Part shown: positions 1-64,000 of the stretch, piece after piece
Position numbering within the stretch: position 1 is the stretch's first letter
Layout of the letters: each line of letters begins with the position of its first letter
NCBI GenBank assembly: GCA_041739995.1
Contig: JBGSMV010000031.1
Coordinates: 32,001-96,000 of the forward strand
Source: Bdellovibrionota bacterium
GTDB taxonomy: Bacteria > Bdellovibrionota_C > UBA2361 > JBGSMV01
Reading direction: 5' to 3'
DNA: 64,000 nt
The notes under the pieces: generated by a model
What the model was told of the DNA's origin: nothing
Seen by the model: the letters and a program-made list of their open reading frames with translations, nothing else
The model's database searches: none
Translations under genes and position numbers: made by a program

Positions 1-612
1 GCCCAAGGAGTTCAGGGCGTGCAAGGCGAAATCGGAGCCCAAGGCCCGACAGGACCCCAAGGACTACAAGGCGCAACTGGGGCACAAGGTGCCACTGGAC
101 CAGTCGGTCAAACAGGCAACACTGGTGCCCAAGGACCACAGGGAAATTCAGGGCCAGTTGGTCCCACTGGTGCTCGCGGTGAAAGCGCCTTCGATGTGAT
201 TCCGCAAAATCGAACCGTCTACGGAGTAATCGGATCAGACGTGAATGCTTCGTCTGCAAACTCGCAGTGGGGATTCTCAGAAAGCCTTCCTGCTGTGGCA
301 CCCGTGGCGTTCGCAAACGAGGCAGTGGTTGTTCGAAATAATCCTATAGTACAGAACGGATGTAGCGGTAACTGCTTGGCTGAAGAGGAAATAAACAACT
401 CAAATAACTGCACGGGAAGTGTAGAGTCCCCTACGGCTCCTCCTGGATGGTTGTGCGTGTACCCGGTATACGTACAAAATATTGCAGCTGGATCTATCCG
501 CGCCACTGCATTGCCAGCCGGTTCTAGCCGACACGGATTCTTCATCCGCTGGAAAGCTGCAGCGACTGGAACCAGCGGCATTCGTATGGTCTGGGCCTAC
601 ACCGCGCCGTAA
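1..612 (+). CDS. Collagen-like (Gly-X-Y repeat) protein, 5'-truncated by window edge, with Cys-containing C-terminal globular domain
   Basis: Frame open from base 1 ([18 protein letters not shown]...); uninterrupted G-X-Y triplets to ~nt 185; stop TAA 610-612 followed by a terminator. Confidence 0.85.
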
Positions 613-628
613 TGCTTGAAGATGTTAG

Positions 629-668
629 TGCCCCGCAGCAGAGCTTCTCTTCTGCGGGGCATTTTTTT
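629..668 (+). terminator. Rho-independent terminator
   Basis: TGCCCCGCAG(629-638)/CTGCGGGGCA(652-661) stem followed by T7. Confidence 0.85.
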
Positions 669-764
669 CCAATTCCCGAGGAACACGCCCACTTCAACAA
701 AAAGAGCTCCAGTGGCACAGAGAGCCCCAGTGAACCCTAGGTCGATGAGTTGATTCCGCCTTCG

Positions 765-2114
765 CTACCTAAGAATCTTCGCTGGCTGTTTTCCGTCGGA
801 AAATCGAATCGCCACCAAATCGTCAGCCGTTAATTGGTTCGCCGATTTCACCAAAACTCCATCCTTCTCTACCAGCGAGTACCCGCGCTCCAGCACTCGC
901 TTCGGGCTCGTGGCTTCGAATCGCTGCGCGAGGGATTCGAGTGCGTTTCTTGACTGCTCTTGGCTACGCCGTCCCGAGGCCGATAGCCGAGACTCCAGCA
1001 GTGCGACACGACCCGACAACTCTCTGAGTCTCTCAGGAGAGAGCGACGACGCCAATCGTCGTTTAAAGACCTCAAGCTTCTGGGCTAGCAACTTTATAAC
1101 TTCGGTCGGCTTTAGGGCTTTGAGATGAGCTTCTGCTGCTGAAAGCCGTAGTGCATACTGCTGCAAAACATTTGCCACTCGCTGATTGAGTCTTTCACCC
1201 AACTCATCAACCGCCTGAACCATCGGTGATAACCAGCGATCAACATCACCGAGACGACGAGAGTATTCTTCAATTTGACGTATCAACTCTTGACGCTGTG
1301 GCACCACCATCTCAGCCGCAGCCGTGGGGGTTGGTGCACGGAGGTCTGCAACCAAATCAGAAAGGCTTGTATCCACTTCATGGCCCACCGCCGATACAAT
1401 CGGTGTACGCGCGGCAAAAATAGCTCGTACCACTACTTCTTCGTTGAAGGCCCACAGATCTTCTAACGATCCCCCTCCTCTCCCGACAATAATCACGTCG
1501 CACAATCCTTGGGCGTCTAAAAATTTAATCCCCGCCGCAATATCTTCCGCAGCACCGGCCCCCTGCACTCGCACATCAACGAGATAAATGGGAATCTGCG
1601 GCATTCGCTCACCGAGCCGAACCGTGATGTCATGGATAGCCGCTCCTGACTGAGAGGTAATTACCCCTATGGCCTTCGGCAGAAACGGTAGCGGGCGTTT
1701 TCTTTCCTGAGCAAACAACCCTTCGCGTTCAAGTTTTAGCTTTAGTTCAAGAAACTTCTTTCTGAGTGCACCCTCGCCGGCCAGCTCAATTTTTTGCACT
1801 ACTATTTGGAGACGTCCACTTTTGCGGTAGACGTTGGGCCGCCCACGGCAACGGACCGCCAAACCGGCTGACAGGGGAAATGAAACTGCCTTGGCGGAGG
1901 AGGCCCACAAGACAATATCTATCTGAGAATCTTGATCTTGAATGCGCGCGTAGATGTGTCCGCTCGGAGGACGTTTAAGTTCAGCAAGCTCGCCCAAAAA
2001 AGTAATCGGCCCCACTTGCTGCTCAAGTGTGAAGTTAAGCAACTCGTTGACTTCTGATATGGTGTAGCAGCGATCCTGGGTCACCACGGTGGTATACCGA
2101 ACAAATCTTTCCAT
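765..2114 (-). CDS. xseA: Exodeoxyribonuclease VII large subunit
   Basis: N-terminal OB fold (SGHIY), IGVITSQSGAAIHDI, GRGGGSLEDLWAFNEE, SAVGHEVD, RAPTPTAAAE motifs. Confidence 0.97.
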   Translation of the reverse strand: MERFVRYTTVVTQDRCYTISEVNELLNFTLEQQVGPITFLGELAELKRPPSGHIYARIQDQDSQIDIVLWASSAKAVSFPLSAGLAVRCRGRPNVYRKSGRLQIVVQKIELAGEGALRKKFLELKLKLEREGLFAQERKRPLPFLPKAIGVITSQSGAAIHDITVRLGERMPQIPIYLVDVRVQGAGAAEDIAAGIKFLDAQGLCDVIIVGRGGGSLEDLWAFNEEVVVRAIFAARTPIVSAVGHEVDTSLSDLVADLRAPTPTAAAEMVVPQRQELIRQIEEYSRRLGDVDRWLSPMVQAVDELGERLNQRVANVLQQYALRLSAAEAHLKALKPTEVIKLLAQKLEVFKRRLASSLSPERLRELSGRVALLESRLSASGRRSQEQSRNALESLAQRFEATSPKRVLERGYSLVEKDGVLVKSANQLTADDLVAIRFSDGKQPAKILR

Positions 2115-2490
2115 TTATAGCGTCCTAAATTCTTATTACCGCGTTTCATCGGACGCGCTGTAAGAGATGCGTGGCAACTCTCCACCACCGAGGCTTTAGC
2201 TGCCGAGGAGTCTCCCTCTCGGCAGAAATCGTGGGCGATACACCACCAGTTGAAAAGTGGGGTAACTAGCTAAATTGTATGACAACTTAGAAAGCGCCGG
2301 GCAAACTGAAAGCCTCGATCCTTCGCCTCGAGTACAAGCATCATCTTCACTAAATGTTTCGCTCGAAGGAGGCCTGGATGCTCAGAAAGAGACGAACTGA
2401 CGCCTCAGTCGTGAGCAGGGAACAACCCCTCCCCGCATTTGTGGTGTAGAGTTAAGGTACCAAAGGCAAGACACTTCAATCTTCTTCCTC

Positions 2491-3585
2491 ATGCAAAATT
2501 CTCTCTCTATTCTTCCTCGCCCACTGCCCGGACCACCTCTACCCAGTGGCGATCAAAACAGCGCCCAGGGATCCGCGTCACCCAGCGAGGACCTCGTCGC
2601 CCCCTTCCGCCTAACAGCGCTCACAAGCAGACATTATTTCTATGTCTCTCGGCGGATCTGGGACTACATACTACTCTCATTGCCACTCGATCTGCTTTTG
2701 CTACTGCTTCCACACCTTCGACTTGAAATATACGAAACACCGCTATCTGATATTCGCCACTTCGGCCTATTGCTCGGCTCTCTCCTTTTTGTTGGAAGCA
2801 TTCTTCTCTGGGTGCTTCGTGATGCAATTCTCGACCTGCTGTTTGCATTGACTCATATACAACAGCGCCTGGCAGTCACGACGCTCTGGCCAGTCCTTGC
2901 CCTCATTGGGATCGTGGCGGTCACTACTCTGCTTGAGCTTGCCTCTCACTTTTCAGAAATTAACCTCACCAGTGTGGTAGTCACTATATTGGTGTTGTTT
3001 GGTACCGTGAGCTCGATCCTGAAAGCAGCGCGAGAACGGCGCTCGCAGGCCACTGAACTATCTCGAGATCGGACCGGGAAGATCGAGCAAGCGAATCAAA
3101 TAATGGGCACCCTAAGCCTGTTGCCCATGGGATTTACGCGCCTTGCATCGTTGATTTTAGTACTCACGCTGGTCACTACCAATTCCAGCTTTTTTGAAGT
3201 TCTTTTCGCAGCCGGCAGCGCCGGCATTTTGCTCCTTGCTTTCAAGCCGACCTTTGAACAATTTACCTTCGCGTGCGCTCGCTGCGGAATACTTACCTCT
3301 CGCGCGTTGAAAGCTGGCTCATTTTGTCCGATGTGTCTTATGGCACGCCGCAGCGAAGGGCCGCTCTATGTCTCCGACAAGGATCCACTATCGCTTCGAC
3401 TGCTACGAAAGGCCGAGAAACTTTCAGAGTTGGCCGAGAAAGCAAGCGAGCTTTCGCCTAACAATTCGCAGGAGAATTCGAAGGATTCGCCCTTGGTCAC
3501 CCTTAGCAAAACGATCTTGAGCCGTCTGAATTCAAGGACGCAAAACTTCGCTCGCCGCTCAGTTTCTCCAAAGCCCAAGCGATAG
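2491..3585 (+). CDS. Hypothetical multi-pass membrane protein with a C-terminal Zn-ribbon-like motif
   Basis: 364-aa ORF, about six hydrophobic segments, CARC...CPMC. Confidence 0.6.
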   Translation: MQNSLSILPRPLPGPPLPSGDQNSAQGSASPSEDLVAPFRLTALTSRHYFYVSRRIWDYILLSLPLDLLLLLLPHLRLEIYETPLSDIRHFGLLLGSLLFVGSILLWVLRDAILDLLFALTHIQQRLAVTTLWPVLALIGIVAVTTLLELASHFSEINLTSVVVTILVLFGTVSSILKAARERRSQATELSRDRTGKIEQANQIMGTLSLLPMGFTRLASLILVLTLVTTNSSFFEVLFAAGSAGILLLAFKPTFEQFTFACARCGILTSRALKAGSFCPMCLMARRSEGPLYVSDKDPLSLRLLRKAEKLSELAEKASELSPNNSQENSKDSPLVTLSKTILSRLNSRTQNFARRSVSPKPKR

Positions 3586-6423
3586 GATGTTGGCAAGTTT
3601 CGAAAAGAAGCTTCTCCCGGATCGCACCTGACCAACGCCATCAGGACTCGCTGCGACTTCGACGCCATTCTTGGAATCTCGTGTCGGTGTCGATTGATTT
3701 CCACCGTTTTGTCCTGGCCCAGAAGTAATCGAGGGACGGCTCACCACTACGGAACTTTGAAGCGTGCCCTGAGAGGAAAAAAGCATAAGCTTCGCTGCGA
3801 CAATCTGCGCACTTGGAGTCTTGCCTTGGCGCCGTTCTAGTTCGGTCGCTGGTTCGCTCGCACTGCCTCTTAGAGACTGGGCGCCGAGCCGTACCGTATC
3901 GTCTACTGCCCCCATGCTAAAACCTGCGATTCCAAGACCTTTCGCCCCAGGAAATGTCGGATTTCTGTCTGCAGAATGCCCATCAACCAATTCCCGATTG
4001 ATTTCGACTGAACCTTGAATCTGCGTCCAGAAAGGAACCTGAGTAGCTTGTCCCGCCAAGATTTCTGGCATCTGTAAAGGAACGACAGTGCCGGGCAACC
4101 AGTCGTTCTTCATTCTGACTGAAAGATCCGCTCCCGCAGAAGGAGTTTGAAGGTGTGGTTGGCTCACCGGCTCGCCCGAGGCATCAAAGAATTCCACGTA
4201 GAGTACCGGCTGAGATGGTTGCGCGTGAAATATAGTCGGGACATCGACATGAAACTCAAGGCACTCTTCGCCACGTATTCCAGGAGGATGCCACTTCACT
4301 TCAACCAGGCGCACCTCTTGTTGATCTCGCTCAACTCCTCCTGTGTTCAACGGGAGCGCTTGTGCGGGGCGCTCACGAAACGACGAGGTTTCACTCAAGC
4401 TAAATTCCGAAGACTTTCGCAGCAGAACCTCTCCCTCTAAGGATCGAATTTCAAGCGCAGCCGAGAGCTTAAGCGGAAAGACGCGAGTGCGAGGTAGCAC
4501 ATCGAGTAGCTGCCCTTCGGGAAACCTAAAGACCAACAAGCCAGAACTTCCTGCTTCGCCAAGAACAGCACAAAGCGTGGTTTCACGAAGTAACAATCCG
4601 TCCTCTGCACAAAGGCCGGCGGTCACCGAAAGAGCCGCATGCGTTCGCTGCGGATGGCGAAGCTCGATCGCTACCCGAATGTGCCGATCCCCATTCGGAG
4701 TAAGGTTAGAAACTCCCGATTTTGCTTCAAAATGGTGCAGGACTATGGCACTCAATTGCTCATCGACGCTTATGGATGAGGGTATTTTCTCGACCTCCGC
4801 AGACTCCGAAGTGCGAGGACTCGCTTCTGACGAATTCAAGTTAAGGGGCAAAGCCAGCGGATGAATGGTCCCACACAACACCTTTCCGTCGCTGGCGACC
4901 ATAACCACTTCAGCATAGGTAGTGCTCTGACTATTCACTTCGCTTATGTCTAGTTCAGTAAGCGGCACTCGAAGTTCCAGATCTTTCCAAGTGCTTAGTG
5001 GTCTCGCCAAACTTAGCTCATCACGCCAAACGAACGTTCCGCGATTATCTCTTACGCGGGTATTGGCGAAACTTCGAGCAGGAAGTGGAGACCCCTGCTC
5101 ATCAATAACTCTAAATTCCAAACGCGCTGCGGCACACACTCCTGCCCTGCCAAGCGCAGGCTCGGCTTCCAAAGATCCCGAACCGATATCAAAACTCACT
5201 AGGGCAACCGCGCCATCACTTCGACCAAGACTCGCTCGACATACCGCCCGTTTCAACTTGATCGATGCACCAGTTTCAAGATCTGTCTCTGCATAACCCA
5301 GAAACTGAGGTGCCGGGGCTCCTTCTCTAGGCAAACGATCAGATTTAGACGAGCGCGAGGGACCGCGATGCGACTTCGGAATCCCGGCTTGCTCCAACAC
5401 GGCCTGTTGCGCGACCAAAAATCCGTGTTCATCAAACAATCCCAGGCACAGTTCAATTTCCCGATTGCCATAGGGCAGGTCGAGAGCACGGTAAGGCACG
5501 AAGAGCTCAACCATGTCGAAAAACTTACGCTGCGCAGGGCTACGCAAAGGCACAAACACTGAGAAAGGAGGAGCGCCTGCTGTGCTTGATTCGACATTCT
5601 CGGATCCCTCGTCCCAAGATTCAGACTCAGCCGAAACAAACTCGTCTACCCACTGCTCAAATCCGGGTCGCGCAAAAACTCGATCCCCCTCATGCCTCAC
5701 GTGCAGACGAACCCACATCGACTGACTCACTCGCCCTCGGAGAAATACCCCTGCACTCACTCGAAAGCCGGAGAGACCAGCCCATTGAACATCGTGCGTC
5801 ACGCGTAGATTGAACAGAGCGTCTTGATCGTCATCGACCAAAAGTCTTGGCGAATTAGAGTTGTCGAGTTCCTCAAAATCAAAGGAATCATTTGTGGATC
5901 TACCGATCGTCCAAGCCGAATCCCGCAATGCCGCTAGGCTATGCTGCCGACGAATCCACCAAGCCAAAAATCCGTCCAGATCGCGACGTGCTCCTGCAAG
6001 ATCAGAGAATTTACCTAAGGGTTGCGCAGAGTTTAGAGTACTGGTCGCATCTTCAATGAGACGCTCGAGCGATCGTTCAACCTCACGCTCCATACAGAGC
6101 CGACGCTTCATTTCCCTAAGTGCATCGTCCAGCCGGGGGGTCCCATACTCGACAACGAAAAACTGCCTAAAACAATGCGCTACCCGCGCAGCAAGCGCAT
6201 GAGCAGTCTCGGTACTCAAGGAGGCATGGGAAAATTGAAGTGCGAGCGAAGCGGTCCGTTCGCGCCAAGACCTCTCCCCCAACGCGGGAGACCAATAGTG
6301 GCGCAAGCTCTGACCCTGCTCAGCCGTGGTAAGGTCGGACGACGCTGAAATTAGATGAGGGAGTGTGTCCTTCTGGCGCTCAGGCGGATCGGGTAAGGTT
6401 TCCAGTTCTGTGGCCGCACTCAT
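3559..6423 (-). CDS. Large hypothetical protein with probable repeated beta-sandwich domains
   Basis: 954-aa ORF; no recognisable family motif; internal similarity between segments. Confidence 0.7.
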   Translation of the reverse strand: MSAATELETLPDPPERQKDTLPHLISASSDLTTAEQGQSLRHYWSPALGERSWRERTASLALQFSHASLSTETAHALAARVAHCFRQFFVVEYGTPRLDDALREMKRRLCMEREVERSLERLIEDATSTLNSAQPLGKFSDLAGARRDLDGFLAWWIRRQHSLAALRDSAWTIGRSTNDSFDFEELDNSNSPRLLVDDDQDALFNLRVTHDVQWAGLSGFRVSAGVFLRGRVSQSMWVRLHVRHEGDRVFARPGFEQWVDEFVSAESESWDEGSENVESSTAGAPPFSVFVPLRSPAQRKFFDMVELFVPYRALDLPYGNREIELCLGLFDEHGFLVAQQAVLEQAGIPKSHRGPSRSSKSDRLPREGAPAPQFLGYAETDLETGASIKLKRAVCRASLGRSDGAVALVSFDIGSGSLEAEPALGRAGVCAAARLEFRVIDEQGSPLPARSFANTRVRDNRGTFVWRDELSLARPLSTWKDLELRVPLTELDISEVNSQSTTYAEVVMVASDGKVLCGTIHPLALPLNLNSSEASPRTSESAEVEKIPSSISVDEQLSAIVLHHFEAKSGVSNLTPNGDRHIRVAIELRHPQRTHAALSVTAGLCAEDGLLLRETTLCAVLGEAGSSGLLVFRFPEGQLLDVLPRTRVFPLKLSAALEIRSLEGEVLLRKSSEFSLSETSSFRERPAQALPLNTGGVERDQQEVRLVEVKWHPPGIRGEECLEFHVDVPTIFHAQPSQPVLYVEFFDASGEPVSQPHLQTPSAGADLSVRMKNDWLPGTVVPLQMPEILAGQATQVPFWTQIQGSVEINRELVDGHSADRNPTFPGAKGLGIAGFSMGAVDDTVRLGAQSLRGSASEPATELERRQGKTPSAQIVAAKLMLFSSQGTLQSSVVVSRPSITSGPGQNGGNQSTPTRDSKNGVEVAASPDGVGQVRSGRSFFSKLANILSLGLWRN

Positions 6424-6463
6424 CTTCGCACCTTGCTCTTCAAATTCTCAGTCACCACGGCTT

Positions 6464-6503
6464 AATCACAACTGCCCAATCACAAGTGCCCAATCACAAG
6501 TGC
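6464..6503 (+). repeat. 14-bp tandem repeat, about 3 copies (AATCACAAGTGCCC)
   Basis: AATCACAACTGCCC AATCACAAGTGCCC AATCACAAGTGC. Confidence 0.85.
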
Positions 6504-6763
6504 GTCGACTCCGGGTAGCAATGCGGGGAAATAATATTGTAGGCCTAGCGATTTGAGTCCGCAAAGGCCGCGGGTAAAGCTCCCGCCGCCCGTCGTTAAA
6601 AACATCAGTATCAAGAAGCCGCTTGGGACCCCAGCACCAACGGCGACGTGAGCGCCCTCATAGACTGATATAGACCGCCCTGAAACGTCGCAAAAGCCTC
6701 AAACATCGCAATAACTCACTGGTCCCATTTGAAAAAGCACCCCCTCTCGTCTATACACTGGCT

Positions 6764-8200
6764 ATGGCGACCGAGATGAAAATGCCCCAACTGAGCGACA
6801 CCATGGACAAGGGAAAGATCCTTGGGTGGCGTAAAAAAGAAGGGGACCAGGTTGCTCGGGGAGATATCCTTGCCGAGGTCGAAACCGACAAGGCCAATCT
6901 AGAAATTGAATGTTTCACCGCCGGTGTTTTGTTAAAGATTCTTGTTCCCGCCGGCTCCACAGCAGTAGTTGGGGAGACGATCGCAGTCGTGGGGCAACCC
7001 GGAGATAGCGTCGACATCTCTAGTTCAAGCAACGGGGCACAGGCTTCCAGGGGAACCGCAGCAAGCACTCCCCCTGCCGCAGCTCCAAGCGCGTCTCCAT
7101 TGGCATCGTCCGGGGCGGCGGCATCATCCGGGGCTGCTATGCCACCATCCGCTCCCTCACCCTCCACTCCCCCACCACCCACTCACTCACCTACTCCGTC
7201 GCCGAGTAGCAATGCGTTTAGTGCTGGTTCGAGCGGGGCTCATGATCGAGTCCGCGCTTCACCCCTGGCCAAAAAACTTGCCGAACAGCACTCCATAAGC
7301 CTTTTCGGTGTCTCGGGATCTGGTCCTGACGGGAGGATCGTAAAGCGAGATATCGAGGATCGATTGCAAAACTCGAGCGGTAATTCTTCGGGCAGTAATC
7401 CTGGAGTAAGAAGCGATTCGCAGACCAGTAGTCCAAGGAACACCGACACGCTCAATGTCCCTACATCCAATGTCCGCCCGTCCAGCAATGATAGCGTGGC
7501 TAAATCTGGAGGCGTTTCTGCTGCTCGCAGCTACCCGCTTTCCAAGATGCGAGAGACCATCGCGCGACGCATGCAAGAGAGCGTAACTCAGGCACCACAC
7601 TTCTATGTCACCACCGCGGTGAACATGGAACAGTCCCTCATTCTTCGAGAAGCCCTCAAGCCGGTACCAGAATATAAAGGCATAAGCGTAAACCATTTAG
7701 TACTTAAGGCCTGCGCCTACGCCCTCGCCAGAGAGCCGCGAGTAAACCGATCACTTCGTGACGGCTTAGTGTACGAGCCTGGCGAGATCAATATCGGTAT
7801 TATAACCGCCATAGAAGATGGACTTCTCATCCCTGTAGTCCGCAATGCAGATACCCTCCCCTTAAAAGATGTCGTTTTTGAAGCGCGCGCAGCAATCGAA
7901 CGTGCCCGCGCGGGACGCCCCACGTCATCCGATCTTATGGGCGGAACTTTTTCAATTTCAAATATGGGCATGTTCGACGTGGAGAACTTCACTGCCATTA
8001 TCAACCCCGGGCAAGGCGGGGTCATTGCGGTTAGTGCAGTGCGCGACCAGCCCATCGTACGCGATGGCCAAATAGCTATCGGAAAGCAGATGAAAGTTAC
8101 TTTATCGGTCGATCATCGCGTAATCGATGGCATCATGGCCGCACAATGGTTGAAGCACTTCAAAGAAGCACTTGAAATTCCCGCACTAATGATGGCCTAA
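6764..8200 (+). CDS. pdhC: Pyruvate dehydrogenase E2, dihydrolipoamide acetyltransferase
   Basis: Lipoyl domain VETDKA, Ala/Pro/Ser linker, E3-binding RASPLAKKLA...GSGPDGRI, catalytic DHRVIDG. Confidence 0.93.
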   Translation: MATEMKMPQLSDTMDKGKILGWRKKEGDQVARGDILAEVETDKANLEIECFTAGVLLKILVPAGSTAVVGETIAVVGQPGDSVDISSSSNGAQASRGTAASTPPAAAPSASPLASSGAAASSGAAMPPSAPSPSTPPPPTHSPTPSPSSNAFSAGSSGAHDRVRASPLAKKLAEQHSISLFGVSGSGPDGRIVKRDIEDRLQNSSGNSSGSNPGVRSDSQTSSPRNTDTLNVPTSNVRPSSNDSVAKSGGVSAARSYPLSKMRETIARRMQESVTQAPHFYVTTAVNMEQSLILREALKPVPEYKGISVNHLVLKACAYALAREPRVNRSLRDGLVYEPGEINIGIITAIEDGLLIPVVRNADTLPLKDVVFEARAAIERARAGRPTSSDLMGGTFSISNMGMFDVENFTAIINPGQGGVIAVSAVRDQPIVRDGQIAIGKQMKVTLSVDHRVIDGIMAAQWLKHFKEALEIPALMMA

Positions 8201-8201
8201 G

Positions 8202-9182
8202 ATGGACACACGAGAACTTAGTTCAACTCAATCAGCACTCGCCTCTGCTACACTGGACTCGACTGCATCGCTGGTTGATTTGCCACGCGCGCGCGGAGAG
8301 CGCATCCCAAAACCCTCGTGGCTTAAGGCGCGAGCGCCCGGGTCGCCTGAGTATCTTGAAACCAAGGAAATCGTAAAGCGCCTGAAACTTCACACCGTTT
8401 GCGAAGAGGCGCGCTGTCCAAATATCGGCGAGTGCTGGTCACACAGCACTGCCACTTTCATGATCATGGGCGACCTGTGCACTCGCAAATGTCACTTTTG
8501 CTCAGTCAAGAAAGGCACCTCCGATGCGGGCCTTGAGAACTCTCTGGTAGCCCTTGACCCGCTCGAGCCAGAGCGAGTTGGTGTAGCGGTGGGAGAATTG
8601 CACCTAAAACACGCCGTGATTACGTCTGTCGATCGTGATGACGTCTCAGACAACGGCGCTTCTCACTTCTCTAAAACTGTGGCTTCAGTTCGCCGCCATG
8701 CGCCCGAATGCAAAATTGAGCTTTTGATTCCTGACCTCAAAGGGTCTCAGCGAGATCTTCAGACCATAGTAAAGACCGGAATCGATGTCTTAAATCACAA
8801 CGTCGAGACGGTGCCACGACTGTACAAAAAAGTTCGCCCTGGTGCGGGCTACATTCGGTCACTTTCAATTCTGCGCTGGGCAAAAGAGACCAACCCAAAA
8901 TTAAAAACGAAATCCGGGATTATGGTCGGCCTTGGTGAGACCCCCGAAGAAGTACACTCGCTCATGGACGATCTGCGTGATGCCCAAGTAGATATCATGA
9001 CCATAGGTCAGTACTTACGCCCCAGCGAAAGGCAACTCCCCGTTCGAGAGTTCGTTACGCCTGAGCAATTCAAGAGTTACCAAGAGATTGGTCTGGCGAA
9101 GGGATTTCTTTTCGTTGAATCAGGCCCACTGGTAAGAAGCTCCTACCATGCTTGGAAGCATACGGTGGCCTCCCCGACCTAG
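8202..9182 (+). CDS. lipA: Lipoyl synthase
   Basis: CEEARCPNIGEC, radical-SAM CTRKCHFC and C-terminal RSSY; starts 1 nt after the pdhC stop. Confidence 0.97.
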   Translation: MDTRELSSTQSALASATLDSTASLVDLPRARGERIPKPSWLKARAPGSPEYLETKEIVKRLKLHTVCEEARCPNIGECWSHSTATFMIMGDLCTRKCHFCSVKKGTSDAGLENSLVALDPLEPERVGVAVGELHLKHAVITSVDRDDVSDNGASHFSKTVASVRRHAPECKIELLIPDLKGSQRDLQTIVKTGIDVLNHNVETVPRLYKKVRPGAGYIRSLSILRWAKETNPKLKTKSGIMVGLGETPEEVHSLMDDLRDAQVDIMTIGQYLRPSERQLPVREFVTPEQFKSYQEIGLAKGFLFVESGPLVRSSYHAWKHTVASPT

Positions 9183-9320
9183 TGTGCTGGGTTAGAAGTC
9201 GCTTACGCATCTTTCTCTCTGTTCTCGCCGAACTTCTTGTGTAATTCGTTAAATATATTCACAAAGAGCTCAGCGAGCGCGGCGAGAATTATTTATTAAA
9301 CCCTTAACTCAGGACACTGG
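9179..9320. mobile_element. MITE-like palindromic repeat, family A copy 1
   Basis: CTAGTGTGCTGGGTTAGAAGT...AACCCTTAACTCAGGACACTGG ends with an internal long hairpin; homologous to 32887, 40140 and 44622. Confidence 0.75.
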
Positions 9321-9327
9321 CAGGCTG

Positions 9328-9368
9328 GTGACTCTGCAACCGTGACTCTGCAGCCGTGACTCCGCCCC
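9328..9368 (+). repeat. 14-bp tandem repeat, about 3 copies (GTGACTCTGCARCC)
   Basis: GTGACTCTGCAACC GTGACTCTGCAGCC GTGACTCCGCCCC. Confidence 0.8.
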
Positions 9369-9527
9369 TGTGCCCCTGTCCCATCGCCACAAGAAAACTG
9401 CCCAAATGCCATTTCCAAGCTCTTAACTCGACTCTTCCCGAGCAGCTGGGCGGGGGCTCGCCAGCGCTGATACTTTCCAATAGAATCGAGAACTTACGAT
9501 TTTAAACTCGACTGAAGATATCCTTTA

Positions 9528-12500
9528 ATGAGACGCGGTTTTTGGCTTCCCGCATGTGCGCTTCTGATCGGCCTGGCTTCGAGCCTAGGAGTCATCTATG
9601 CCCAGAAGCGAATAGCCAAGGAGTTGATGGGGATACTTCAAGACGAGCTAAGCCAAGCTTGCCCCTGTAATCTCAAATTCGACTCATTCGAACTTTCTCT
9701 TCTGCGGCTGCGTGCAACTGGCTCGAACGTTCGAATAGAGCGGGATGGCACCCCGCACTTACGTTTTAGAGAACTAGAGGCAAAGTTTTCGCTTTCAGAC
9801 ATCCTTCAACGCCGTATTATCCTCAGCGAGCTTAATCTAAAGGATGGATTTTCCCAGGGTGTTGGTCCTGATAGCTCCACCTTTCAGTTCATCGACCAAC
9901 TGACCGCTCCCGCCCCTCCAGAGAAAGATTTTCCTGATCGCTTGAAGGTGCAACTAGAGCGAATTGTAGTTTCTAACGCCGAGTTTGTTGAGCCGATTCG
10001 AACCACCCAGGTGCTAGGGCGGAACGTTGATGTGGTTGTTCAACGCACTCCTGAGGGAGACTTCACCATTACTCCTTCGATCGGAGCTCTCGCCCTCGAC
10101 TTCAACCACACTAAAGTGCTGAACCTCGGGTCGGTAGGCGGAGAGGTTTTTCTCGACGACAATTCGTTCTTCTTGAAGCGAGTCCGACTATCAAATGGGA
10201 ATGCTAACCTAATCATTGACGCAGAAGTGCTTCAGCAGGACGGCAATCCGCTCTCAGGAGAGGCAGACTTCTTGCTGGATGACGCAGCCGTCGGAATTTC
10301 GCGTTTGGCTTCCTTCCTGCTCTACGGGTCAGGTCCTGTCAGTGGCCGACTAAAGTACCCCGAACTCTCAGGCTCATTTTCGAATCCCACCGAACAGCCG
10401 ACCATTTTTCGATATGAGTCCGACCGTCAGTTAGAATTTGCAAAAATGGGGGGAGACTTCACTTTGTCATGGGAAGAGAAGGAGCCCATTTTCACCCTGC
10501 AACATATCGAAGCGTCGAATTCGTTGGGTCAGTTCTCCCTTTCTCGCCCATTCCGCGTTTCCACCGAAACCCTCGAAGGAGAGGGCTCCTTCTCCCTGGA
10601 TTCTTTTGAATTCAGCTCCGTTACATTAAAGGAAATGCGGGCGGAGATAGTCGTTGATTCGAGTTGGACGAAACCAAAGCTGACGGCTCGCATTCAAGCG
10701 CCTCAAAGCTTTTTCGGAGAGTTTCCACTGGGGGCCTTTAACGCGATCCTTGAACTCGATGGTCGAGTCCTTTCGTTCAAAGCCGATACTGAATTCTCTT
10801 TCGCACAAAAAGATGCGGCCCCTTTACACCCGGTAGCGCAGTCTTCGGCGGCACAGCCTTCGATAACACCGCATTCCAGCGATAAAACTTTGGAAACCAC
10901 TACCACCGGATCATTGGAGTTTTCTGGTGATGACTGGGAACAGATCGAGCTGAAGCCAACCGAGATCTTGGTTCGTGCTGGACCTCAAAAGCGCAACGCG
11001 TCTTCGACCTTCCCCATTCTGGACGCATCTTTTCGAATTCAAGGGCCCCTCGATCCCCGCTTGGTCACCGGAAGTGGAAACTTTCGAATTAGCTCTACCA
11101 ATACACTGGTCGATGGCAAGGTAGAAATCAAAGACGGCACTGCCGCTTTTGAGTCTTCCCCTACATCTAAGAAGATCGCACTCAGCGCGGCGATTGGCCT
11201 CACTGAAGATATCCCTAGCCTCCTTGAGCTGCGTCTCACTGACTTTAATGCACTTGAGTTTACGACACCCCGCGCCGCTGGAACTGAGTCTACCACTCCT
11301 TACGCTGCGCCAACGAGCAACAAGCAATGCAGCTCAATAACCGGCTCGCTACGTTATCGCTTTTTAACCGCGCTTCCCAAGGAAGGGAGCGGTGAACTTG
11401 ATGTTCAAAAACTTTCGATTGGCTGTGCGCCTGTGAGCATTGCGTTAGTGGGACCTTTCGTTGCTCCTATTGATGCGGGTGGTTTTAAGCTGCGAAAGGT
11501 GGCATTTGCAGGAACGAACTCCTCACTGACTGTTGATGGTGAAATCGATCCAGGAATGACCCTCGATCTTGGACTCAATGGCAGTCTTGACTTGCGCGCG
11601 ATTGCTCCCCTTATTAGATCCGTCGATGACATTCGCGGTCAGGTCACACTCGACTCCTTTGTAAAGGGTCCGTTCGAAGATCCCACACTCAGCGGACATA
11701 TCGCGATAGAGGACGGTGAGCTTGATTCTGCTTCCTCCGATGTCAGCCTGCGCGCAGTCACCGGTCAGTGCTCCATTACGGATGGTGGACTTGAATTCGA
11801 AAATGTCTCGGGGCGACTCAACGAAGGAGTCTTTGAGTTAAGCGGTAGATTGGAGCCGCTCGCAATAGAGGAATCAGTAGCAACTCTTACCTTTCGAGAC
11901 TTGCTTCTCACTCCTACAGACGAACTTTCGGTCATTTTATCAGGCTCCCTCGGCATCGCCCCTGACAGTGAAGGAACCGCAGCCATTAGCGGAGAAATTA
12001 CCATTGATAGTGCTGAATTTCGTAAGTCATTGAACCTTGCGCAGCTGTTGCGTCAATCAGCGCTTTCTCTTGTCAAACCAAGCAATGCCCTCAAATCAAT
12101 TCCCTCTCGCACTGCCCTTCCAGACATTCCGCTCGATCTTAAGCTTGTTGCCCCAGGCAATATCTTTATCGACACTCCATGGGCCGCAGGAGAGCTGAAG
12201 GCTAATTTTCAGATTCGAGGAACTATAGAAACGCCTGTGCCGACAGGATCGGTGGAGGTATTAGCTGGGTGGATTGGTCTGAGAGACCGCCGCTTTGAAA
12301 TTACCAATGGTCGGGCTGAACTCAAGTCATCTTCACTTGACCCCAGTATCGATCTCCTGGCTGAAACCACTATTAGAACCCGTGAGGGTGATATCTTGTT
12401 AGTCTTTCTTGAGGCCAGCGGCGTAGCCTCTGCCCCTCGATTACGTCTGACCTCCGACCGTGGACTGAGTGAGGCCGAGATACTATCCCTCTTCACCACT

Positions 12501-15398
12501 AGAACTGGCGTGGGAACCGCGAGCACGGCTTCGAGTGTTACTAGTGGCTTCGAACTCGACGCCCTTGAATTCATCGAGGACTATTCGTTTCTCGGTCTGG
12601 GCCGCCTTGTTCGAGGCCTTGCCCGCATTGATAGTCTCTCGATAGAGCCAACTTTCAGCCCGCAACGAGGAACGGTTGAACCGACTCTCGTAGCTACTAA
12701 GCGGCTGTTTGATCACCTTTCTCTGGTAGGACAGACGCTGTTTGGAAGCACCTCAAACGATAGCAGTCTTCGTTTAGTATATGATGTTTCTCCCGCTGTT
12801 GAGATATCCGGTATTCTCGATGCAGCTACGCAAGATCGCGGAAGTTCTGCTGGGGTTGATCTTTCTTATACGCTTCTCGGCGAACGACGCAGATTCTTGG
12901 ACATTCGCACTTCCGGCAACAACATTATTCGCAGCCTCGATATACTTTATGCGTTACGGCTCAACGAAGATACCCGCATCTTACCTTCCAAGGTTTCGCG
13001 ACTCGAGAAAAGAATCACCACGTTCTATGCGAAGCAGGGATTCTTTGCAGCACGCGCCTCCGTCGAGTGTGCTGAAGTTCCCGGCTTTGCTGACACTTTC
13101 TGTCATCAGATTTTGATTGAGATTGATGAGGGGGAGCCTACCTATATTGATGAAGTTGTTTTCGACGGAGCGGCTCTACCCGAGTTTTTACCGGCGTCCT
13201 CGGTTAAACAATCGGTTCGACGATCCATCGCCTCTGAAGAAACTCGAAAGGCATTTGAGAAACAACTGGTTAACGCATTGAGAGCAGAGGGTTATCTCGC
13301 TGCAAGGGTATCGACATCGTTCGAGCCATCAAAAACTGAGGATGTACAGGATCCGTCGCGAGGTTCTACGAGCGCGGCTTCGCGAGGAGTGACTCTGCGT
13401 GCAGCCCTTACCGTTGGCGACCCCGTTACTTTTGTCTTTACCAACAATACTGTTTTCTCGGCAAAAGAGTTTCTTGAAACTATCGATCTCTTTGGTCGTC
13501 GACAACCCTTTGGAAGTAACACCGTTACGATTCTTCTCGAAAACATCGAACGCCTTTACAATGATGCGGGATATCTTTTTGCCTCAGCATCTGTCGAGCG
13601 AACCAAGGACTCCGCGGGAGAGCGCGTGACCTATCACATCACGCTCGAAGAAGGCCTCAAATTCCAGGTGTCACAAGTCACGTTCCAGGGCCTCGAGACT
13701 TTCTCCACCGAGAGACTGCATCGAGCCCTTCGCAAGCACGAACCCGAAGCAGCGTCTCTCATCCTTGAGCCAACCTTCGCCGTTCCCGATCAGCTTGAGG
13801 TAAACACGCTCACCATCACCCGAGCACTAGAGCTTTCTGGATTTCCTGAGGCAAAAGTAACCGTGGAGGTGACTCCAGATGAAGAGAATAAGACCGTTGA
13901 GATTCTCTACACGGTCGTGGAAGGATCTGAAGTTATCGCAGATACGATTACGATTCAGGGCGCACCGCCGCATCTTTCACTCCCCAAAGTTCCTCATGGA
14001 TCACTCTCAATTCCCGCCATTAACGAAATTGTGGCCGAGCTTTCTCGTACGCTCGTCGACCAAGGCTATTTGGTGTCGAGCGTCAGCACAAACTTTGTGA
14101 CAGAACGTGAGGCGGTTATACAGGTAGCTCCCGGTCCTCAAAGCTTCATCGAAGAGTTACGCATCGACAATGAAGCAATCTGTGCTCCTGAAGTTATTCG
14201 TCAACAGTTGCTCGTTCAGGCAGGATCGAAACTCGATCAAGAGCTCATCCAAGAGAGCAAGCGTAGATTGCTTCGCTTAGGCCTGTTTGCTCGTGTCGAA
14301 ATGATTCTTGAGCCTCTGGACTCTGAAGCAATCGCGCATCGATTGGTCGTCTCAGTGCAGGAACGCTCACTGCGAACGGTTACCATAGGTGGGGGTGCGA
14401 ACTCTGAGCTTGGCTTGCATATCTTTGGAGAAGCTACGGATAGAAAACTGTTCGGCGATGGACGCAGCCTGACTGCCAGAATTGATACTTATTATGACCG
14501 TGTTGCCGCAGAGATTAGTCAGGGAATAGCGAGTCTTACTTACGGCGACCCTGTTCTACTTGGAAGTGACTACAGCTATTACTCAGACCTGCGTTATCAG
14601 CGAGAAGCCCTCGACAATCAGGAGTTTGACCTTGATAGAGTTGCACTCGCCAACTACGCACACCGCTCTCGCTCGTCAGAATCAGATCTCGCTGGTCTCA
14701 GTTGGTCCATTGGTCATACTATTCTGCAAGAGGACCTCACTAACGTGTCTCCGGGAGCTATCATTGGCTCATTCGACACCGGACTTGTTCGCCTTGGCTT
14801 TCTCTCAGCGCTCATAAACTTTGATGGAAGAGACGATCCTCTTAATCCCACTCGAGGATTCTCCGTTCAAGGAGAGAGTATTATAGCTGCGCAGGCTCTC
14901 GGCTCAGAGGCGGAATACCTCGCTTTTCAGAGTAAGGCCTCCTATCTCACTCCATTGGGCTTTCTCTCTCCACGATGGAGTTTTGCCTCAGGCTCGCGCT
15001 TCGGAGTGGCGTGGAAACTTGCCGATACCGACGAGATACCAATTTCGCAAAGATTCTATCTGGGAGGAAGAACGACGGTTCGAGGCTTTAAAGACAATTC
15101 GCTTGGCCCACTTGGCTTTGACGGAGCGGTGCAAGGCGGCGATCTTACCGCCTCTCAGAATCTCGAGCTGCGCCATAGGCTTGCCTCGAATACCGAAGTA
15201 CTTTCGTTTTTTGATTTTGGAGGATTGTTTCTTCAAGATGACCCAATCCTCTTGAAGGACGTGCGAGAAAGTTTTGGCCTTGGGGTTCGCTATCTCTCGC
15301 CAATCGGTCCGATCGGTTTTGATCTTGGGTTTCCTCTCGATCGAAGAAGCGGTGAAAGCACCTACCAAGTACACTTCAACATCGGCTCCAATTTCTAA
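9528..15398 (+). CDS. Fused TamB (AsmA-like/DUF490) plus TamA/BamA-type (POTRAs + Omp85 barrel) protein
   Basis: N-terminal signal anchor; long beta-rich region; DUF490-like end (RRFEITNG...DPSIDLLAET...PRLRLTSD...LSEAEILSL...GVDLSY); then POTRA-like units, RFYLGGRTTVRGF, GLGVRYLSPIGPIGFDLG and C-terminal beta-signal YQVHFNIGSNF. Confidence 0.88.
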   Translation: MRRGFWLPACALLIGLASSLGVIYAQKRIAKELMGILQDELSQACPCNLKFDSFELSLLRLRATGSNVRIERDGTPHLRFRELEAKFSLSDILQRRIILSELNLKDGFSQGVGPDSSTFQFIDQLTAPAPPEKDFPDRLKVQLERIVVSNAEFVEPIRTTQVLGRNVDVVVQRTPEGDFTITPSIGALALDFNHTKVLNLGSVGGEVFLDDNSFFLKRVRLSNGNANLIIDAEVLQQDGNPLSGEADFLLDDAAVGISRLASFLLYGSGPVSGRLKYPELSGSFSNPTEQPTIFRYESDRQLEFAKMGGDFTLSWEEKEPIFTLQHIEASNSLGQFSLSRPFRVSTETLEGEGSFSLDSFEFSSVTLKEMRAEIVVDSSWTKPKLTARIQAPQSFFGEFPLGAFNAILELDGRVLSFKADTEFSFAQKDAAPLHPVAQSSAAQPSITPHSSDKTLETTTTGSLEFSGDDWEQIELKPTEILVRAGPQKRNASSTFPILDASFRIQGPLDPRLVTGSGNFRISSTNTLVDGKVEIKDGTAAFESSPTSKKIALSAAIGLTEDIPSLLELRLTDFNALEFTTPRAAGTESTTPYAAPTSNKQCSSITGSLRYRFLTALPKEGSGELDVQKLSIGCAPVSIALVGPFVAPIDAGGFKLRKVAFAGTNSSLTVDGEIDPGMTLDLGLNGSLDLRAIAPLIRSVDDIRGQVTLDSFVKGPFEDPTLSGHIAIEDGELDSASSDVSLRAVTGQCSITDGGLEFENVSGRLNEGVFELSGRLEPLAIEESVATLTFRDLLLTPTDELSVILSGSLGIAPDSEGTAAISGEITIDSAEFRKSLNLAQLLRQSALSLVKPSNALKSIPSRTALPDIPLDLKLVAPGNIFIDTPWAAGELKANFQIRGTIETPVPTGSVEVLAGWIGLRDRRFEITNGRAELKSSSLDPSIDLLAETTIRTREGDILLVFLEASGVASAPRLRLTSDRGLSEAEILSLFTTRTGVGTASTASSVTSGFELDALEFIEDYSFLGLGRLVRGLARIDSLSIEPTFSPQRGTVEPTLVATKRLFDHLSLVGQTLFGSTSNDSSLRLVYDVSPAVEISGILDAATQDRGSSAGVDLSYTLLGERRRFLDIRTSGNNIIRSLDILYALRLNEDTRILPSKVSRLEKRITTFYAKQGFFAARASVECAEVPGFADTFCHQILIEIDEGEPTYIDEVVFDGAALPEFLPASSVKQSVRRSIASEETRKAFEKQLVNALRAEGYLAARVSTSFEPSKTEDVQDPSRGSTSAASRGVTLRAALTVGDPVTFVFTNNTVFSAKEFLETIDLFGRRQPFGSNTVTILLENIERLYNDAGYLFASASVERTKDSAGERVTYHITLEEGLKFQVSQVTFQGLETFSTERLHRALRKHEPEAASLILEPTFAVPDQLEVNTLTITRALELSGFPEAKVTVEVTPDEENKTVEILYTVVEGSEVIADTITIQGAPPHLSLPKVPHGSLSIPAINEIVAELSRTLVDQGYLVSSVSTNFVTEREAVIQVAPGPQSFIEELRIDNEAICAPEVIRQQLLVQAGSKLDQELIQESKRRLLRLGLFARVEMILEPLDSEAIAHRLVVSVQERSLRTVTIGGGANSELGLHIFGEATDRKLFGDGRSLTARIDTYYDRVAAEISQGIASLTYGDPVLLGSDYSYYSDLRYQREALDNQEFDLDRVALANYAHRSRSSESDLAGLSWSIGHTILQEDLTNVSPGAIIGSFDTGLVRLGFLSALINFDGRDDPLNPTRGFSVQGESIIAAQALGSEAEYLAFQSKASYLTPLGFLSPRWSFASGSRFGVAWKLADTDEIPISQRFYLGGRTTVRGFKDNSLGPLGFDGAVQGGDLTASQNLELRHRLASNTEVLSFFDFGGLFLQDDPILLKDVRESFGLGVRYLSPIGPIGFDLGFPLDRRSGESTYQVHFNIGSNF

Positions 15399-15637
15399 GC
15401 AACCCGGCTGGCCCTCACCAAGCTCGTCGCTCACGTTCTCATACCTACAATCACTGCCCGGGTGGAACCTCATTTATGCAATTAGAACTTCATTTGACGG
15501 ACGTAACCATCTGTAATAACTAGCTTTAAAAACTTTCTCCGTCCTCAATTCAAACAGTTGCATCAAAGCAAAGTAAGAGATGTGTGAAATCCCGGTGCAA
15601 GGATTACCGGTCCTCGAACACCCACGGAGGGTTTTGT

Positions 15638-16741
15638 ATGGTTATCATTGTTGTTCCTAGCTTTGAAAAGGGCTCCCCATTCAGCGAGCAGCTTCAGCGT
15701 ACGCTGGACCTCGCTCGAGCAAGTGGCGTCGCCGATCTGGTCATCGCAAGCGATGGCTCAATCCCCGCGATGAGTGGCATAGGACTCATCACATTCTCCG
15801 ACCGATACGCGCTTGGTAGCGCGATATCAGAATTTATCCATAGTCAGTCCGCTTCTAAGGTCGCGTCATCGCACGTCACCATAGTAAGTGCAGAAATATC
15901 ATCCCTCAGCAATTCATCGGCAGCAATGCAACGCCTGATTGCTGCGCAAGCCCCGCTTTCCTACATCCCTACTTTCCATGGATCCGAAACAGTCGAGTTT
16001 CCGGGAATGAACGATGCAGGGTTTATCGCCTCTCAATTGGTGCAGGATATTCAGCCTGAGACAATGATACCTGCGGTTGGATTGAGCGTTGCACGTGCAC
16101 TTCTTGATAAGGTTGGCTTTGCCTGTATTTCGCTTAGCGGACTCGCGCTTGAGCTTGTCGTTGAGTGCTTTTCTCGCGGCGAGGAAGTTCAACTTATCGA
16201 CAGCGACCTCTCAGTCGCTTCAGATTTCGCTCCTGTTCAAATCTCTAACGATGAACTTGCGCGTGGATTGAGGCGGGCTGTCGAGTTAATCGCCATTGAG
16301 GAGCTCTTTCCTGCCCATGCCTGGGACGCTCGGCGACCAGAAAGCACCATGTCGTGCTACCATCGCCTTGCCGCTAAATTTATTCGACTTGGTGACTTTG
16401 AAAGCGCTGATTCATGTCTCAATCAGTCAGACCGCATCGCAGAAAGCCCAAGAGCACTTGCATTGCGGGCAGTAATCGCTATGGAGCGCGGTGAGACTCT
16501 TGGTGCGATAGCGAAGCTGATCACAAGCCTTCAGGAATATGAACAACAGAAACGCAACGCCAGCGTCAGCAAACTGGAAGAAGGTGCCGGACAACCTATC
16601 GATTCGGTAAATGAAGAACTTAAGCAGGGACTCTCCGCATTGAACTCACAAGACAACAGCGCAGCATTAAAACACTTCGCTCGCGCGGTAAGAGAATTCG
16701 ATAGCTTCTACCGAGAGTCAGGACTGCTCACGTTGATGTAA
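15638..16741 (+). CDS. Hypothetical protein with C-terminal TPR-like helices
   Basis: GGAGG RBS before ATG 15638 (ORF track extends to 15584); helical TPR-like C-terminus. Confidence 0.6.
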   Translation: MVIIVVPSFEKGSPFSEQLQRTLDLARASGVADLVIASDGSIPAMSGIGLITFSDRYALGSAISEFIHSQSASKVASSHVTIVSAEISSLSNSSAAMQRLIAAQAPLSYIPTFHGSETVEFPGMNDAGFIASQLVQDIQPETMIPAVGLSVARALLDKVGFACISLSGLALELVVECFSRGEEVQLIDSDLSVASDFAPVQISNDELARGLRRAVELIAIEELFPAHAWDARRPESTMSCYHRLAAKFIRLGDFESADSCLNQSDRIAESPRALALRAVIAMERGETLGAIAKLITSLQEYEQQKRNASVSKLEEGAGQPIDSVNEELKQGLSALNSQDNSAALKHFARAVREFDSFYRESGLLTLM

Positions 16742-16775
16742 CCTTGCTGCGCAAATCGCTTGACACGTTGGCGCT

Positions 16776-18875
16776 CTATGGCGCCATCCCAAGCAAGTGG
16801 AAACATTCGACGGCCGCCGCGACGCTCCAGGCTTGAAACGGACATCCGCGCGGATGATACGGATCACTCGCATCGCAAATTTCAGAGATACTCCCTACCC
16901 CAGCCTCTCGAAGATGAGCCTTGATTGCAGCTAACGCTACATCGCCATCGCTCCTAAGATCTGCGGGGGTTCCATATCGGGCTACGGCCCTAAGATAGGG
17001 CGCGAGAAGCCATGGCCAAACCGTGCCTTGATGATAAGCGCGGTCGCGCTCAGAGGGTCCACCTGCGTAAATTCTTGAGTACCCTGGGCTCGATGGAGAA
17101 AGCGTGCGAAGGCCTAAACCTACAAACAGCTCCTGTCTTACAAGCTTCAACATCCGACGAGCAGACGCCTCTGGAATCAGCTCGAATGATGTCATACCTG
17201 CTTCCTGGTCAGGTTGAGCAGCTCCGACCCCCGGCATTGAGAGGCTAAGCGCCAGAATCTGATTCGGTCGCAAAAGCACATCCTCTGTCCACGACCGAGC
17301 GGTGCGATCATACAAGAGACAGTCCGCGAGGTGCCCTTCGGCTTCGAGCCAGAAGCTCTTCACGAAGGCGCGCGCTGCGGCATTTGCCCGAGCTTGATAG
17401 CGCTGCGCGGATTGAAGATCTCCGAAAGTTTCGTTTAATCGAGCGAGCACCAGCAGCGCATTAATCCAGAGCGCATTGATCTCGACGGGCTTGCCATGAC
17501 GAGGAGTCACTGGCACTCCATCTGCTCGCGCATCCATCCATGTCAGCTGAGTCGAAGAGTCTCCGGCGCAAAGCAGCCCATCACTATCAACACGAATCTG
17601 ATAGTCAGTCCCGCGCGTAAAGTTCTCCGCGATGTCGGTGAGCATGGGCAGAAACTGCTTTTCAACTACCTCGCGCTGTAAGCTCTCACGCAAGAACTGC
17701 CAAACTATCTCAAAGGCCCAAAGACTCCCGTCAACACTGTTGTACTCTGGAGCGGCGTCTCCGTCCGGAAACCGATTAGGGAGAAGTCCATGACGCATAT
17801 GCTCTTTGAAGAGCAGAAGAACATCTCGCGCTTCATCAAACCTTTGCGTACACAGACAAAGCCCTGGGATTGAGATCATGGCGTCTCGACCCCAGTCGGT
17901 GAACCACGGATAGCCCGCGATAATTGAAGAGCGCCGGGCTCCGCGCCGCACAATGAACTGATCAGCGGCAAGGAGCAGCGCTTGATACTCTTCAGCCTGT
18001 ACACCAGTGCCGGCGAGAGTCAGGCGCTCTCTTCGAGCGATCTCCTTTTCCCAAAGCGGCTCCAAGCTACGCGATTCAGAGCGTTTTTTGGGCACCTTTC
18101 CAATTTCTTCGTTCTCATGCCGCCCAGCGCTGTCGATACCGGCATGACAATGAAGGAACACCGGGTGATTAGGGAAGAGCGCAAGATGTAATGAACCTGG
18201 CGTGAACAAATCTTCTCCCGCCTCGAACCCGCGCTCGGCCTCCGCTCGATACCAGAAGTTAGTCCACCAGTCGGGCTGTGCAACGAAGCGTCCTTGTTCG
18301 ATGCGAACCTCAAGACTCGGCAACCCATGATAAGTCGGGCAGCGAAGCACCCCTTGTTCAAAAGTGGCAAAAGTATCGATATCTGGATTTTGGCGAGTGA
18401 GGGCGTGGATGTCACGTCCGGCCATGAATAACCGAAGCTCAAGAAGACAGGCGGATGCTCCCTCTAAAAGCTCATAACGCAGCATCGTCGAGTTTTCCCC
18501 ATGCAGCGCAAGAATCGATTTTCTGACTAGGAACTCTCCGACTCGATAGTCGAAATCGACAGCCGAACCACGCTCGAAGCGTTCGAGCCTCTGAAAGCCT
18601 TGAGGGTGCACGCAGCGACCTTCACCGCTATTGAATTCATCTGAAGATAGCTCAAACCTTTCGCGCCCAACTACCAAGGTCTCAAGTAGATGCGAGAGTA
18701 CGACCCAGCGCTGAGAAGTACTTTGAGCAGCGACTAGTAATCCATGATATCGGCGCGTATTCGCGCCACAGCCAGTACCCGAAGCCCAGCCACCAATGCC
18801 ATTGGTATCGATCCACTCGTAAGCCGACGAGCGATCGAACGTGGTAAGAGATTCTTTGTTGAGCACAATTGTCAT
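16776..18875 (-). CDS. Glycogen debranching enzyme / amylo-alpha-1,6-glucosidase (GDE_N + GDE_C)
   Basis: EWIDTNGIGGWASGT, TRRYHGLL, IAGYPWFTDWGRDAMI, LTWMDA, TPRHGKPVEINALW, YHQGTVWPW, CPFQAWS. Confidence 0.93.
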   Translation of the reverse strand: MTIVLNKESLTTFDRSSAYEWIDTNGIGGWASGTGCGANTRRYHGLLVAAQSTSQRWVVLSHLLETLVVGRERFELSSDEFNSGEGRCVHPQGFQRLERFERGSAVDFDYRVGEFLVRKSILALHGENSTMLRYELLEGASACLLELRLFMAGRDIHALTRQNPDIDTFATFEQGVLRCPTYHGLPSLEVRIEQGRFVAQPDWWTNFWYRAEAERGFEAGEDLFTPGSLHLALFPNHPVFLHCHAGIDSAGRHENEEIGKVPKKRSESRSLEPLWEKEIARRERLTLAGTGVQAEEYQALLLAADQFIVRRGARRSSIIAGYPWFTDWGRDAMISIPGLCLCTQRFDEARDVLLLFKEHMRHGLLPNRFPDGDAAPEYNSVDGSLWAFEIVWQFLRESLQREVVEKQFLPMLTDIAENFTRGTDYQIRVDSDGLLCAGDSSTQLTWMDARADGVPVTPRHGKPVEINALWINALLVLARLNETFGDLQSAQRYQARANAAARAFVKSFWLEAEGHLADCLLYDRTARSWTEDVLLRPNQILALSLSMPGVGAAQPDQEAGMTSFELIPEASARRMLKLVRQELFVGLGLRTLSPSSPGYSRIYAGGPSERDRAYHQGTVWPWLLAPYLRAVARYGTPADLRSDGDVALAAIKAHLREAGVGSISEICDASDPYHPRGCPFQAWSVAAAVECFHLLGMAP

Positions 18876-19082
18876 CGTGTCTCATCGTCACCCGTTCCAC
18901 CTATTGGGTGCAAGAAAATCCTTGTTGTCTGCGGTGACAAGAAAAGAAACGGTGATTGGTACCCTGGAGTGGCAATTCAGAAGAAAGGAAAGTGCAGTAG
19001 TCGAGAACTCGAAGTTCCTACTGAGGGCAACCTCCAAGCAGTTCCAAGGGGGTACCCTCGAGAACTACTGCACTCTTCATGG

Positions 19083-19120
19083 GGGAACGGTCATCGGGAA
19101 CGGTCATCGGGAACGGAAAC
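19083..19120 (+). repeat. 13-bp tandem repeat (GGGAACGGTCATC), 2 full copies and 1 partial
   Basis: GGGAACGGTCATC GGGAACGGTCATC GGGAACGGAAAC. Confidence 0.8.
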
Positions 19121-19201
19121 GACTGTCTCGCGAGCGAGATAAGACGACTACGTTTGACCAATGAGGAACCAACAAGTGAAACGGTCAGAGCGGCGGCTTC
19201 C

Positions 19202-19615
19202 CTATTGTTGGAAGCACTCGAGCGGTTCGATGCCAAGCTGCTCAAGCAGATGGCACTCGACATCAATGCGCCCACAGATGTCGAAGTCCAATCCACGCGG
19301 ATCGGTCGACCAGTCCTCCATGCCCGCAGCAGCTGCCTCTCGCAACGCTGCCCTGCTGAGGTCGTACCCCAGAGGATCCAGTTTCGCTGCCTCCCTCAGC
19401 TTCTCCGCCATCTGGCGCAAAAGCCTGAGCAGGCGGGTGTCCACCCCGTTGGGCCCCGTGCTGTGTTGCGCCATCGCTCGCGTCAGACGCTGCACTGCCG
19501 GAACGAACGGCCGAAACTGTTCGGGGGCCATCAAGAGCGCTACGGTCTCGCTCATCAGGGTCGGGCCCACTCGCTTGATGGTTCCACCACTCAACGCTGC
19601 AGAAGCTGCCACCAT
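19202..19615 (-). CDS. Hypothetical protein (~137 aa)
   Basis: Strong RBS AAAGAGGAG before ATG 19615; overlapping + strand ORFs look like shadows. Confidence 0.55.
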   Translation of the reverse strand: MVAASAALSGGTIKRVGPTLMSETVALLMAPEQFRPFVPAVQRLTRAMAQHSTGPNGVDTRLLRLLRQMAEKLREAAKLDPLGYDLSRAALREAAAAGMEDWSTDPRGLDFDICGRIDVECHLLEQLGIEPLECFQQ

Positions 19616-20083
19616 CGGTGTCTCCTCTTTCGTGCAAAAAACGGGGTGCGTATGTTTCTTGTCAGAGCCGGCAACAAGCCGATTCGACAAACGACTAAAA
19701 CCTGAAAAAGTCTCTCGACTACTGAGTCGTCCTTGCTAACACAACCCTAATACTTAGGCAATTTGAGGCGCAAAATTCCTAAAAAGCCTTCTATTAAAGC
19801 TAGAAACATACCGATATTTTTCGACTCCGGAGCCCGCCAGAAAGGGGAGGCAGGTGACGGTGTAGCGACGGGGGCTGAGCAAGCCTTCTTGTTAGAATTT
19901 TTTATCGCGGGGACAGGGAGGAAGCGGAGACCCAAAAACGTCGCTGTTGGTATGAATTTGGCTTTGTTTTCTCTCGGCGTCGACGATTGGGTAAGCATCT
20001 AGAACTCCGCTCTCTCCGTGTCTCCGCGCAACAAAAACCGAACTGAAAAGCTCCCCCCCCTCGAACGCTACTAGGCGTGAGCT

Positions 20084-21856
20084 TTATTCAGCTCTATTGA
20101 GGCGCAGCAGATTTAGGTCGACTACCTTGCTCAAGCCATCTACGTACACCAGCGCAGGAAACGCCTCTGTCCTTGGCGTTTCCGGCAGCGAAAAGTAAAT
20201 GAAGTCATTCGGATCTCGGCTACGCACCTCCGCCATCACTGGACCGAACGGCTCAAAATATTTAGCGCGACTAAGCGCCTGCGGTCGAAACTTACTGCGT
20301 TCGAACACTAAGTAGTCGATATGTTCCGCCTGAGAGCTTTCCAGCACCTTGTCCCACGATGCGGCATAATGCATTTCAAGCGCGATAAAGGTGCGGCGCT
20401 TCATCTCAGCATAATACCCATCATAAAAAGGATGCGCCGTCTCCGTGGTGACATAACCCTGCCGCGCCCCGTAAAGCATGACCGGATCGATCCATGTCGG
20501 ATGTCCGGCGACCACAGACTTCAGTGGAGTGTTGCCCTTCATCCAGGTCCAAACTTCTCCGCGCTTGGTCCTCCACCAGTTAAAATTCATTTTTCCGTAG
20601 AGTCCGTTGCCCGACCCGGTATAAACCAGTGCACCCACCAGACACAGCGCCATTACGGACTTCCAATGCCGCTTTAAACGAATCGGGGCCTTCCACTGGG
20701 CGCTGCCTATCGGAAGATCCTCACGCACCGCAAAGAGTCGCCAAAATCCAATGGTAAATGCAGTGATAAAGAAAAATGCCAGCGGGATCTGAAGATGCCT
20801 GTCGGGAACGTATAAACGGAAAGCCAGTGGCCTACTTGCAAAATAAACAGCCATCGTCGCTATAAAAAAGCACCACACTGACTTCGGGACAAACGCTCGG
20901 CCACGCCACACTCCCAGCAAAAGAAGCAGCGCAGTCAACCCCAAGACAACTTCTGCCATGTTTCGTTCCACCACTCGCCATGGTTGGTAGAACCTTCCGA
21001 CGAACGACTGAAACCCAAAGCTCCTCACTTCGCGTTCAATCGGATTCATGGGCAAGAATGGGAAACGTCCTCCTTTGCGCTGGAACTCAGGCATGTGCGT
21101 AGCCTGTTCGAGCGTTGCCATACTTCCGACTTCTTCTGGCATTCTCACCACAGAAAGGGCCAAAAGCGCACAAAGCGGACTAACCACAAGCAATCGCTTC
21201 AAGTGCGGAAGAAACTCCTTGCGCGTCGCCGGCATCGCCACATTCCACACAAGATAAAGTCCATAGGCCAACGCAGCTATCAACGTAGAGGGTGTGTGGA
21301 TCAGACATCCCACCACCAGAGTGGCGATGACCCCCCAATGATTTCCCGAGATCACAAAATACAGGAAAGCAGCCAGCACCGTCGGACTCCACCCACGTGG
21401 CAAGCCACCCGTCATACGCTGCATCACATGTCGCGTATGAAGTAACCATGTTACAGCAAACAAGGCAGGTACAGTCCCCGCGGCGTGACGAACTGCAAGA
21501 AAGAGAAATCCGACCGCACCAAGCACCTGTAGCAACATGACCCAGTGCCCCATCATGACCGGGTCTTGGGTGAGCCACGTGATGCCCCAACTAATCCAGT
21601 AGTGCAGCGGCGCCAAGTAGCACACCATCATGCGGGTGATGAAGTCGCCCTCAAACAATTCAGGGTGCAGCACTCGGTGGAACGGGAATACCTGCTGAAG
21701 CGAGTCGTCAGTAACCCAGTCAGGATGGAACCATTCGGGGGAAACTGACGCCACAAAAGCATAGGCATAGGCCAAGAATCCCGCCCATGCGAACCAAGTC
21801 AGTAACGATGTCTCAGAGAGTGTCTTTTTAAAATGCACAGCCCAGGCAGGTAACAC
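20084..21856 (-). CDS. Polytopic membrane protein, possible GT-C-fold glycosyltransferase
   Basis: About 11-12 TM segments; acidic pair (VTDD) in first loop; soluble C-terminal domain beginning WTWMKGNTPLKSVVAG. Confidence 0.6.
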   Translation of the reverse strand: MLPAWAVHFKKTLSETSLLTWFAWAGFLAYAYAFVASVSPEWFHPDWVTDDSLQQVFPFHRVLHPELFEGDFITRMMVCYLAPLHYWISWGITWLTQDPVMMGHWVMLLQVLGAVGFLFLAVRHAAGTVPALFAVTWLLHTRHVMQRMTGGLPRGWSPTVLAAFLYFVISGNHWGVIATLVVGCLIHTPSTLIAALAYGLYLVWNVAMPATRKEFLPHLKRLLVVSPLCALLALSVVRMPEEVGSMATLEQATHMPEFQRKGGRFPFLPMNPIEREVRSFGFQSFVGRFYQPWRVVERNMAEVVLGLTALLLLLGVWRGRAFVPKSVWCFFIATMAVYFASRPLAFRLYVPDRHLQIPLAFFFITAFTIGFWRLFAVREDLPIGSAQWKAPIRLKRHWKSVMALCLVGALVYTGSGNGLYGKMNFNWWRTKRGEVWTWMKGNTPLKSVVAGHPTWIDPVMLYGARQGYVTTETAHPFYDGYYAEMKRRTFIALEMHYAASWDKVLESSQAEHIDYLVFERSKFRPQALSRAKYFEPFGPVMAEVRSRDPNDFIYFSLPETPRTEAFPALVYVDGLSKVVDLNLLRLNRAE

Positions 21857-21965
21857 GGATTTCGATTGGGAGCCAGACTTGTGTCCAACAGACCGTCACG
21901 AAAATGCACTGTCAACAGAGTGCACCGCCGAAACCGATTTGAGCGCCACGGAGCGCATTCTCGGA

Positions 21966-23180
21966 CTAGCCGTCACAGAAGGGTCTAAGATCGTCATGAA
22001 AAAGGGTACGAACATCAAGCACCCGTTGCCCGCTAAAGCCACTGGTCGCAAGAAACCAGGAGTACGGCTTGGCAGGACGGGTTAGAGTCGCGAAACTTGA
22101 AGCCGACGTAATCGTGCGAATGAAGCGTCCATTCGCTCCGGAAAACAAGCGCACCTGAGCATCGTCACCGACAACTACTGCTTCAGGAATACAATCAAAA
22201 TCAATATCGGATATCCAATCCATCACGCGCGAGTTCAGTCGAGTCTGCAAGGCCAAATTCGATCCGAAACCTCCCGCGATAGCGATACCATACATTAGTC
22301 GCCCAGAGCGCCCGTCGTAGACTCGCATGGTGTGATTCGCCACGGACTTAACCAATAGCGAGACCGCGTACTCTGGTACTAGATCTCCGTTAAGGTCGAC
22401 GCCCTCGTGCACATCATCGCCAAGCAGCAAGTCAGGACTCGTTGCGGCTTCCTGGTGCAGGAGGCTCAGATCTGCCCCAGAGAGGATTGAGTACGCGCCA
22501 CCCTTAGGGTTGCCGCGCGGAACTCCGCCTACCAAGATATCAGGCAAGCCGTCGAAATTCCGGTCGCCAATGGTTGCGAGGCTTTGCGCAAACTGACTTT
22601 GTGCTGAATTTTTTAGCTTCTTGAGCTTGCGGCCGGTAAGTCCGGAGTACATGGTCAAAGTGCGCTTCTCTGGACGATTTTGTGTCGCTCCGACTGCGAA
22701 ATCTTCAATTCCATCGCGGTCGACATCACCAAGTCTTGTAATATCAAGAACCGAGGTGACAATTCCCTTCTTTGCAAGCCGCTGCTTACGAATCAGCTGA
22801 CCCGTTCCAGAATAGAGAAAAAGCTTGTCCGCTCGACGGCGTGAACTCGCTTCTGAAGTGATCGCTATGTCGGCGAGCCCGTCACCATTTACATCGCCAA
22901 GTCGAAAAGCACGTGGCTGCCTGAGGCCCCTGGTCGCAGGAATTATCGAGGCGACGACTCCTAGGCTCCTCCCTTCCACAAATTGAATTTCTTCTAGCGT
23001 ATAGGTCTGCCGCTGTGCATTGAAGAGCGACCGCAGAATCACGACGTCACTGCTGCGATCACCCGTAAAATCGCCGGTTTTGAACATGGCGCGGGATTGA
23101 ATCACGGACTGAGCACTCGCCAAGGTCGCAAGCACTAACCCATTGATACATATAATAAAAAAGCTTCTTAGCAAAAACAT
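21966..23180 (-). CDS. Secreted FG-GAP / integrin-alpha-like repeat protein
   Basis: Signal peptide; GDFTGDRSSD, GDVNGDGLADIAI, GDVDRDGIEDFAVGA, GDRNFDGLPDILVG, DLNGDLVPEYAV repeats. Confidence 0.85.
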   Translation of the reverse strand: MFLLRSFFIICINGLVLATLASAQSVIQSRAMFKTGDFTGDRSSDVVILRSLFNAQRQTYTLEEIQFVEGRSLGVVASIIPATRGLRQPRAFRLGDVNGDGLADIAITSEASSRRRADKLFLYSGTGQLIRKQRLAKKGIVTSVLDITRLGDVDRDGIEDFAVGATQNRPEKRTLTMYSGLTGRKLKKLKNSAQSQFAQSLATIGDRNFDGLPDILVGGVPRGNPKGGAYSILSGADLSLLHQEAATSPDLLLGDDVHEGVDLNGDLVPEYAVSLLVKSVANHTMRVYDGRSGRLMYGIAIAGGFGSNLALQTRLNSRVMDWISDIDFDCIPEAVVVGDDAQVRLFSGANGRFIRTITSASSFATLTRPAKPYSWFLATSGFSGQRVLDVRTLFHDDLRPFCDG

Positions 23181-23273
23181 TAGCAGCCCTCTCTGGATGC
23201 GAAACCGTACCTCTCACAGCTATGTTATGGGGCCAAATCAACCGGTGATGCTTTAGGATCGGAAGGACGAAAA

Positions 23274-24815
23274 CTAGGCGCCTGTGGCCTTCCTAGAAGC
23301 CGCAAAGGTCTCACGCAAAGCAGTGGGAAGTGTTTCGGGCGACGCGTTGACACAGTCAAACCATCCGACCACGGCGCGTTTCTCCTCTGTCTGTAGCTCC
23401 CACCACTTCTTGCCATCAGGAAACTTATGAAGTTTTCGGGCGAGTGGTTCGAAAATTCCCTCTCGCAGTCCAGCGACTACTTCTTTCACGCCAGAGGAAT
23501 ATGACATTTCACCATCAAGTAACCCAAGCAGCGCCGCGCGCGATCTCATTCCATCACCAAGCACTGCCATTGCTGCTGCCACATGTTGTTTAGGCATAGT
23601 GATGGCCAGATTCGCCATGAAAAGTCTTTGGTCCGCTCGCTTAAATCGATCGCCACACTGTTCAATCGCCTCTGGTGGAATAATGGATATTCCCAAGGTT
23701 GCATAAGAAGATGGTTGATATCCAGGAGACCGGAATACCAACCTACCTAGAAATCGTCTGCTATCTTTTGGTTCACCAAGGTCTTGAATCGAGACTAAGC
23801 CGCGCTCCAGTTTAAGCTTTGTCGCCTTCTCTGATGAATCACCAAATTCTTTCCGCGCAGCCTCCATAATGGCGTCCTTAATGCGCTCCGCTCCGCCATT
23901 CCAATGGATCGGAGCAACCGGAGAACCGGGAAGTTGCACGAAGCCCCACTGCTGAAAATCATTCAACATAAGCCGCCCATCGACTTCCCTTGCCCGCTCG
24001 TCGGAAATGTTTGCAGTTACTAGGTTACCCTTACCACCAAAGAACACTGCCACAGTTGAGGAAACCCCTTGGGCGAAAGTCCTGTCCGTGTCAGCAACTC
24101 CGCTCGCAAGGAGATATTTACTCGGAAGTTCACTAGTCCTCGTAGCGCGAGAATTCAGAGCAGCCGGCTCTGGCTTCCCACTTGCGTCAGCTCGCTCAAG
24201 CGACATATCTGCTGTTTTGTTGGAAGGAATCGGAAGCGTCTCCATGCGCGGCACGCTTAGCGAACGCTCAGCCATGGCAAGCAGCTTTGCTTCAACTATG
24301 CCAAGCGCATCTTTCTTCTGCTTAGCGAACGCGTCTCGTAACGCATCATAGATTCGAAGAACGTCTGCCTTATTTGATTCTCCAATTTCGGAGAGTGGCG
24401 CTACGTCTTCACCGCCAAACCGTACGCGCTGCATCTGTATGTTCGTCTCGAATTGAGCCGGCTCGGAAACAGCAAATCGAGTTATTTTCAACCGAATGGA
24501 TTCAAGCGCTTGGGGCCCTACGTCTGGCTTGTGAAGTCCTTCAAGCGTTCGTTGAAACTCTATAATGGTGCTGCATTCATGATTAAATGGACGCCGAAGC
24601 GCTTGTTTGATCTTCGGATCAAAGCTGCGAGTTAACTCTTCGTACTTAGTCGCAACCTGTTTCGCCTCTCCGGAAAGATGTCGAACACGCCTATGAATCT
24701 CATCGCGCCCGGTAATAGCTAGAGGAGAGACCCCTCCGAGCTGAGAACCAACCTGCGCGGAGCTTCCGAGACGGGCCCCTCGACCTAGAATTCCCCCCAT
24801 TCCTACTTGCGACAT
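23274..24815 (-). CDS. Hypothetical protein
   Basis: 513-aa ORF, GAGG RBS, no recognisable motif. Confidence 0.7.
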   Translation of the reverse strand: MSQVGMGGILGRGARLGSSAQVGSQLGGVSPLAITGRDEIHRRVRHLSGEAKQVATKYEELTRSFDPKIKQALRRPFNHECSTIIEFQRTLEGLHKPDVGPQALESIRLKITRFAVSEPAQFETNIQMQRVRFGGEDVAPLSEIGESNKADVLRIYDALRDAFAKQKKDALGIVEAKLLAMAERSLSVPRMETLPIPSNKTADMSLERADASGKPEPAALNSRATRTSELPSKYLLASGVADTDRTFAQGVSSTVAVFFGGKGNLVTANISDERAREVDGRLMLNDFQQWGFVQLPGSPVAPIHWNGGAERIKDAIMEAARKEFGDSSEKATKLKLERGLVSIQDLGEPKDSRRFLGRLVFRSPGYQPSSYATLGISIIPPEAIEQCGDRFKRADQRLFMANLAITMPKQHVAAAMAVLGDGMRSRAALLGLLDGEMSYSSGVKEVVAGLREGIFEPLARKLHKFPDGKKWWELQTEEKRAVVGWFDCVNASPETLPTALRETFAASRKATGA

Positions 24816-24980
24816 GCCTAAACCTCAAAACTGAAGCTATTCAAATGTCTAGCTCCCCCGAGACTGTTATGCGGAATGCTCGTCGAAAGGGAACACTAGC
24901 GCACCGCACCCTGGAGGTAGGTCCGCTATCAACGAATAGTAAATCTTTTAATTTCAGCTAGTTATGCTCGATGGTATATT

Positions 24981-25598
24981 CTAGCGCTGCTCATCAAAGA
25001 ACTCGACGCGCCCGGTATCTAGAGAGTATTCCGCCCCCACTATCATGAGACCAGAACTTCGAAGCTGCTCAAGAATCGGCGATCCGTTACGTAAATGATC
25101 AGCAGAAACCTTAACGTTCGCGCGCACCGCACGCTGAACAAGCAGCTCTCGATTCTTACCGTCATCGCCAATCAGCAGCGGCTCCACGGCAGGCTTGATG
25201 CGATCGACGATTGATTTCACATTTTTTGATTGCTGGTCAGATGGTCGGCGAAGCTCGTCGATAGTCGCCAAAATCGCTCCGCAGTTTGAGTGCCCCAAGA
25301 CCACCACCAACTTCGTCCCAAAACGATCTGCAGCAAACTCAACGCTACCAATCTGCGAAGGAGCCACGATGTTACCAGCGACGCGAATGACAAACAGATC
25401 TCCAAGTCCCTGATCGAATACTATTTCCGCGGGCACACGCGAATCAGAGCATCCGAGAATAATAGCAAAGGGCTCCTGGCCATCGGCCAACTCACGACGA
25501 CGGGTCGGTGTGGTTACCGTTCCATCGCCACGACCATCAGCTACGAATCTAAGGTTTCCTTCTTTAAGTCGCCCGAGAGCTTCGCGCGCAGTAATCAT
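24981..25598 (-). CDS. Beta-class carbonic anhydrase
   Basis: LKEGNLRF, CSDSRV, GDLFVIRVAGN and HSNCGA Zn-ligand motifs. Confidence 0.95.
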   Translation of the reverse strand: MITAREALGRLKEGNLRFVADGRGDGTVTTPTRRRELADGQEPFAIILGCSDSRVPAEIVFDQGLGDLFVIRVAGNIVAPSQIGSVEFAADRFGTKLVVVLGHSNCGAILATIDELRRPSDQQSKNVKSIVDRIKPAVEPLLIGDDGKNRELLVQRAVRANVKVSADHLRNGSPILEQLRSSGLMIVGAEYSLDTGRVEFFDEQR

Positions 25599-25710
25599 TC
25601 TCTATTCCTTTAAGTTCAGTCGCTCTAATGGCTTCTGACCGTATCAATTGAATCCGTCTTTCGATACATAAATCGCACCTCACAAAGCATTATGCTTCGC
25701 GACTTTTCAT

Positions 25711-27720
25711 TCACTGGACAGCTAAACGAGGACGCTTAAATTCAACACCCACGAGCGCTAGACATAAAAGCACGCCGAAGCAGCACAAAAAAGGTTTTGA
25801 GCGACTAGGGCGATAATGCAATTCGACCTGATGTTGCCCGGCGTCAACCTCCACCCCAATAAACCCCGGTTCAACCTCGCGCGTCGACACCGGAACACTA
25901 TCGACTTTGGCCTCCCAGTTAGGATGAAAGCTGGTCCGGAAGAAAATTATTCCTGGCTCAGCCGCGTCCACTGAACCAGATGCATCCTGACTGCTCCAAC
26001 GAACATCGCGAACAGTTCCAACCTTTGAATCTAAATTAACTATTGGTCTCGCGTGAGCAGCATCTGCATAGAGCTCTGCGCTAGTTGTTCCAACAAAGTC
26101 GCTGTTTTCAACTGAGAGCACGACACCTGCTGGGTAGCTAAACACTTTGTAGCGGCCGAACTGAGCTATCTCAGAGAGGAACTGAGGAGCAGTCCAATGG
26201 GCTGGGGCTACCACGGTGTTAACTCCGAAGAAACGATAATGCTGCTCACGTTGTGGGTCGAAGGAGAAAACCGAATCCCCTGCTTTGCCCATAGAGTGAA
26301 AAAGCATTCCCATAGTGGGCAGACCACGAATCACGATGGGGTGATAAACCTCTACATAATCTGCAACCACCAGATCTTTGGCCCAGGTGCGCGCCATTCC
26401 CGCATAGATCCATCCCGGTGGTCGCTCTTCTAAATAACTGAGAAGTGCCTGGGTATCAGTGTCCTTAGAAAATGAGCTATTTGCTGCTTCAATTCGGCTG
26501 TGCTGCTGCTGGAAAAGGCCAGCCTGCTGCAGCACAGGCATCGCCAAAACGAGGACTACCCAGACTCCTCGCAGCCACACGGAAGGAAACCAGGAAAGAG
26601 CTATCATGACCCCCTGCCCCGCAAGCACCACGCCAAACAGCTGCACCCCGATTATAAAGCGATGCATGTGCATGGAGCTAAGCAGCGGCAGGGATTCAAA
26701 TAGAAATCCCCAGGCTTGGTATCCGCACAGCAAGCTGAGCCACAAGATGAAGCTGCTTACCACCAATCGCATCGCCCATGCCTGACTGCGCGCACACAGC
26801 GCAAAGCTCAGTCCTATACACACGAATACGGTTACTATTGGAAAACGTCCGCGGTCAAAGAGTCCGCCTTTAAAAAACTCCGATACCGTCCAATAAATTC
26901 CGCGACCAGAAAACTTCCACTCAGGTTCGAACACGCTTCTATGGATGAAGTTACTGTCACTTAAAATAAACACCCACTGATGAGCAGTTACCGCCAGAAA
27001 CAAGAGCGAGAGCATGAGTGCTCGCCCGAACACGGCCCGAACTGAACTCGTCCGAGAAAGTACCGCTCCGAGTAGCCCAATGAAAACAGAAGTGCCGATG
27101 ACATAGGCTGCAAGAATATGAGAACCGACCGCTAAGAAACTAAGCAGAGCGCATAGGCCCCAGCCCTTCCCGAAAGTCACCACCCTAAAGGCATAGGCGC
27201 AGGCAGGCGCTAGAAACACCAACGCCCAGAGCTGGGTGATAATGCCGTTGGTACCCCAAGCATAGTTCTCAAGACCAAGACCGTAGCCTTCCTGCTCTGC
27301 CAGCAGCACCGCAAATGCACCGGTGACCGCCGCTGCAAGCGGTGCAGACCCAAGCACACGAGCCGCCCAATAGAACGAGAAAGGCAACGCACTTACCGCC
27401 AACACGGTAAAGAGCGGCACAAGCATCTCTAGAGCAACCGAACTACCCAGCAGTCGATAGCAAGCGTATATCACCAGATGCGGAAGATGTTGGTAGACCC
27501 TGAATACAGGGTACCCGAAAGGACTAGCGTCAAACCAAAAATCGAAGGCACTGCCCCCGGCGCGCACTACGGCGTCGAGCTCACGCAGAAGAGACAAATG
27601 AAAGGTGACATCGCTGTATTGGAACTCGCCCGCAGTGAGCTCAGGCCAAAAGCCCCACGCGGAGAACGCGGAAGCAAGAATAAGTAGCAGAAGTGCAAAT
27701 TTTCGCTCATTTCGGAGCAT
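25711..27720 (-). CDS. YfhO-like / PTPS-related polytopic membrane protein (putative GT-C glycosyltransferase)
   Basis: YSDVTFH...GYPVFRVYQHLPH N-terminal loop, many TMs, YfhO-type C-terminus SFHPNWEAKVD...GQHQVELHYRP; start ATG 27720 overlaps upstream stop (ORF track 27804). Confidence 0.7.
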   Translation of the reverse strand: MLRNERKFALLLLILASAFSAWGFWPELTAGEFQYSDVTFHLSLLRELDAVVRAGGSAFDFWFDASPFGYPVFRVYQHLPHLVIYACYRLLGSSVALEMLVPLFTVLAVSALPFSFYWAARVLGSAPLAAAVTGAFAVLLAEQEGYGLGLENYAWGTNGIITQLWALVFLAPACAYAFRVVTFGKGWGLCALLSFLAVGSHILAAYVIGTSVFIGLLGAVLSRTSSVRAVFGRALMLSLLFLAVTAHQWVFILSDSNFIHRSVFEPEWKFSGRGIYWTVSEFFKGGLFDRGRFPIVTVFVCIGLSFALCARSQAWAMRLVVSSFILWLSLLCGYQAWGFLFESLPLLSSMHMHRFIIGVQLFGVVLAGQGVMIALSWFPSVWLRGVWVVLVLAMPVLQQAGLFQQQHSRIEAANSSFSKDTDTQALLSYLEERPPGWIYAGMARTWAKDLVVADYVEVYHPIVIRGLPTMGMLFHSMGKAGDSVFSFDPQREQHYRFFGVNTVVAPAHWTAPQFLSEIAQFGRYKVFSYPAGVVLSVENSDFVGTTSAELYADAAHARPIVNLDSKVGTVRDVRWSSQDASGSVDAAEPGIIFFRTSFHPNWEAKVDSVPVSTREVEPGFIGVEVDAGQHQVELHYRPSRSKPFLCCFGVLLCLALVGVEFKRPRLAVQ

Positions 27721-28201
27721 TCGCTGCGTCCTCAAGAACTTTCGCGCGGTCCTGTGCCAACTTGAAATCTGGAGAAACTCGAATGGCGGCCCGAACCTGT
27801 TCAAGGGCTCCGCTGATGTCGCCGCGCTGCTCTTTAATGAAGCTTAAATTGTAATGCGTGAATTGCTCTAACTCAGCAAGTTCTTTGATAGTTCCTGCAT
27901 AGTATTTTTCAGCCGCGGCATTGGCGCCCTGAAGCTGGGAGATCCACCCGAGCCCAAACAGCATCACTGGATCCTTGTCATCTCTTTGACGCAGATCTTC
28001 AAGGCAACCACGAGCAACGCTCCGCAATGCCGGTTCTTTAATAGACCGATCTACAAGGCCAAGGCACTTGCGAGCCGAGGAGTTACTATTCTTTTCTACT
28101 GTGTCGGCTTGCTGCTCAGCGTGAAAAATAAACATTACGCTGAGTAGTCCACAGGCAAGAATGAACGCGATCAAATTTCTGCTCTTCAAATGGCTCAGCA
28201 T
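27707..28201 (-). CDS. Membrane-anchored TPR protein
   Basis: N-terminal TM then TPR-like helices (LFGLGWISQLQG...HYNLSFIKEQRGDISGA); ORF-track extension to 28369 runs into a repeat. Confidence 0.65.
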   Translation of the reverse strand: MLSHLKSRNLIAFILACGLLSVMFIFHAEQQADTVEKNSNSSARKCLGLVDRSIKEPALRSVARGCLEDLRQRDDKDPVMLFGLGWISQLQGANAAAEKYYAGTIKELAELEQFTHYNLSFIKEQRGDISGALEQVRAAIRVSPDFKLAQDRAKVLEDAANAPK

Positions 28202-28340
28202 GGCTCTCGCTTCCGAAAGATTTTCCCGAAGTCTAGCCAGTTGCTCGGGAACCAGCGAGCAGGAAAATAAGGCTTTCAACAGAGCCTGTCGAACTAAGGA
28301 TCTGAAGGTGAGAACTACTCCCGATGTTGTGCGCCGTTCC

Positions 28341-28423
28341 TTTAACAACACGGGGGTCACGGTGGACACGGAGGGGGATTGGCTTCCTCTCCGAGACCAC
28401 CGTGCCCACCGTGTTAAAAAATT
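28341..28423. repeat. Palindromic intergenic repeat, family B copy 1
   Basis: AACACGGGGGTCACGGTGGACACGGAG...CTCCGAGACCACCGTGCCCACCGTGTT hairpin with 9-nt periodicity; its reverse complement matches 63591-63679. Confidence 0.75.
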
Positions 28424-28457
28424 CCCTCTCGAATGACCGTGCTATTGATGAACGATC

Positions 28458-31181
28458 TCAGTCCTCGTCTCCCGCATCACCATCAGACTGAGAAGCTGCG
28501 GCGTTACGCCCCGAACCTGTCTTGGGACCACGAAGAATATGCTGATAGGCCCAAAGAACATCTTTCAATAACAACTGCTCCGGGTATTTTGGAGCACCCT
28601 CCGATCCTGAACAAAGCCTTTCCCACCCCCGCTTCCAGCGCTCGACTCTCGTCTTATCAGGAAGATGCGCGAGATCGTGGGCCACCAACTCAGGACTATC
28701 GGCATATCGCATGGAATCTTCGACGAACTCACGCTCGCGCGAAATGTTCTCACGCCTAAAATGGGCAGCGAGTTGTTCTATGTAATCAGGAAATATTTCC
28801 CCTAAACGCTCCGACACCTTGGCATCTGGATTTCGCGCCGCCCACGAGGTGAGCTGACCCAGTAACTGCCGATGATGGGGTTCTATCTCTCTCGAAGCTA
28901 CCCCAATGCGCGCTCGCACTGATTCCATAAAACGCAAGTCAGGCATGGTATCTTCTACCTTTTTATCGTCGGGTCTGGTGCGATGCGCCTTTGGAATTTC
29001 AAACTGGCCAGGAAGCATCATGGCACGCACATGCGAGAGATATTTACTAAATTCCGCCAACGCTTGAGAAGAAAAAGGAAGTTCCAGTGCTCTGGTTACA
29101 TCATAGCGCACCAGCCGCCGACCGACTCTGCTAAGCGCTTCGACTAAAGAGGCAGGCTCCATGACCATGCTTCTTTCTTCCAACTGGCCCATGCGCTTTT
29201 CCGAGAGCTCCACTCCTTCGCGCAAGCGCTCCAACTCTTCGAAGCACTGCACCCCAAGCCTGGATTGAAACGAAAACGGCGTATGCGCCTTTCGCTCCAG
29301 AAACTGCATCAACGAAGAGAGACCCAAGCCGCTCACCCCACAGGTGCTCACCACATCAAGAAGCAAGGTCTCCAGATCGCGCCCGTCAATTCCTATCCCA
29401 CCGTCATAGAGCGAGGCCCGACTCACCCCAATTCCACGCCCAAACTCCTCATTCACCAGATGTTGATGAGCAAATAGCTGTGAAATTTCGGCAGGCCGAA
29501 ATCGACCTCTGCTCGGGAGAGCCCAGTTCACCGCATCATCGGGCCACTCAGCTGACGGAAGCGAAAGAAACACTGCCTTAGCCACACCGTTCAGACGTTC
29601 AGCGATTTTTCCGAGCATTTTAGGAGGAGCCGAGGGATGTTCCCGATAGAAGCTCTCGTCTGGGGAAAGCACTCGTGTCGAAACAGCAAAAAGGCTGAGC
29701 AAAAGGGTAACATGCGGGCTCACCCGTGCAGAGTCAGGGATACGCGCACTGAGCTTATGCTCAAGCAGATCGCGCTCATCAAAGCAGTTCAGCAACAAAG
29801 GTGCATTAATACCACGCGCGATAGACAGTAATCGCCCGGACCGCTCAGTGCTCTGAAGCATACCGTCCAAGTGGGTGTCGTTCATGCAACCCATAACCAT
29901 CGCATCAAACGGCAACACCCGCGAAAGTTGCGGCCCGGATTCAACACGCGCCGTGACGCGCAATACGCCCCCTTCAATCGCTTCTCGGTACGGATCGATA
30001 GATGTGGGCTTGCCCTTATGCCCTTCTCCTCCCAACTCGTGGCCCACATTATCGAACAACACGAGACCTCGATGAGCAGCAGCTACAGGATCTTGGACGC
30101 TCACCAAATCGTGTGCCGCTGCTTGAAGGGCTTCCGGTAGATCTTTATGAAGGGTGTTGGCCGCGCCCCAGACAAGGGCCGCAGAAGCCGCACGGTGAGG
30201 TTGCGGCTCGATAGTCGCGATTCCTACGCCCTCTCCTGCGGAGAAAGAAAATCTCTCTACACGCACATACTTCTCAAAGACTTGCCGTAACTCTGCCTTC
30301 TCTGCCCTTAGAAGACTTCGCATCACGCGCTCAACGAGGGGGTCCAGTCCATCCCTTGAGACATAGGCCTCATTGACGCCTTGCCGCTGCTCAGGCGAAA
30401 GAGCACTCAGGACATCTTGCAAGAACTTCTCTCGAATACCTCCCTTAGGTAACAGGAAAATGGGATCTGGCTGGCAGCCAGTCGGAAGATACAGTCGAAG
30501 CGGCTCACCTGACCCGTTGGAAAACTCAAACATCGGTCGGTACAAGACGCCGTCGGGATGATGTTGAGAAAAATACTCGAGCCTTCTTAAGGCTGTCGCG
30601 ATAAAAGTGCTCTTTCCAGACGCGAATGGCCCAAACAACAAACCCCAGCGTCTGGCATAGGGAAGCGAGGCTTGTTCATCCAAAACTTCTCGAAAGTGAT
30701 GCGCGACTCGGTCCATCCCAAACGCGGGGTCTCGCGCGGCAAGAGATTGATGAGGGTCGGTGAGAAATGGATAGACCGGAACGGTGACGCCCTGCCGCCG
30801 CACGTTGATGCTTTCATCAACATCAAAGGTGAGCGCATCTCTGACATACCCTGCAGCATTACGCAGCAGGCGGTGGGGATGAGCCTTCACCTCGCTGAGG
30901 TATTGGGCAAAAGTCATGGTAACAGGCGCGATTTCTTTGGTCTGTGCGGGAGCTAAGAGCTGATCGAAAACAGAGCCGGAAGAGCGTGCGGTCGAATGAT
31001 CGCCGTTAATATGCGGAGAATCCTTCGCTTGCGATGCTGCGGCTACGCCGTTCTTAGAAGGATCAACTTCGATCGATAACCGCGAAACTCCCGGGCCTCT
31101 TCCTGAAGGAAACGAGCTATCGCCGAAACTACCACCATGACCACCACCATCATGGACCCCAACATCTGGTCCGCTACTCAT
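28458..31181 (-). CDS. Divergent PrkA/YeaG-like AAA+ protein
   Basis: MTFAQYLSEVKAHP (PrkA N-terminus-like), Walker A GPFASGKST, AAHRGLVLFD (cf. PrkA ANRG); low-complexity N-terminal extension; start uncertain (31181 or 31202). Confidence 0.7.
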   Translation of the reverse strand: MSSGPDVGVHDGGGHGGSFGDSSFPSGRGPGVSRLSIEVDPSKNGVAAASQAKDSPHINGDHSTARSSGSVFDQLLAPAQTKEIAPVTMTFAQYLSEVKAHPHRLLRNAAGYVRDALTFDVDESINVRRQGVTVPVYPFLTDPHQSLAARDPAFGMDRVAHHFREVLDEQASLPYARRWGLLFGPFASGKSTFIATALRRLEYFSQHHPDGVLYRPMFEFSNGSGEPLRLYLPTGCQPDPIFLLPKGGIREKFLQDVLSALSPEQRQGVNEAYVSRDGLDPLVERVMRSLLRAEKAELRQVFEKYVRVERFSFSAGEGVGIATIEPQPHRAASAALVWGAANTLHKDLPEALQAAAHDLVSVQDPVAAAHRGLVLFDNVGHELGGEGHKGKPTSIDPYREAIEGGVLRVTARVESGPQLSRVLPFDAMVMGCMNDTHLDGMLQSTERSGRLLSIARGINAPLLLNCFDERDLLEHKLSARIPDSARVSPHVTLLLSLFAVSTRVLSPDESFYREHPSAPPKMLGKIAERLNGVAKAVFLSLPSAEWPDDAVNWALPSRGRFRPAEISQLFAHQHLVNEEFGRGIGVSRASLYDGGIGIDGRDLETLLLDVVSTCGVSGLGLSSLMQFLERKAHTPFSFQSRLGVQCFEELERLREGVELSEKRMGQLEERSMVMEPASLVEALSRVGRRLVRYDVTRALELPFSSQALAEFSKYLSHVRAMMLPGQFEIPKAHRTRPDDKKVEDTMPDLRFMESVRARIGVASREIEPHHRQLLGQLTSWAARNPDAKVSERLGEIFPDYIEQLAAHFRRENISREREFVEDSMRYADSPELVAHDLAHLPDKTRVERWKRGWERLCSGSEGAPKYPEQLLLKDVLWAYQHILRGPKTGSGRNAAASQSDGDAGDED

Positions 31182-31348
31182 AGAAGATAAAACCCCCAGC
31201 AATGAGAAGACTGTGACTATCGTTCAAAAGCGTACTCCAAGGAAGGCAACTACCCAAACTTTTACCAAGCACCTTTGTCGCCCTCACTCAGTCCTCCTGG
31301 CCTCTTTGCAATTGCCTCTCAGCGATCGTCTACGCTAAAAAGGGCCCA

Positions 31349-32890
31349 ATGGAGATTGTCCTTGCTATTGACCAGGGTACCACCGGGAGCCAGGCGGCTC
31401 TCTTTGATGCCTCGACCCTTGCTCTAATTTCCAATGCAAAAGTTGAGCATCCTCAACACTATCCGTCGGCTGGGTTCGTAGAGCACGACCTTAATCAAAT
31501 TTGGAAAAGTGTGCAGACTGCTTTTGAGCAGGCGGTAGCAAAAAGCGGCCTCACGCCTTCGACCGTTCAGAAGTCGCTTCTATGCGTGGGGGTCACGAAT
31601 CAACGTGAAACCGTGTGCGCTTGGGATAGAGCGAGCGGTGAGCCTCTTTGTCGAGCAATCGTGTGGCAAGACCGACGCAGCGCGGACGCTTGCGAACGCA
31701 TCTCTAAAATGTCTGCTGAACGAAAATACATCGAAGACACTACTGGTCTTGTCGTCGACCCCTACTTTAGCGCCACCAAGATGCAATGGCTGCTCACAGA
31801 GAATGCGGCGGTCAAAGCTTGCGCCAGCGCAGGACAGCTTGCCTTAGGTACCATCGACTCCTTTCTTATGCACCGCCTCTCCGGTGGAGGCCAATTCATT
31901 TCGGATCACAGCAACGCAAGTCGCACTATGCTGTATAGCCTCGACAAGAACTGTTTCGATCCATCACTCTGTCAGTTTTTTGGAGTGCCTTTACACTGCT
32001 TGCCAGAACTCGTGCCTAGCAGCGGCGCACTTGCCGCCTGTCGAGGCGTGAGCTTCTTGCCTGATGGGCTGCCTATCACCGGCTGTCTTGGAGATCAGCA
32101 GGCCTCGCTCTTTGGTCACGGCGTAGTCACGGCAGGTTCAGGAAAAATCACCTTCGGAACTGGGTCGTTCCTGCTCGCTGCCGTAGATCAGCGCCCAGCG
32201 CAGCTCCCTCATGGCCTGCTCTGTAGTGTCGCGTTTCACGACGGGAAAAAGGCCCGACTGTGCGTGGAAGGGAGTGCCTTCATCGCCGCTGCGGCACTTC
32301 AATATCTGCGCGATCAATTCGGATGGTTTAGTGACTCAGCTGAATCTGAAGCACTCGCTGCATCAGTCGAGCGTATGCCCGATCTTTGGGTCATTCCCGC
32401 TTTTGCCGGTTTAGGCGCTCCTTTTTGGAATCCGCATGCCAGAGCTAGTATTCTTGGGCTGTCCCTCGGGACGCGCAAGGAGCATGTAATCCGAGCAACA
32501 CTCGAAGCAATTGCGTTTCAAAATGTAGCGCTTGCGTCTTTGATGAGCACAGCGGTTGGCCAACCGATTTTAAATTGGGGGGTAGACGGCGGCGCCTCTA
32601 ACAACAATCTCTTAATGCAATTCCAAGCAGACGTGCTTCAAGCAAATCTGAATAGACCTGCCCACAGCGAGATTACCGCTCTTGGTGCCGCAATGGCGGC
32701 CCTGGCTACGCATGGCCTCGCTACCTATGGCACTGTGCCTCCGCGATTAGATCCAAAGAGTACCACTCGCGAGTTTCAACCTACGTTTTCCGCGCAAGAA
32801 GCTCAGCGGCTGGTCAGTGAATGGGAAAAGGCTGCTGCCAATATAAATGAATTTTATTCCCGTCCGCATGCTGTCGAGCGAGCAAGCTAG
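31349..32890 (+). CDS. glpK: Glycerol kinase
   Basis: LAIDQGTTGS, TNQRET, AIVWQDRR, DPYFSATK, GDQQASLFG, KITFGTGSF, VDGGAS. Confidence 0.93.
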   Translation: MEIVLAIDQGTTGSQAALFDASTLALISNAKVEHPQHYPSAGFVEHDLNQIWKSVQTAFEQAVAKSGLTPSTVQKSLLCVGVTNQRETVCAWDRASGEPLCRAIVWQDRRSADACERISKMSAERKYIEDTTGLVVDPYFSATKMQWLLTENAAVKACASAGQLALGTIDSFLMHRLSGGGQFISDHSNASRTMLYSLDKNCFDPSLCQFFGVPLHCLPELVPSSGALAACRGVSFLPDGLPITGCLGDQQASLFGHGVVTAGSGKITFGTGSFLLAAVDQRPAQLPHGLLCSVAFHDGKKARLCVEGSAFIAAAALQYLRDQFGWFSDSAESEALAASVERMPDLWVIPAFAGLGAPFWNPHARASILGLSLGTRKEHVIRATLEAIAFQNVALASLMSTAVGQPILNWGVDGGASNNNLLMQFQADVLQANLNRPAHSEITALGAAMAALATHGLATYGTVPPRLDPKSTTREFQPTFSAQEAQRLVSEWEKAAANINEFYSRPHAVERAS

Positions 32891-33016
32891 TGTCCTGCGT
32901 GAGAAGTTCATTCAAGTATCTTTCTCGCTGAGCTCATTGTCTAATTCATCGAATTCACAAAGAGATCAGCGAGCACCGCGAGAATTATTAATTAAACTCT
33001 TAACTCAGGGCCTTGG
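32887..33016. mobile_element. MITE-like palindromic repeat, family A copy 2
   Basis: CTAGTGTCCTGCGTGAGAAGTTCATT...AAACTCTTAACTCAGGGCCTTGG; begins at the glpK TAG. Confidence 0.75.
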
Positions 33017-33271
33017 CTACCTATCGTCCTCCGAGGCTCGCTTCTCAATCAGCGCACGAATACGCTCCTTCGCCTCTGGTAAAAGCATAGCCTGCGGGTC
33101 TTCTCGATCCTGACGCAGAGAGCCCCGAAGCGTTACGATCGCATCGCGAAACAGACGACAGGTTGAACACATCATAAGATGTAGTCGAAGAGAAACAGTC
33201 TGCAACGTAGTAAGCTTACGCTCCAGTTGAGAAGAGAGAAGCTCACTTGCTCGACGACAGGAAATCATCAT
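33017..33271 (-). CDS. Zinc-binding anti-sigma factor (zf-HC2/ZAS)
   Basis: C...HLMMCSTC motif; ATGA overlap with the sigma factor stop codon. Confidence 0.88.
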   Translation of the reverse strand: MMISCRRASELLSSQLERKLTTLQTVSLRLHLMMCSTCRLFRDAIVTLRGSLRQDREDPQAMLLPEAKERIRALIEKRASEDDR

Positions 33272-33837
33272 CGTCCACCACCCGCAGAAAGCCACTTAAG
33301 GGCAAGGCATTTTTGAAGAGAAAGCCTACTTCGATGCAGCATCACTCGCAGATTAGTCGAAGAAATATCAAGAAGGTTACAAATTTCGTCCGACTCAAGT
33401 TCGGTAACTTCTCTTAAGAGAAAGACTCGGCGATGGTTTTCAGGCAAAGAATCCATACATTTCTTAAGCACCACCAAAAACTCATCCTGTCGCCGCCCCG
33501 TTTCGGGATCATGGGCCCAGTGATTTGTACCACTACGCTCCCTCCAATGTCCGACACGATTAAAGTACTCGTCGAGCGATTCTGTGCCCTCAAGCTTTGG
33601 CGGCGTTTCCCTTCCCGCGCGTCGTATTCGGTCGATAATCTTGTGTCTTAGAATCGAGGTGAGCCACGTGCGCGGACTCGAATGTCCCTGAAAGCGGGAA
33701 GAGGCCTCTAGCGCCGCCAGAAAGGTCTCTTGAACCAGGTCCTCCACTACCTCTCGTTCACGAAAGTGCCGGCAAGCAAAGCGAAATAGGTAATCGCCGT
33801 GCTCATCGAGCCACTGAGTGAGATCTATTGAATTCAC
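33268..33837 (-). CDS. ECF RNA polymerase sigma factor
   Basis: EDLVQETFL, RTWLTSILRHKIID (region 2); VFLLRE...EICNLLDISSTNLRVMLHRSR (region 4); GTG 33837 chosen to avoid overlap with the SurA gene. Confidence 0.92.
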   Translation of the reverse strand: MNSIDLTQWLDEHGDYLFRFACRHFREREVVEDLVQETFLAALEASSRFQGHSSPRTWLTSILRHKIIDRIRRAGRETPPKLEGTESLDEYFNRVGHWRERSGTNHWAHDPETGRRQDEFLVVLKKCMDSLPENHRRVFLLREVTELESDEICNLLDISSTNLRVMLHRSRLSLQKCLALKWLSAGGGR

Positions 33838-33956
33838 GCCTTGGGCCTCTAGGGGGAAAAATTCTTTACATTCAGCCCTTTGATGCTCCCATGAAGGTCC
33901 TGGGCTGGAAACCCTTGAGAATTGCCAAAGTTGCGCTGCATGAATACCATTCGGCC

Positions 33957-34970
33957 ATGCAAGATAATACCACCACACTCGGCCAGTTGATTATTCCGTC
34001 CTCGCGATGCCCAGGCCCTGGAGCCGCGTTTTCGCTGCTTATCTCCCTCGCGCTTTTTGCAGTCCCACCCCATGCACATGCGGACGATACGACCGTCGCT
34101 ATGGTTGATTGTGTTGCTGCCAGCGTAGACGGAAAACCAATCACCCTGCGTGATGTATCTTCCCGCCTTGGTGCAACACGCTCGATTTCGGCCGATGATT
34201 TTGCCAACGACTCGCGCGCCAAAGACGCCCTGGAGATGATGATCGTTGAACGCTTAATCGAGGAAGAGGCTGCCGCGCGCGGCCTTTCGGTAAGTGACGC
34301 CGAAGTGGACCGTTACACCAATGAAGTTGCCGCTCGCAACAATATGTCACGCAGCGAATTTGAAAACGCTCTGTCTTTGCGAAATACAAACGTAGAAGAT
34401 TATAGAACTCAGGTGCGCGTGGATATTTTGCGATCACGCCTATTGTCTCAACTATCCCAAGAAGGGGTGCCGGTCACCGAAGAGGATGTCGCGCTCTACC
34501 TCCATGAGAACCCTACGCTGACGAAGTCCGGATCCAAAGTCCGACTGAGACAGGTGACCGTGGGTTTCGGCACTCGAACTCCCGATGAGGCTCGTGCCAG
34601 GATCGAAGAGGCTCGAGAGAGCCTGCTTTCTGGTCGTTCCTTTGAAGACGTCGCGCTAGAATATTCTGAGGGGTCTGAAGCTTCCGATGGAGGTTCCCTC
34701 GGACTCGTCGCTGAGGAGGATCTAAACCCACAAATTTTCGAGGCACTGCTCTCACTTGATACAGGGGCAGTAAGTCCGATCGTGAGTCTGCCAGATAGCT
34801 ACCGTTTTTTTCGAGTTGACGAACGTTTCCTCGAACAAACAGATGGCCTTGATGAGCAACTACTTGCTGAAGTCAGGCGTTCACTCTCAGAAAAAAAACT
34901 TCAAGCAAAGATGCAGCTCTTTTTCACTTCTGAAATTCTCAAGCTGCACTACGTAGACCGCAAACTCTAA
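33957..34970 (+). CDS. surA: SurA-like periplasmic chaperone / parvulin PPIase
   Basis: VAASVDGKPIT SurA N-domain; parvulin FEDVALEYSEG...GGSLG; start uncertain. Confidence 0.8.
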   Translation: MQDNTTTLGQLIIPSSRCPGPGAAFSLLISLALFAVPPHAHADDTTVAMVDCVAASVDGKPITLRDVSSRLGATRSISADDFANDSRAKDALEMMIVERLIEEEAAARGLSVSDAEVDRYTNEVAARNNMSRSEFENALSLRNTNVEDYRTQVRVDILRSRLLSQLSQEGVPVTEEDVALYLHENPTLTKSGSKVRLRQVTVGFGTRTPDEARARIEEARESLLSGRSFEDVALEYSEGSEASDGGSLGLVAEEDLNPQIFEALLSLDTGAVSPIVSLPDSYRFFRVDERFLEQTDGLDEQLLAEVRRSLSEKKLQAKMQLFFTSEILKLHYVDRKL

Positions 34971-35002
34971 TTCGACACCGCTCACGCTTTAGGAGAGACC
35001 GC

Positions 35003-36421
35003 ATGCGCATTAATCCTGTTGTATTTCGCGAATATGATATCCGAGGAACCGTCGGTGTCGATTTATCCGAAGAGTTTGCCTACCTGCTTGGCCGAGCATA
35101 TGCGACCTTCGCACATTCACCGCGCAACACCGAACCGAAATCCGGAAGTAATTCGAACAGTGCAATCGCAATCGGGCGTGATTGTCGAGAAACCTCAGAA
35201 GGCTACGCCGCCGCACTGGCAAAGGGCATTGCCGACGGTGGACTCAATGTGGTGCTCACCGGCATGGGGCCGACTCCTCAGGTCTATTTTGCGCTCTTTC
35301 AACATAAGCTGGGCGGAGCGATCCAGGTAACGGGCAGTCACAACCCTTCGGACATGAACGGCTTTAAACTCTGCCTCGGAACCCACACCCTTTCGGGCGA
35401 GGAAATTCAAGAATTGAAGCGTTTAGTACTTGAAGAGCATGCGTCTCCATCACCAAAGTGCGCCACGATAGGCTCGATTTCTCCTCTCGAGATTCGAAAC
35501 GAGTACATCCAATCCCTAATCGAAAATTCTCGGCCATTTTTTGGCCCTCGCAAGCTTAAAATTGTGGTCGACGCCGGAAATGGCGTCGGGGGACTGGTTG
35601 GCCCGGAAGTTCTAAGAGCGTTGGGTTGCGAAGTAGTGGAGTTGTTCTGTGAGCCCGATGGGCGATTCCCGAATCATCACCCTGACCCTACCGTGATGGA
35701 GAACATTCGTGAGCTTCAAGCACGCGTAGTTTCGGAGAAAGCAGACTTCGGTATTGGGTGGGATGGTGACGCAGATCGCATTGGGGTCGTGGACGAGCGC
35801 GGCGATGTCATATTCGGTGACATGCTGCTCTATATCTATGGCCGTGAGATTCTTAGGTCAGTGCCGGGCGCAACGATTATTGGTGATGTGAAGTGTTCGA
35901 ATCGTCTCTTTGACGGCCTTCGCTCGCTTGGCGGCACCGCTATCATGTGGAAGACCGGGCATTCACTCATCAAAAATAAGCTCCGCGAGGTTAAGGGCGA
36001 GTTAGCTGGCGAAATGAGTGGTCATATTTTCTTTAAGCACCGCTACTTCGGGTTTGATGACGCTCTGTACGCCTCAGTTCGACTGGCTGAAATCGTCAGT
36101 AACTTCTCAGGGCCTGCGTCGAAACTATTGGCAGAAGTGCCCGTCATGATTGCAACTCCTGAAATTCGAATGGACTGCCCCGAGGAGATTAAATTTAAGA
36201 TTCCCGAAAAGGCAAAGGAGGCTTTTAAGGAATTCGACGTGCAAACGATTGACGGAGTTCGCGTGAACTTTGAGCACGGTTGGGGTCTCGTGCGCGCCTC
36301 GAATACACAGCCGGTACTAGTGATGCGTTTTGAAGCAACCACGAACGAGAAGCTCGAAGAGTACCAAACACTCGTCCAAGGCCGCATTGCTGAGATTTCG
36401 AAGCAACTTCAGAAGAGCTAA
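35003..36421 (+). CDS. Phosphomannomutase/phosphoglucomutase (AlgC-type)
   Basis: FREYDIRG, VTGSHNP, DGDADR, GEMSGH, VRASNT; AGGAG RBS. Confidence 0.95.
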   Translation: MRINPVVFREYDIRGTVGVDLSEEFAYLLGRAYATFAHSPRNTEPKSGSNSNSAIAIGRDCRETSEGYAAALAKGIADGGLNVVLTGMGPTPQVYFALFQHKLGGAIQVTGSHNPSDMNGFKLCLGTHTLSGEEIQELKRLVLEEHASPSPKCATIGSISPLEIRNEYIQSLIENSRPFFGPRKLKIVVDAGNGVGGLVGPEVLRALGCEVVELFCEPDGRFPNHHPDPTVMENIRELQARVVSEKADFGIGWDGDADRIGVVDERGDVIFGDMLLYIYGREILRSVPGATIIGDVKCSNRLFDGLRSLGGTAIMWKTGHSLIKNKLREVKGELAGEMSGHIFFKHRYFGFDDALYASVRLAEIVSNFSGPASKLLAEVPVMIATPEIRMDCPEEIKFKIPEKAKEAFKEFDVQTIDGVRVNFEHGWGLVRASNTQPVLVMRFEATTNEKLEEYQTLVQGRIAEISKQLQKS

Positions 36422-36555
36422 CGCTCTACTCTGTGGTCTTAGTACTGGAACAAGCAATAGGGCTCGCCGCGAAGACCACAAAAAAGAAATGACCCCAGCT
36501 ATGGAGTCATCGAATGCTCGGAGCCGAATCCGGCCGGTCGCATCTAATCGTCGAT

Positions 36556-36786
36556 TTAAGCTTCAGGCTCGGTTAAGACGGCATCGTCCTCAAACACATC
36601 ATCACTTGCCCCAAGCACCAACGGGAGCTGTGGGTCTAGAACCCTGCGCTCTCCTACTCGGAATAGCACGATAGGAAGGACGGAAGACTCGACAATGACA
36701 TACTCAGGATAGGTCTCCTGAAATCGTTGAACGAGCCAAGAAAAATCTTGATCTTGTAGTTCATGCTGATAGACCGCGCGCGCCAT
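36556..36786 (-). CDS. Small hypothetical protein (~76 aa)
   Basis: GGAGG RBS before ATG 36786. Confidence 0.5.
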   Translation of the reverse strand: MARAVYQHELQDQDFSWLVQRFQETYPEYVIVESSVLPIVLFRVGERRVLDPQLPLVLGASDDVFEDDAVLTEPEA

Positions 36787-37147
36787 GCAAACCCTCCGTT
36801 TCAGATCCTCGCGATTTACCGTTCGGCAAACCACGACATCGCTCTGGACACACAACCAGATCGCCTACCAAACAATACACGAAGCACTTGCGGCACTAAT
36901 GTCGGCACAGGGCCTGACATGCTCAGCGTACACAACGCTCGCTATTTTTCGGCAGTACGACACACACTTTAGAGACACACACCAAACGGACCCACATAAG
37001 GGGCGAGTCGCAAGCCCGTTAGCAATGAGATCGTCCCGTTCGGGGACTGACTTGAGGTGATTTCACCAGGCAATCGACCAAATTACCGAAAGCCTAAGAA
37101 AGCAAGCCATGTCAAATAGTTAGCTTTATGGGCGTGGCCTAAGAGGG

Positions 37148-37176
37148 TTGTAAGGCAACAAGAAGATCGGTAGTGT
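37148..37176 (+). promoter_or_regulatory. Putative sigma70 promoter of tRNA-Gln
   Basis: TTGTAA-N17-TAGTGT, 11 nt upstream of the tRNA. Confidence 0.5.
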
Positions 37177-37187
37177 TCCGCGACTAT

Positions 37188-37261
37188 TCGCCCATGGTGC
37201 AACGGTAGCACGTCAGATTCTGACTCTGAAGATCGAGGTTCGAGTCCTTGTGGGCGAACCA
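37188..37261 (+). tRNA. tRNA-Gln (anticodon CTG)
   Basis: Acceptor TCGCCCA/TGGGCGA, D stem GTGC/GCAC, anticodon arm TCAGA-TTCTGAC-TCTGA, T arm CGAGG-TTCGAGT-CCTTG, encoded CCA. Confidence 0.96.
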
Positions 37262-37357
37262 CCTGGACCCTTTAGTGTTTGTCCTCTTTGATTCATCCTA
37301 AATGGAGCTACTGCTCCAGATGGGATCAAGAGTACCGGGCCCTTCTCAGGTAAGGTA

Positions 37358-39229
37358 ATGCAAAATTCTCCAAGAGAAACTTTCGACACAGATTTAGAAA
37401 ACGAGCCCAAGAATACTCGGTTACGCTACTGGGATTCTAAACTCGCCGCGCTCCTCTCTGTCTTCATATTATGCACGCCAAGTTGGTTTCTTTTTGGGTG
37501 CGCGCCCGCTACTTCCATGCGCACACCTTTCGGAGCTCCCTCTCAACTAGACACGGACGTGCGCAGTGCGCCTCGTGGAGTATTTAGTGCCTCGACCGAC
37601 CAGCAATCAGAGGCAATTTATTCGTATCTTCTGGGGGAGATCGCTCTCCAAAAACAAGACCAAGAATCGGCCATCAAACATCTTTCAAAGGCCAAACAGC
37701 TATTCGATGAGCCGACCCCAACAATTGAAGGTACCTTAGCTGGTCTTTATCTTTCTGAAGGAAAGACGAGCGAGGCGGTTGCTGCGGTCCATGACGCGCT
37801 TCAGGCAGACCCCGATAACGAGGAGTTCCTGCTACTTCATGCCTCGCTCCTCCACGCGCTTGGTAAGACCGCCGAAGCACGCACGGCCTACGAAAGTTAC
37901 ATTTCAGCCAATCCGAATGGCTTTAATGGGTTACTCCTCTGCGGCGTTCTGGAACTGCTTGATACGACTTCTGAGAACCACTTCTCTCAGGCCCTCATTC
38001 GGTTAGATGCCGCGTTAGCACTACAACCTCAAAATTCTTTGGCGCTTTTTCTTCGCGCACGAGCACTTGAAGGACTAGGGAGACTCGCTGAAGCCCAGAC
38101 CACTCTTGAGGAAGTATTGGTCCAAGAACCGAAAAACCCTGCTGCCTTTGTGGATCTGGTGCGAGTACTCGCGCAGCAAGGCGAAACCAAAAATATTCGC
38201 AAGCGAACAGAGCAAATGGTCGCTGAAGATCCAGAGCATCAAGCCGCGCGGCGCGTTCTGCTATATTTGTCACTCGAAGATCGCGCCGGCGAAGACCCCA
38301 TTCAGCGGCTTGCGACCCTTGCCCCAAGCCACCTTTCCGTAGCTGACGTGCGCTTTCGCCTAGCGCTTGGCGCCCTCCGCTCTCAGAATCAGAGCGCCGC
38401 ACTACGAGAACTCCGTCTAGTGCTCGTAGAGGAACCTACTAACGCTGATGCGCGCTACAATATCGCGGCCATCCTCTCAAGCTCCGGTGATATCAGTGGA
38501 GCGGTAGTTGAATTGGAGCGAATTCCCAAAGACTCTCCTCTCTTCTCAAAGGCTCGAACTTTTGCTGCATTTCTACTGAGGCAGATAAAACAATATGAAC
38601 GCGCCGAAATTGGCCTGCGCGAGGCCTTGAGCACCGACCCCACGGACTCGAGCATGCGCAGCTTTTTAGTTATTTTGCTACGAGAGGGCGGAAAACCGGG
38701 AGCGGCGAAGGCCATCGTCGAAGAGCAACTTCGAGTCGATCCTCAGAACGAAAGGTTGCTCTTTAGCTATGGAACATTACTGCATGAACTTGGGGAGGAA
38801 GCCCAAGCTCTAGAAGCCATGGAGAAAGTTCTTACGTTAAATGCCGAAAACGGCGACGCCCTCAATTTTGTGGCTTTCTCTCTGGCCGATTCAAGAACGG
38901 ATCTCGACCGTGCAGAAAAGCTAATAACACGTGCGCTTAGAATTAGGCCTAACGACGGATACTTCCTAGATACACTCGGCTGGATACACTTTCAACGAGG
39001 GGATTTCAGTACAGCAGAAGAGGTACTACGCATCGCCGTTCAGACCACAAGCGATGATCCAGAAATCCTTGAACATTACGGTGATGTTCTCAGTCAACTC
39101 GAAAAGCGCTCAGAGGCTTTAAAGGTCTATCAGTCTGCGCTTGAGAAGATTCAAGACTCTGGCGGCACCGAGAGCGAGAAGACTCAAGAGCGCGTAAGGG
39201 AAAAAATTCTACTTCTCTCCGGGAACTAA
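37358..39229 (+). CDS. TPR-repeat lipoprotein
   Basis: Lipobox LFGC; many TPRs; C-terminal ALNFVAFSLAD...YFLDTLGWIHF...EILEHYGDVL. Confidence 0.85.
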   Translation: MQNSPRETFDTDLENEPKNTRLRYWDSKLAALLSVFILCTPSWFLFGCAPATSMRTPFGAPSQLDTDVRSAPRGVFSASTDQQSEAIYSYLLGEIALQKQDQESAIKHLSKAKQLFDEPTPTIEGTLAGLYLSEGKTSEAVAAVHDALQADPDNEEFLLLHASLLHALGKTAEARTAYESYISANPNGFNGLLLCGVLELLDTTSENHFSQALIRLDAALALQPQNSLALFLRARALEGLGRLAEAQTTLEEVLVQEPKNPAAFVDLVRVLAQQGETKNIRKRTEQMVAEDPEHQAARRVLLYLSLEDRAGEDPIQRLATLAPSHLSVADVRFRLALGALRSQNQSAALRELRLVLVEEPTNADARYNIAAILSSSGDISGAVVELERIPKDSPLFSKARTFAAFLLRQIKQYERAEIGLREALSTDPTDSSMRSFLVILLREGGKPGAAKAIVEEQLRVDPQNERLLFSYGTLLHELGEEAQALEAMEKVLTLNAENGDALNFVAFSLADSRTDLDRAEKLITRALRIRPNDGYFLDTLGWIHFQRGDFSTAEEVLRIAVQTTSDDPEILEHYGDVLSQLEKRSEALKVYQSALEKIQDSGGTESEKTQERVREKILLLSGN

Positions 39230-39291
39230 ATGCGTGGGCGTTTCTTGCGTTCGCCCGTTTCTTTCCCCCACCCAAGCTACGAAACGTTGCG

Positions 39292-40143
39292 ATGAATGAT
39301 TCACTCAGGAAAATGGCCCGCTTCGCACTAACACTGATTTCCCTCTCACTCCTCATCCTACTGAGCACCGGGTGTACGGCAACTCGCACTCGCCTTACGC
39401 TTGAGGGTACGTCTTCACTAAGCCCCCCCGAAAGAGCGCGATTTTTGTCACTGATGCGTCAGAGAAAGGAGGAGATCCATACGCTTCGATTGCTTTTCAA
39501 ATCCACCTTCAGGAAGAGTTCCGTCCCTGAAAGTAGAACAGTACGTACGGCTCTGGTCTTTAGGAATCCTGACAGTGTCAGACTTGAGATCCTTCCCTTT
39601 GGTGCTGCGCAGTCACTCCAGCTTCTCGTTAGCTCAATTGATGGAAGCACTCTCCTTTCACCTTCAGATAGAACCGCAGTCGTTTCGCGAGCAGAAAAAG
39701 GCGGACTGTTGAGAACAGCACTCCATCTTCCCTTAAGTGAGGCCGATCTCTCTTTCTATATGGTCGCACGAGTCCCAGAGCGATTTTTTGCGCTACTTTC
39801 CGATGAACGAGACGCCGGCATTTCCTGTAATGCGATCACGCGTCGGTGCTTGGTGGAGTTGCTGCAATTTGGTGACCAATGGATTGTTGATGCAGATTCT
39901 GGAAGGCTGCTGCAAGCCCAGCTGCTCAATAGGTTTACTAAGGATCCAAGCGTCGCGCTGCAGTATTCAAATCAGGCGACTGCTATCGACAGCGTCGAGA
40001 TTCCTCAGGAGATCAACATCGCCGTACCAGAACAAGAACTTCAGCTTGAGTTCCGTCTGATTAAGGGTCGCATAAATGTTTCCGTTCCTGACGCGCTCTT
40101 CGAGGTGTTTATTCCACCGTCCTATTCGGTGGTCCGTCCCTAG
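39292..40143 (+). CDS. Lipoprotein, LolB/DUF4292-like
   Basis: Lipobox LSTGC; PDSVRLEILPFG motif; lies directly after the TPR gene as in TPR-lolB operons. Confidence 0.55.
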   Translation: MNDSLRKMARFALTLISLSLLILLSTGCTATRTRLTLEGTSSLSPPERARFLSLMRQRKEEIHTLRLLFKSTFRKSSVPESRTVRTALVFRNPDSVRLEILPFGAAQSLQLLVSSIDGSTLLSPSDRTAVVSRAEKGGLLRTALHLPLSEADLSFYMVARVPERFFALLSDERDAGISCNAITRRCLVELLQFGDQWIVDADSGRLLQAQLLNRFTKDPSVALQYSNQATAIDSVEIPQEINIAVPEQELQLEFRLIKGRINVSVPDALFEVFIPPSYSVVRP

Positions 40144-40282
40144 TGTCCTGAGATAGAAGTTCATTTAAGCATTTTTCTCGCTGTTCTCGCTGAACTTCTT
40201 GTGCAACTCACGGCTTGCCTACACCTATATTCACAAAGAGGCCAGCGAGCGCGGCGAGAATTGTTCATAGAACCAACACTAG
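40140..40282. mobile_element. MITE-like palindromic repeat, family A copy 3
   Basis: CTAGTGTCCTGAGATAGAAGTTCATT...ACACTAG, with internal hairpin TCTCGCTGTTCTCGCTG.../CAGCGAGCGCGGCGAGA. Confidence 0.78.
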
Positions 40283-40292
40283 AGACAGATGG

Positions 40293-42062
40293 TCAACTTA
40301 TCGCACTATCCCCTAAGCGCTCGAGCGCAGCGCTCCCCATGCGCATCGCCCACCTATGGGCCAGTACGTGCGCATACACAAGCATAGTTGAAGCGCTCAC
40401 TACCAACACACCCCATTGCACGTCTCCAAACTCACCCCCTTGAGAGCGAAGTGTTCGAAGTACCACAAGAAATGCTGTTGGAATTCCTGCGACAAAGATC
40501 AACAAAGCACTGGCGAAAAAGTAAAAAACCGCCCCCACTCCGGCAGTAACCTGAGCGGGATGGTCCCAGGTGAAGTTTGAGAATACCGCTCCAAGACCCA
40601 CTGCCAATCCAACGATTCCATAACAATATATCCAACTGACCAAACCGCTCACCGCAATGATTCTCGGTTCAGCTTGAATCGCGAAGCCGCCACTCACCAT
40701 GACAACACTCATAATAGCCGCCAGCGGAATAAACCAGCACCAAAACTTTCCGCGCAAAATTTCTGCCCCACTGAGCGGTGCGCCCTGAAGGATCCAAATG
40801 TTTCTGCCTTCAAGAGAGATAGATGGGAAAACAAAGCGCATGCAAATTGTGGTCGTTACCAAAGCACCGACCAAAATATTCAAGACTACTAAGACACCTT
40901 CCCACCACAATCTCGCTGAATCCTGCAACTGTGCATGCTCTCCAGCCACGCGTAAGATTTGGAAATTGTAGAGATACACTACGCACAGTCCAAGCAGCAC
41001 CATGAGTTGCAGCGCCTGCACCACGTCACGAGCAAACAATTTCAACTCCTTTGCGATAATCGCGCGAGTCGAAGGCCTGGCCATACACATTAAGATACGA
41101 ACTATTCTCTGCGCCCGCCTTCCGTCGATTCGAAACAAACGCTGAGGGCCCTGATGCCTTGCGCGCACTTTCTCAAGGAGTCCAATTGCCGAAACGCCCG
41201 CTAGAACCAGTAACACGAGAGCCACACCGAGATATCGCGCCAGATACCCAAGAAACTCTGCATGCTGTCCGTTACGTAGCGCAGCCAATGTACCCGCAGC
41301 GAGATGCGCTGGATTCACGTAATCCCAGAACTCAATCGGCTGAGGTTGGTCAAGATACGAGAGAAGTAACCGACCAATAATGACACTAACGTCCTCACGC
41401 AGCGCCTCAGGAGGAACATGCCAAGGGGCCACCAAATAGGCACCAATCATTGTACCAAGCCCGACGATCACCATGCCAAGACGAATTCGTCGTGGGGTCA
41501 CTATCCATCCCACCAAGGTTACTAACGAGATTGCTCCCGCACTCGCACACAACACTAGGACCACCAGCATGAGAGCGCCGATTACATAGAATTCCGGCGA
41601 TACCTGAAAGAAATCCGCCACCGCCACAAGAATGGGAGAAACAAGCAAGAGAGGAAACCACGAGGAAACTAAGGCAATATCCCAAAGTTTTCCAAAAAAG
41701 ATTACCCGTCTTGGTACCGGCGAAGTGAGGATTAGATCTAGATCATGAGAAAAGAACAGCGCCGAGAGTGCCGCTACGACCCCTGAGAATAGAAGCAGCA
41801 CGGCCAGCACAGAGAATAGAAGCTGTAGCGGCAGTAGAAGTGGAATTTCTCGTCCCCCAAGGCTCTCACTAAGCCCCGCAAGCGCTACGCTGGTGCTTTG
41901 GAGTAGTCCAAACAACAAAATAAATGCAAAGGTAAAGAGCAATCCATTCTTGACCCATGTCCCCGGAAGATCTCGAACCGCACTGGAGCGACGTAGGATT
42001 GCCGCAACGCGCGGCCTTAAAAGCACAGGGGTCAGCGCCCACCAACGAGGGAGTTTATTCAT
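40293..42062 (-). CDS. ABC-2-type exporter permease
   Basis: Two TM bundles; DLDLILTSPV, KELKLFARD, RFVFPSISLEG motifs; follows an ABC ATPase. Confidence 0.85.
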   Translation of the reverse strand: MNKLPRWWALTPVLLRPRVAAILRRSSAVRDLPGTWVKNGLLFTFAFILLFGLLQSTSVALAGLSESLGGREIPLLLPLQLLFSVLAVLLLFSGVVAALSALFFSHDLDLILTSPVPRRVIFFGKLWDIALVSSWFPLLLVSPILVAVADFFQVSPEFYVIGALMLVVLVLCASAGAISLVTLVGWIVTPRRIRLGMVIVGLGTMIGAYLVAPWHVPPEALREDVSVIIGRLLLSYLDQPQPIEFWDYVNPAHLAAGTLAALRNGQHAEFLGYLARYLGVALVLLVLAGVSAIGLLEKVRARHQGPQRLFRIDGRRAQRIVRILMCMARPSTRAIIAKELKLFARDVVQALQLMVLLGLCVVYLYNFQILRVAGEHAQLQDSARLWWEGVLVVLNILVGALVTTTICMRFVFPSISLEGRNIWILQGAPLSGAEILRGKFWCWFIPLAAIMSVVMVSGGFAIQAEPRIIAVSGLVSWIYCYGIVGLAVGLGAVFSNFTWDHPAQVTAGVGAVFYFFASALLIFVAGIPTAFLVVLRTLRSQGGEFGDVQWGVLVVSASTMLVYAHVLAHRWAMRMGSAALERLGDSAIS

Positions 42063-42135
42063 GAAGGTCTCGTAAACGCCTTTCAAACAGCAAAGCAGTA
42101 AGCTCGCAAAACACGGAGTCCTCTATCAAAGGAAT

Positions 42136-42279
42136 GGTTATTCAGAAACTTCTGAATAACCCGTGTTTCTATCTTCGTGTGCTTTGTGGTCTTCGTGGCT
42201 CAATTCAATCTAGGGCGATTTCTAATGTCTATTTGCACCACAAAGACCACTAAGATTTAGTTCTTTAGAGTTTCCTTAA
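42136..42279. repeat. Palindromic / MITE-like element (family C) between ABC ATPase and permease
   Basis: Perfect IR GGTTATTCAGAA-AC-TTCTGAATAACC; imperfect ends GAAACTTCTGAATAAC/GTTCTTTAGAGTTTCC followed by TTAA; internal arms TCTTCGTGTGCTTTGTGG/CCACAAAGACCACTAAGA. Confidence 0.55.
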
Positions 42280-42333
42280 AAGTCCGCTCGCTCCCGTATG
42301 ACTTCCATACGAACGGATCCAACCAAGCGATGT

Positions 42334-43089
42334 CTAACGAAACATTTCTCGATGCTCCCCGTCCGAAGCTTGCGTGGTAAGTTCGATAAAAATCGCTTCG
42401 AGATCACCTTCTCCGCGGCCCGTCCGTTCGCGAATCTCTTTGAGTGTACCAATCGCTATCAAACGTCCACGATGAACGATCGCAAGTCTATCAGAGACTT
42501 CTTCCGCTACATTAAGCGAATGAGTCGACAGCAAAACTGACAAGCCCTCACTCGCATAGCGGCGCAGCTGCTGTTTAAACAACTTCGCCCCATGCGGATC
42601 GAGTCCCACCATTGGCTCATCAACAATCAGCACTTTGGGTTCATGAATAAGCGCAGAACATGTCGCTAGCCGTTGCTTCATGCCGTGCGAGTAGCTCTCA
42701 ACTAACTCATCTTGCCATTCAACTAACTTATACTCGGCAAGCAATAGATCTATCCGCTCCTCCGCCCGCGCAGCAGGAACAGAATAAAGATCCGCCACGA
42801 AGTACAAGAATTCTCGCCCCGTCAGCTTTGAATACAAATATGGTCTATCAGGAATGAAGCCTGTAATGGCTTTCGCTTGCCGTGGATCGCGCTCCATATC
42901 GAAGCCACCAATCCGAATGATCCCTGCGGTCGGTTTTAGAATCCCTGCCAACATTCTGAGCGTGGTGGTCTTCCCCGCGCCATTTACCCCGAGGAATCCG
43001 AACACCTCTCCAGGCTCCACCTTGAGGCAAAGGTCATCTACCGCACGAAAATCGCCGTATCGCTTTGTTACATGCTCCAGCTCAATCAT
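42334..43089 (-). CDS. ABC transporter ATP-binding protein
   Basis: Walker A GVNGAGKTT, signature YSHGMKQR, Walker B LIVDEP, H-loop STH. Confidence 0.95.
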   Translation of the reverse strand: MIELEHVTKRYGDFRAVDDLCLKVEPGEVFGFLGVNGAGKTTTLRMLAGILKPTAGIIRIGGFDMERDPRQAKAITGFIPDRPYLYSKLTGREFLYFVADLYSVPAARAEERIDLLLAEYKLVEWQDELVESYSHGMKQRLATCSALIHEPKVLIVDEPMVGLDPHGAKLFKQQLRRYASEGLSVLLSTHSLNVAEEVSDRLAIVHRGRLIAIGTLKEIRERTGRGEGDLEAIFIELTTQASDGEHREMFR

Positions 43090-43234
43090 AGATGGTCTTC
43101 CTTTGGTGGCGTCACATTCTTAAGGACTCGTGAACTGCCAGATCCTTTCTACCGCCGCGACAGAGGTCGTGCAAAACAAGAAATATTCGCCTTACCTGGG
43201 CCCTTGGCTACCCAATTTAAGTATACTAACCAAC

Positions 43235-43476
43235 GGGCAGACTAGTGGCCCTAATCCGAACTAAGTTACTAAATAGGGGTGCGGTCTCTCGGGCCACCAG
43301 ATATTGCCTATTCGACTCCAGGCTCCTGCCTTCCGTCGAACTCGCTCCAAACTCTACTGGGGGCCCCGCGTGCCCCAGTTCCGAGTCGCTCCAGCCGCCT
43401 CGCGGCTGTCCGGCCTTCCTGGCCGGCGTGTGGTGAGTCAGTTCAGGTATAGACATAGTCATCGGCTCACCACACG
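43235..43476. ncRNA. Candidate structured ncRNA (GGA-rich on the minus strand; possible Csr/Rsm-type)
   Basis: Six consecutive hairpins and 8 minus-strand GGA motifs in 103 nt; family and strand not established. Confidence 0.4.
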
Positions 43477-43521
43477 AGTAGGATGTTGCTGCTCCGAAAG
43501 TCGGTTTGCGAGAGTTTGGCG

Positions 43522-44625
43522 ATGAAACTTGGCATCTGGGTTGAATGCGAACACGAGGATTCCCCCTTTGTCTCAGAGGAGCGGCTCAATTTATTTGTAG
43601 AACGTGTCTCCACGCTTGAGATTTCAGGACTCAAGGTTGAGGCCATCTATCTTCAGGTGCTGCGCCGCGGAACTGCCTACTTTCAAAGTTCCCATTGCGA
43701 ACAGGCCCCAATCATTTCAAATTCCTATGACCCACTTAGGCGCATTTGTGAGCGGCTGTCTGAACAGGGAATAGCGGTTCATGCATGGATTAACTGCTGT
43801 AACTTTGGCTGCACCCCCTCCGCCAGAGCCCTCGAGCAACTCGGTGCCGATTCCTTGATTCACGATCACTTTGGCACCAGCATAGCTAGCTACGAACACT
43901 GGTCTACCCCTCGCAACCCTTCGCTTTCGCATTTTTCGGTAGATACTCCCGGCGCGTGGATTGACCCTTCCTCTCCTACACTCGCGCCCTTTTTGCAGCA
44001 CTCAGTCTCTGAACTCCTTGAGGGCTATCCCCTACTTTCTGGTATCCATCTCGACTTCATTAGATACCCCTATATGCTCCCTATTCGCCCTGGGGCCGCC
44101 ATTCCCTTTGGTTTGGACTTGGGGCTTGGGCCCGCGTTGAGACGCTTCTCTGAGACTCTTTCAACGCCTATGGAGGCTGAAAGTCATTTTAATGCCCCGG
44201 GCATATGGCGTGATGACGCGCTGGCTTTACGATTTGATCAATGGCGACGGACGCAGGTTACGAGCTTAGTCCAATCCATTCGGGCAACAGTCGGGACAAG
44301 GCTCTCGCTTTCCGCAGCCGTGCTCACTTGGAGCGACCGGGCGTATCTAAGCGCGTTTCAAGACTGGAGAAGCTGGCTTCAAGATGAGCTACTGGACGCG
44401 GCACTCCTCATGTCCTACAGCGCGGACCTGCAACATGTCAGGCATATGATAGCGAGTGCGCTACCCTTCCAAGGAAAGCACTCTCGAGTGCATGCAGGTA
44501 TTGGTTGCTATAAACTTTCTGGTGCACCAGAGATACGCACACAGCTAGAAAGCGTCGCAGAGCTTGGTGCCGAAGGCGCAGTACTTTTTTCTTATTGCTC
44601 AACTCAGAAAGCGCTCTTCGCCTAG
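43522..44625 (+). CDS. Glycosyl hydrolase-like family 10 (DUF187) TIM-barrel protein
   Basis: IYLQVLRRG, YDPL, VHAWIN, WIDP, GIHLDFIRYP, QDWRSWL. Confidence 0.85.
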   Translation: MKLGIWVECEHEDSPFVSEERLNLFVERVSTLEISGLKVEAIYLQVLRRGTAYFQSSHCEQAPIISNSYDPLRRICERLSEQGIAVHAWINCCNFGCTPSARALEQLGADSLIHDHFGTSIASYEHWSTPRNPSLSHFSVDTPGAWIDPSSPTLAPFLQHSVSELLEGYPLLSGIHLDFIRYPYMLPIRPGAAIPFGLDLGLGPALRRFSETLSTPMEAESHFNAPGIWRDDALALRFDQWRRTQVTSLVQSIRATVGTRLSLSAAVLTWSDRAYLSAFQDWRSWLQDELLDAALLMSYSADLQHVRHMIASALPFQGKHSRVHAGIGCYKLSGAPEIRTQLESVAELGAEGAVLFSYCSTQKALFA

Positions 44626-44670
44626 TGCACTGACTTAAAAGTTCAATGAACTCCTTACGCAGGACACTAG
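44622..44670. mobile_element. MITE-like repeat, family A copy 4 (terminal repeats only, 49 bp)
   Basis: CTAGTGCACTGACTTAAAAGTTCA-A-TGAACTCCTTACGCAGGACACTAG, CTAG at both ends. Confidence 0.72.
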
Positions 44671-44828
44671 CGGGAGTGCAAAAGACTCTCTTCACGAGCC
44701 AGCAACCCTTCGGGTCATACCCACCTGTCGGCTATCGGCGACATTCAGCTATTGATCCAGGCCCCTGACACAAAGCCAGAAACCAAGCGTGAGACTTACC
44801 GGCGGCGTGTGTGCGCCAGACGCAATCT

Positions 44829-45035
44829 CTAGTTGAGTAATTGAATTGCTTTTCGATTCTTTCGAAGAATGCTTTCGATCGTAAGAGAAGCAAGGCGATA
44901 TCCTTCAGCTTCACTCTTCCCGGCTTCAAGCGCGATTTCGGATATAACTTCGATCAGATCACCGATCGTTGTTTGAATTAGAGGAGCACTGTTCTGCTCT
45001 ACCGTAGATTTTTGATTATCACTTGCGCTTGCCAT
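44829..45035 (-). CDS. Small hypothetical protein (~68 aa)
   Basis: GAGGTG RBS before ATG 45035; amphipathic helical sequence TTIGDLIEVISEIALE. Confidence 0.55.
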   Translation of the reverse strand: MASASDNQKSTVEQNSAPLIQTTIGDLIEVISEIALEAGKSEAEGYRLASLTIESILRKNRKAIQLLN

Positions 45036-45310
45036 ACCACACCTCATTTACAACCTTGAGCCTAACCGCTCAGAAACCAATCAGCTCTTTAGAACAGCGG
45101 GTCTCTGATACAATTCCGATACATTTCGAGGCCATAGCGGCTTCAGAATGTACTAGTATGATGTTCAAAGCCTGCCATTGAGATTCAAGGGCGGTGAAGA
45201 AAAAGTAGCCCCACGGGAAAATTTTCAGACATCGCCCTTCCTGGCAGTAGTTAAGAGATTTCCTCACCTCGGGTGGCTGCGACGCGCTCGCGTGTACTCT
45301 TTTCGGGGAA

Positions 45311-46141
45311 TTAGATCTGGTCGATACCAGAGGTGCCCGCTCGAGATGCCTTCAGGCAGAATATTGGTAATCCTTGGTTGACAAAGAGCTGCTCAAATTC
45401 CGTCACTACATTGTCAGAAACTAACTCTGAGCGGTGCAGGTCCAGAGATACTGTATCGAGGTCAAATAGCCCTCCTGAATGAATTGAGGAGAGCACGTCC
45501 TCAAAGTAACCTCGATGATCGGTTTTAAACGATAGTTTTCCGCCCGGCTTTAGCAGGGCGTGCACGTGCTTGATAGACTCCTCTCCCAACAGTCTATGTT
45601 TTTTCCATCTGCGCTTGTCCCAAGGATCGGGGAAATTGACAAACACTCCGTCAAGCGATTGTGGGGGAAGAATCTCTTGAATGGTAAGGGCATCAGTGCG
45701 CACTACCAATAAATTCTCAATTCCTCGCTCGAGCGCCTTCTCAGCAGTTCTTACCACTCGCTTAAAGCGGAGCTCAAAGCCGACCCAAAGGGCGTCCCTA
45801 TGTCTATTCGCTTGCTCTATAAGATGGATTCCAGACCCTGAACCTAATTCAACATAGGCTCTTGAAGCGGTAGCCAGTCGCTCACGTAGTCTCGAGACTT
45901 CATCCTCGGAGAGAGCGGGACGATCGCTTCCAACCACGGAGCTTGAGACTTTCCCAAGCTTATGCACGTAGGGATTAACCCAACGCCGATCAGTAATTCT
46001 ACGCCTTCCACTAGCAGGCTGGTGAAAAAGTGCCCTCCTTGGCACATTTTCACTCGCTCCAAGCTCTTTTCGCACGACGAGCGGCGCGGAATCCGCGTCG
46101 CTTCGCGTACTTTCGCTTTGCTCCAGTCCGCGGTCGGACAT
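45311..46141 (-). CDS. trmB: tRNA (guanine-N7)-methyltransferase
   Basis: VELGSGSG, VNFPDPW..RRWKKHRL, FKTD, TEFEQ; GGGAGG RBS before ATG 46141. Confidence 0.93.
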   Translation of the reverse strand: MSDRGLEQSESTRSDADSAPLVVRKELGASENVPRRALFHQPASGRRRITDRRWVNPYVHKLGKVSSSVVGSDRPALSEDEVSRLRERLATASRAYVELGSGSGIHLIEQANRHRDALWVGFELRFKRVVRTAEKALERGIENLLVVRTDALTIQEILPPQSLDGVFVNFPDPWDKRRWKKHRLLGEESIKHVHALLKPGGKLSFKTDHRGYFEDVLSSIHSGGLFDLDTVSLDLHRSELVSDNVVTEFEQLFVNQGLPIFCLKASRAGTSGIDQI

Positions 46142-46394
46142 CCTGTCCTCCCTATCAGGCTCTAAAATCTCTCGCATGTTTACGATGCTATCGTCTCGAC
46201 TGTTACAAAGCGACTCTCCGCTAGGCACCCATATCTACTGATCCTTTTCATAAATGGATTCAAGTCGTTATGCGCGCGCTCAGGTGATCTCCTTTGAGCT
46301 TCAGTACAATCGCCGACGATCCGATTACCTACGAGAGTCCCCTAGCCTTCAACTAGGTGGGGAATTACGTAAGTTGAAGGAGCTCAGGACGCAC

Positions 46395-49300
46395 GTGATT
46401 CGCATGATTCGACAACTTTGGCTACCCGCCCTTGTTTTGATAGGGGCGCTCCTTGGAAGCGGTGTTTACGCGCGCCACATTACGCACATTGAGCTCGATA
46501 GGCACCGAGCAACTTTCGAATTTCTCTCGACAAGACAGGTACGGGAAGCAAGACGCAGGCTGCAAGTCTACGTATATGGCCTTGGAGGAGTGTCAGGAGT
46601 CTTCGCCGCAAGTCAGTCCGTGGAACGACATGAGTTCAGGGCCTACACGCTCTCTCGGACCCTCGCTACAGAGTTCCCTGGCAGCACTGGGCTCGGATTC
46701 ATCACCAGAGTTTCCCGAGAAAACATCTCAGAGTTTATCACCAATACTCAAGCCGATGGAGCCCCCGGCTTTTCCGTCGTGTCATCGAGCTCTTCTCCTG
46801 AACTCAGAGTGGTGACCTTTGCCGAACCGGTGGAGCACAACGATGAGCTTCTTGGCCTCGATCTGACCGACTACCCCGACCTAAACGCGACGCTCACTCG
46901 CTCAATGACGACAGGAGAAGCGGCCGTCTCGGAACCCTTCCAGCTTCCACACGATACCCAGAAAAGACTTGGCGTACTGATTGTAACGCCGATTTTTCAC
47001 AAGCAAATGGCCACCGAAACCGAAGTGCATCGTCACCTTGCACTTCAGGGTTGGGTCTTCTCACCCATAATTCTAGAAAAGGTCTTTGAAAACTTCCAAG
47101 CAGTTACCGAAGAACGGGTCTTCTTTGAACTCAAGGACCGCGGTAGCGCATCCGCGCAAGCATTGATGTTCACTAACAAGCCAGAAGCACTAAGGGGAAA
47201 ACGCTCTACTGAAATGGGCGGGGCCGAGTATTCCCAATCCGAACCGTTCTCCTTTGGTGGACGTGAATACCTTGTCACCACTACCAGCACCCCCAAGTTT
47301 GGAAATAGTCGCCAGCAGACTTCTATAACTCTCGTCATGCTCCTCGGAGGCACCATCGGCATACTTCTAAGCGGTATCATTGTAGTTCTTCAGGGGACTC
47401 GGTCACGCGCAGAGCGAATAGCTCGCGACATTACCGAGGAACCTTCGGTGGAGCGAGAGCGTCTTCAACTTGCATTGAAAGGAAGTGGCCTCGGGCTCTG
47501 GGACTGGAATCTCATCACTGATGAGGTGATTTATGATGCAGGCTGGGCGTCCATGATAGGAGAGCAAGTAGCTGAGCTCCCCCGTACACTTGAAACCTGG
47601 GGCACACGAGTTCATCTGGACGACCTACTCAAAGCGCGGGCAGCAATTGAAATGCACGTTCTTCAAGAATCGGCGGTATACGAATGTACCCATCGTCTAA
47701 GGCATCACAACGGTGAATGGCGATGGATTCTGGCCCACGGGCGGATTATGGAGCGTGATCCCGATGGCACCCCTCGACGCATGCTAGGAATTCATTTGGA
47801 TGTTACCGATCAAGTCAAACGTCGACAGGAGCTCGAGGACACCAAGGATCTACTTGAACGGACCTCATCTCTCGCTGGGGTTGGCGGCTGGGAGCTTGAT
47901 CTTGAGACAAACAAAATTCGATGGTCGAAACAAGTTTTTCGTATTCATGAACTTGAGGGTCCAGTACCACCAGGTCTGACTGAAGCGATCAATTTCTTTG
48001 CTCCAGAGGCTCAAGTTCAGATTACCAATGCCATCGCACGCGCCAAGGAACATGGTATCGGCTGGGACCTTGAACTTCCCTTTATAACGGCAAAGTCCCG
48101 TCATATCTGGGTCAGAGCCGTAGGGAGACCTATTCTAGTAAACGAAAAATGTGTTCGACTCTCTGGCGTACTCCAGGACATCACGAGTCGCAAGGAGTCG
48201 GAAGACTCTTTGCGGTGGCATGCTGAAACCCTTAAGCAGGCGAACGATACGGCCCTTGAGGCGAGTCGGGTAAAAAGTCAGTTTCTCGCAAACATGAGCC
48301 ATGAAATTCGAACTCCAATGAACGGCATAATCGGGATGGCAGGGCTCTTGCTTGAAACCAACCTGACCGCAGAACAACATGATCTCCTGGAGTCGCTCGA
48401 CTACTCAGCAAAGTCTCTACTTTCAATTATCAATGACATTCTCGATCTTTCGAAAGTGGAGTCCGGGAAGATTGAGCTCAGTCCGATCACCTTCGATGTG
48501 CACCAGTTCCTGAAAAGCACGTTTTCACTGCTTGAACTACGAGCAAGGGAACGCAATATAACTCTTGTCTCAAGTCTCCATTCCGATATCCCCGCGCTAT
48601 TGGTCGGAGATGATGTGCGCCTTCGCCAAGTGCTCGTTAATCTGATCGGAAATGCCATCAAATTCTCTGCAGATGAAGGTGCGGTCGTCGTCACTATTAC
48701 GCCAAAGTCCCTTGGCAGTGAGTGCATCGAACTACACTTCTCTGTCTCCGACACGGGCGTAGGAATCTCCGAGGACAAGTTGGAGAAAATTTTTGACCCC
48801 TTTACCCAAGCTGAATCAGGAACCACGCGCAAATTTGGTGGCACAGGTCTTGGCCTCACCATCTCGCGAAAGCTAGTCGCGCTTATGGGAGGACAACTGA
48901 ACGTCCATAGCCGCGAGGGCGTTGGGTCCCGCTTTGACTTTTCAGTGAAACTGCAAATTGGTCACGAGCTACCGCTTAGCACCGCTCGATCAGTGCCCGC
49001 ACTAAACGCGAGAGATGCCCTACCAGCTTCCACGAACAACAACGCCGCTCCCTGCGTTCTACTCGTTGAGGATAATCCCATAAATCGAAAACTAGCCTGC
49101 AAAATTCTTGAAAAATCAGGCTGTAGGGTGGTTGTGGCCAATGACGGGCAGCAAGCGCTCGATGCCCTCAAGCAAAGCCCTGAACGCTTTGCGATGATCT
49201 TCATGGACTGCCAAATGCCCGTGATGGACGGTTACTGCGCCACACAGGAAATTAGAAGACAAGAGGAGCTATCCGGGAAACACATCCCCATTGTCGCGAT

Positions 49301-49424
49301 GACGGCCAACGCCATGGCAGGCGATAAGGAACGTTGCCTTGAGGCGGGTATGGATGACTACGTGCCCAAACCAATAGATCGAAAAGTTCTTAGCGAAGTC
49401 CTTCAACGGTTTCTTAGCGAATAG
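46395..49424 (+). CDS. Hybrid sensor histidine kinase (CHASE-PAS-PAS-HisKA-HATPase-REC)
   Basis: TM-CHASE-TM; PAS/PAC; FLANMSHEIRTPMNG; NLIGNAIKF; DTGVGI; GGTGLGL; REC LLVEDN...FMDCQMP. Confidence 0.95.
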   Translation: MIRMIRQLWLPALVLIGALLGSGVYARHITHIELDRHRATFEFLSTRQVREARRRLQVYVYGLGGVSGVFAASQSVERHEFRAYTLSRTLATEFPGSTGLGFITRVSRENISEFITNTQADGAPGFSVVSSSSSPELRVVTFAEPVEHNDELLGLDLTDYPDLNATLTRSMTTGEAAVSEPFQLPHDTQKRLGVLIVTPIFHKQMATETEVHRHLALQGWVFSPIILEKVFENFQAVTEERVFFELKDRGSASAQALMFTNKPEALRGKRSTEMGGAEYSQSEPFSFGGREYLVTTTSTPKFGNSRQQTSITLVMLLGGTIGILLSGIIVVLQGTRSRAERIARDITEEPSVERERLQLALKGSGLGLWDWNLITDEVIYDAGWASMIGEQVAELPRTLETWGTRVHLDDLLKARAAIEMHVLQESAVYECTHRLRHHNGEWRWILAHGRIMERDPDGTPRRMLGIHLDVTDQVKRRQELEDTKDLLERTSSLAGVGGWELDLETNKIRWSKQVFRIHELEGPVPPGLTEAINFFAPEAQVQITNAIARAKEHGIGWDLELPFITAKSRHIWVRAVGRPILVNEKCVRLSGVLQDITSRKESEDSLRWHAETLKQANDTALEASRVKSQFLANMSHEIRTPMNGIIGMAGLLLETNLTAEQHDLLESLDYSAKSLLSIINDILDLSKVESGKIELSPITFDVHQFLKSTFSLLELRARERNITLVSSLHSDIPALLVGDDVRLRQVLVNLIGNAIKFSADEGAVVVTITPKSLGSECIELHFSVSDTGVGISEDKLEKIFDPFTQAESGTTRKFGGTGLGLTISRKLVALMGGQLNVHSREGVGSRFDFSVKLQIGHELPLSTARSVPALNARDALPASTNNNAAPCVLLVEDNPINRKLACKILEKSGCRVVVANDGQQALDALKQSPERFAMIFMDCQMPVMDGYCATQEIRRQEELSGKHIPIVAMTANAMAGDKERCLEAGMDDYVPKPIDRKVLSEVLQRFLSE

Positions 49425-49427
49425 TCG

Positions 49428-50603
49428 CTACCGACAAGCAGCCTTAAGCTGTTCTCCCTTATCCGTCCGCTCCCAAGAAAAGGCCCCACTGGCAGTAGGG
49501 GTTCGTCCAAAATGGCCGTAGTTAGTAGTCTCTCGGTAGATTGGTCTCAACAACGAGAGCGCTTCAATAATCCCATGCGGCCTGAGGTCGAAAATTTCTG
49601 TCACTGCCTTGGCGATCCGTTCGTCAGGAGATTTCCCAGTTCCAAACGTATCGACATAGACCGCGACTGGACGGGCTACGCCAATCGCATACGCAACTTG
49701 AACTTCACACTTTGTTGCTAACCCCGCAGCAACAATATTCTTGGCAATATGTCGAGCCGCATAGGCAGCCGAACGATCTACCTTTGATGGATCTTTGCCT
49801 GAGAAAGCACCACCACCGTGGCGCCCGTATCCACCGTAGGTATCGACAATAATCTTTCTACCCGTGAGTCCCGCATCTCCAACAGGTCCACCAATGACAA
49901 AGCGACCAGTGGGATTGATAAAGAATTTAGTCTCTTTGTCGAGGAAACGATCCGGCACCACCGGTCGAATCACCTTCTCAATAACAAACCGCTCCAGGTC
50001 TTTGAGATCCGTGTCGTCAGAATGTTGCGTTGAAAGAACCACGGTATGAATACGAGCGGGCTTGCCATCACGATATTCGACCGTGACCTGTGACTTGGCA
50101 TCGGGTTTGAGAAACTTCGCCTGGCCACCGCGTCGCAGATCCCCAAGCCTCATTAAAAGCTGGTGCGCGACTGATACGGGAAGCGGCATGCATTCTGGAG
50201 TCTCGTCACAGGCAAATCCGAACATAAGGCCCTGATCGCCCGCGCCCTGCTCCTTGTTCTTCTCCGCACTGGAATCAACCCCCATGCTGATATCGGGAGA
50301 TTGTCTGGTAAGCAATGTGATAAGTTTTACCGATGACGCTTCAAAGCCTATCGATGGATCGTCATACCCGATGTCGCGCAAAACTTGTCGCACCAGTTCA
50401 TCGAAGTTAACCGTGCCTCTGGACGTCACCTCACCAGCAACAACCACATTGTCGCTCTTCACCAACGTTTCACAAGCCACTCGACTAAGTGGGTCTTGCG
50501 CAAGGTAGGCATCAAGGATGGCATCGCTGATTTGATCGGCGACCTTATCGGGATGCCCTTCTGCTACTGATTCTGAGGTAAAAAGGAAGTTTTTTGCTGG
50601 CAC
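49428..50603 (-). CDS. metK: S-adenosylmethionine synthetase
   Basis: [35 protein letters not shown]. Confidence 0.98.
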
Positions 50604-50635
50604 GCAGGTACTCCGCGGAAGAATAAATTTGAACT

Positions 50636-50665
50636 TCTATATCGGTGAGAGTGAGCACCCGTCAA
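50636..50665 (-). promoter_or_regulatory. Putative sigma70 promoter of metK
   Basis: TTGACG-N18-TATAGA on the minus strand. Confidence 0.4.
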
Positions 50666-50796
50666 GGGAAAGGTGCTAGAAGCGCCATAAAGCCCCCTGA
50701 TTGCTTGAAACCCAACCGAGCGGGAGTCCTCAAGCACAGGCAATTTGTGACAAAGAAGACAGCTTTATTCGCTTCGAAACCTCAAGCCAAAGCGCC

Positions 50797-51774
50797 CTAC
50801 TGAGACGGAGCATGGATATCTCTATGCTTCGCCCCGATGACGAACTGAGCCGAAGGCAGGCGCTCTGCAAGTTGCTTAGCCATCCATTCGCAGAGTGCTA
50901 CAGAGCGGTGTCTCCCCCCGGTGCAGCCTACGCCTATTGTTACGTACGACTTGCCACTCTCAACAAACTTTGGCAGCAGAAAACCGAGTAAGTCCATGTA
51001 ACGCCCAGCAAAATCAGTGGCAACACCAGACTCGAACACAAACTCAGCTACAGGAGTATCGAGCCCCGAAAAATCTCGAAGCAAATCAACAAAGTAGGGA
51101 TTAGGAAGAAAGCGCACATCAGCAAGCAGGTCACAATCGATAGGAACTCCATGCTTGAATCCGAAGCTCAGAAACGTGACCCGCATGGGCTTTGTCGGCC
51201 CCTCATGACAGGAAGCTGCGAAATCTCTCACCTCGGATCGGAGCTGATGCACATTGAGCTCGCTTGTATCGATGACCCGATCGGCTACCTCACGCAATGG
51301 AAAGAGCCGGTCTCGCTCTCTGCAAATTGTTTCCTCAATGGTCTTATCGCGATCGGGATCAAAGCCTGGATGAGGCCTGCGCGTCTGTCCGTAACGCCGA
51401 ATTATGGTTTCTACTTTCGCATCCAAGAATAGGACCGCCAAAGATAAACCTTCAAGTGCGCGCGCCTCTCCCCGCATGCTTACCAATAAAGAAAGCAGCT
51501 GCTCTTGCTTAAGCACCGTATCGAGATCCATTGATAGCGCTGCTTTCTGTACCGGCTTCGATGAACGAGTAAGAAACTCAAGAAAATTTTTAAAGAGGGG
51601 GACTGGTAGATGCTCGACGCTGACAAAGCCGAGGTCGGACAGGGTATCCATCGCCGCAGACTTGCCTGCCCCAGACAAGCCCACCACAAGTACTATCGAG
51701 CAAGGTCGCTCGACTGCCACACTGCCTGGGCCAGCTGTCTGTAGGGGCATTGGTGCCGATTTTTCTCCCACCAC
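50797..51774 (-). CDS. rapZ: RNase adapter RapZ / YvcJ family P-loop protein
   Basis: GLSGAGKS, TRRPHP, SFGFKHG, DVRFLPNP, GCTGGRHRSV. Confidence 0.95.
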   Translation of the reverse strand: MVGEKSAPMPLQTAGPGSVAVERPCSIVLVVGLSGAGKSAAMDTLSDLGFVSVEHLPVPLFKNFLEFLTRSSKPVQKAALSMDLDTVLKQEQLLSLLVSMRGEARALEGLSLAVLFLDAKVETIIRRYGQTRRPHPGFDPDRDKTIEETICRERDRLFPLREVADRVIDTSELNVHQLRSEVRDFAASCHEGPTKPMRVTFLSFGFKHGVPIDCDLLADVRFLPNPYFVDLLRDFSGLDTPVAEFVFESGVATDFAGRYMDLLGFLLPKFVESGKSYVTIGVGCTGGRHRSVALCEWMAKQLAERLPSAQFVIGAKHRDIHAPSQ

Positions 51775-51790
51775 GGTTCTCCCACCACGG
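51763..51790. repeat. Exact 14-bp tandem duplication over the rapZ start region
   Basis: TTCTCCCACCACGG x2. Confidence 0.85.
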
Positions 51791-51809
51791 TTCTACAACC
51801 ACTGCTGGG

Positions 51810-52124
51810 TCAATGCTTAGAGGTAAGTTTTTCTTTGTGGCGCCTTAACTGATGAGACATGGTGTCAACAAGGGCATCAATGGCTGAATACAAATCTGCG
51901 CGCTCCTCCTTGCCATTGAACGTAACGCCGTCGGCATTAAAAGTAACCTCTGCAATCTGCCTGTTTTTTTCGACCAGCAGTACCACATGCGCTTCAATAT
52001 CTTGATGGACAAACTTCTGCACGCAATGAGAAACCTTTTCGGTCGCATAGGTCTTTAGCGCTTCTGTAGCCTCGGTATTACGAAAGGTTAGATTTACATG
52101 AACAATGCGATCAGTATTCGACAT
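51810..52124 (-). CDS. hpf: Ribosome hibernation promoting factor (short HPF/RaiA)
   Basis: TFRNTEATEALKTYA, DLYSAIDALVD...QLRRHKEK; downstream of rpoN. Confidence 0.93.
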   Translation of the reverse strand: MSNTDRIVHVNLTFRNTEATEALKTYATEKVSHCVQKFVHQDIEAHVVLLVEKNRQIAEVTFNADGVTFNGKEERADLYSAIDALVDTMSHQLRRHKEKLTSKH

Positions 52125-52493
52125 AGCTTTCCTCTAGTCAGGTTCAAAAATACTAAACTGCTTCCAAGAACAGACTTCCTATTTGCTCGCGACGAGAGCA
52201 CTCGCTCACTCTATCGCATGCAAAAGAAATTTTGAAGAGCAACCGACGTGCGTAGAATCATTTCGGCCGTACCCAACCTCAACAAACGGTCTAAAAAAAC
52301 GTGGTTGTGCGATGAAAAGTGGCGAACCCTCGGAGCCGGCCTTAGGAGTCTGATACACAGCCCTGTTTATGAGGATCCGCCTTCGCTCACATGTGCCTGT
52401 GCTGCCATTTGGTTCGAGGAGGCTTCCCCCTTCGCTCAGGCTACGAAAGATAAGTCGGCGGGACGTCGTCGTCTGTGCCTGCGTCACAGACTC

Positions 52494-53993
52494 CTAGAAT
52501 GGCCGTTTTCGCTGGGAGGAGGACTCAAGACCGAGGTTCTCGCGGTACTTGGCTACCGTACGTCTCGCAATGGTGATTTGCTCACTTCGTAGAATGTCCA
52601 CCAACTGTTGATCGCTCAGTGGACTGTCTATCGACTCCCCGGAGATAAGTTCCCGAATGCGCTCTTTGACGCTTGAGGAGGACACGTCGCCATCGGCGCC
52701 TTTAATCCCCGTAGTAAAGAAAAATTTGAGCTCGAAAACTCCTTGCGGAGTATGGATATACTTGTCGGTCGTCACACGACTCACTGTCGACTCGTGCATG
52801 CCAATATCGTCGGCAACATCCTTAAGCACGAGCGGCTTCAGCCGTGAGATACCAAACTCCAGAAACTCTTTCTGAAATTTCACGATGCTCTCGGCAACTC
52901 TATAAATTGTCTGCTGCCGCTGATGAATACTTCGAATGAGCCATGACGCCGCCTTCAATCTCTCATTTAAATAGGATTTGTTTGGAACATCCGCCGACTC
53001 TTCACTCTTGAGGAGCTTGAGATAATAGGGGCTGACCCGTAACTTTGGAAGTCCGTCATCATTGAGAGAAATTACGTATTCTCCACCAACTTTGTACACA
53101 TACACATCAGGTACGGCGTAGCGAGTAGAGTCATCTGCATAGGATCGACCAGGTCGAGGCTCAAGTGTGCGAATTACACTTACTGCTTGGGTTACCAGCT
53201 CCAAATCAACCGATTCAGCCTTCGCAATCAAGTCGTAGCGACGCTTCTCGAGCTTGTCGATGTGTACACCGATAATGCGTGCGGCAAGTCCGTCACCAAG
53301 TCCAATTTGCTCTAACTGAATATTTAGGCATTCTTTAAGGTCTCGAGCACCTACCCCTGGAGGATCGAGGGATTGTACAAACTCGAGAACCTCTTCGGCC
53401 TTAGCCATCGAGATCTCGCAAGTCTCGGCGATTCCTTCGAGCGGCTCCATTAAGTAACCACGCCGATCGAGGTTCCCTATGAGATGAAGCGCTATCTGCT
53501 CCTCTTCGGGGTTCAAGCCGGCCATTCGAAGTTGTCCTACCAGGTGCTCGGCGAGTGTTTCTGATTTGCTGACCGTAGCCTCAAGGCCAGGTCGCTCATC
53601 AAAATCGAATAGTCCCTTGGGCGTCGCCGCACCTCGGGAATCCGTAAATGAATCAAGGTAATTCTCCCAGTCTACTCCGGGTTCATCTCCTGTTACGACC
53701 GATGGCTCCCCACTGGGCCCTTCAGATACTTCCGCGCTTCCGTTGGCCGATGAATCTTGGGCGTGTGAGAATTCCTCTGAAGACGTGTGTTCTGCGCTCT
53801 CTCCGAGAGATCTCGCGGAAGCATCGCCCTCTTCTCGAACCTCCTCGAGCAATGGATTCTCGAGCAGCTCCTTCTCTATCGCCTCTAAATACTCCATGCG
53901 ACCAAGCTGCAAGAGCTTGATGGCCTGCTGCAACTGTGGAGTCATCAGCAGATTCTGACCGAGCTTTTGTAAGAGTTTCGCTTCGAGTGCCAT
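52494..53993 (-). CDS. rpoN: RNA polymerase sigma-54 factor
   Basis: MTPQLQQAIKLLQL, HESTVSRVT, RpoN box ARRTVAKYRE; start at MALEAKL (ORF track 54074). Confidence 0.97.
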   Translation of the reverse strand: MALEAKLLQKLGQNLLMTPQLQQAIKLLQLGRMEYLEAIEKELLENPLLEEVREEGDASARSLGESAEHTSSEEFSHAQDSSANGSAEVSEGPSGEPSVVTGDEPGVDWENYLDSFTDSRGAATPKGLFDFDERPGLEATVSKSETLAEHLVGQLRMAGLNPEEEQIALHLIGNLDRRGYLMEPLEGIAETCEISMAKAEEVLEFVQSLDPPGVGARDLKECLNIQLEQIGLGDGLAARIIGVHIDKLEKRRYDLIAKAESVDLELVTQAVSVIRTLEPRPGRSYADDSTRYAVPDVYVYKVGGEYVISLNDDGLPKLRVSPYYLKLLKSEESADVPNKSYLNERLKAASWLIRSIHQRQQTIYRVAESIVKFQKEFLEFGISRLKPLVLKDVADDIGMHESTVSRVTTDKYIHTPQGVFELKFFFTTGIKGADGDVSSSSVKERIRELISGESIDSPLSDQQLVDILRSEQITIARRTVAKYRENLGLESSSQRKRPF

Positions 53994-54351
53994 GTCCGCT
54001 GTTACCGCCTCTATGTTGCTTCGCAACCGTGTTTCGACTTCCGTGTTCGTTCCGTGCAATCCACTGCGCCCCATTTCCGTCGAGAACTCTCAAGCCTCTC
54101 ATCGGCAAGGTGTATGGATGCCCTAGAGGTTTGGACGTACTTTTAGGCCCTTCTGGTTGCAAAAATTGTGCGCAGCGCTGAACTACTAGTAATATCGGCT
54201 AGTTAGGCTCAAGGATGCCCACCTTGTTGCCCAACGGAGGAGGCCTCAAGGGTGACCTGCTGGGTAGGTCAGAGACGTAATGACGGGGGGAAGCTTTCCG
54301 CTGAAATCAGGCGAGGCTACTTGGCCAGCACCCCAAAGACGAGTGCTTCCA

Positions 54352-55077
54352 CTAAAGATTGAATGAATCACCGAGATAGTATCGGCGTGCCTTCTCGCTT
54401 GAAGCGATGACGTCAGGAGCTCCCTCCTCAAGTACTTTCCCATCGATCAGAATGTAGGCGCGGTCGCAGATCCCGAGAGTCTCTCGAACATTGTGATCGG
54501 TAATAAGCACACCAATACCTTTGTCCTTCAAACGCTCGATGATGTGTTGGATATCCTGGATCGCGAGGGGGTCAATCCCCGCGAAAGGCTCATCAAGCAG
54601 AATAAATTTCGGGGAACGAGCAAGTGCCCTGGTAATTTCAACACGTCGACGCTCACCGCCAGACAAGGCACTCGCCACGTTTTTACGCAAAGCTGAAAGG
54701 CCAAGCTCAGCGAGCAGACTCTCTAAACGCTCATTTCTAGTCTTCCGATCGAGTTCGGGAATAGTTTCTAAGATAGCCAACACGTTCTCTTCGACCGATA
54801 GCTTGCGAAAGACTGATGGCTCCTGCGGTAAGTACCCGATACCCATTCGAGCGCGCATGTACATTGGCTCTCGGGTGATCACCTGACCGTTTAACACCAC
54901 CGCACCAGTGTCAGCCCCGACCAACCCGACGCACATGTAGAATGTAGTGGTCTTCCCCGCACCATTCGGCCCAAGAAGACCGACCACTTCACCGGCATTC
55001 ACAGAAATAGACACATGGTCCACCACCAGCCTACCGCCGTAGGACTTCGTAACTTCTAACGTAGCAAGGGTATTCAT
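54352..55077 (-). CDS. lptB: LPS export ABC transporter ATP-binding protein
   Basis: [60 protein letters not shown]; upstream of rpoN. Confidence 0.96.
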
Positions 55078-55183
55078 ATCAGGTGCGAAGAAAAAATTTT
55101 CGCGACACATCGGAAAAGATATGCCGCTAGCCGCTTATAAATGTAGCCAAGCCCCCTCCTAATGGGGAGCCCTCCGGTGCAGC

Positions 55184-56056
55184 CTAAGTTGGCATGTTTT
55201 GCCCGTCCCAGCGAGCCCCTCGAAGGATTGCCTCGATTGCCACTGCTACGCCGTCTTCTTCAACCGACGCGCAGACATGCCGCACACGCGACTTCACTGC
55301 TGCTGCAGCATTGTCCGGGGCTACTCCCCAACCAGCTCTTTCAAGGAACGGCAGGTCTGCCTCAGAGTCTCCAAAGGCAATAACCTCTTCTGGGCTGACC
55401 TTATAAAGGTCAAGAAAGTATTCAAAGACGTCTTCTCGGCGCGCTTTCACGCTAGTGATATTGACGAAGCGAATGCCCGGATGAGCGGCACCAGCTCCTA
55501 CTCCAACGTTTACCTCAGGAATTTTCCCAAGAAATTGCCTTGCACTGGACTCTTGCTCTTCATCCCTACAGACAATGACCATCTTCACGATGTCTGGCAG
55601 ATTTGCATTGACCACAAAGGGATTACACTGAGGCAAAATGCCTAAATATTCACTATGTATGGTCGAAAGGTCATTAAGCACTTCGCTATAGTAGGCGCCA
55701 GAAGAATACCACTCAAAGTACAACTTCTCGCTACGGCAAAACTCTGTAACTTGCTGTCCTATTGTCGAACTTAGGGACGAAGCCCGCAACGTTGTCCCAG
55801 ATGCGGGATCAACAACAACAGCACCTGAGCAAAACATCGAAGGTCTTTTCACTTCCAGAGCCGCGATAATTTCGCGCGCCCCAAACCAAGGACGGCCAGT
55901 GGCCAGCGCTATCGCTACTCCCTGCACTTCAAGCGCTTTGATTGATTTCCGAACGAGAGGGGAAACTTTTCCGCTCCGTCCAACGATGGTGCCATCAATA
56001 TCAAAGAAGGCCACTTTAGGACGTCTCATCTGCTGTTCATTTCCTTGCACGCTCAC
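55184..56056 (-). CDS. Cof-type HAD-IIB hydrolase
   Basis: DIDGT, ATGR, AFGDSEADL motifs; start may be 56050 or 56029. Confidence 0.9.
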   Translation of the reverse strand: MSVQGNEQQMRRPKVAFFDIDGTIVGRSGKVSPLVRKSIKALEVQGVAIALATGRPWFGAREIIAALEVKRPSMFCSGAVVVDPASGTTLRASSLSSTIGQQVTEFCRSEKLYFEWYSSGAYYSEVLNDLSTIHSEYLGILPQCNPFVVNANLPDIVKMVIVCRDEEQESSARQFLGKIPEVNVGVGAGAAHPGIRFVNITSVKARREDVFEYFLDLYKVSPEEVIAFGDSEADLPFLERAGWGVAPDNAAAAVKSRVRHVCASVEEDGVAVAIEAILRGARWDGQNMPT

Positions 56057-56274
56057 TCCTCAAGCGTTGACACTCTGAGAAATTATCGAAGCATACTCGT
56101 ATGAATTGCACTGAATGAAAAGTTTATGGTCTCAAGCCCCGAATCAGTTTGTATACCACGGGGGCGATGAGGTAACGCGCGGGAGGACCGATGCCAGAGC
56201 GAATGGGGTAAATACGTGCCGGTGACAGGTTAATGACGCAGTTACTGGGATTTCGGGGAAGTCAGACGAGACGC

Positions 56275-56313
56275 CCCGCGCTGGGTCAGCGAAATGCGCG
56301 GACCCAGCGCGGG
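56275..56313. terminator. Strong GC hairpin just downstream of the flagellin-like gene
   Basis: CCCGCGCTGGGTC/GACCCAGCGCGGG 13-bp stem; no clear U-tract on the minus strand. Confidence 0.55.
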
Positions 56314-56326
56314 AACTTTCAGGTGC

Positions 56327-57199
56327 TTAAGATCCAGACACCAAACAGAAAAGCCCTGTGCGACGCGCGTCCTTAAACGATGCGAGAGCTGCTAGTGCAT
56401 GTTGCTGAGACTTATAGACATTCTCTCCATCAACCCGCGCCTCTAGAGTATTCAAAAATATCGGGTCAATGACGGTCCTCAAAAAATGTCGAGTTCGCCG
56501 CGATACACGAGGAACAAAAGATTCCCCCAGTATCTCAACCTCCTCCCTCGTATACTCGAGCTCGAACTGTCGCACTGTTCGCTGAGTGACACCATAAACC
56601 CCAAATGCAGAGTCTCTCGCAATGTCAGCCAAGGCTCGAATCTTAGCCACCGCGCGTAACATGTGCACCAAGACCGTGACCCTATCACGTCGGTCATATC
56701 CTCCTGCGCAGTCTCCGCCGTTTGGTTCGCCCACAATCTCCAGACGATCCCAAGATCCAGCCAAACACACAGAGAGTTGACTCAAGGCGATATTCACCGC
56801 ATCAAGCGCCTCTCTCGAGAGCCGCTGAGACTCTTCAATGGTGGAGCCAAGAATAGTAGCTGACGCTAGACCCAAAAAGTCGGCGTCGACCACGTCGTCG
56901 AGAAAATCCCGAGTGCGAGATGTCGCATGCAAACGCGGCTCGGCACCAAACCGGTCCATTTCGGACTTCCAAGCGTGGAACTCGTTATTCAAAGCCATCC
57001 GCTGGGTCTGGCTGTACACACCAGAAGCTGAAAGCGTAGCGAGCTCACTCATCCGTGTGAGAATTTGATTGGCATACGATTGCTGTTCGAGCACGAGCGG
57101 GCGCTGACTTCGAGTGTGCCCCACTGAGCACACTTGAGCGTTGCCGCTAGACACAAGGCCAAGAACCGCCATGATTCCAAGTACTATCCACGTCTTCAT
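56327..57199 (-). CDS. Sec-signal protein with two tandem flagellin D1-like modules
   Basis: Signal MKTWIVLGIMAVLGLVSSGNA; ILTRMSELATLSASGVYSQTQRMALNNEF...SEMDRF resembles the flagellin N-terminal helix; internal repeat with 140-aa period; AGGAG RBS. Confidence 0.75.
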   Translation of the reverse strand: MKTWIVLGIMAVLGLVSSGNAQVCSVGHTRSQRPLVLEQQSYANQILTRMSELATLSASGVYSQTQRMALNNEFHAWKSEMDRFGAEPRLHATSRTRDFLDDVVDADFLGLASATILGSTIEESQRLSREALDAVNIALSQLSVCLAGSWDRLEIVGEPNGGDCAGGYDRRDRVTVLVHMLRAVAKIRALADIARDSAFGVYGVTQRTVRQFELEYTREEVEILGESFVPRVSRRTRHFLRTVIDPIFLNTLEARVDGENVYKSQQHALAALASFKDARRTGLFCLVSGS

Positions 57200-57276
57200 T
57201 GTTCCTTCTCCTAGTTTGCAGACACTTCCTTTCGCGCTTTGACATCCCTATGGACGAGCGAGAATGACCAAGCCAG

Positions 57277-57292
57277 AGGCATCCATGTGCCT
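57277..57292 (-). promoter_or_regulatory. Putative CsrA/RsmA binding hairpin in 5' leader
   Basis: AGGCA-CATGGA-TGCCT: ANGGA presented in a hairpin loop. Confidence 0.5.
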
Positions 57293-57627
57293 TTAGCCCG
57301 CTATCTTCGCTCGCGAATTGTCGAGATGAGTACCTCGACCGATTTGGACCCATCGTTTTCGGAGGAAGAGTGAATTTCCAGAGAACTCGCAGAAACAACG
57401 TCTCGGGGTAAAGATGAAGCGAGCTTTAGCGCATAACCGTGGAGCCAAGAGCGATCTTGAGGGGCCGATTTCAAGAGCATGCACGGGATTCGAGGTTTGA
57501 AGACATCATTCCGAAGTGATAGAGGCCACAGAAGAATTGAATCGCTTCTCGAACACACGCCGAGACCGACCCGCAGGATCCACAATAATGGTTCCATCAA
57601 TGCAGACAGGTCAGCTGCAGCCTTCGA

Positions 57628-60339
57628 CTAATGCGCCTGCTTTTCACTCGCTGAGCTAAGACGAATGCGCGTAGGCGGCGTAGTCATCACTTCGCGAGGA
57701 GTTCCTGAAAGCGCCTCAGCGATCAGCGCAGAAAGGCGAGTTAACTGGAACGGTTTTGACACAAATCCTACTACGCCGTCTGTCTCAAGTAGCTGACTCA
57801 GCGTAGCACTAGAAACATATCCGGTAGATATAATTACGCGAACTGCGTTGTTCAATTTGCGCAGTTCTGCGAGACACTCTGAAGCCCCCATGCGAGGCAT
57901 AACCACATCAAGCAGTACCAGATCGATTTTCGAAACATGCTCAGTAAAAACTTCGATTGCTTCCACACCGTCTGAGGCGGTGAACACCACGTATCCCAAA
58001 GATTGCAGCATCTCTGAGGTGGCACTTCGTACCACATCGTGATCATCAACCACCAGAATAGTCCCTTTCCCCCGTGCGGGGAGCTGAATACTTGCCTCCA
58101 CCCTTTGCCCCAGCGACACCGTGGTGATCGGAAGTAGGATTACAAATGAGGCTCCCTGTCCTTCACTACTCTGGAGAAAAATTGAGCCACCATGGTTGCA
58201 CACAATTCCATACACCATCGCGAGGCCGAGACCAGAGCCTTGGCTCTCGTCCTTAGTACTAAAAAATGGTTCAAAAATTCGCTCTCGAATACTGTCGGGG
58301 ACCCCGCAACCAGTGTCAGTCACCTCAAGCTTAAAAAACATACGAGCGTCTCCATTAACCTCCGACGCCTCTATATTGCTCGTTCGAATGGATAGCTTTC
58401 CTCCCTCCGTTCCACCTGAAATAGGACTCATCGCATCTCGCGCATTTATCGCAAGATTAAGAATGATTTGCTGTAGCTGAACAGGATCGCCAAGCACATG
58501 GCACTCGGTTGCGCCGAAATCTGTTTCCAACGCAATGGAAGGCGCAATCGTTCGCCGGATAATTGAGAGTGTTTCGTCAATCGAATGGTGGATATTCACC
58601 GGCGCATTCTGGTGCTTTCCTTTCCGCGCAAAACCTAAGAGCTTCTGGGTGAGCTCCGCCGCGCGCGTTGCCGCCTGTTCGATCACTTCTGCGCTTCGAT
58701 AGACTTCGGGGCGGTCACTCGAATCAAGTTTTATCAAAGTCGTATAGCCCAGAACTCCCGTCATGAGGTTATTAAAATCGTGGGCGATGCCGCCCGCGAG
58801 TTGCCCCAAGGCCTCCATCTTCTGGGCCTGAACAAGCTGGTCATGCAGCATGCGCTGCTGCGTAATGTCGGTTGCCACTCCGAGAACGTGGACACCATTT
58901 TTCCCCGGAATCTCTAGCGGGAGTTTCACGGTGTGAAGAATCCGCTCTCGGCCTGATTTATCAGTAACTACCTCCTCTTGAATCGTGATTTTTCTTCCTG
59001 AGTCGATCACTGCCAGGTCATCCCGTCGGTACCCTTCGACCTGGGCAGGATCGGAATTAAAATCCGAGTCTTTCTTCCCAATTAGATCCTCTACAGTCGT
59101 GCCATATACGTCCGCCACTGCCTGGTTCACTAAAGCAAAATGGCCTTCCGAGTCTTTGACGAAAATAAGGTTTGGATCTGTGTCGATCACCTTGCGTAAA
59201 AACTTTCTGCTGCCCACCAGCTGTCGCTCGGCTTCCTTTCGCTGTGTGATGTCGCGCACAATACATACCAAACTGCCATCACCAAGTGCGGTAAGCGACA
59301 GCTCCTGAGAAAACATTGAGCGATCCTGTCTGAGCCCAAGCGCCTCACACTGCAGGTTTCCCTCTCGCAAAAAGCTTACTCGCACATGACGTTCGAGGTT
59401 TCGAAGCTCTTGGCTAGAATACAACACCCGCCAGTTCTGTCCGATTAATTCCTCGGGCCTTGCATAACCGAACAATCGAGCAAGCGCTGGATTTACAAAA
59501 CTAAAGGTCTCATCTCGCTCAATGATGGCAATTCCCTCAAGTGAAGCGTCGATAGCTTGGGATTTGCGGCGCAGCTCGTTCTCTATTTTTCTACGTTCAT
59601 TTACTTCGCAGGCCATGGCGACCATGTCGGCAACTGAACATGCAAAGTTCTGCTCATCGAGAGTCCAGCGACGCCGTGGGCCTACATGTTCGTGGCACAC
59701 GATTCCAAACAGTGCCCCATTCACGTAAATGGGTGCGTCCAGCATCGAGGTCACCCCGGCCTCTTGCAGATACTTAAAGTCACTGGTGTATGGGTTGCGT
59801 GACACATCATCGGCCACCAAAATTCGGCTATGCCTAATCGCCTCGAAGTAGGTGGGAAACTCTGCGCGCACAATCGTCTGCCCAGAGGAAAAGTGGCAGG
59901 TCGATTTTTCAAACTCACACTGACACTCGATTACAGAGCCGTCAGCATGCAGTTGCCACACGCTCACGCGCTCTACTCCGAGGGTCATTGCGGCGATTTC
60001 GGTGAGTTCTCGAAGCGCGCCCTGCAAATCCTTTCCGAACATGCTGCTGCTGTTCGCGATACGAAGAATTGCTGCACGCTGACGTTCGAGTCGATAATTA
60101 TCTGCTCGAATCCCGCGTGTACGATCATCGAGAAGTCGCCTCAGATGTGTTCGGATAAACAGTGGAATGAATGCGGCGAAGAGGACTGCGAGAACAAATG
60201 TTCCGATCATCCAGGGGTCGGAAAGGGATCCGAGATCGTTGGTCACCGCGGTGCAAAAGAGGCTTCCAAAAGCGAGAAGAGTAACCACTCCCACCAAAAT
60301 GGGGAGAAAGTCCTCTCGTCGCATTCGCAGAAACCGCAT
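57628..60339 (-). CDS. Hybrid sensor histidine kinase (TM-GAF-PAS-PAS-HisKA-HATPase-REC)
   Basis: GAF SMLDAPI...CHEHVG; PAS; LAGGIAHDFNN; NLAINARDAM; GSGLGL; REC LVVDD...LLDVVMP; GAGGAG RBS before ATG 60339. Confidence 0.95.
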   Translation of the reverse strand: MRFLRMRREDFLPILVGVVTLLAFGSLFCTAVTNDLGSLSDPWMIGTFVLAVLFAAFIPLFIRTHLRRLLDDRTRGIRADNYRLERQRAAILRIANSSSMFGKDLQGALRELTEIAAMTLGVERVSVWQLHADGSVIECQCEFEKSTCHFSSGQTIVRAEFPTYFEAIRHSRILVADDVSRNPYTSDFKYLQEAGVTSMLDAPIYVNGALFGIVCHEHVGPRRRWTLDEQNFACSVADMVAMACEVNERRKIENELRRKSQAIDASLEGIAIIERDETFSFVNPALARLFGYARPEELIGQNWRVLYSSQELRNLERHVRVSFLREGNLQCEALGLRQDRSMFSQELSLTALGDGSLVCIVRDITQRKEAERQLVGSRKFLRKVIDTDPNLIFVKDSEGHFALVNQAVADVYGTTVEDLIGKKDSDFNSDPAQVEGYRRDDLAVIDSGRKITIQEEVVTDKSGRERILHTVKLPLEIPGKNGVHVLGVATDITQQRMLHDQLVQAQKMEALGQLAGGIAHDFNNLMTGVLGYTTLIKLDSSDRPEVYRSAEVIEQAATRAAELTQKLLGFARKGKHQNAPVNIHHSIDETLSIIRRTIAPSIALETDFGATECHVLGDPVQLQQIILNLAINARDAMSPISGGTEGGKLSIRTSNIEASEVNGDARMFFKLEVTDTGCGVPDSIRERIFEPFFSTKDESQGSGLGLAMVYGIVCNHGGSIFLQSSEGQGASFVILLPITTVSLGQRVEASIQLPARGKGTILVVDDHDVVRSATSEMLQSLGYVVFTASDGVEAIEVFTEHVSKIDLVLLDVVMPRMGASECLAELRKLNNAVRVIISTGYVSSATLSQLLETDGVVGFVSKPFQLTRLSALIAEALSGTPREVMTTPPTRIRLSSASEKQAH

Positions 60340-60763
60340 TCGCGTGCTCCTCGACTTCACGTTGATTGGCCCTGCACTCTCAGATGCCTCAAAAATTCTC
60401 GAAAGAACCAAGGCAACCGATCGACATTTCTACTCTGATGCTGACCTATTCGAGTAAGCAAACAGAGCAAGTGCTCCGCTACTGTATCATCCATGCGGTT
60501 CTTAAGTGACGAATCTCTGGAAAATTGGCCTTTAGTGATGGGAAAAATCTGGATAAGATCAGATAGTTATCATGGGGCCTTATGACAGCCTTCGAATAGA
60601 GCGTACTCTGAATGATAAATTTGATTAGCTTTCCAACCTTCTTTATAAACGTGGACCGGTTTCTTGGTGCCGTTCCCCGTAATTCTATTGCCGGAAGTTC
60701 CCTATAATAATATCGGTGGTTAGTTATTTGAGTTGAGCGACTTTCGCCCAAGTACAGCTTTCT

Positions 60764-61156
60764 ATGAAAACTGCGATTCATTCTTCAACATCCGGCTCCA
60801 CTGAACTCTCTGCCACTCCCGAGATGCGACTCGCTGGGCTTGCGCGACTTCTTATGGAAGCGAAAGATCAGGCAGATGGTCGCGATGCTCTCCAGTTCAG
60901 CATTAGCGCAGACAAGCTTTGCGTTGTCTTGGATACCAGACCGCTTGATCATCCCCTCGCTATGCATGGCGTCACGCAGCTTAAGCAGGCTCTGGAAAGT
61001 CCTGCGATGGCGAGAATCGACTCAGATATTACGAAGACTCTAGGCGGTATCGTCGATGCTATTGGTGAAGCTCTTACGAAGTTCCCCGGTGCATCTCCTC
61101 AACCTGAACTGGCTGCACTACAATCTCCAGCGATCGAACGCCGCACGAGCATTTAG
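60764..61156 (+). CDS. Hypothetical protein
   Basis: 130-aa ORF filling the gap after an AT-rich intergenic region. Confidence 0.55.
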   Translation: MKTAIHSSTSGSTELSATPEMRLAGLARLLMEAKDQADGRDALQFSISADKLCVVLDTRPLDHPLAMHGVTQLKQALESPAMARIDSDITKTLGGIVDAIGEALTKFPGASPQPELAALQSPAIERRTSI

Positions 61157-61189
61157 TTTCGAACATTGTTGCGTATCTCTAGATTTCGG

Positions 61190-62638
61190 TTAATCCCGTC
61201 GCAGAAACTGATTCGTGTACTTGAAGATCGGTGAACTTGGCGTTTGCCCCGCCATAGAACTGTATCGTACCACCTGCGGACGAGTCAGCTTCTCCACTGC
61301 ATCAGCCACATACGCCGCCACCTCAGCGGGGCGTGTACTGTGGGTCCCTTCGCAAATCACCACCAAGAGCTCTCGTCCATGCGCCTGAGCAAGATACATT
61401 TGGTCAGAGAGTTGGGAGGCTTCGTGGGGTCCAGATTTACCCTTGAAAAACGCATCTTCCGAGTTCTTCACTTCGACGAAGAAACGCTTACCGCCCTTCG
61501 AAGCCACAATGTCGATCTCTGGCCTACTAATGGGGAAGTTAAGATCGCGAGTAACCTTTCCAGCGGGTTTAGCGGCCGCGGGATCACTCACGTGGGCAGA
61601 TAGTTCTTCAATGGTATAGCCGTCTTGTTGCAACGCCATTGCGGTGCTCACTTCTCTGAAGTGCCCCATCAAAGCTCCAGACTCTCGATGCTTACCGGAA
61701 CCAAGTGCTTCACGAGCCGTGCGAAGAGCAGCGCCGAACGTGGAAACACAGCCCTTGCATCCCGAGTGGTGTAAGGCATCAAGCCCGGCCAAATAGTTGA
61801 TGCTTCGGGTATCGCTTTTGAGAAATGTAATCAGGTCATTATTGGAGAATTTTGCGCGGAACGATGGATCACCAAGCAATGAAAGCAACGCCTTTACGCC
61901 TCGATTCCGCGTACTCGTCTCAGCGATTGAAGTGCTTTCATGTTCGGCCGCGGTTCTCACCGCATCGATGAGGTCTTGATCAAGGAGTCTTGTTTTTGGA
62001 GGAGTGTGAGGCGCATTCGTCGCGCTCCCCGCCATCCGCTTTTCTACCGGAACTTTGGCGCTGTTTATTCTATCAATACCATTCTTAAGGCCAAGACCAT
62101 CCTCAGAGAAGACTTCCCCGGCCTGCTCCCGCACCGCTATGGACCCAAGATTCATCAGTTCCGCGAGATTCTTTTGCGGCGCCTGCAGGCAATACTGCAT
62201 AGCCTTCTCTGGACTCAAACCACTGTCGCTAAGCGCCAGCAGGGTTACTATTAGCTCTCCGTGGTAGGTCTCATTCGTTAGTTTCTTAACGACGTTGGTT
62301 GCACCTGCATTCTCTAGTTGTCTGCTCAGATTGTCGATCAAAGTCCCCAGGCGCTGCAGAGACTGCTCAGCCTTTCGAATCCCATTTTCATCAACATCTG
62401 AGATAAATCCTGCTTCTCGCGCCTCAGTTATACTTGGATGACCGCAAAGGATGGCGTTCTGTAGTAGTGTTCGCTTGGAGGGGTCGATATTGAGAAGGTC
62501 CAGTATTCCGTCTTTACCTCCCGCAGCCCGAAGCACATCAAGGGAAACCCCTTCTGGCTGACGAACCGAAAGTTCAGCAGACGGAGGAACTCCAATATCC
62601 TTGGCCGACCGAAGATCGACTACAGCGGTATTCGCCAT
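61190..62638 (-). CDS. Hypothetical protein with C-terminal PD-(D/E)xK nuclease-like domain
   Basis: GHFREVSTA...EIDIVASKGGKRFFVEVKNS...SQL; start 62638 or 62692. Confidence 0.7.
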   Translation of the reverse strand: MANTAVVDLRSAKDIGVPPSAELSVRQPEGVSLDVLRAAGGKDGILDLLNIDPSKRTLLQNAILCGHPSITEAREAGFISDVDENGIRKAEQSLQRLGTLIDNLSRQLENAGATNVVKKLTNETYHGELIVTLLALSDSGLSPEKAMQYCLQAPQKNLAELMNLGSIAVREQAGEVFSEDGLGLKNGIDRINSAKVPVEKRMAGSATNAPHTPPKTRLLDQDLIDAVRTAAEHESTSIAETSTRNRGVKALLSLLGDPSFRAKFSNNDLITFLKSDTRSINYLAGLDALHHSGCKGCVSTFGAALRTAREALGSGKHRESGALMGHFREVSTAMALQQDGYTIEELSAHVSDPAAAKPAGKVTRDLNFPISRPEIDIVASKGGKRFFVEVKNSEDAFFKGKSGPHEASQLSDQMYLAQAHGRELLVVICEGTHSTRPAEVAAYVADAVEKLTRPQVVRYSSMAGQTPSSPIFKYTNQFLRRD

Positions 62639-63202
62639 ACAACCTACCCAGTTTGTCACCACCAACTGCGAGCACGCTTTCGACGCAACCACGTCTTTAC
62701 TGCGTTCTCACCACCGACAAGACGCTCGTTTTAAAGCGAAGCTCCGCGAATCGTCGAACTACTGACTAAAGTTATGGGTAAACGATTCGCGTGAGGGGCT
62801 CTACTCGGCTGAAGGGGAGGCGCCTCATCGACGCGCTGCTCTGGCGAGTGAGCGATGAAACGGTGCCGTCTCAATAGGTTATCTAGGAGAATTCACGGAT
62901 GGGGGGGGATGCGAACGTCCGAATGGGTCTTCGGAATTGGGCTGAGCGGTCCGACTTCAGTCCCCCATTACTCTTGGTTGAGCGGAAATCGATCGGGAAG
63001 GCAATCACACTGAAGCCACACACAGACTCACAAGATCGTGCAAGGACGGGCGGTGTCCTCCGGCTAAATTGTCAACGAGTATCCGTGATCCGGTGTAGGC
63101 GGTTGAATTTATGAATACCAGGGTCGCGCCCGCTCTTAGATACTCGGGCAAGAAGAATAGTAGCGGCGCTGAAGAGGCTGCTTTTTTTGAAAGGGAGGTC
63201 TC

Positions 63203-63530
63203 GTGTCGGTAATTACTCAGACTATTCTGCTGCTCGTGTGTTCAAACGTATTCATGACTTTTGCGTGGTATGCACACCTAAAGAATTTATCCACCGCGCC
63301 GTAGCTTCTTGCCGTCTTCATAAGCTGGGGTATTGCACTATTTGAATACCTATTTTCGAAGTGCCAGCCAATAGAATTGGGTACACCCAATTAAACCTCG
63401 CACAACTCAAAGTCATGCAAGAAGTAATTTGACTCGCCGTGTTTGTGCCCTTCTCTATGTTCTATATGCGAGAGGCGCCCAAGCTCGATTACCTTTGGGC
63501 AGCAATGTGTTTAGTTGGCGCAGTTTATTT
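63203..63530 (+). pseudogene. DUF486 / DMT-family small membrane protein, disrupted
   Basis: GGGAGG RBS + GTG; SNVFMTFAWYAHLK, SWGIALFEY, VPANRIG, QLKVMQEVI, FVPFS motifs; TAG 63302, frameshift ~63356-63360, TGA 63430. Confidence 0.88.
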
Positions 63531-63590
63531 AAGGCCTTTCCTTATACTCATTCGCGCACTACCACAGCATGCGGCGGCAATTCGCGACGG

Positions 63591-63679
63591 AATTTTTAAC
63601 ACAGAGGTCACGGTAGACACCGAGAAGGAATCTATCTCCATTCTTCTCCGCGCCCTCTGCGTCCCCCGCGTTATTAAAT
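63591..63679. repeat. Palindromic intergenic repeat, family B copy 2
   Basis: AATTTTTAACACAGAGGTCACGGTAGACACCGAG...CTCCGCGCCCTCTGCGTCCCCCGCGTTATTAAA matches the reverse complement of 28341-28423. Confidence 0.72.
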
Positions 63680-63813
63680 CATCAGCAGCGAAGACCCAGA
63701 ACTGCCCACAATTTACATCCAATCGGGGGTGCCGGTGCCACGCATGGTTTCGGTAGTAATTTGTGTCAGAGCAATAACGCGGAGAGCTCGGCGCACCCAG
63801 GGCCGAAAGGATC

Positions 63814-64000
63814 CTATCGTAGCAACGGCGCCAAAGAGGCAGTCCCTGCACCTTTACCTGCGCCAGTTTCAGGTGCGGGGTCAGACTTAACCAATTTCAC
63901 ACGTACGTTTCCTTCAGCGGCACTACGGTTCTCAGCCAGAAAAACTTTGATGACATCTGCAGTAAGAACACTGCCATCTTGCTGCAGTTCTGGATTCTCA
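63814..64000 (-). CDS. lptA: 3' end of probable LptA/OstA-family protein (start outside window)
   Basis: Own translation ENPELQQDGSVLTADVIKVFLAENRSAAEGNVRVKLVK...LLR*, resembling the LptA C-terminal strands; same strand as and upstream of lptB. Confidence 0.62.
   Translation of the reverse strand, partial: ENPELQQDGSVLTADVIKVFLAENRSAAEGNVRVKLVKSDPAPETGAGKGAGTASLAPLLR

Follow-up and report, generated by a model that had tools for sequence, protein, structure and literature searches.

What is a protein for that resembles part of flagellin, carries four cysteines and starts with an apparent Sec leader? This question is raised by a gene in a 64,000-nucleotide stretch of DNA from a Bdellovibrionota bacterium (the window), for which an initial annotation had proposed a flagellin D1 domain that was excised, duplicated, stapled by disulfides in place of D0 and rerouted to Sec. 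In flagellin, the D0 helices are required for flagellar type-III export and for polymerisation, and D1 is one of the most conserved bacterial protein surfaces. To our knowledge, flagellin D1 has otherwise been described only from axial proteins exported by the type-III route and from a small number of relatives, such as FlaC and HP1076, that are cytoplasmic or secreted through the flagellum. No Sec-exported, D0-less flagellin-D1 protein was found described in the literature, most subscription journals lying outside the search. Here, we describe the gene, its relationship to flagellin and its distribution, and weigh the functions that its product may have.

Gene and Protein Organization

The open reading frame reported at 56327..57199 is a complete gene of 290 codons with its stop codon at 56327-56329. 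It lies on the minus strand, which had not been named before; the plus-strand reading of 56327-57199 contains stops throughout. A Shine-Dalgarno-like sequence read by eye, AGGAGAAGG (57204..57212, minus strand), stands 4 nt 5' of the ATG. The product, P0001, consists of two homologous modules of about 125 aa behind a hydrophobic N-terminal leader. On the minus strand, the predicted Sec/signal-peptidase-I leader MKTWIVLGIMAVLGLVSSGNA (aa 1-21, 57137..57199), which has a hydrophobic core by a heuristic measure and is followed by Q, precedes module 1 (aa 24-150, C24...C145...W150; 56750..57130), the copy nearest flagellin. A linker (aa 151-163; 56711..56749) with the family consensus ...PNDGxC then leads to module 2 (aa 164-290, C164...C285; 56330..56710), the more diverged copy. 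In the AF2 model the helices of module 1 span residues 30-58, 64-86, 94-103 and 121-148, and those of module 2 residues 170-199, 204-226, 234-243 and 261-288.

The proposed tandem duplication holds. The two halves of P0001 align locally with a BLOSUM62 score of 121, against 27.3 +/- 4.7 (maximum 47) in 300 shuffles (z = 20), over 127 residues without gaps and with the cysteines in register, and the same test gives z = 19-48 in the five nearest homologues. The shared motifs listed earlier can be read in the module-versus-module alignment. A tree rooted on flagellin D1 segments places all modules in a single clade, separate from the flagellins. As a description of P0001 and its two-module relatives the tandem architecture stands, but it is not a hallmark of the family, since one-module members exist and the tandem form is therefore not its defining state.

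Relationship to Flagellin

The resemblance to flagellin is real. Pfam Flagellin_N matches aa 43-83 at profile positions 81-121 of 139 with E 0.003 (18.1 bits, under the cut-off of 26.6), while Flagellin_C (PF00700), the other profile that the initial annotation had named, gives no match even at E <= 10. Eleven flagellin/FlgL models of NCBIfam match P0001 (best E 4.5e-5), TIGR02550 (FlgL) matches weakly (E 0.14), and the best ten matches of a sequence search of the PDB are flagellins or FlgL (best E 2.5e-4). Among the flagellins of its own genome, P0001 finds a match at E 1.4e-7 with 47% identity across aa 43-89. Comparison of a 24-protein family alignment with nine local flagellins by hhalign gives a probability of 98.8%, E 1.2e-16 and 38% identity over 104 columns; the flagellin-aligned stretch of P0001 is aa 40-143 (56771..57082, minus strand), and the match covers residues 82-211 of the local 286-aa flagellins, ending at 211. 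Module 1 alone (98.9%, E 1.5e-17), the one-module proteins (98.3%, E 2e-14) and module 2 alone (96.3%, E 1.9e-9) also match flagellins. True flagellins are reached at E 1e-4 by a single-sequence search of a 1.84-billion-protein library, and the family profile finds the flagellins of related genomes at E-values that, genome by genome, lie between about 1e-9 and 4e-13 for the matches listed, some of which cover query positions 41-143. Flagellin_N itself matches at E <= 0.01 in 8 of the 24 two-module and 4 of the 19 one-module relatives.

The predicted fold points the same way with one method and less firmly with another. When the AF2 model of P0001 (pLDDT 93.5, pTM 0.85) was compared with 48,161 chains by VIA-align, ranks 1-12 were held by flagellins only, the best being 4nx9_A (P. 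aeruginosa FliC; Z 14.8, rmsd 2.0 Å over 112 residues, 26% identity, model residues 29-150), and the first unrelated bundle followed at Z 10.2. The predicted model of a one-module relative (pLDDT 90.6) likewise has flagellins at all of ranks 1-11 (best Z 13.2, 1.7 Å, 108 residues). The expectation of a structural match to flagellin was thus borne out by VIA-align, but a Foldseek search against the PDB gave nothing at E <= 0.001 (best 0.22 for the two-module and 0.13 for the one-module model), with flagellins at the top of both lists. Because Z-scores of 13-15 can be reached by helical bundles through arrangement alone, the fold match leans on the sequence evidence.

In domain terms, the aligned stretch, aa 40-143, takes in the last part of ND1a, ND1b and the beginning of CD1. 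Profile and structure matches start at about flagellin residue 70-82 and stop at about 211 of 286, so that the lower D1 is missing besides D0. The earlier description as a flagellin D1 without D0 is therefore right about the D1 unit and the absence of D0, but only the upper D1 is present. The modules very probably descend from this upper flagellin D1, in which helix ND1b is flanked by the end of ND1a and the first half of CD1. The flagellin beta-hairpin segment (FNG...QVG) is deleted or replaced in the family modules. Module 1 keeps the flagellin-invariant residues R91, A96, Q108/R109, A111 and E115 (local flagellin numbering). Among the 24 module-1 copies, R91 is retained in 20 and A111 and E115 in 19 each; among the 19 one-module proteins, R91 is retained in 17, A111 in all and E115 in 18. 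In module 2 the equivalent of R91 survives in just 2 of the 24 proteins and that of E94 in just 1. The retained polar residues may serve merely the packing of the bundle.

Predicted Export and Disulfide Closure

The leader (aa 1-21, ...SSGNA/QVC) has a highest 10-residue Kyte-Doolittle mean of 2.79. Scored by the same heuristic, 22 of the 24 two-module and 17 of the 19 one-module relatives reach at least 2.18, whereas none of the 11 local flagellins exceeds 1.33. An A-x-A/Q-x-C-like junction recurs across the family. The four exceptions have no full N-terminal leader, two of them beginning 6-12 residues ahead of the first family cysteine. By this heuristic measure, a putative signal peptide, as claimed for P0001, is conserved across the family. 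A lipoprotein was considered and rejected, there being no lipobox ahead of the cysteine when read by eye.

Counting confirms that the cysteines of P0001 are C24, C145, C164 and C285, that each pair is 121 residues apart and that there is no other. The pattern is conserved together with the leader: 19 of the 24 two-module proteins have all four cysteines, and in the one-module proteins both cysteines are invariant (19/19) and belong to only three invariant columns. The local flagellins have no cysteine in 10 of 11 cases and a single one in the eleventh. Four of the 24 two-module proteins are without both C24 and C145, a joint loss that supports pairing within the modules and agrees with the disulfides predicted earlier, C24-C145 and C164-C285. 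P0002 is a counterexample, with C164 absent and C285 present. The genome encodes VKOR and DsbA-like domains within one 439-aa frame, but no DsbB homologue was found in it (91% complete). Judged from sequence, P0001 is probably exported and closed by disulfides.

Distribution and Genomic Context

The search of the 1.84-billion-protein library gives 51 representatives at E <= 1e-3, and five homologues of about 287 aa are 40-46% identical to P0001. Members have either two modules (about 290 aa) or one (about 150 aa), and 24 of the former and 19 of the latter, 43 relatives in all, were aligned. Among Pfam models the family matches Flagellin_N alone, and its proteins are labeled 'hypothetical protein' at NCBI. 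The family is small and unnamed, and the gene is real and conserved. In the 24 two-module proteins R30, R33, L109, G166, L249 and C285 are invariant, and Y28, W150, C164, G167 and D172 nearly so. Named relatives come from environmental metagenome-assembled genomes only; one member is from an uncultured Bdellovibrionales bacterium, of the same phylum as the genome studied here. In a survey of the Bdellovibrio-related phylum that scored at most 19 candidates per genome, the family was present in 11 of 124 genomes, with one copy each, and in none of the 36 genomes of the largest family-level group. This patchy presence argues that the protein is not a general component of these flagella.

Longer or fused forms were not found at E <= 0.001 among 8000 candidates, which is weak evidence. 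A search of genome contigs gave no relative for P0001 alone, and for P0006 its own contig only. The ESM Atlas has no exact entry for P0001, and its best feature score (0.84) is a lead only. Four DNA sequencing runs, all from one study (hot springs/biofilm metagenome), share 36-57% of the sampled words, and the sample of origin may be among them; no RNA sequencing runs were listed as matching these words.

In the window, 35 open reading frames of at least 110 aa were called, and the 34 neighbors of the gene were scanned against Pfam. None of these 34 has a match to a flagellar family, the only one being the weak Flagellin_N match of P0001 itself. The remark that no flagellar genes are nearby is thus correct within the window; on the contig, about 30 kb separate the gene from the closest flagellin gene, which falls outside the window. 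The genome has 24 Flagellin_N matches, of which 23 exceed the cut-off. No conserved or flagellar neighbors were found across the seven loci examined, and a partnership with the adjoining GAF-PAS hybrid kinase or HAD hydrolase was rejected as the neighbors vary at every locus examined.

Strict sigma-28 and sigma-54 consensus patterns do not occur 5' of the gene and hardly occur 5' of the flagellin genes of this genome. The best fit to the consensus TAAAG-N14-17-CCGATAA scores 10/12 at -229 of the gene, a value reached in 2.7% of random 250-nt segments of the genome. The consensus is not validated in this organism, as the upstream regions of its flagellins are hardly enriched for it (scores of at least 9 in 43% versus 21%; of at least 10 in 1/21). 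Rfam gave no match at E <= 0.1 between 55000 and 58500, and a scan for sigma-70 promoters and terminators stayed at chance level.

Possible Functions

The best explanation, which we hold tentatively, is a soluble, non-polymerising D1 mimic in the periplasm. According to its sequence, the Sec-type leader would carry P0001 across the inner membrane. Under the oxidising conditions of the periplasm, the first and last residues of each module would then be joined in a disulfide (C24-C145, C164-C285), a bond that the VKOR-DsbA-type oxidase of the genome could make. The predicted staple sits where, in flagellin, the rest of D1 and then D0 would continue. The outcome would be a soluble protein displaying the conserved ND1 surface of flagellin outside the cytoplasm without polymerising. 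It would bind the partners of this surface, among which the filament or the flagellin subunits of its own cell are the favored candidates. Such a flagellum-directed binding role is conceivable, if somewhat doubtful. The complex predicted, without controls, for P0001 residues 22-290 with a local 286-aa flagellin scored 0.29 and 0.17 (mark 0.32), which speaks neither for binding nor against it.

Relatives of this phylum are known for flagella within a membrane sheath, where the filament borders on a periplasm-like space. An outer-membrane sheath around the filaments of Bdellovibrio is described in one report (PMC13106801). Following the same reading, a D1 half-subunit might dock on the D1 of the filament inside such a sheath, should the carriers of the gene have one, or on subunits that leaked into the periplasm, and once docked might act as spacer, lubricant, cap or quality-control binder. 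It is unlikely, but would be of consequence, that the disulfide-closed D1 'half-subunit', single or tandem, is the first flagellin-derived, Sec-delivered protein to act on the flagellum from the periplasm; if true, it would represent a new class of flagellar accessory proteins built from the recycled interaction surface of the filament.

An appreciable possibility is that the D1 bundle has been kept as a stable, disulfide-closed frame for a job unrelated to flagella, for instance the binding of a ligand or of a component of the envelope or of prey. It would then act through a family-specific patch at the stapled end, formed by C-x-x-G-Y-x-R-x-x-R and a tryptophan past the second cysteine, which is absent from flagellins. 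The residues that are strictly conserved in all 24 two-module proteins are indeed family-specific, module 2 has lost most of the flagellin-type polar residues, the neighbors are neither conserved nor ever flagellar at the loci examined, and presence in 11 of 124 genomes is what an accessory gene would show. However, module 1 and the one-module proteins often keep surface-type residues that are invariant in flagellin, and the 38% identity to local flagellins over 104 columns that persists in module 1 exceeds what a bare scaffold needs. Moreover, no ligand, partner or fused domain suggests another function, although the absence of fusions is itself weak evidence.

That P0001 is an exported decoy, as the initial annotation suggested with its 'flagellin mimic', appears improbable. 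It would absorb agents that recognise flagellin D1, for example flagellotropic phage fibers, proteases that cleave flagellin or TLR5-type receptors of eukaryotes. The module does retain the ND1 stretch aligned to Flagellin_N 81-121, which carries the main TLR5 contact, and a soluble protein without D0 could not be incorporated into the filament. Yet the named relatives are all environmental metagenome-assembled genomes, giving no indication of a host association, and the leader alone would bring the protein to the periplasm only, with no further secretion signal or system linked to the gene. The ND1 surface is buried within the assembled flagellar filament, which makes phage targeting unlikely. 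A flagellin after all, be it a FlaC-like, type-III-exported non-filament flagellin or a decayed remnant with an incidental leader and cysteines, would fit the clear homology and a genome so rich in flagellin paralogues (23 of the 24 Flagellin_N matches above the cut-off), but is very improbable given the missing D0, the sub-threshold Flagellin_N match confined to 81-121 without Flagellin_C, the leader and cysteine pattern conserved over the 43 aligned relatives, the intact frame with its confidently predicted fold and the clustering of the modules apart from flagellins in the D1-rooted tree.

Should the soluble D1 mimic, in line with our preferred explanation, bind filaments or flagellin, the family would bring to light a side of flagellar biology that has so far gone unrecognised in Bdellovibrio-like bacteria. 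Should it not, it would be a clean natural case of how a polymer subunit can become a soluble scaffold.

Comparison With Known Systems

A possible parallel is HP1076, the FliS co-chaperone of Helicobacter pylori, which is described as having 'a flagellin-like structure' and takes the site of flagellin on FliS (PMC7248283). Like P0001 as proposed here, HP1076 is a small, soluble and non-polymerising helical bundle; it differs in having the cytoplasmic chaperone FliS as partner and in being membrane-associated. A language-model search placed FliS_cochap (PF16522) at rank 29 with a score of 0.79, a faint lead; the Pfam model FliS_cochap has no match to P0001 at E <= 10, and HP1076 does not appear among the top 50 structural matches for either model. 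FlgL (HAP3) has the same D1-type bundle and is matched more weakly than the flagellins (Z 8.0-9.3), but it is an axial protein that has D0 and is exported by the type-III route.

FlaC of Campylobacter jejuni and other Campylobacterales is a flagellin relative outside the motility filament and soluble beyond the cytoplasm, as is predicted for P0001. FlaC keeps the flagellin termini. It leaves the cell through the flagellar apparatus, whereas the P0001 family is without D0 and shows a Sec-type leader and cysteine brackets; by their descriptions the two are set apart.

Filament flagellins (FliC/FlaA/Hag; PF00669 and PF00700), above all the short D0-D1 forms of about 286 aa in this phylum, share with P0001 a common ancestry and the fold of the upper D1 helices. 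Compared with them, P0001 is without D0, lower D1 and the beta-hairpin motif, has its module in tandem with one cysteine pair each, and carries a Sec-type leader instead of a type-III export signal. The work defines a family that matches just Flagellin_N in Pfam and has so far been labeled 'hypothetical protein', and it offers structural studies a compact, naturally stabilised D1 fragment. The upper D1 helices, closed by predicted disulfides, duplicated and apparently routed to Sec, suggest that this domain is able to fold by itself and to persist independently of the filament.

Gene and Internal Duplication

The gene of P0001, the exported tandem flagellin-D1 candidate under study, is an ORF of 290 residues on the minus strand of the window (56327-57199), preceded by an intergenic gap of 428 nt and with a Shine-Dalgarno-like AGGAGAAGG 4 nt 5' of its ATG; the plus-strand frame of the same interval contains many stops. 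The protein has four cysteines (residues 24, 145, 164, and 285). When it was cut after the conserved SW motif and the halves were aligned with each other (local, BLOSUM62), they matched without gaps across 127 residues with the cysteines in register, scoring 121 versus 27.3 ± 4.7 in 300 shuffles (maximum 47; z = 20), and the five closest homologues gave z = 19-48 in the identical test. Because of these alignment and shuffle results, the duplication, the cysteine spacing, and the shared motifs reported in the initial annotation can be regarded as real.

Family Members, Leader, and Cysteine Pattern

A word-indexed search returned five homologues of ~287 aa with 40-46% identity, and an exhaustive HMMER search of P0001 against 1.84 billion representatives yielded 51 proteins when the threshold was E ≤ 1e-3, a number that fell to 30 with ≤ 1e-10 and to 18 with ≤ 1e-30. 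The set of 51 holds a two-module class (P0001-P0024; n = 24, 269-308 aa), a one-module class (19 aligned proteins of 131-173 aa), a few fragments and, near the bottom of the list, the ordinary flagellins P0051 (E 9.9e-5, its residues 84-186 aligned with P0001 42-144) and P0052 (E 1.8e-4). The tandem architecture first proposed is genuine, but is one of two forms, since one-module members also exist.

The one-module proteins carry a leader, then a cysteine ~2-3 residues past the predicted cleavage site and a second one within a few residues of the C-terminus, usually at the penultimate position; three columns are invariant in all 19, two of which are this cysteine pair. Among the two-module proteins, the four cysteine columns read CCCC in 19 of 24, while the first pair is jointly absent in four (P0015, P0016, P0021, and P0023) and the third cysteine alone in one (P0002); the joint loss of the first pair argues for pairing within modules. 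By a crude leader measure (the highest Kyte-Doolittle mean of any 10-residue stretch within the N-terminal ~30 residues), 22/24 two-module and 17/19 one-module proteins reach values ≥ 2.18, versus ≤ 1.33 in 11/11 local flagellins, ten of which have no cysteine and one a single cysteine. The four exceptions are without a full N-terminal leader, and two of them begin 6-12 residues ahead of the first family cysteine. Conservation of a hydrophobic leader and of the cysteines in most homologues, as anticipated, was thus borne out. Sec export of the family is strongly suggested, as is one predicted disulfide per module that would tie its two ends together. The genome of origin has one 439-aa frame (C52:32874-34124, plus strand) that combines VKOR with DsbA-like thioredoxin domains, and this looks like a disulfide-forming system of the VKOR-DsbA fusion type; DsbB was looked for in this genome (91% complete) and not found.

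Sequence Relation to Flagellin

The flagellin resemblance in Pfam was confirmed in part: P0001 matches Flagellin_N below the cut-off (E 0.003, 18.1 bits versus 26.6; aa 43-83 on profile 81-121) and gives no match to Flagellin_C. Flagellin_N is the sole Pfam family matched in the relatives (8/24 two-module and 4/19 one-module proteins at E ≤ 0.01). Eleven flagellin/FlgL models of NCBIfam match P0001 (best E 4.5e-5), the first ten PDB sequences listed for the family profile are flagellin/FlgL chains (best E 2.5e-4), and 18 flagellin loci of its own genome are matched, all inside P0001 residues 36-140, the best with E 1.4e-7 and 47% identity. In a profile-profile comparison, the alignment of 24 proteins matched nine local flagellins with 98.8% probability (E 1.2e-16, 38% identity, 104 columns), P0001 residues 40-143 falling on local flagellin 82-211 of 286. 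In the usual domain nomenclature, this stretch runs from the end of ND1a through ND1b into the first half of CD1. The proposed derivation from D1 without D0 accordingly stands, restricted to the upper part of D1. In separate hhalign runs, module 1 (98.9%, 1.5e-17), the one-module proteins (98.3%, 2e-14), and module 2 (96.3%, 1.9e-9) all matched flagellins.

The FNG...QVG hairpin segment, invariant in flagellins, is deleted or replaced in the family, and R91, A96, Q108/R109, A111, and E115 (local flagellin numbering) are retained in most module-1 and one-module sequences; in module 2, R91 (retained in 2/24) and E94 (1/24) are mostly lost. P0001 is a clear evolutionary derivative of flagellin, and the family is shown to consist of conserved, D0-less modules derived from flagellin D1, in single and tandem forms.

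A FastTree phylogeny was computed from 48 modules and 19 one-module proteins, with six D1 segments of flagellins as its root (fragments P0025, P0026, P0029, P0030, P0033, P0039, P0042, and P0045 left out). It placed the module-2 copies (24/24, support 0.98) and the one-module proteins (19/19, support 0.95) each in a single clade and the module-1 copies in a basal grade. This topology fits one tandem duplication of ancient date, although sequences this short make the order of events insecure.

As an observation on the genome itself (3.8 Mb), its flagellins are a very large multigene family, with 24 Flagellin_N matches (23/24 over the cut-off) in frames of about 250 to 667 aa, for example at C81:34828-36219 and C42:109041-110364 and on C27, C38, C49, and C50. 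Relatives in the order have 3-28 family-profile matches each, mostly flagellins.

Predicted Structure

The AlphaFold2 model of P0001 (24-row alignment; pLDDT 93.5, pTM 0.85) has in module 1 long helices at 30-58 and 64-86, a short helix at 94-103, an extended stretch, and a long helix at 121-148, a pattern that recurs at 170-288. The only bridge-type residues in the model, 28 and 150, fit, weakly, the two ends of the module lying side by side. The two flagellin-like bundles that had been predicted were seen, although not at significance in Foldseek, where the best PDB match had E 0.22 with flagellins frequent near the top. In VIA-align, which works independently of Foldseek and was run over 48,161 chains, ranks 1-12 were all flagellins (first unrelated bundle Z 10.2), led by Pseudomonas aeruginosa FliC (4nx9_A; Z 14.8 and rmsd 2.0 Å for 112 residues at 26% identity, aligning model 29-150 with 70-318 of the chain) and followed by those of Bacillus, Burkholderia, Achromobacter, Helicobacter, Caulobacter, and others. 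For the one-module relative P0028 (pLDDT 90.6), the Foldseek top five were all Caulobacter flagellins (best E 0.13), and flagellins filled ranks 1-11 in VIA-align (best Z 13.2, 1.7 Å, 108 residues). Helical bundles can attain such Z values through arrangement alone, so the fold match is taken to confirm the sequence homology and not as independent proof.

Distribution and Genomic Context

At E ≤ 1e-16, a threshold that shuts out flagellins (best flagellin match to the family profile 3.9e-13), the family was found in at least 11 of 124 genomes of the phylum, with at most 19 candidates scored per genome, and on the same scoring in 0/36 genomes of the largest family-level group. Seven carriers have a two-module and four a one-module member, one copy each; the one-module gene of genome G055 (C40:3039-3473, minus strand) has an in-frame TAG, which may reflect a pseudogene or a sequencing error. 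P0006 is encoded by a contig of an "uncultured Bdellovibrionales bacterium"; a phylum-wide search started from that genome gave hits identical in place to those obtained from the window genome, which puts the two in one phylum. Of ten one-module proteins checked at NCBI, two are filed there as "hypothetical protein," one under "Oligoflexia bacterium" and the other under "Bdellovibrionales bacterium."

Neighbours are not conserved across seven loci. Downstream of the P0001 gene lie a Cof-type HAD hydrolase and, directly 3' of it, the housekeeping string lptB-rpoN (sigma-54)-hpf-rapZ-metK (window 49428-55110, minus strand), and upstream a GAF-PAS hybrid histidine kinase. The gene stands at the 5' end of this run of same-strand genes, an arrangement not kept in the same-genus genome, where the neighbours are a protease of the trypsin type and a periplasmic binding protein; in the other five loci they are rpoC, a CBM protein, a Crp-type or MarR-type regulator, a member of the sulfatase family, or nothing that could be recognised. 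The absence of flagellar genes nearby holds for the window, as none of its 34 other ORFs scanned matched a flagellar family.

Upstream of the hybrid kinase, ORFs of 500 aa (61190-62692, minus strand) and 130 aa (60764-61156, plus strand) matched nothing in Pfam at E ≤ 0.001. The string TAAAG-N17-CCGAGAC occurs at window 57400-57428 (minus strand), 229 nt 5' of the P0001 start codon; it scores 10/12 against what we take as the sigma-28 consensus, one not validated by the genome's own flagellin upstream regions, and just 2.7% of random genome windows attain this score. Elsewhere in the window, a 1956-aa ORF (9528-15395, plus strand) with TamB (aa 760-1115), POTRA, and Omp85 (aa 1664-1956) domains appears to fuse an inner-membrane-anchored TamB and an Omp85/TamA-type barrel in one polypeptide; a translocation-and-assembly module built in this way would be unusual. 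The ORF at the very start of the window (19-609, plus strand) matches the collagen triple-helix repeat (E 8.2e-10) and probably represents the 3' end of a longer gene.

Proposed Role

A protein without D0 can neither use the flagellar export gate nor enter the filament core. The predicted disulfide would sit where, in a flagellin, the rest of D1 and then D0 would continue, and the protein, as a soluble module, may expose the conserved ND1 surface of flagellin to the periplasm. We tentatively favour a role aimed at the cell's own flagellin or filament, a possible rather than probable reading, because module 1 and the one-module proteins retain flagellin-invariant polar residues, because module 1 is 38% identical to local flagellins, and because flagella of the Bdellovibrio type are membrane-sheathed (PMC13106801), which could let periplasmic proteins reach the filament. 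Nearly on a par with this role, and quite conceivable, is reuse of the D1 scaffold for an unrelated task, in line with the family-specific nature of the strictly invariant residues (R30, R33, Y28, W150, and others), the patchy distribution, and the gene's setting without flagellar neighbours. That the family acts as a decoy is improbable and without any ecological support.

Classification as a true or decayed flagellin is contradicted by the partial Flagellin_N match, the missing Flagellin_C match, and the conserved cysteines and leader; as a flagellin-family member in the sense of Pfam and function, P0001 fails in its N-terminal region, its C-terminal region, and its predicted mode of export.

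Comparison With Known Flagellin-Like Proteins

No description of a Sec-exported D1-only protein was found in the literature searched, which had most subscription journals outside its reach. The nearest functional analogues of the P0001 family are FlaC of Campylobacterales, a flagellin-like protein outside the filament that is secreted via the flagellum (PMC4863622, PMC5466977), and HP1076 of Helicobacter pylori, soluble, binding FliS, and ascribed a "flagellin-like structure" (PMC7248283). The P0001 family is set apart from both FlaC and HP1076 by its predicted compartment and export route, and also by the cysteine brackets of its modules, which the other two do not have.
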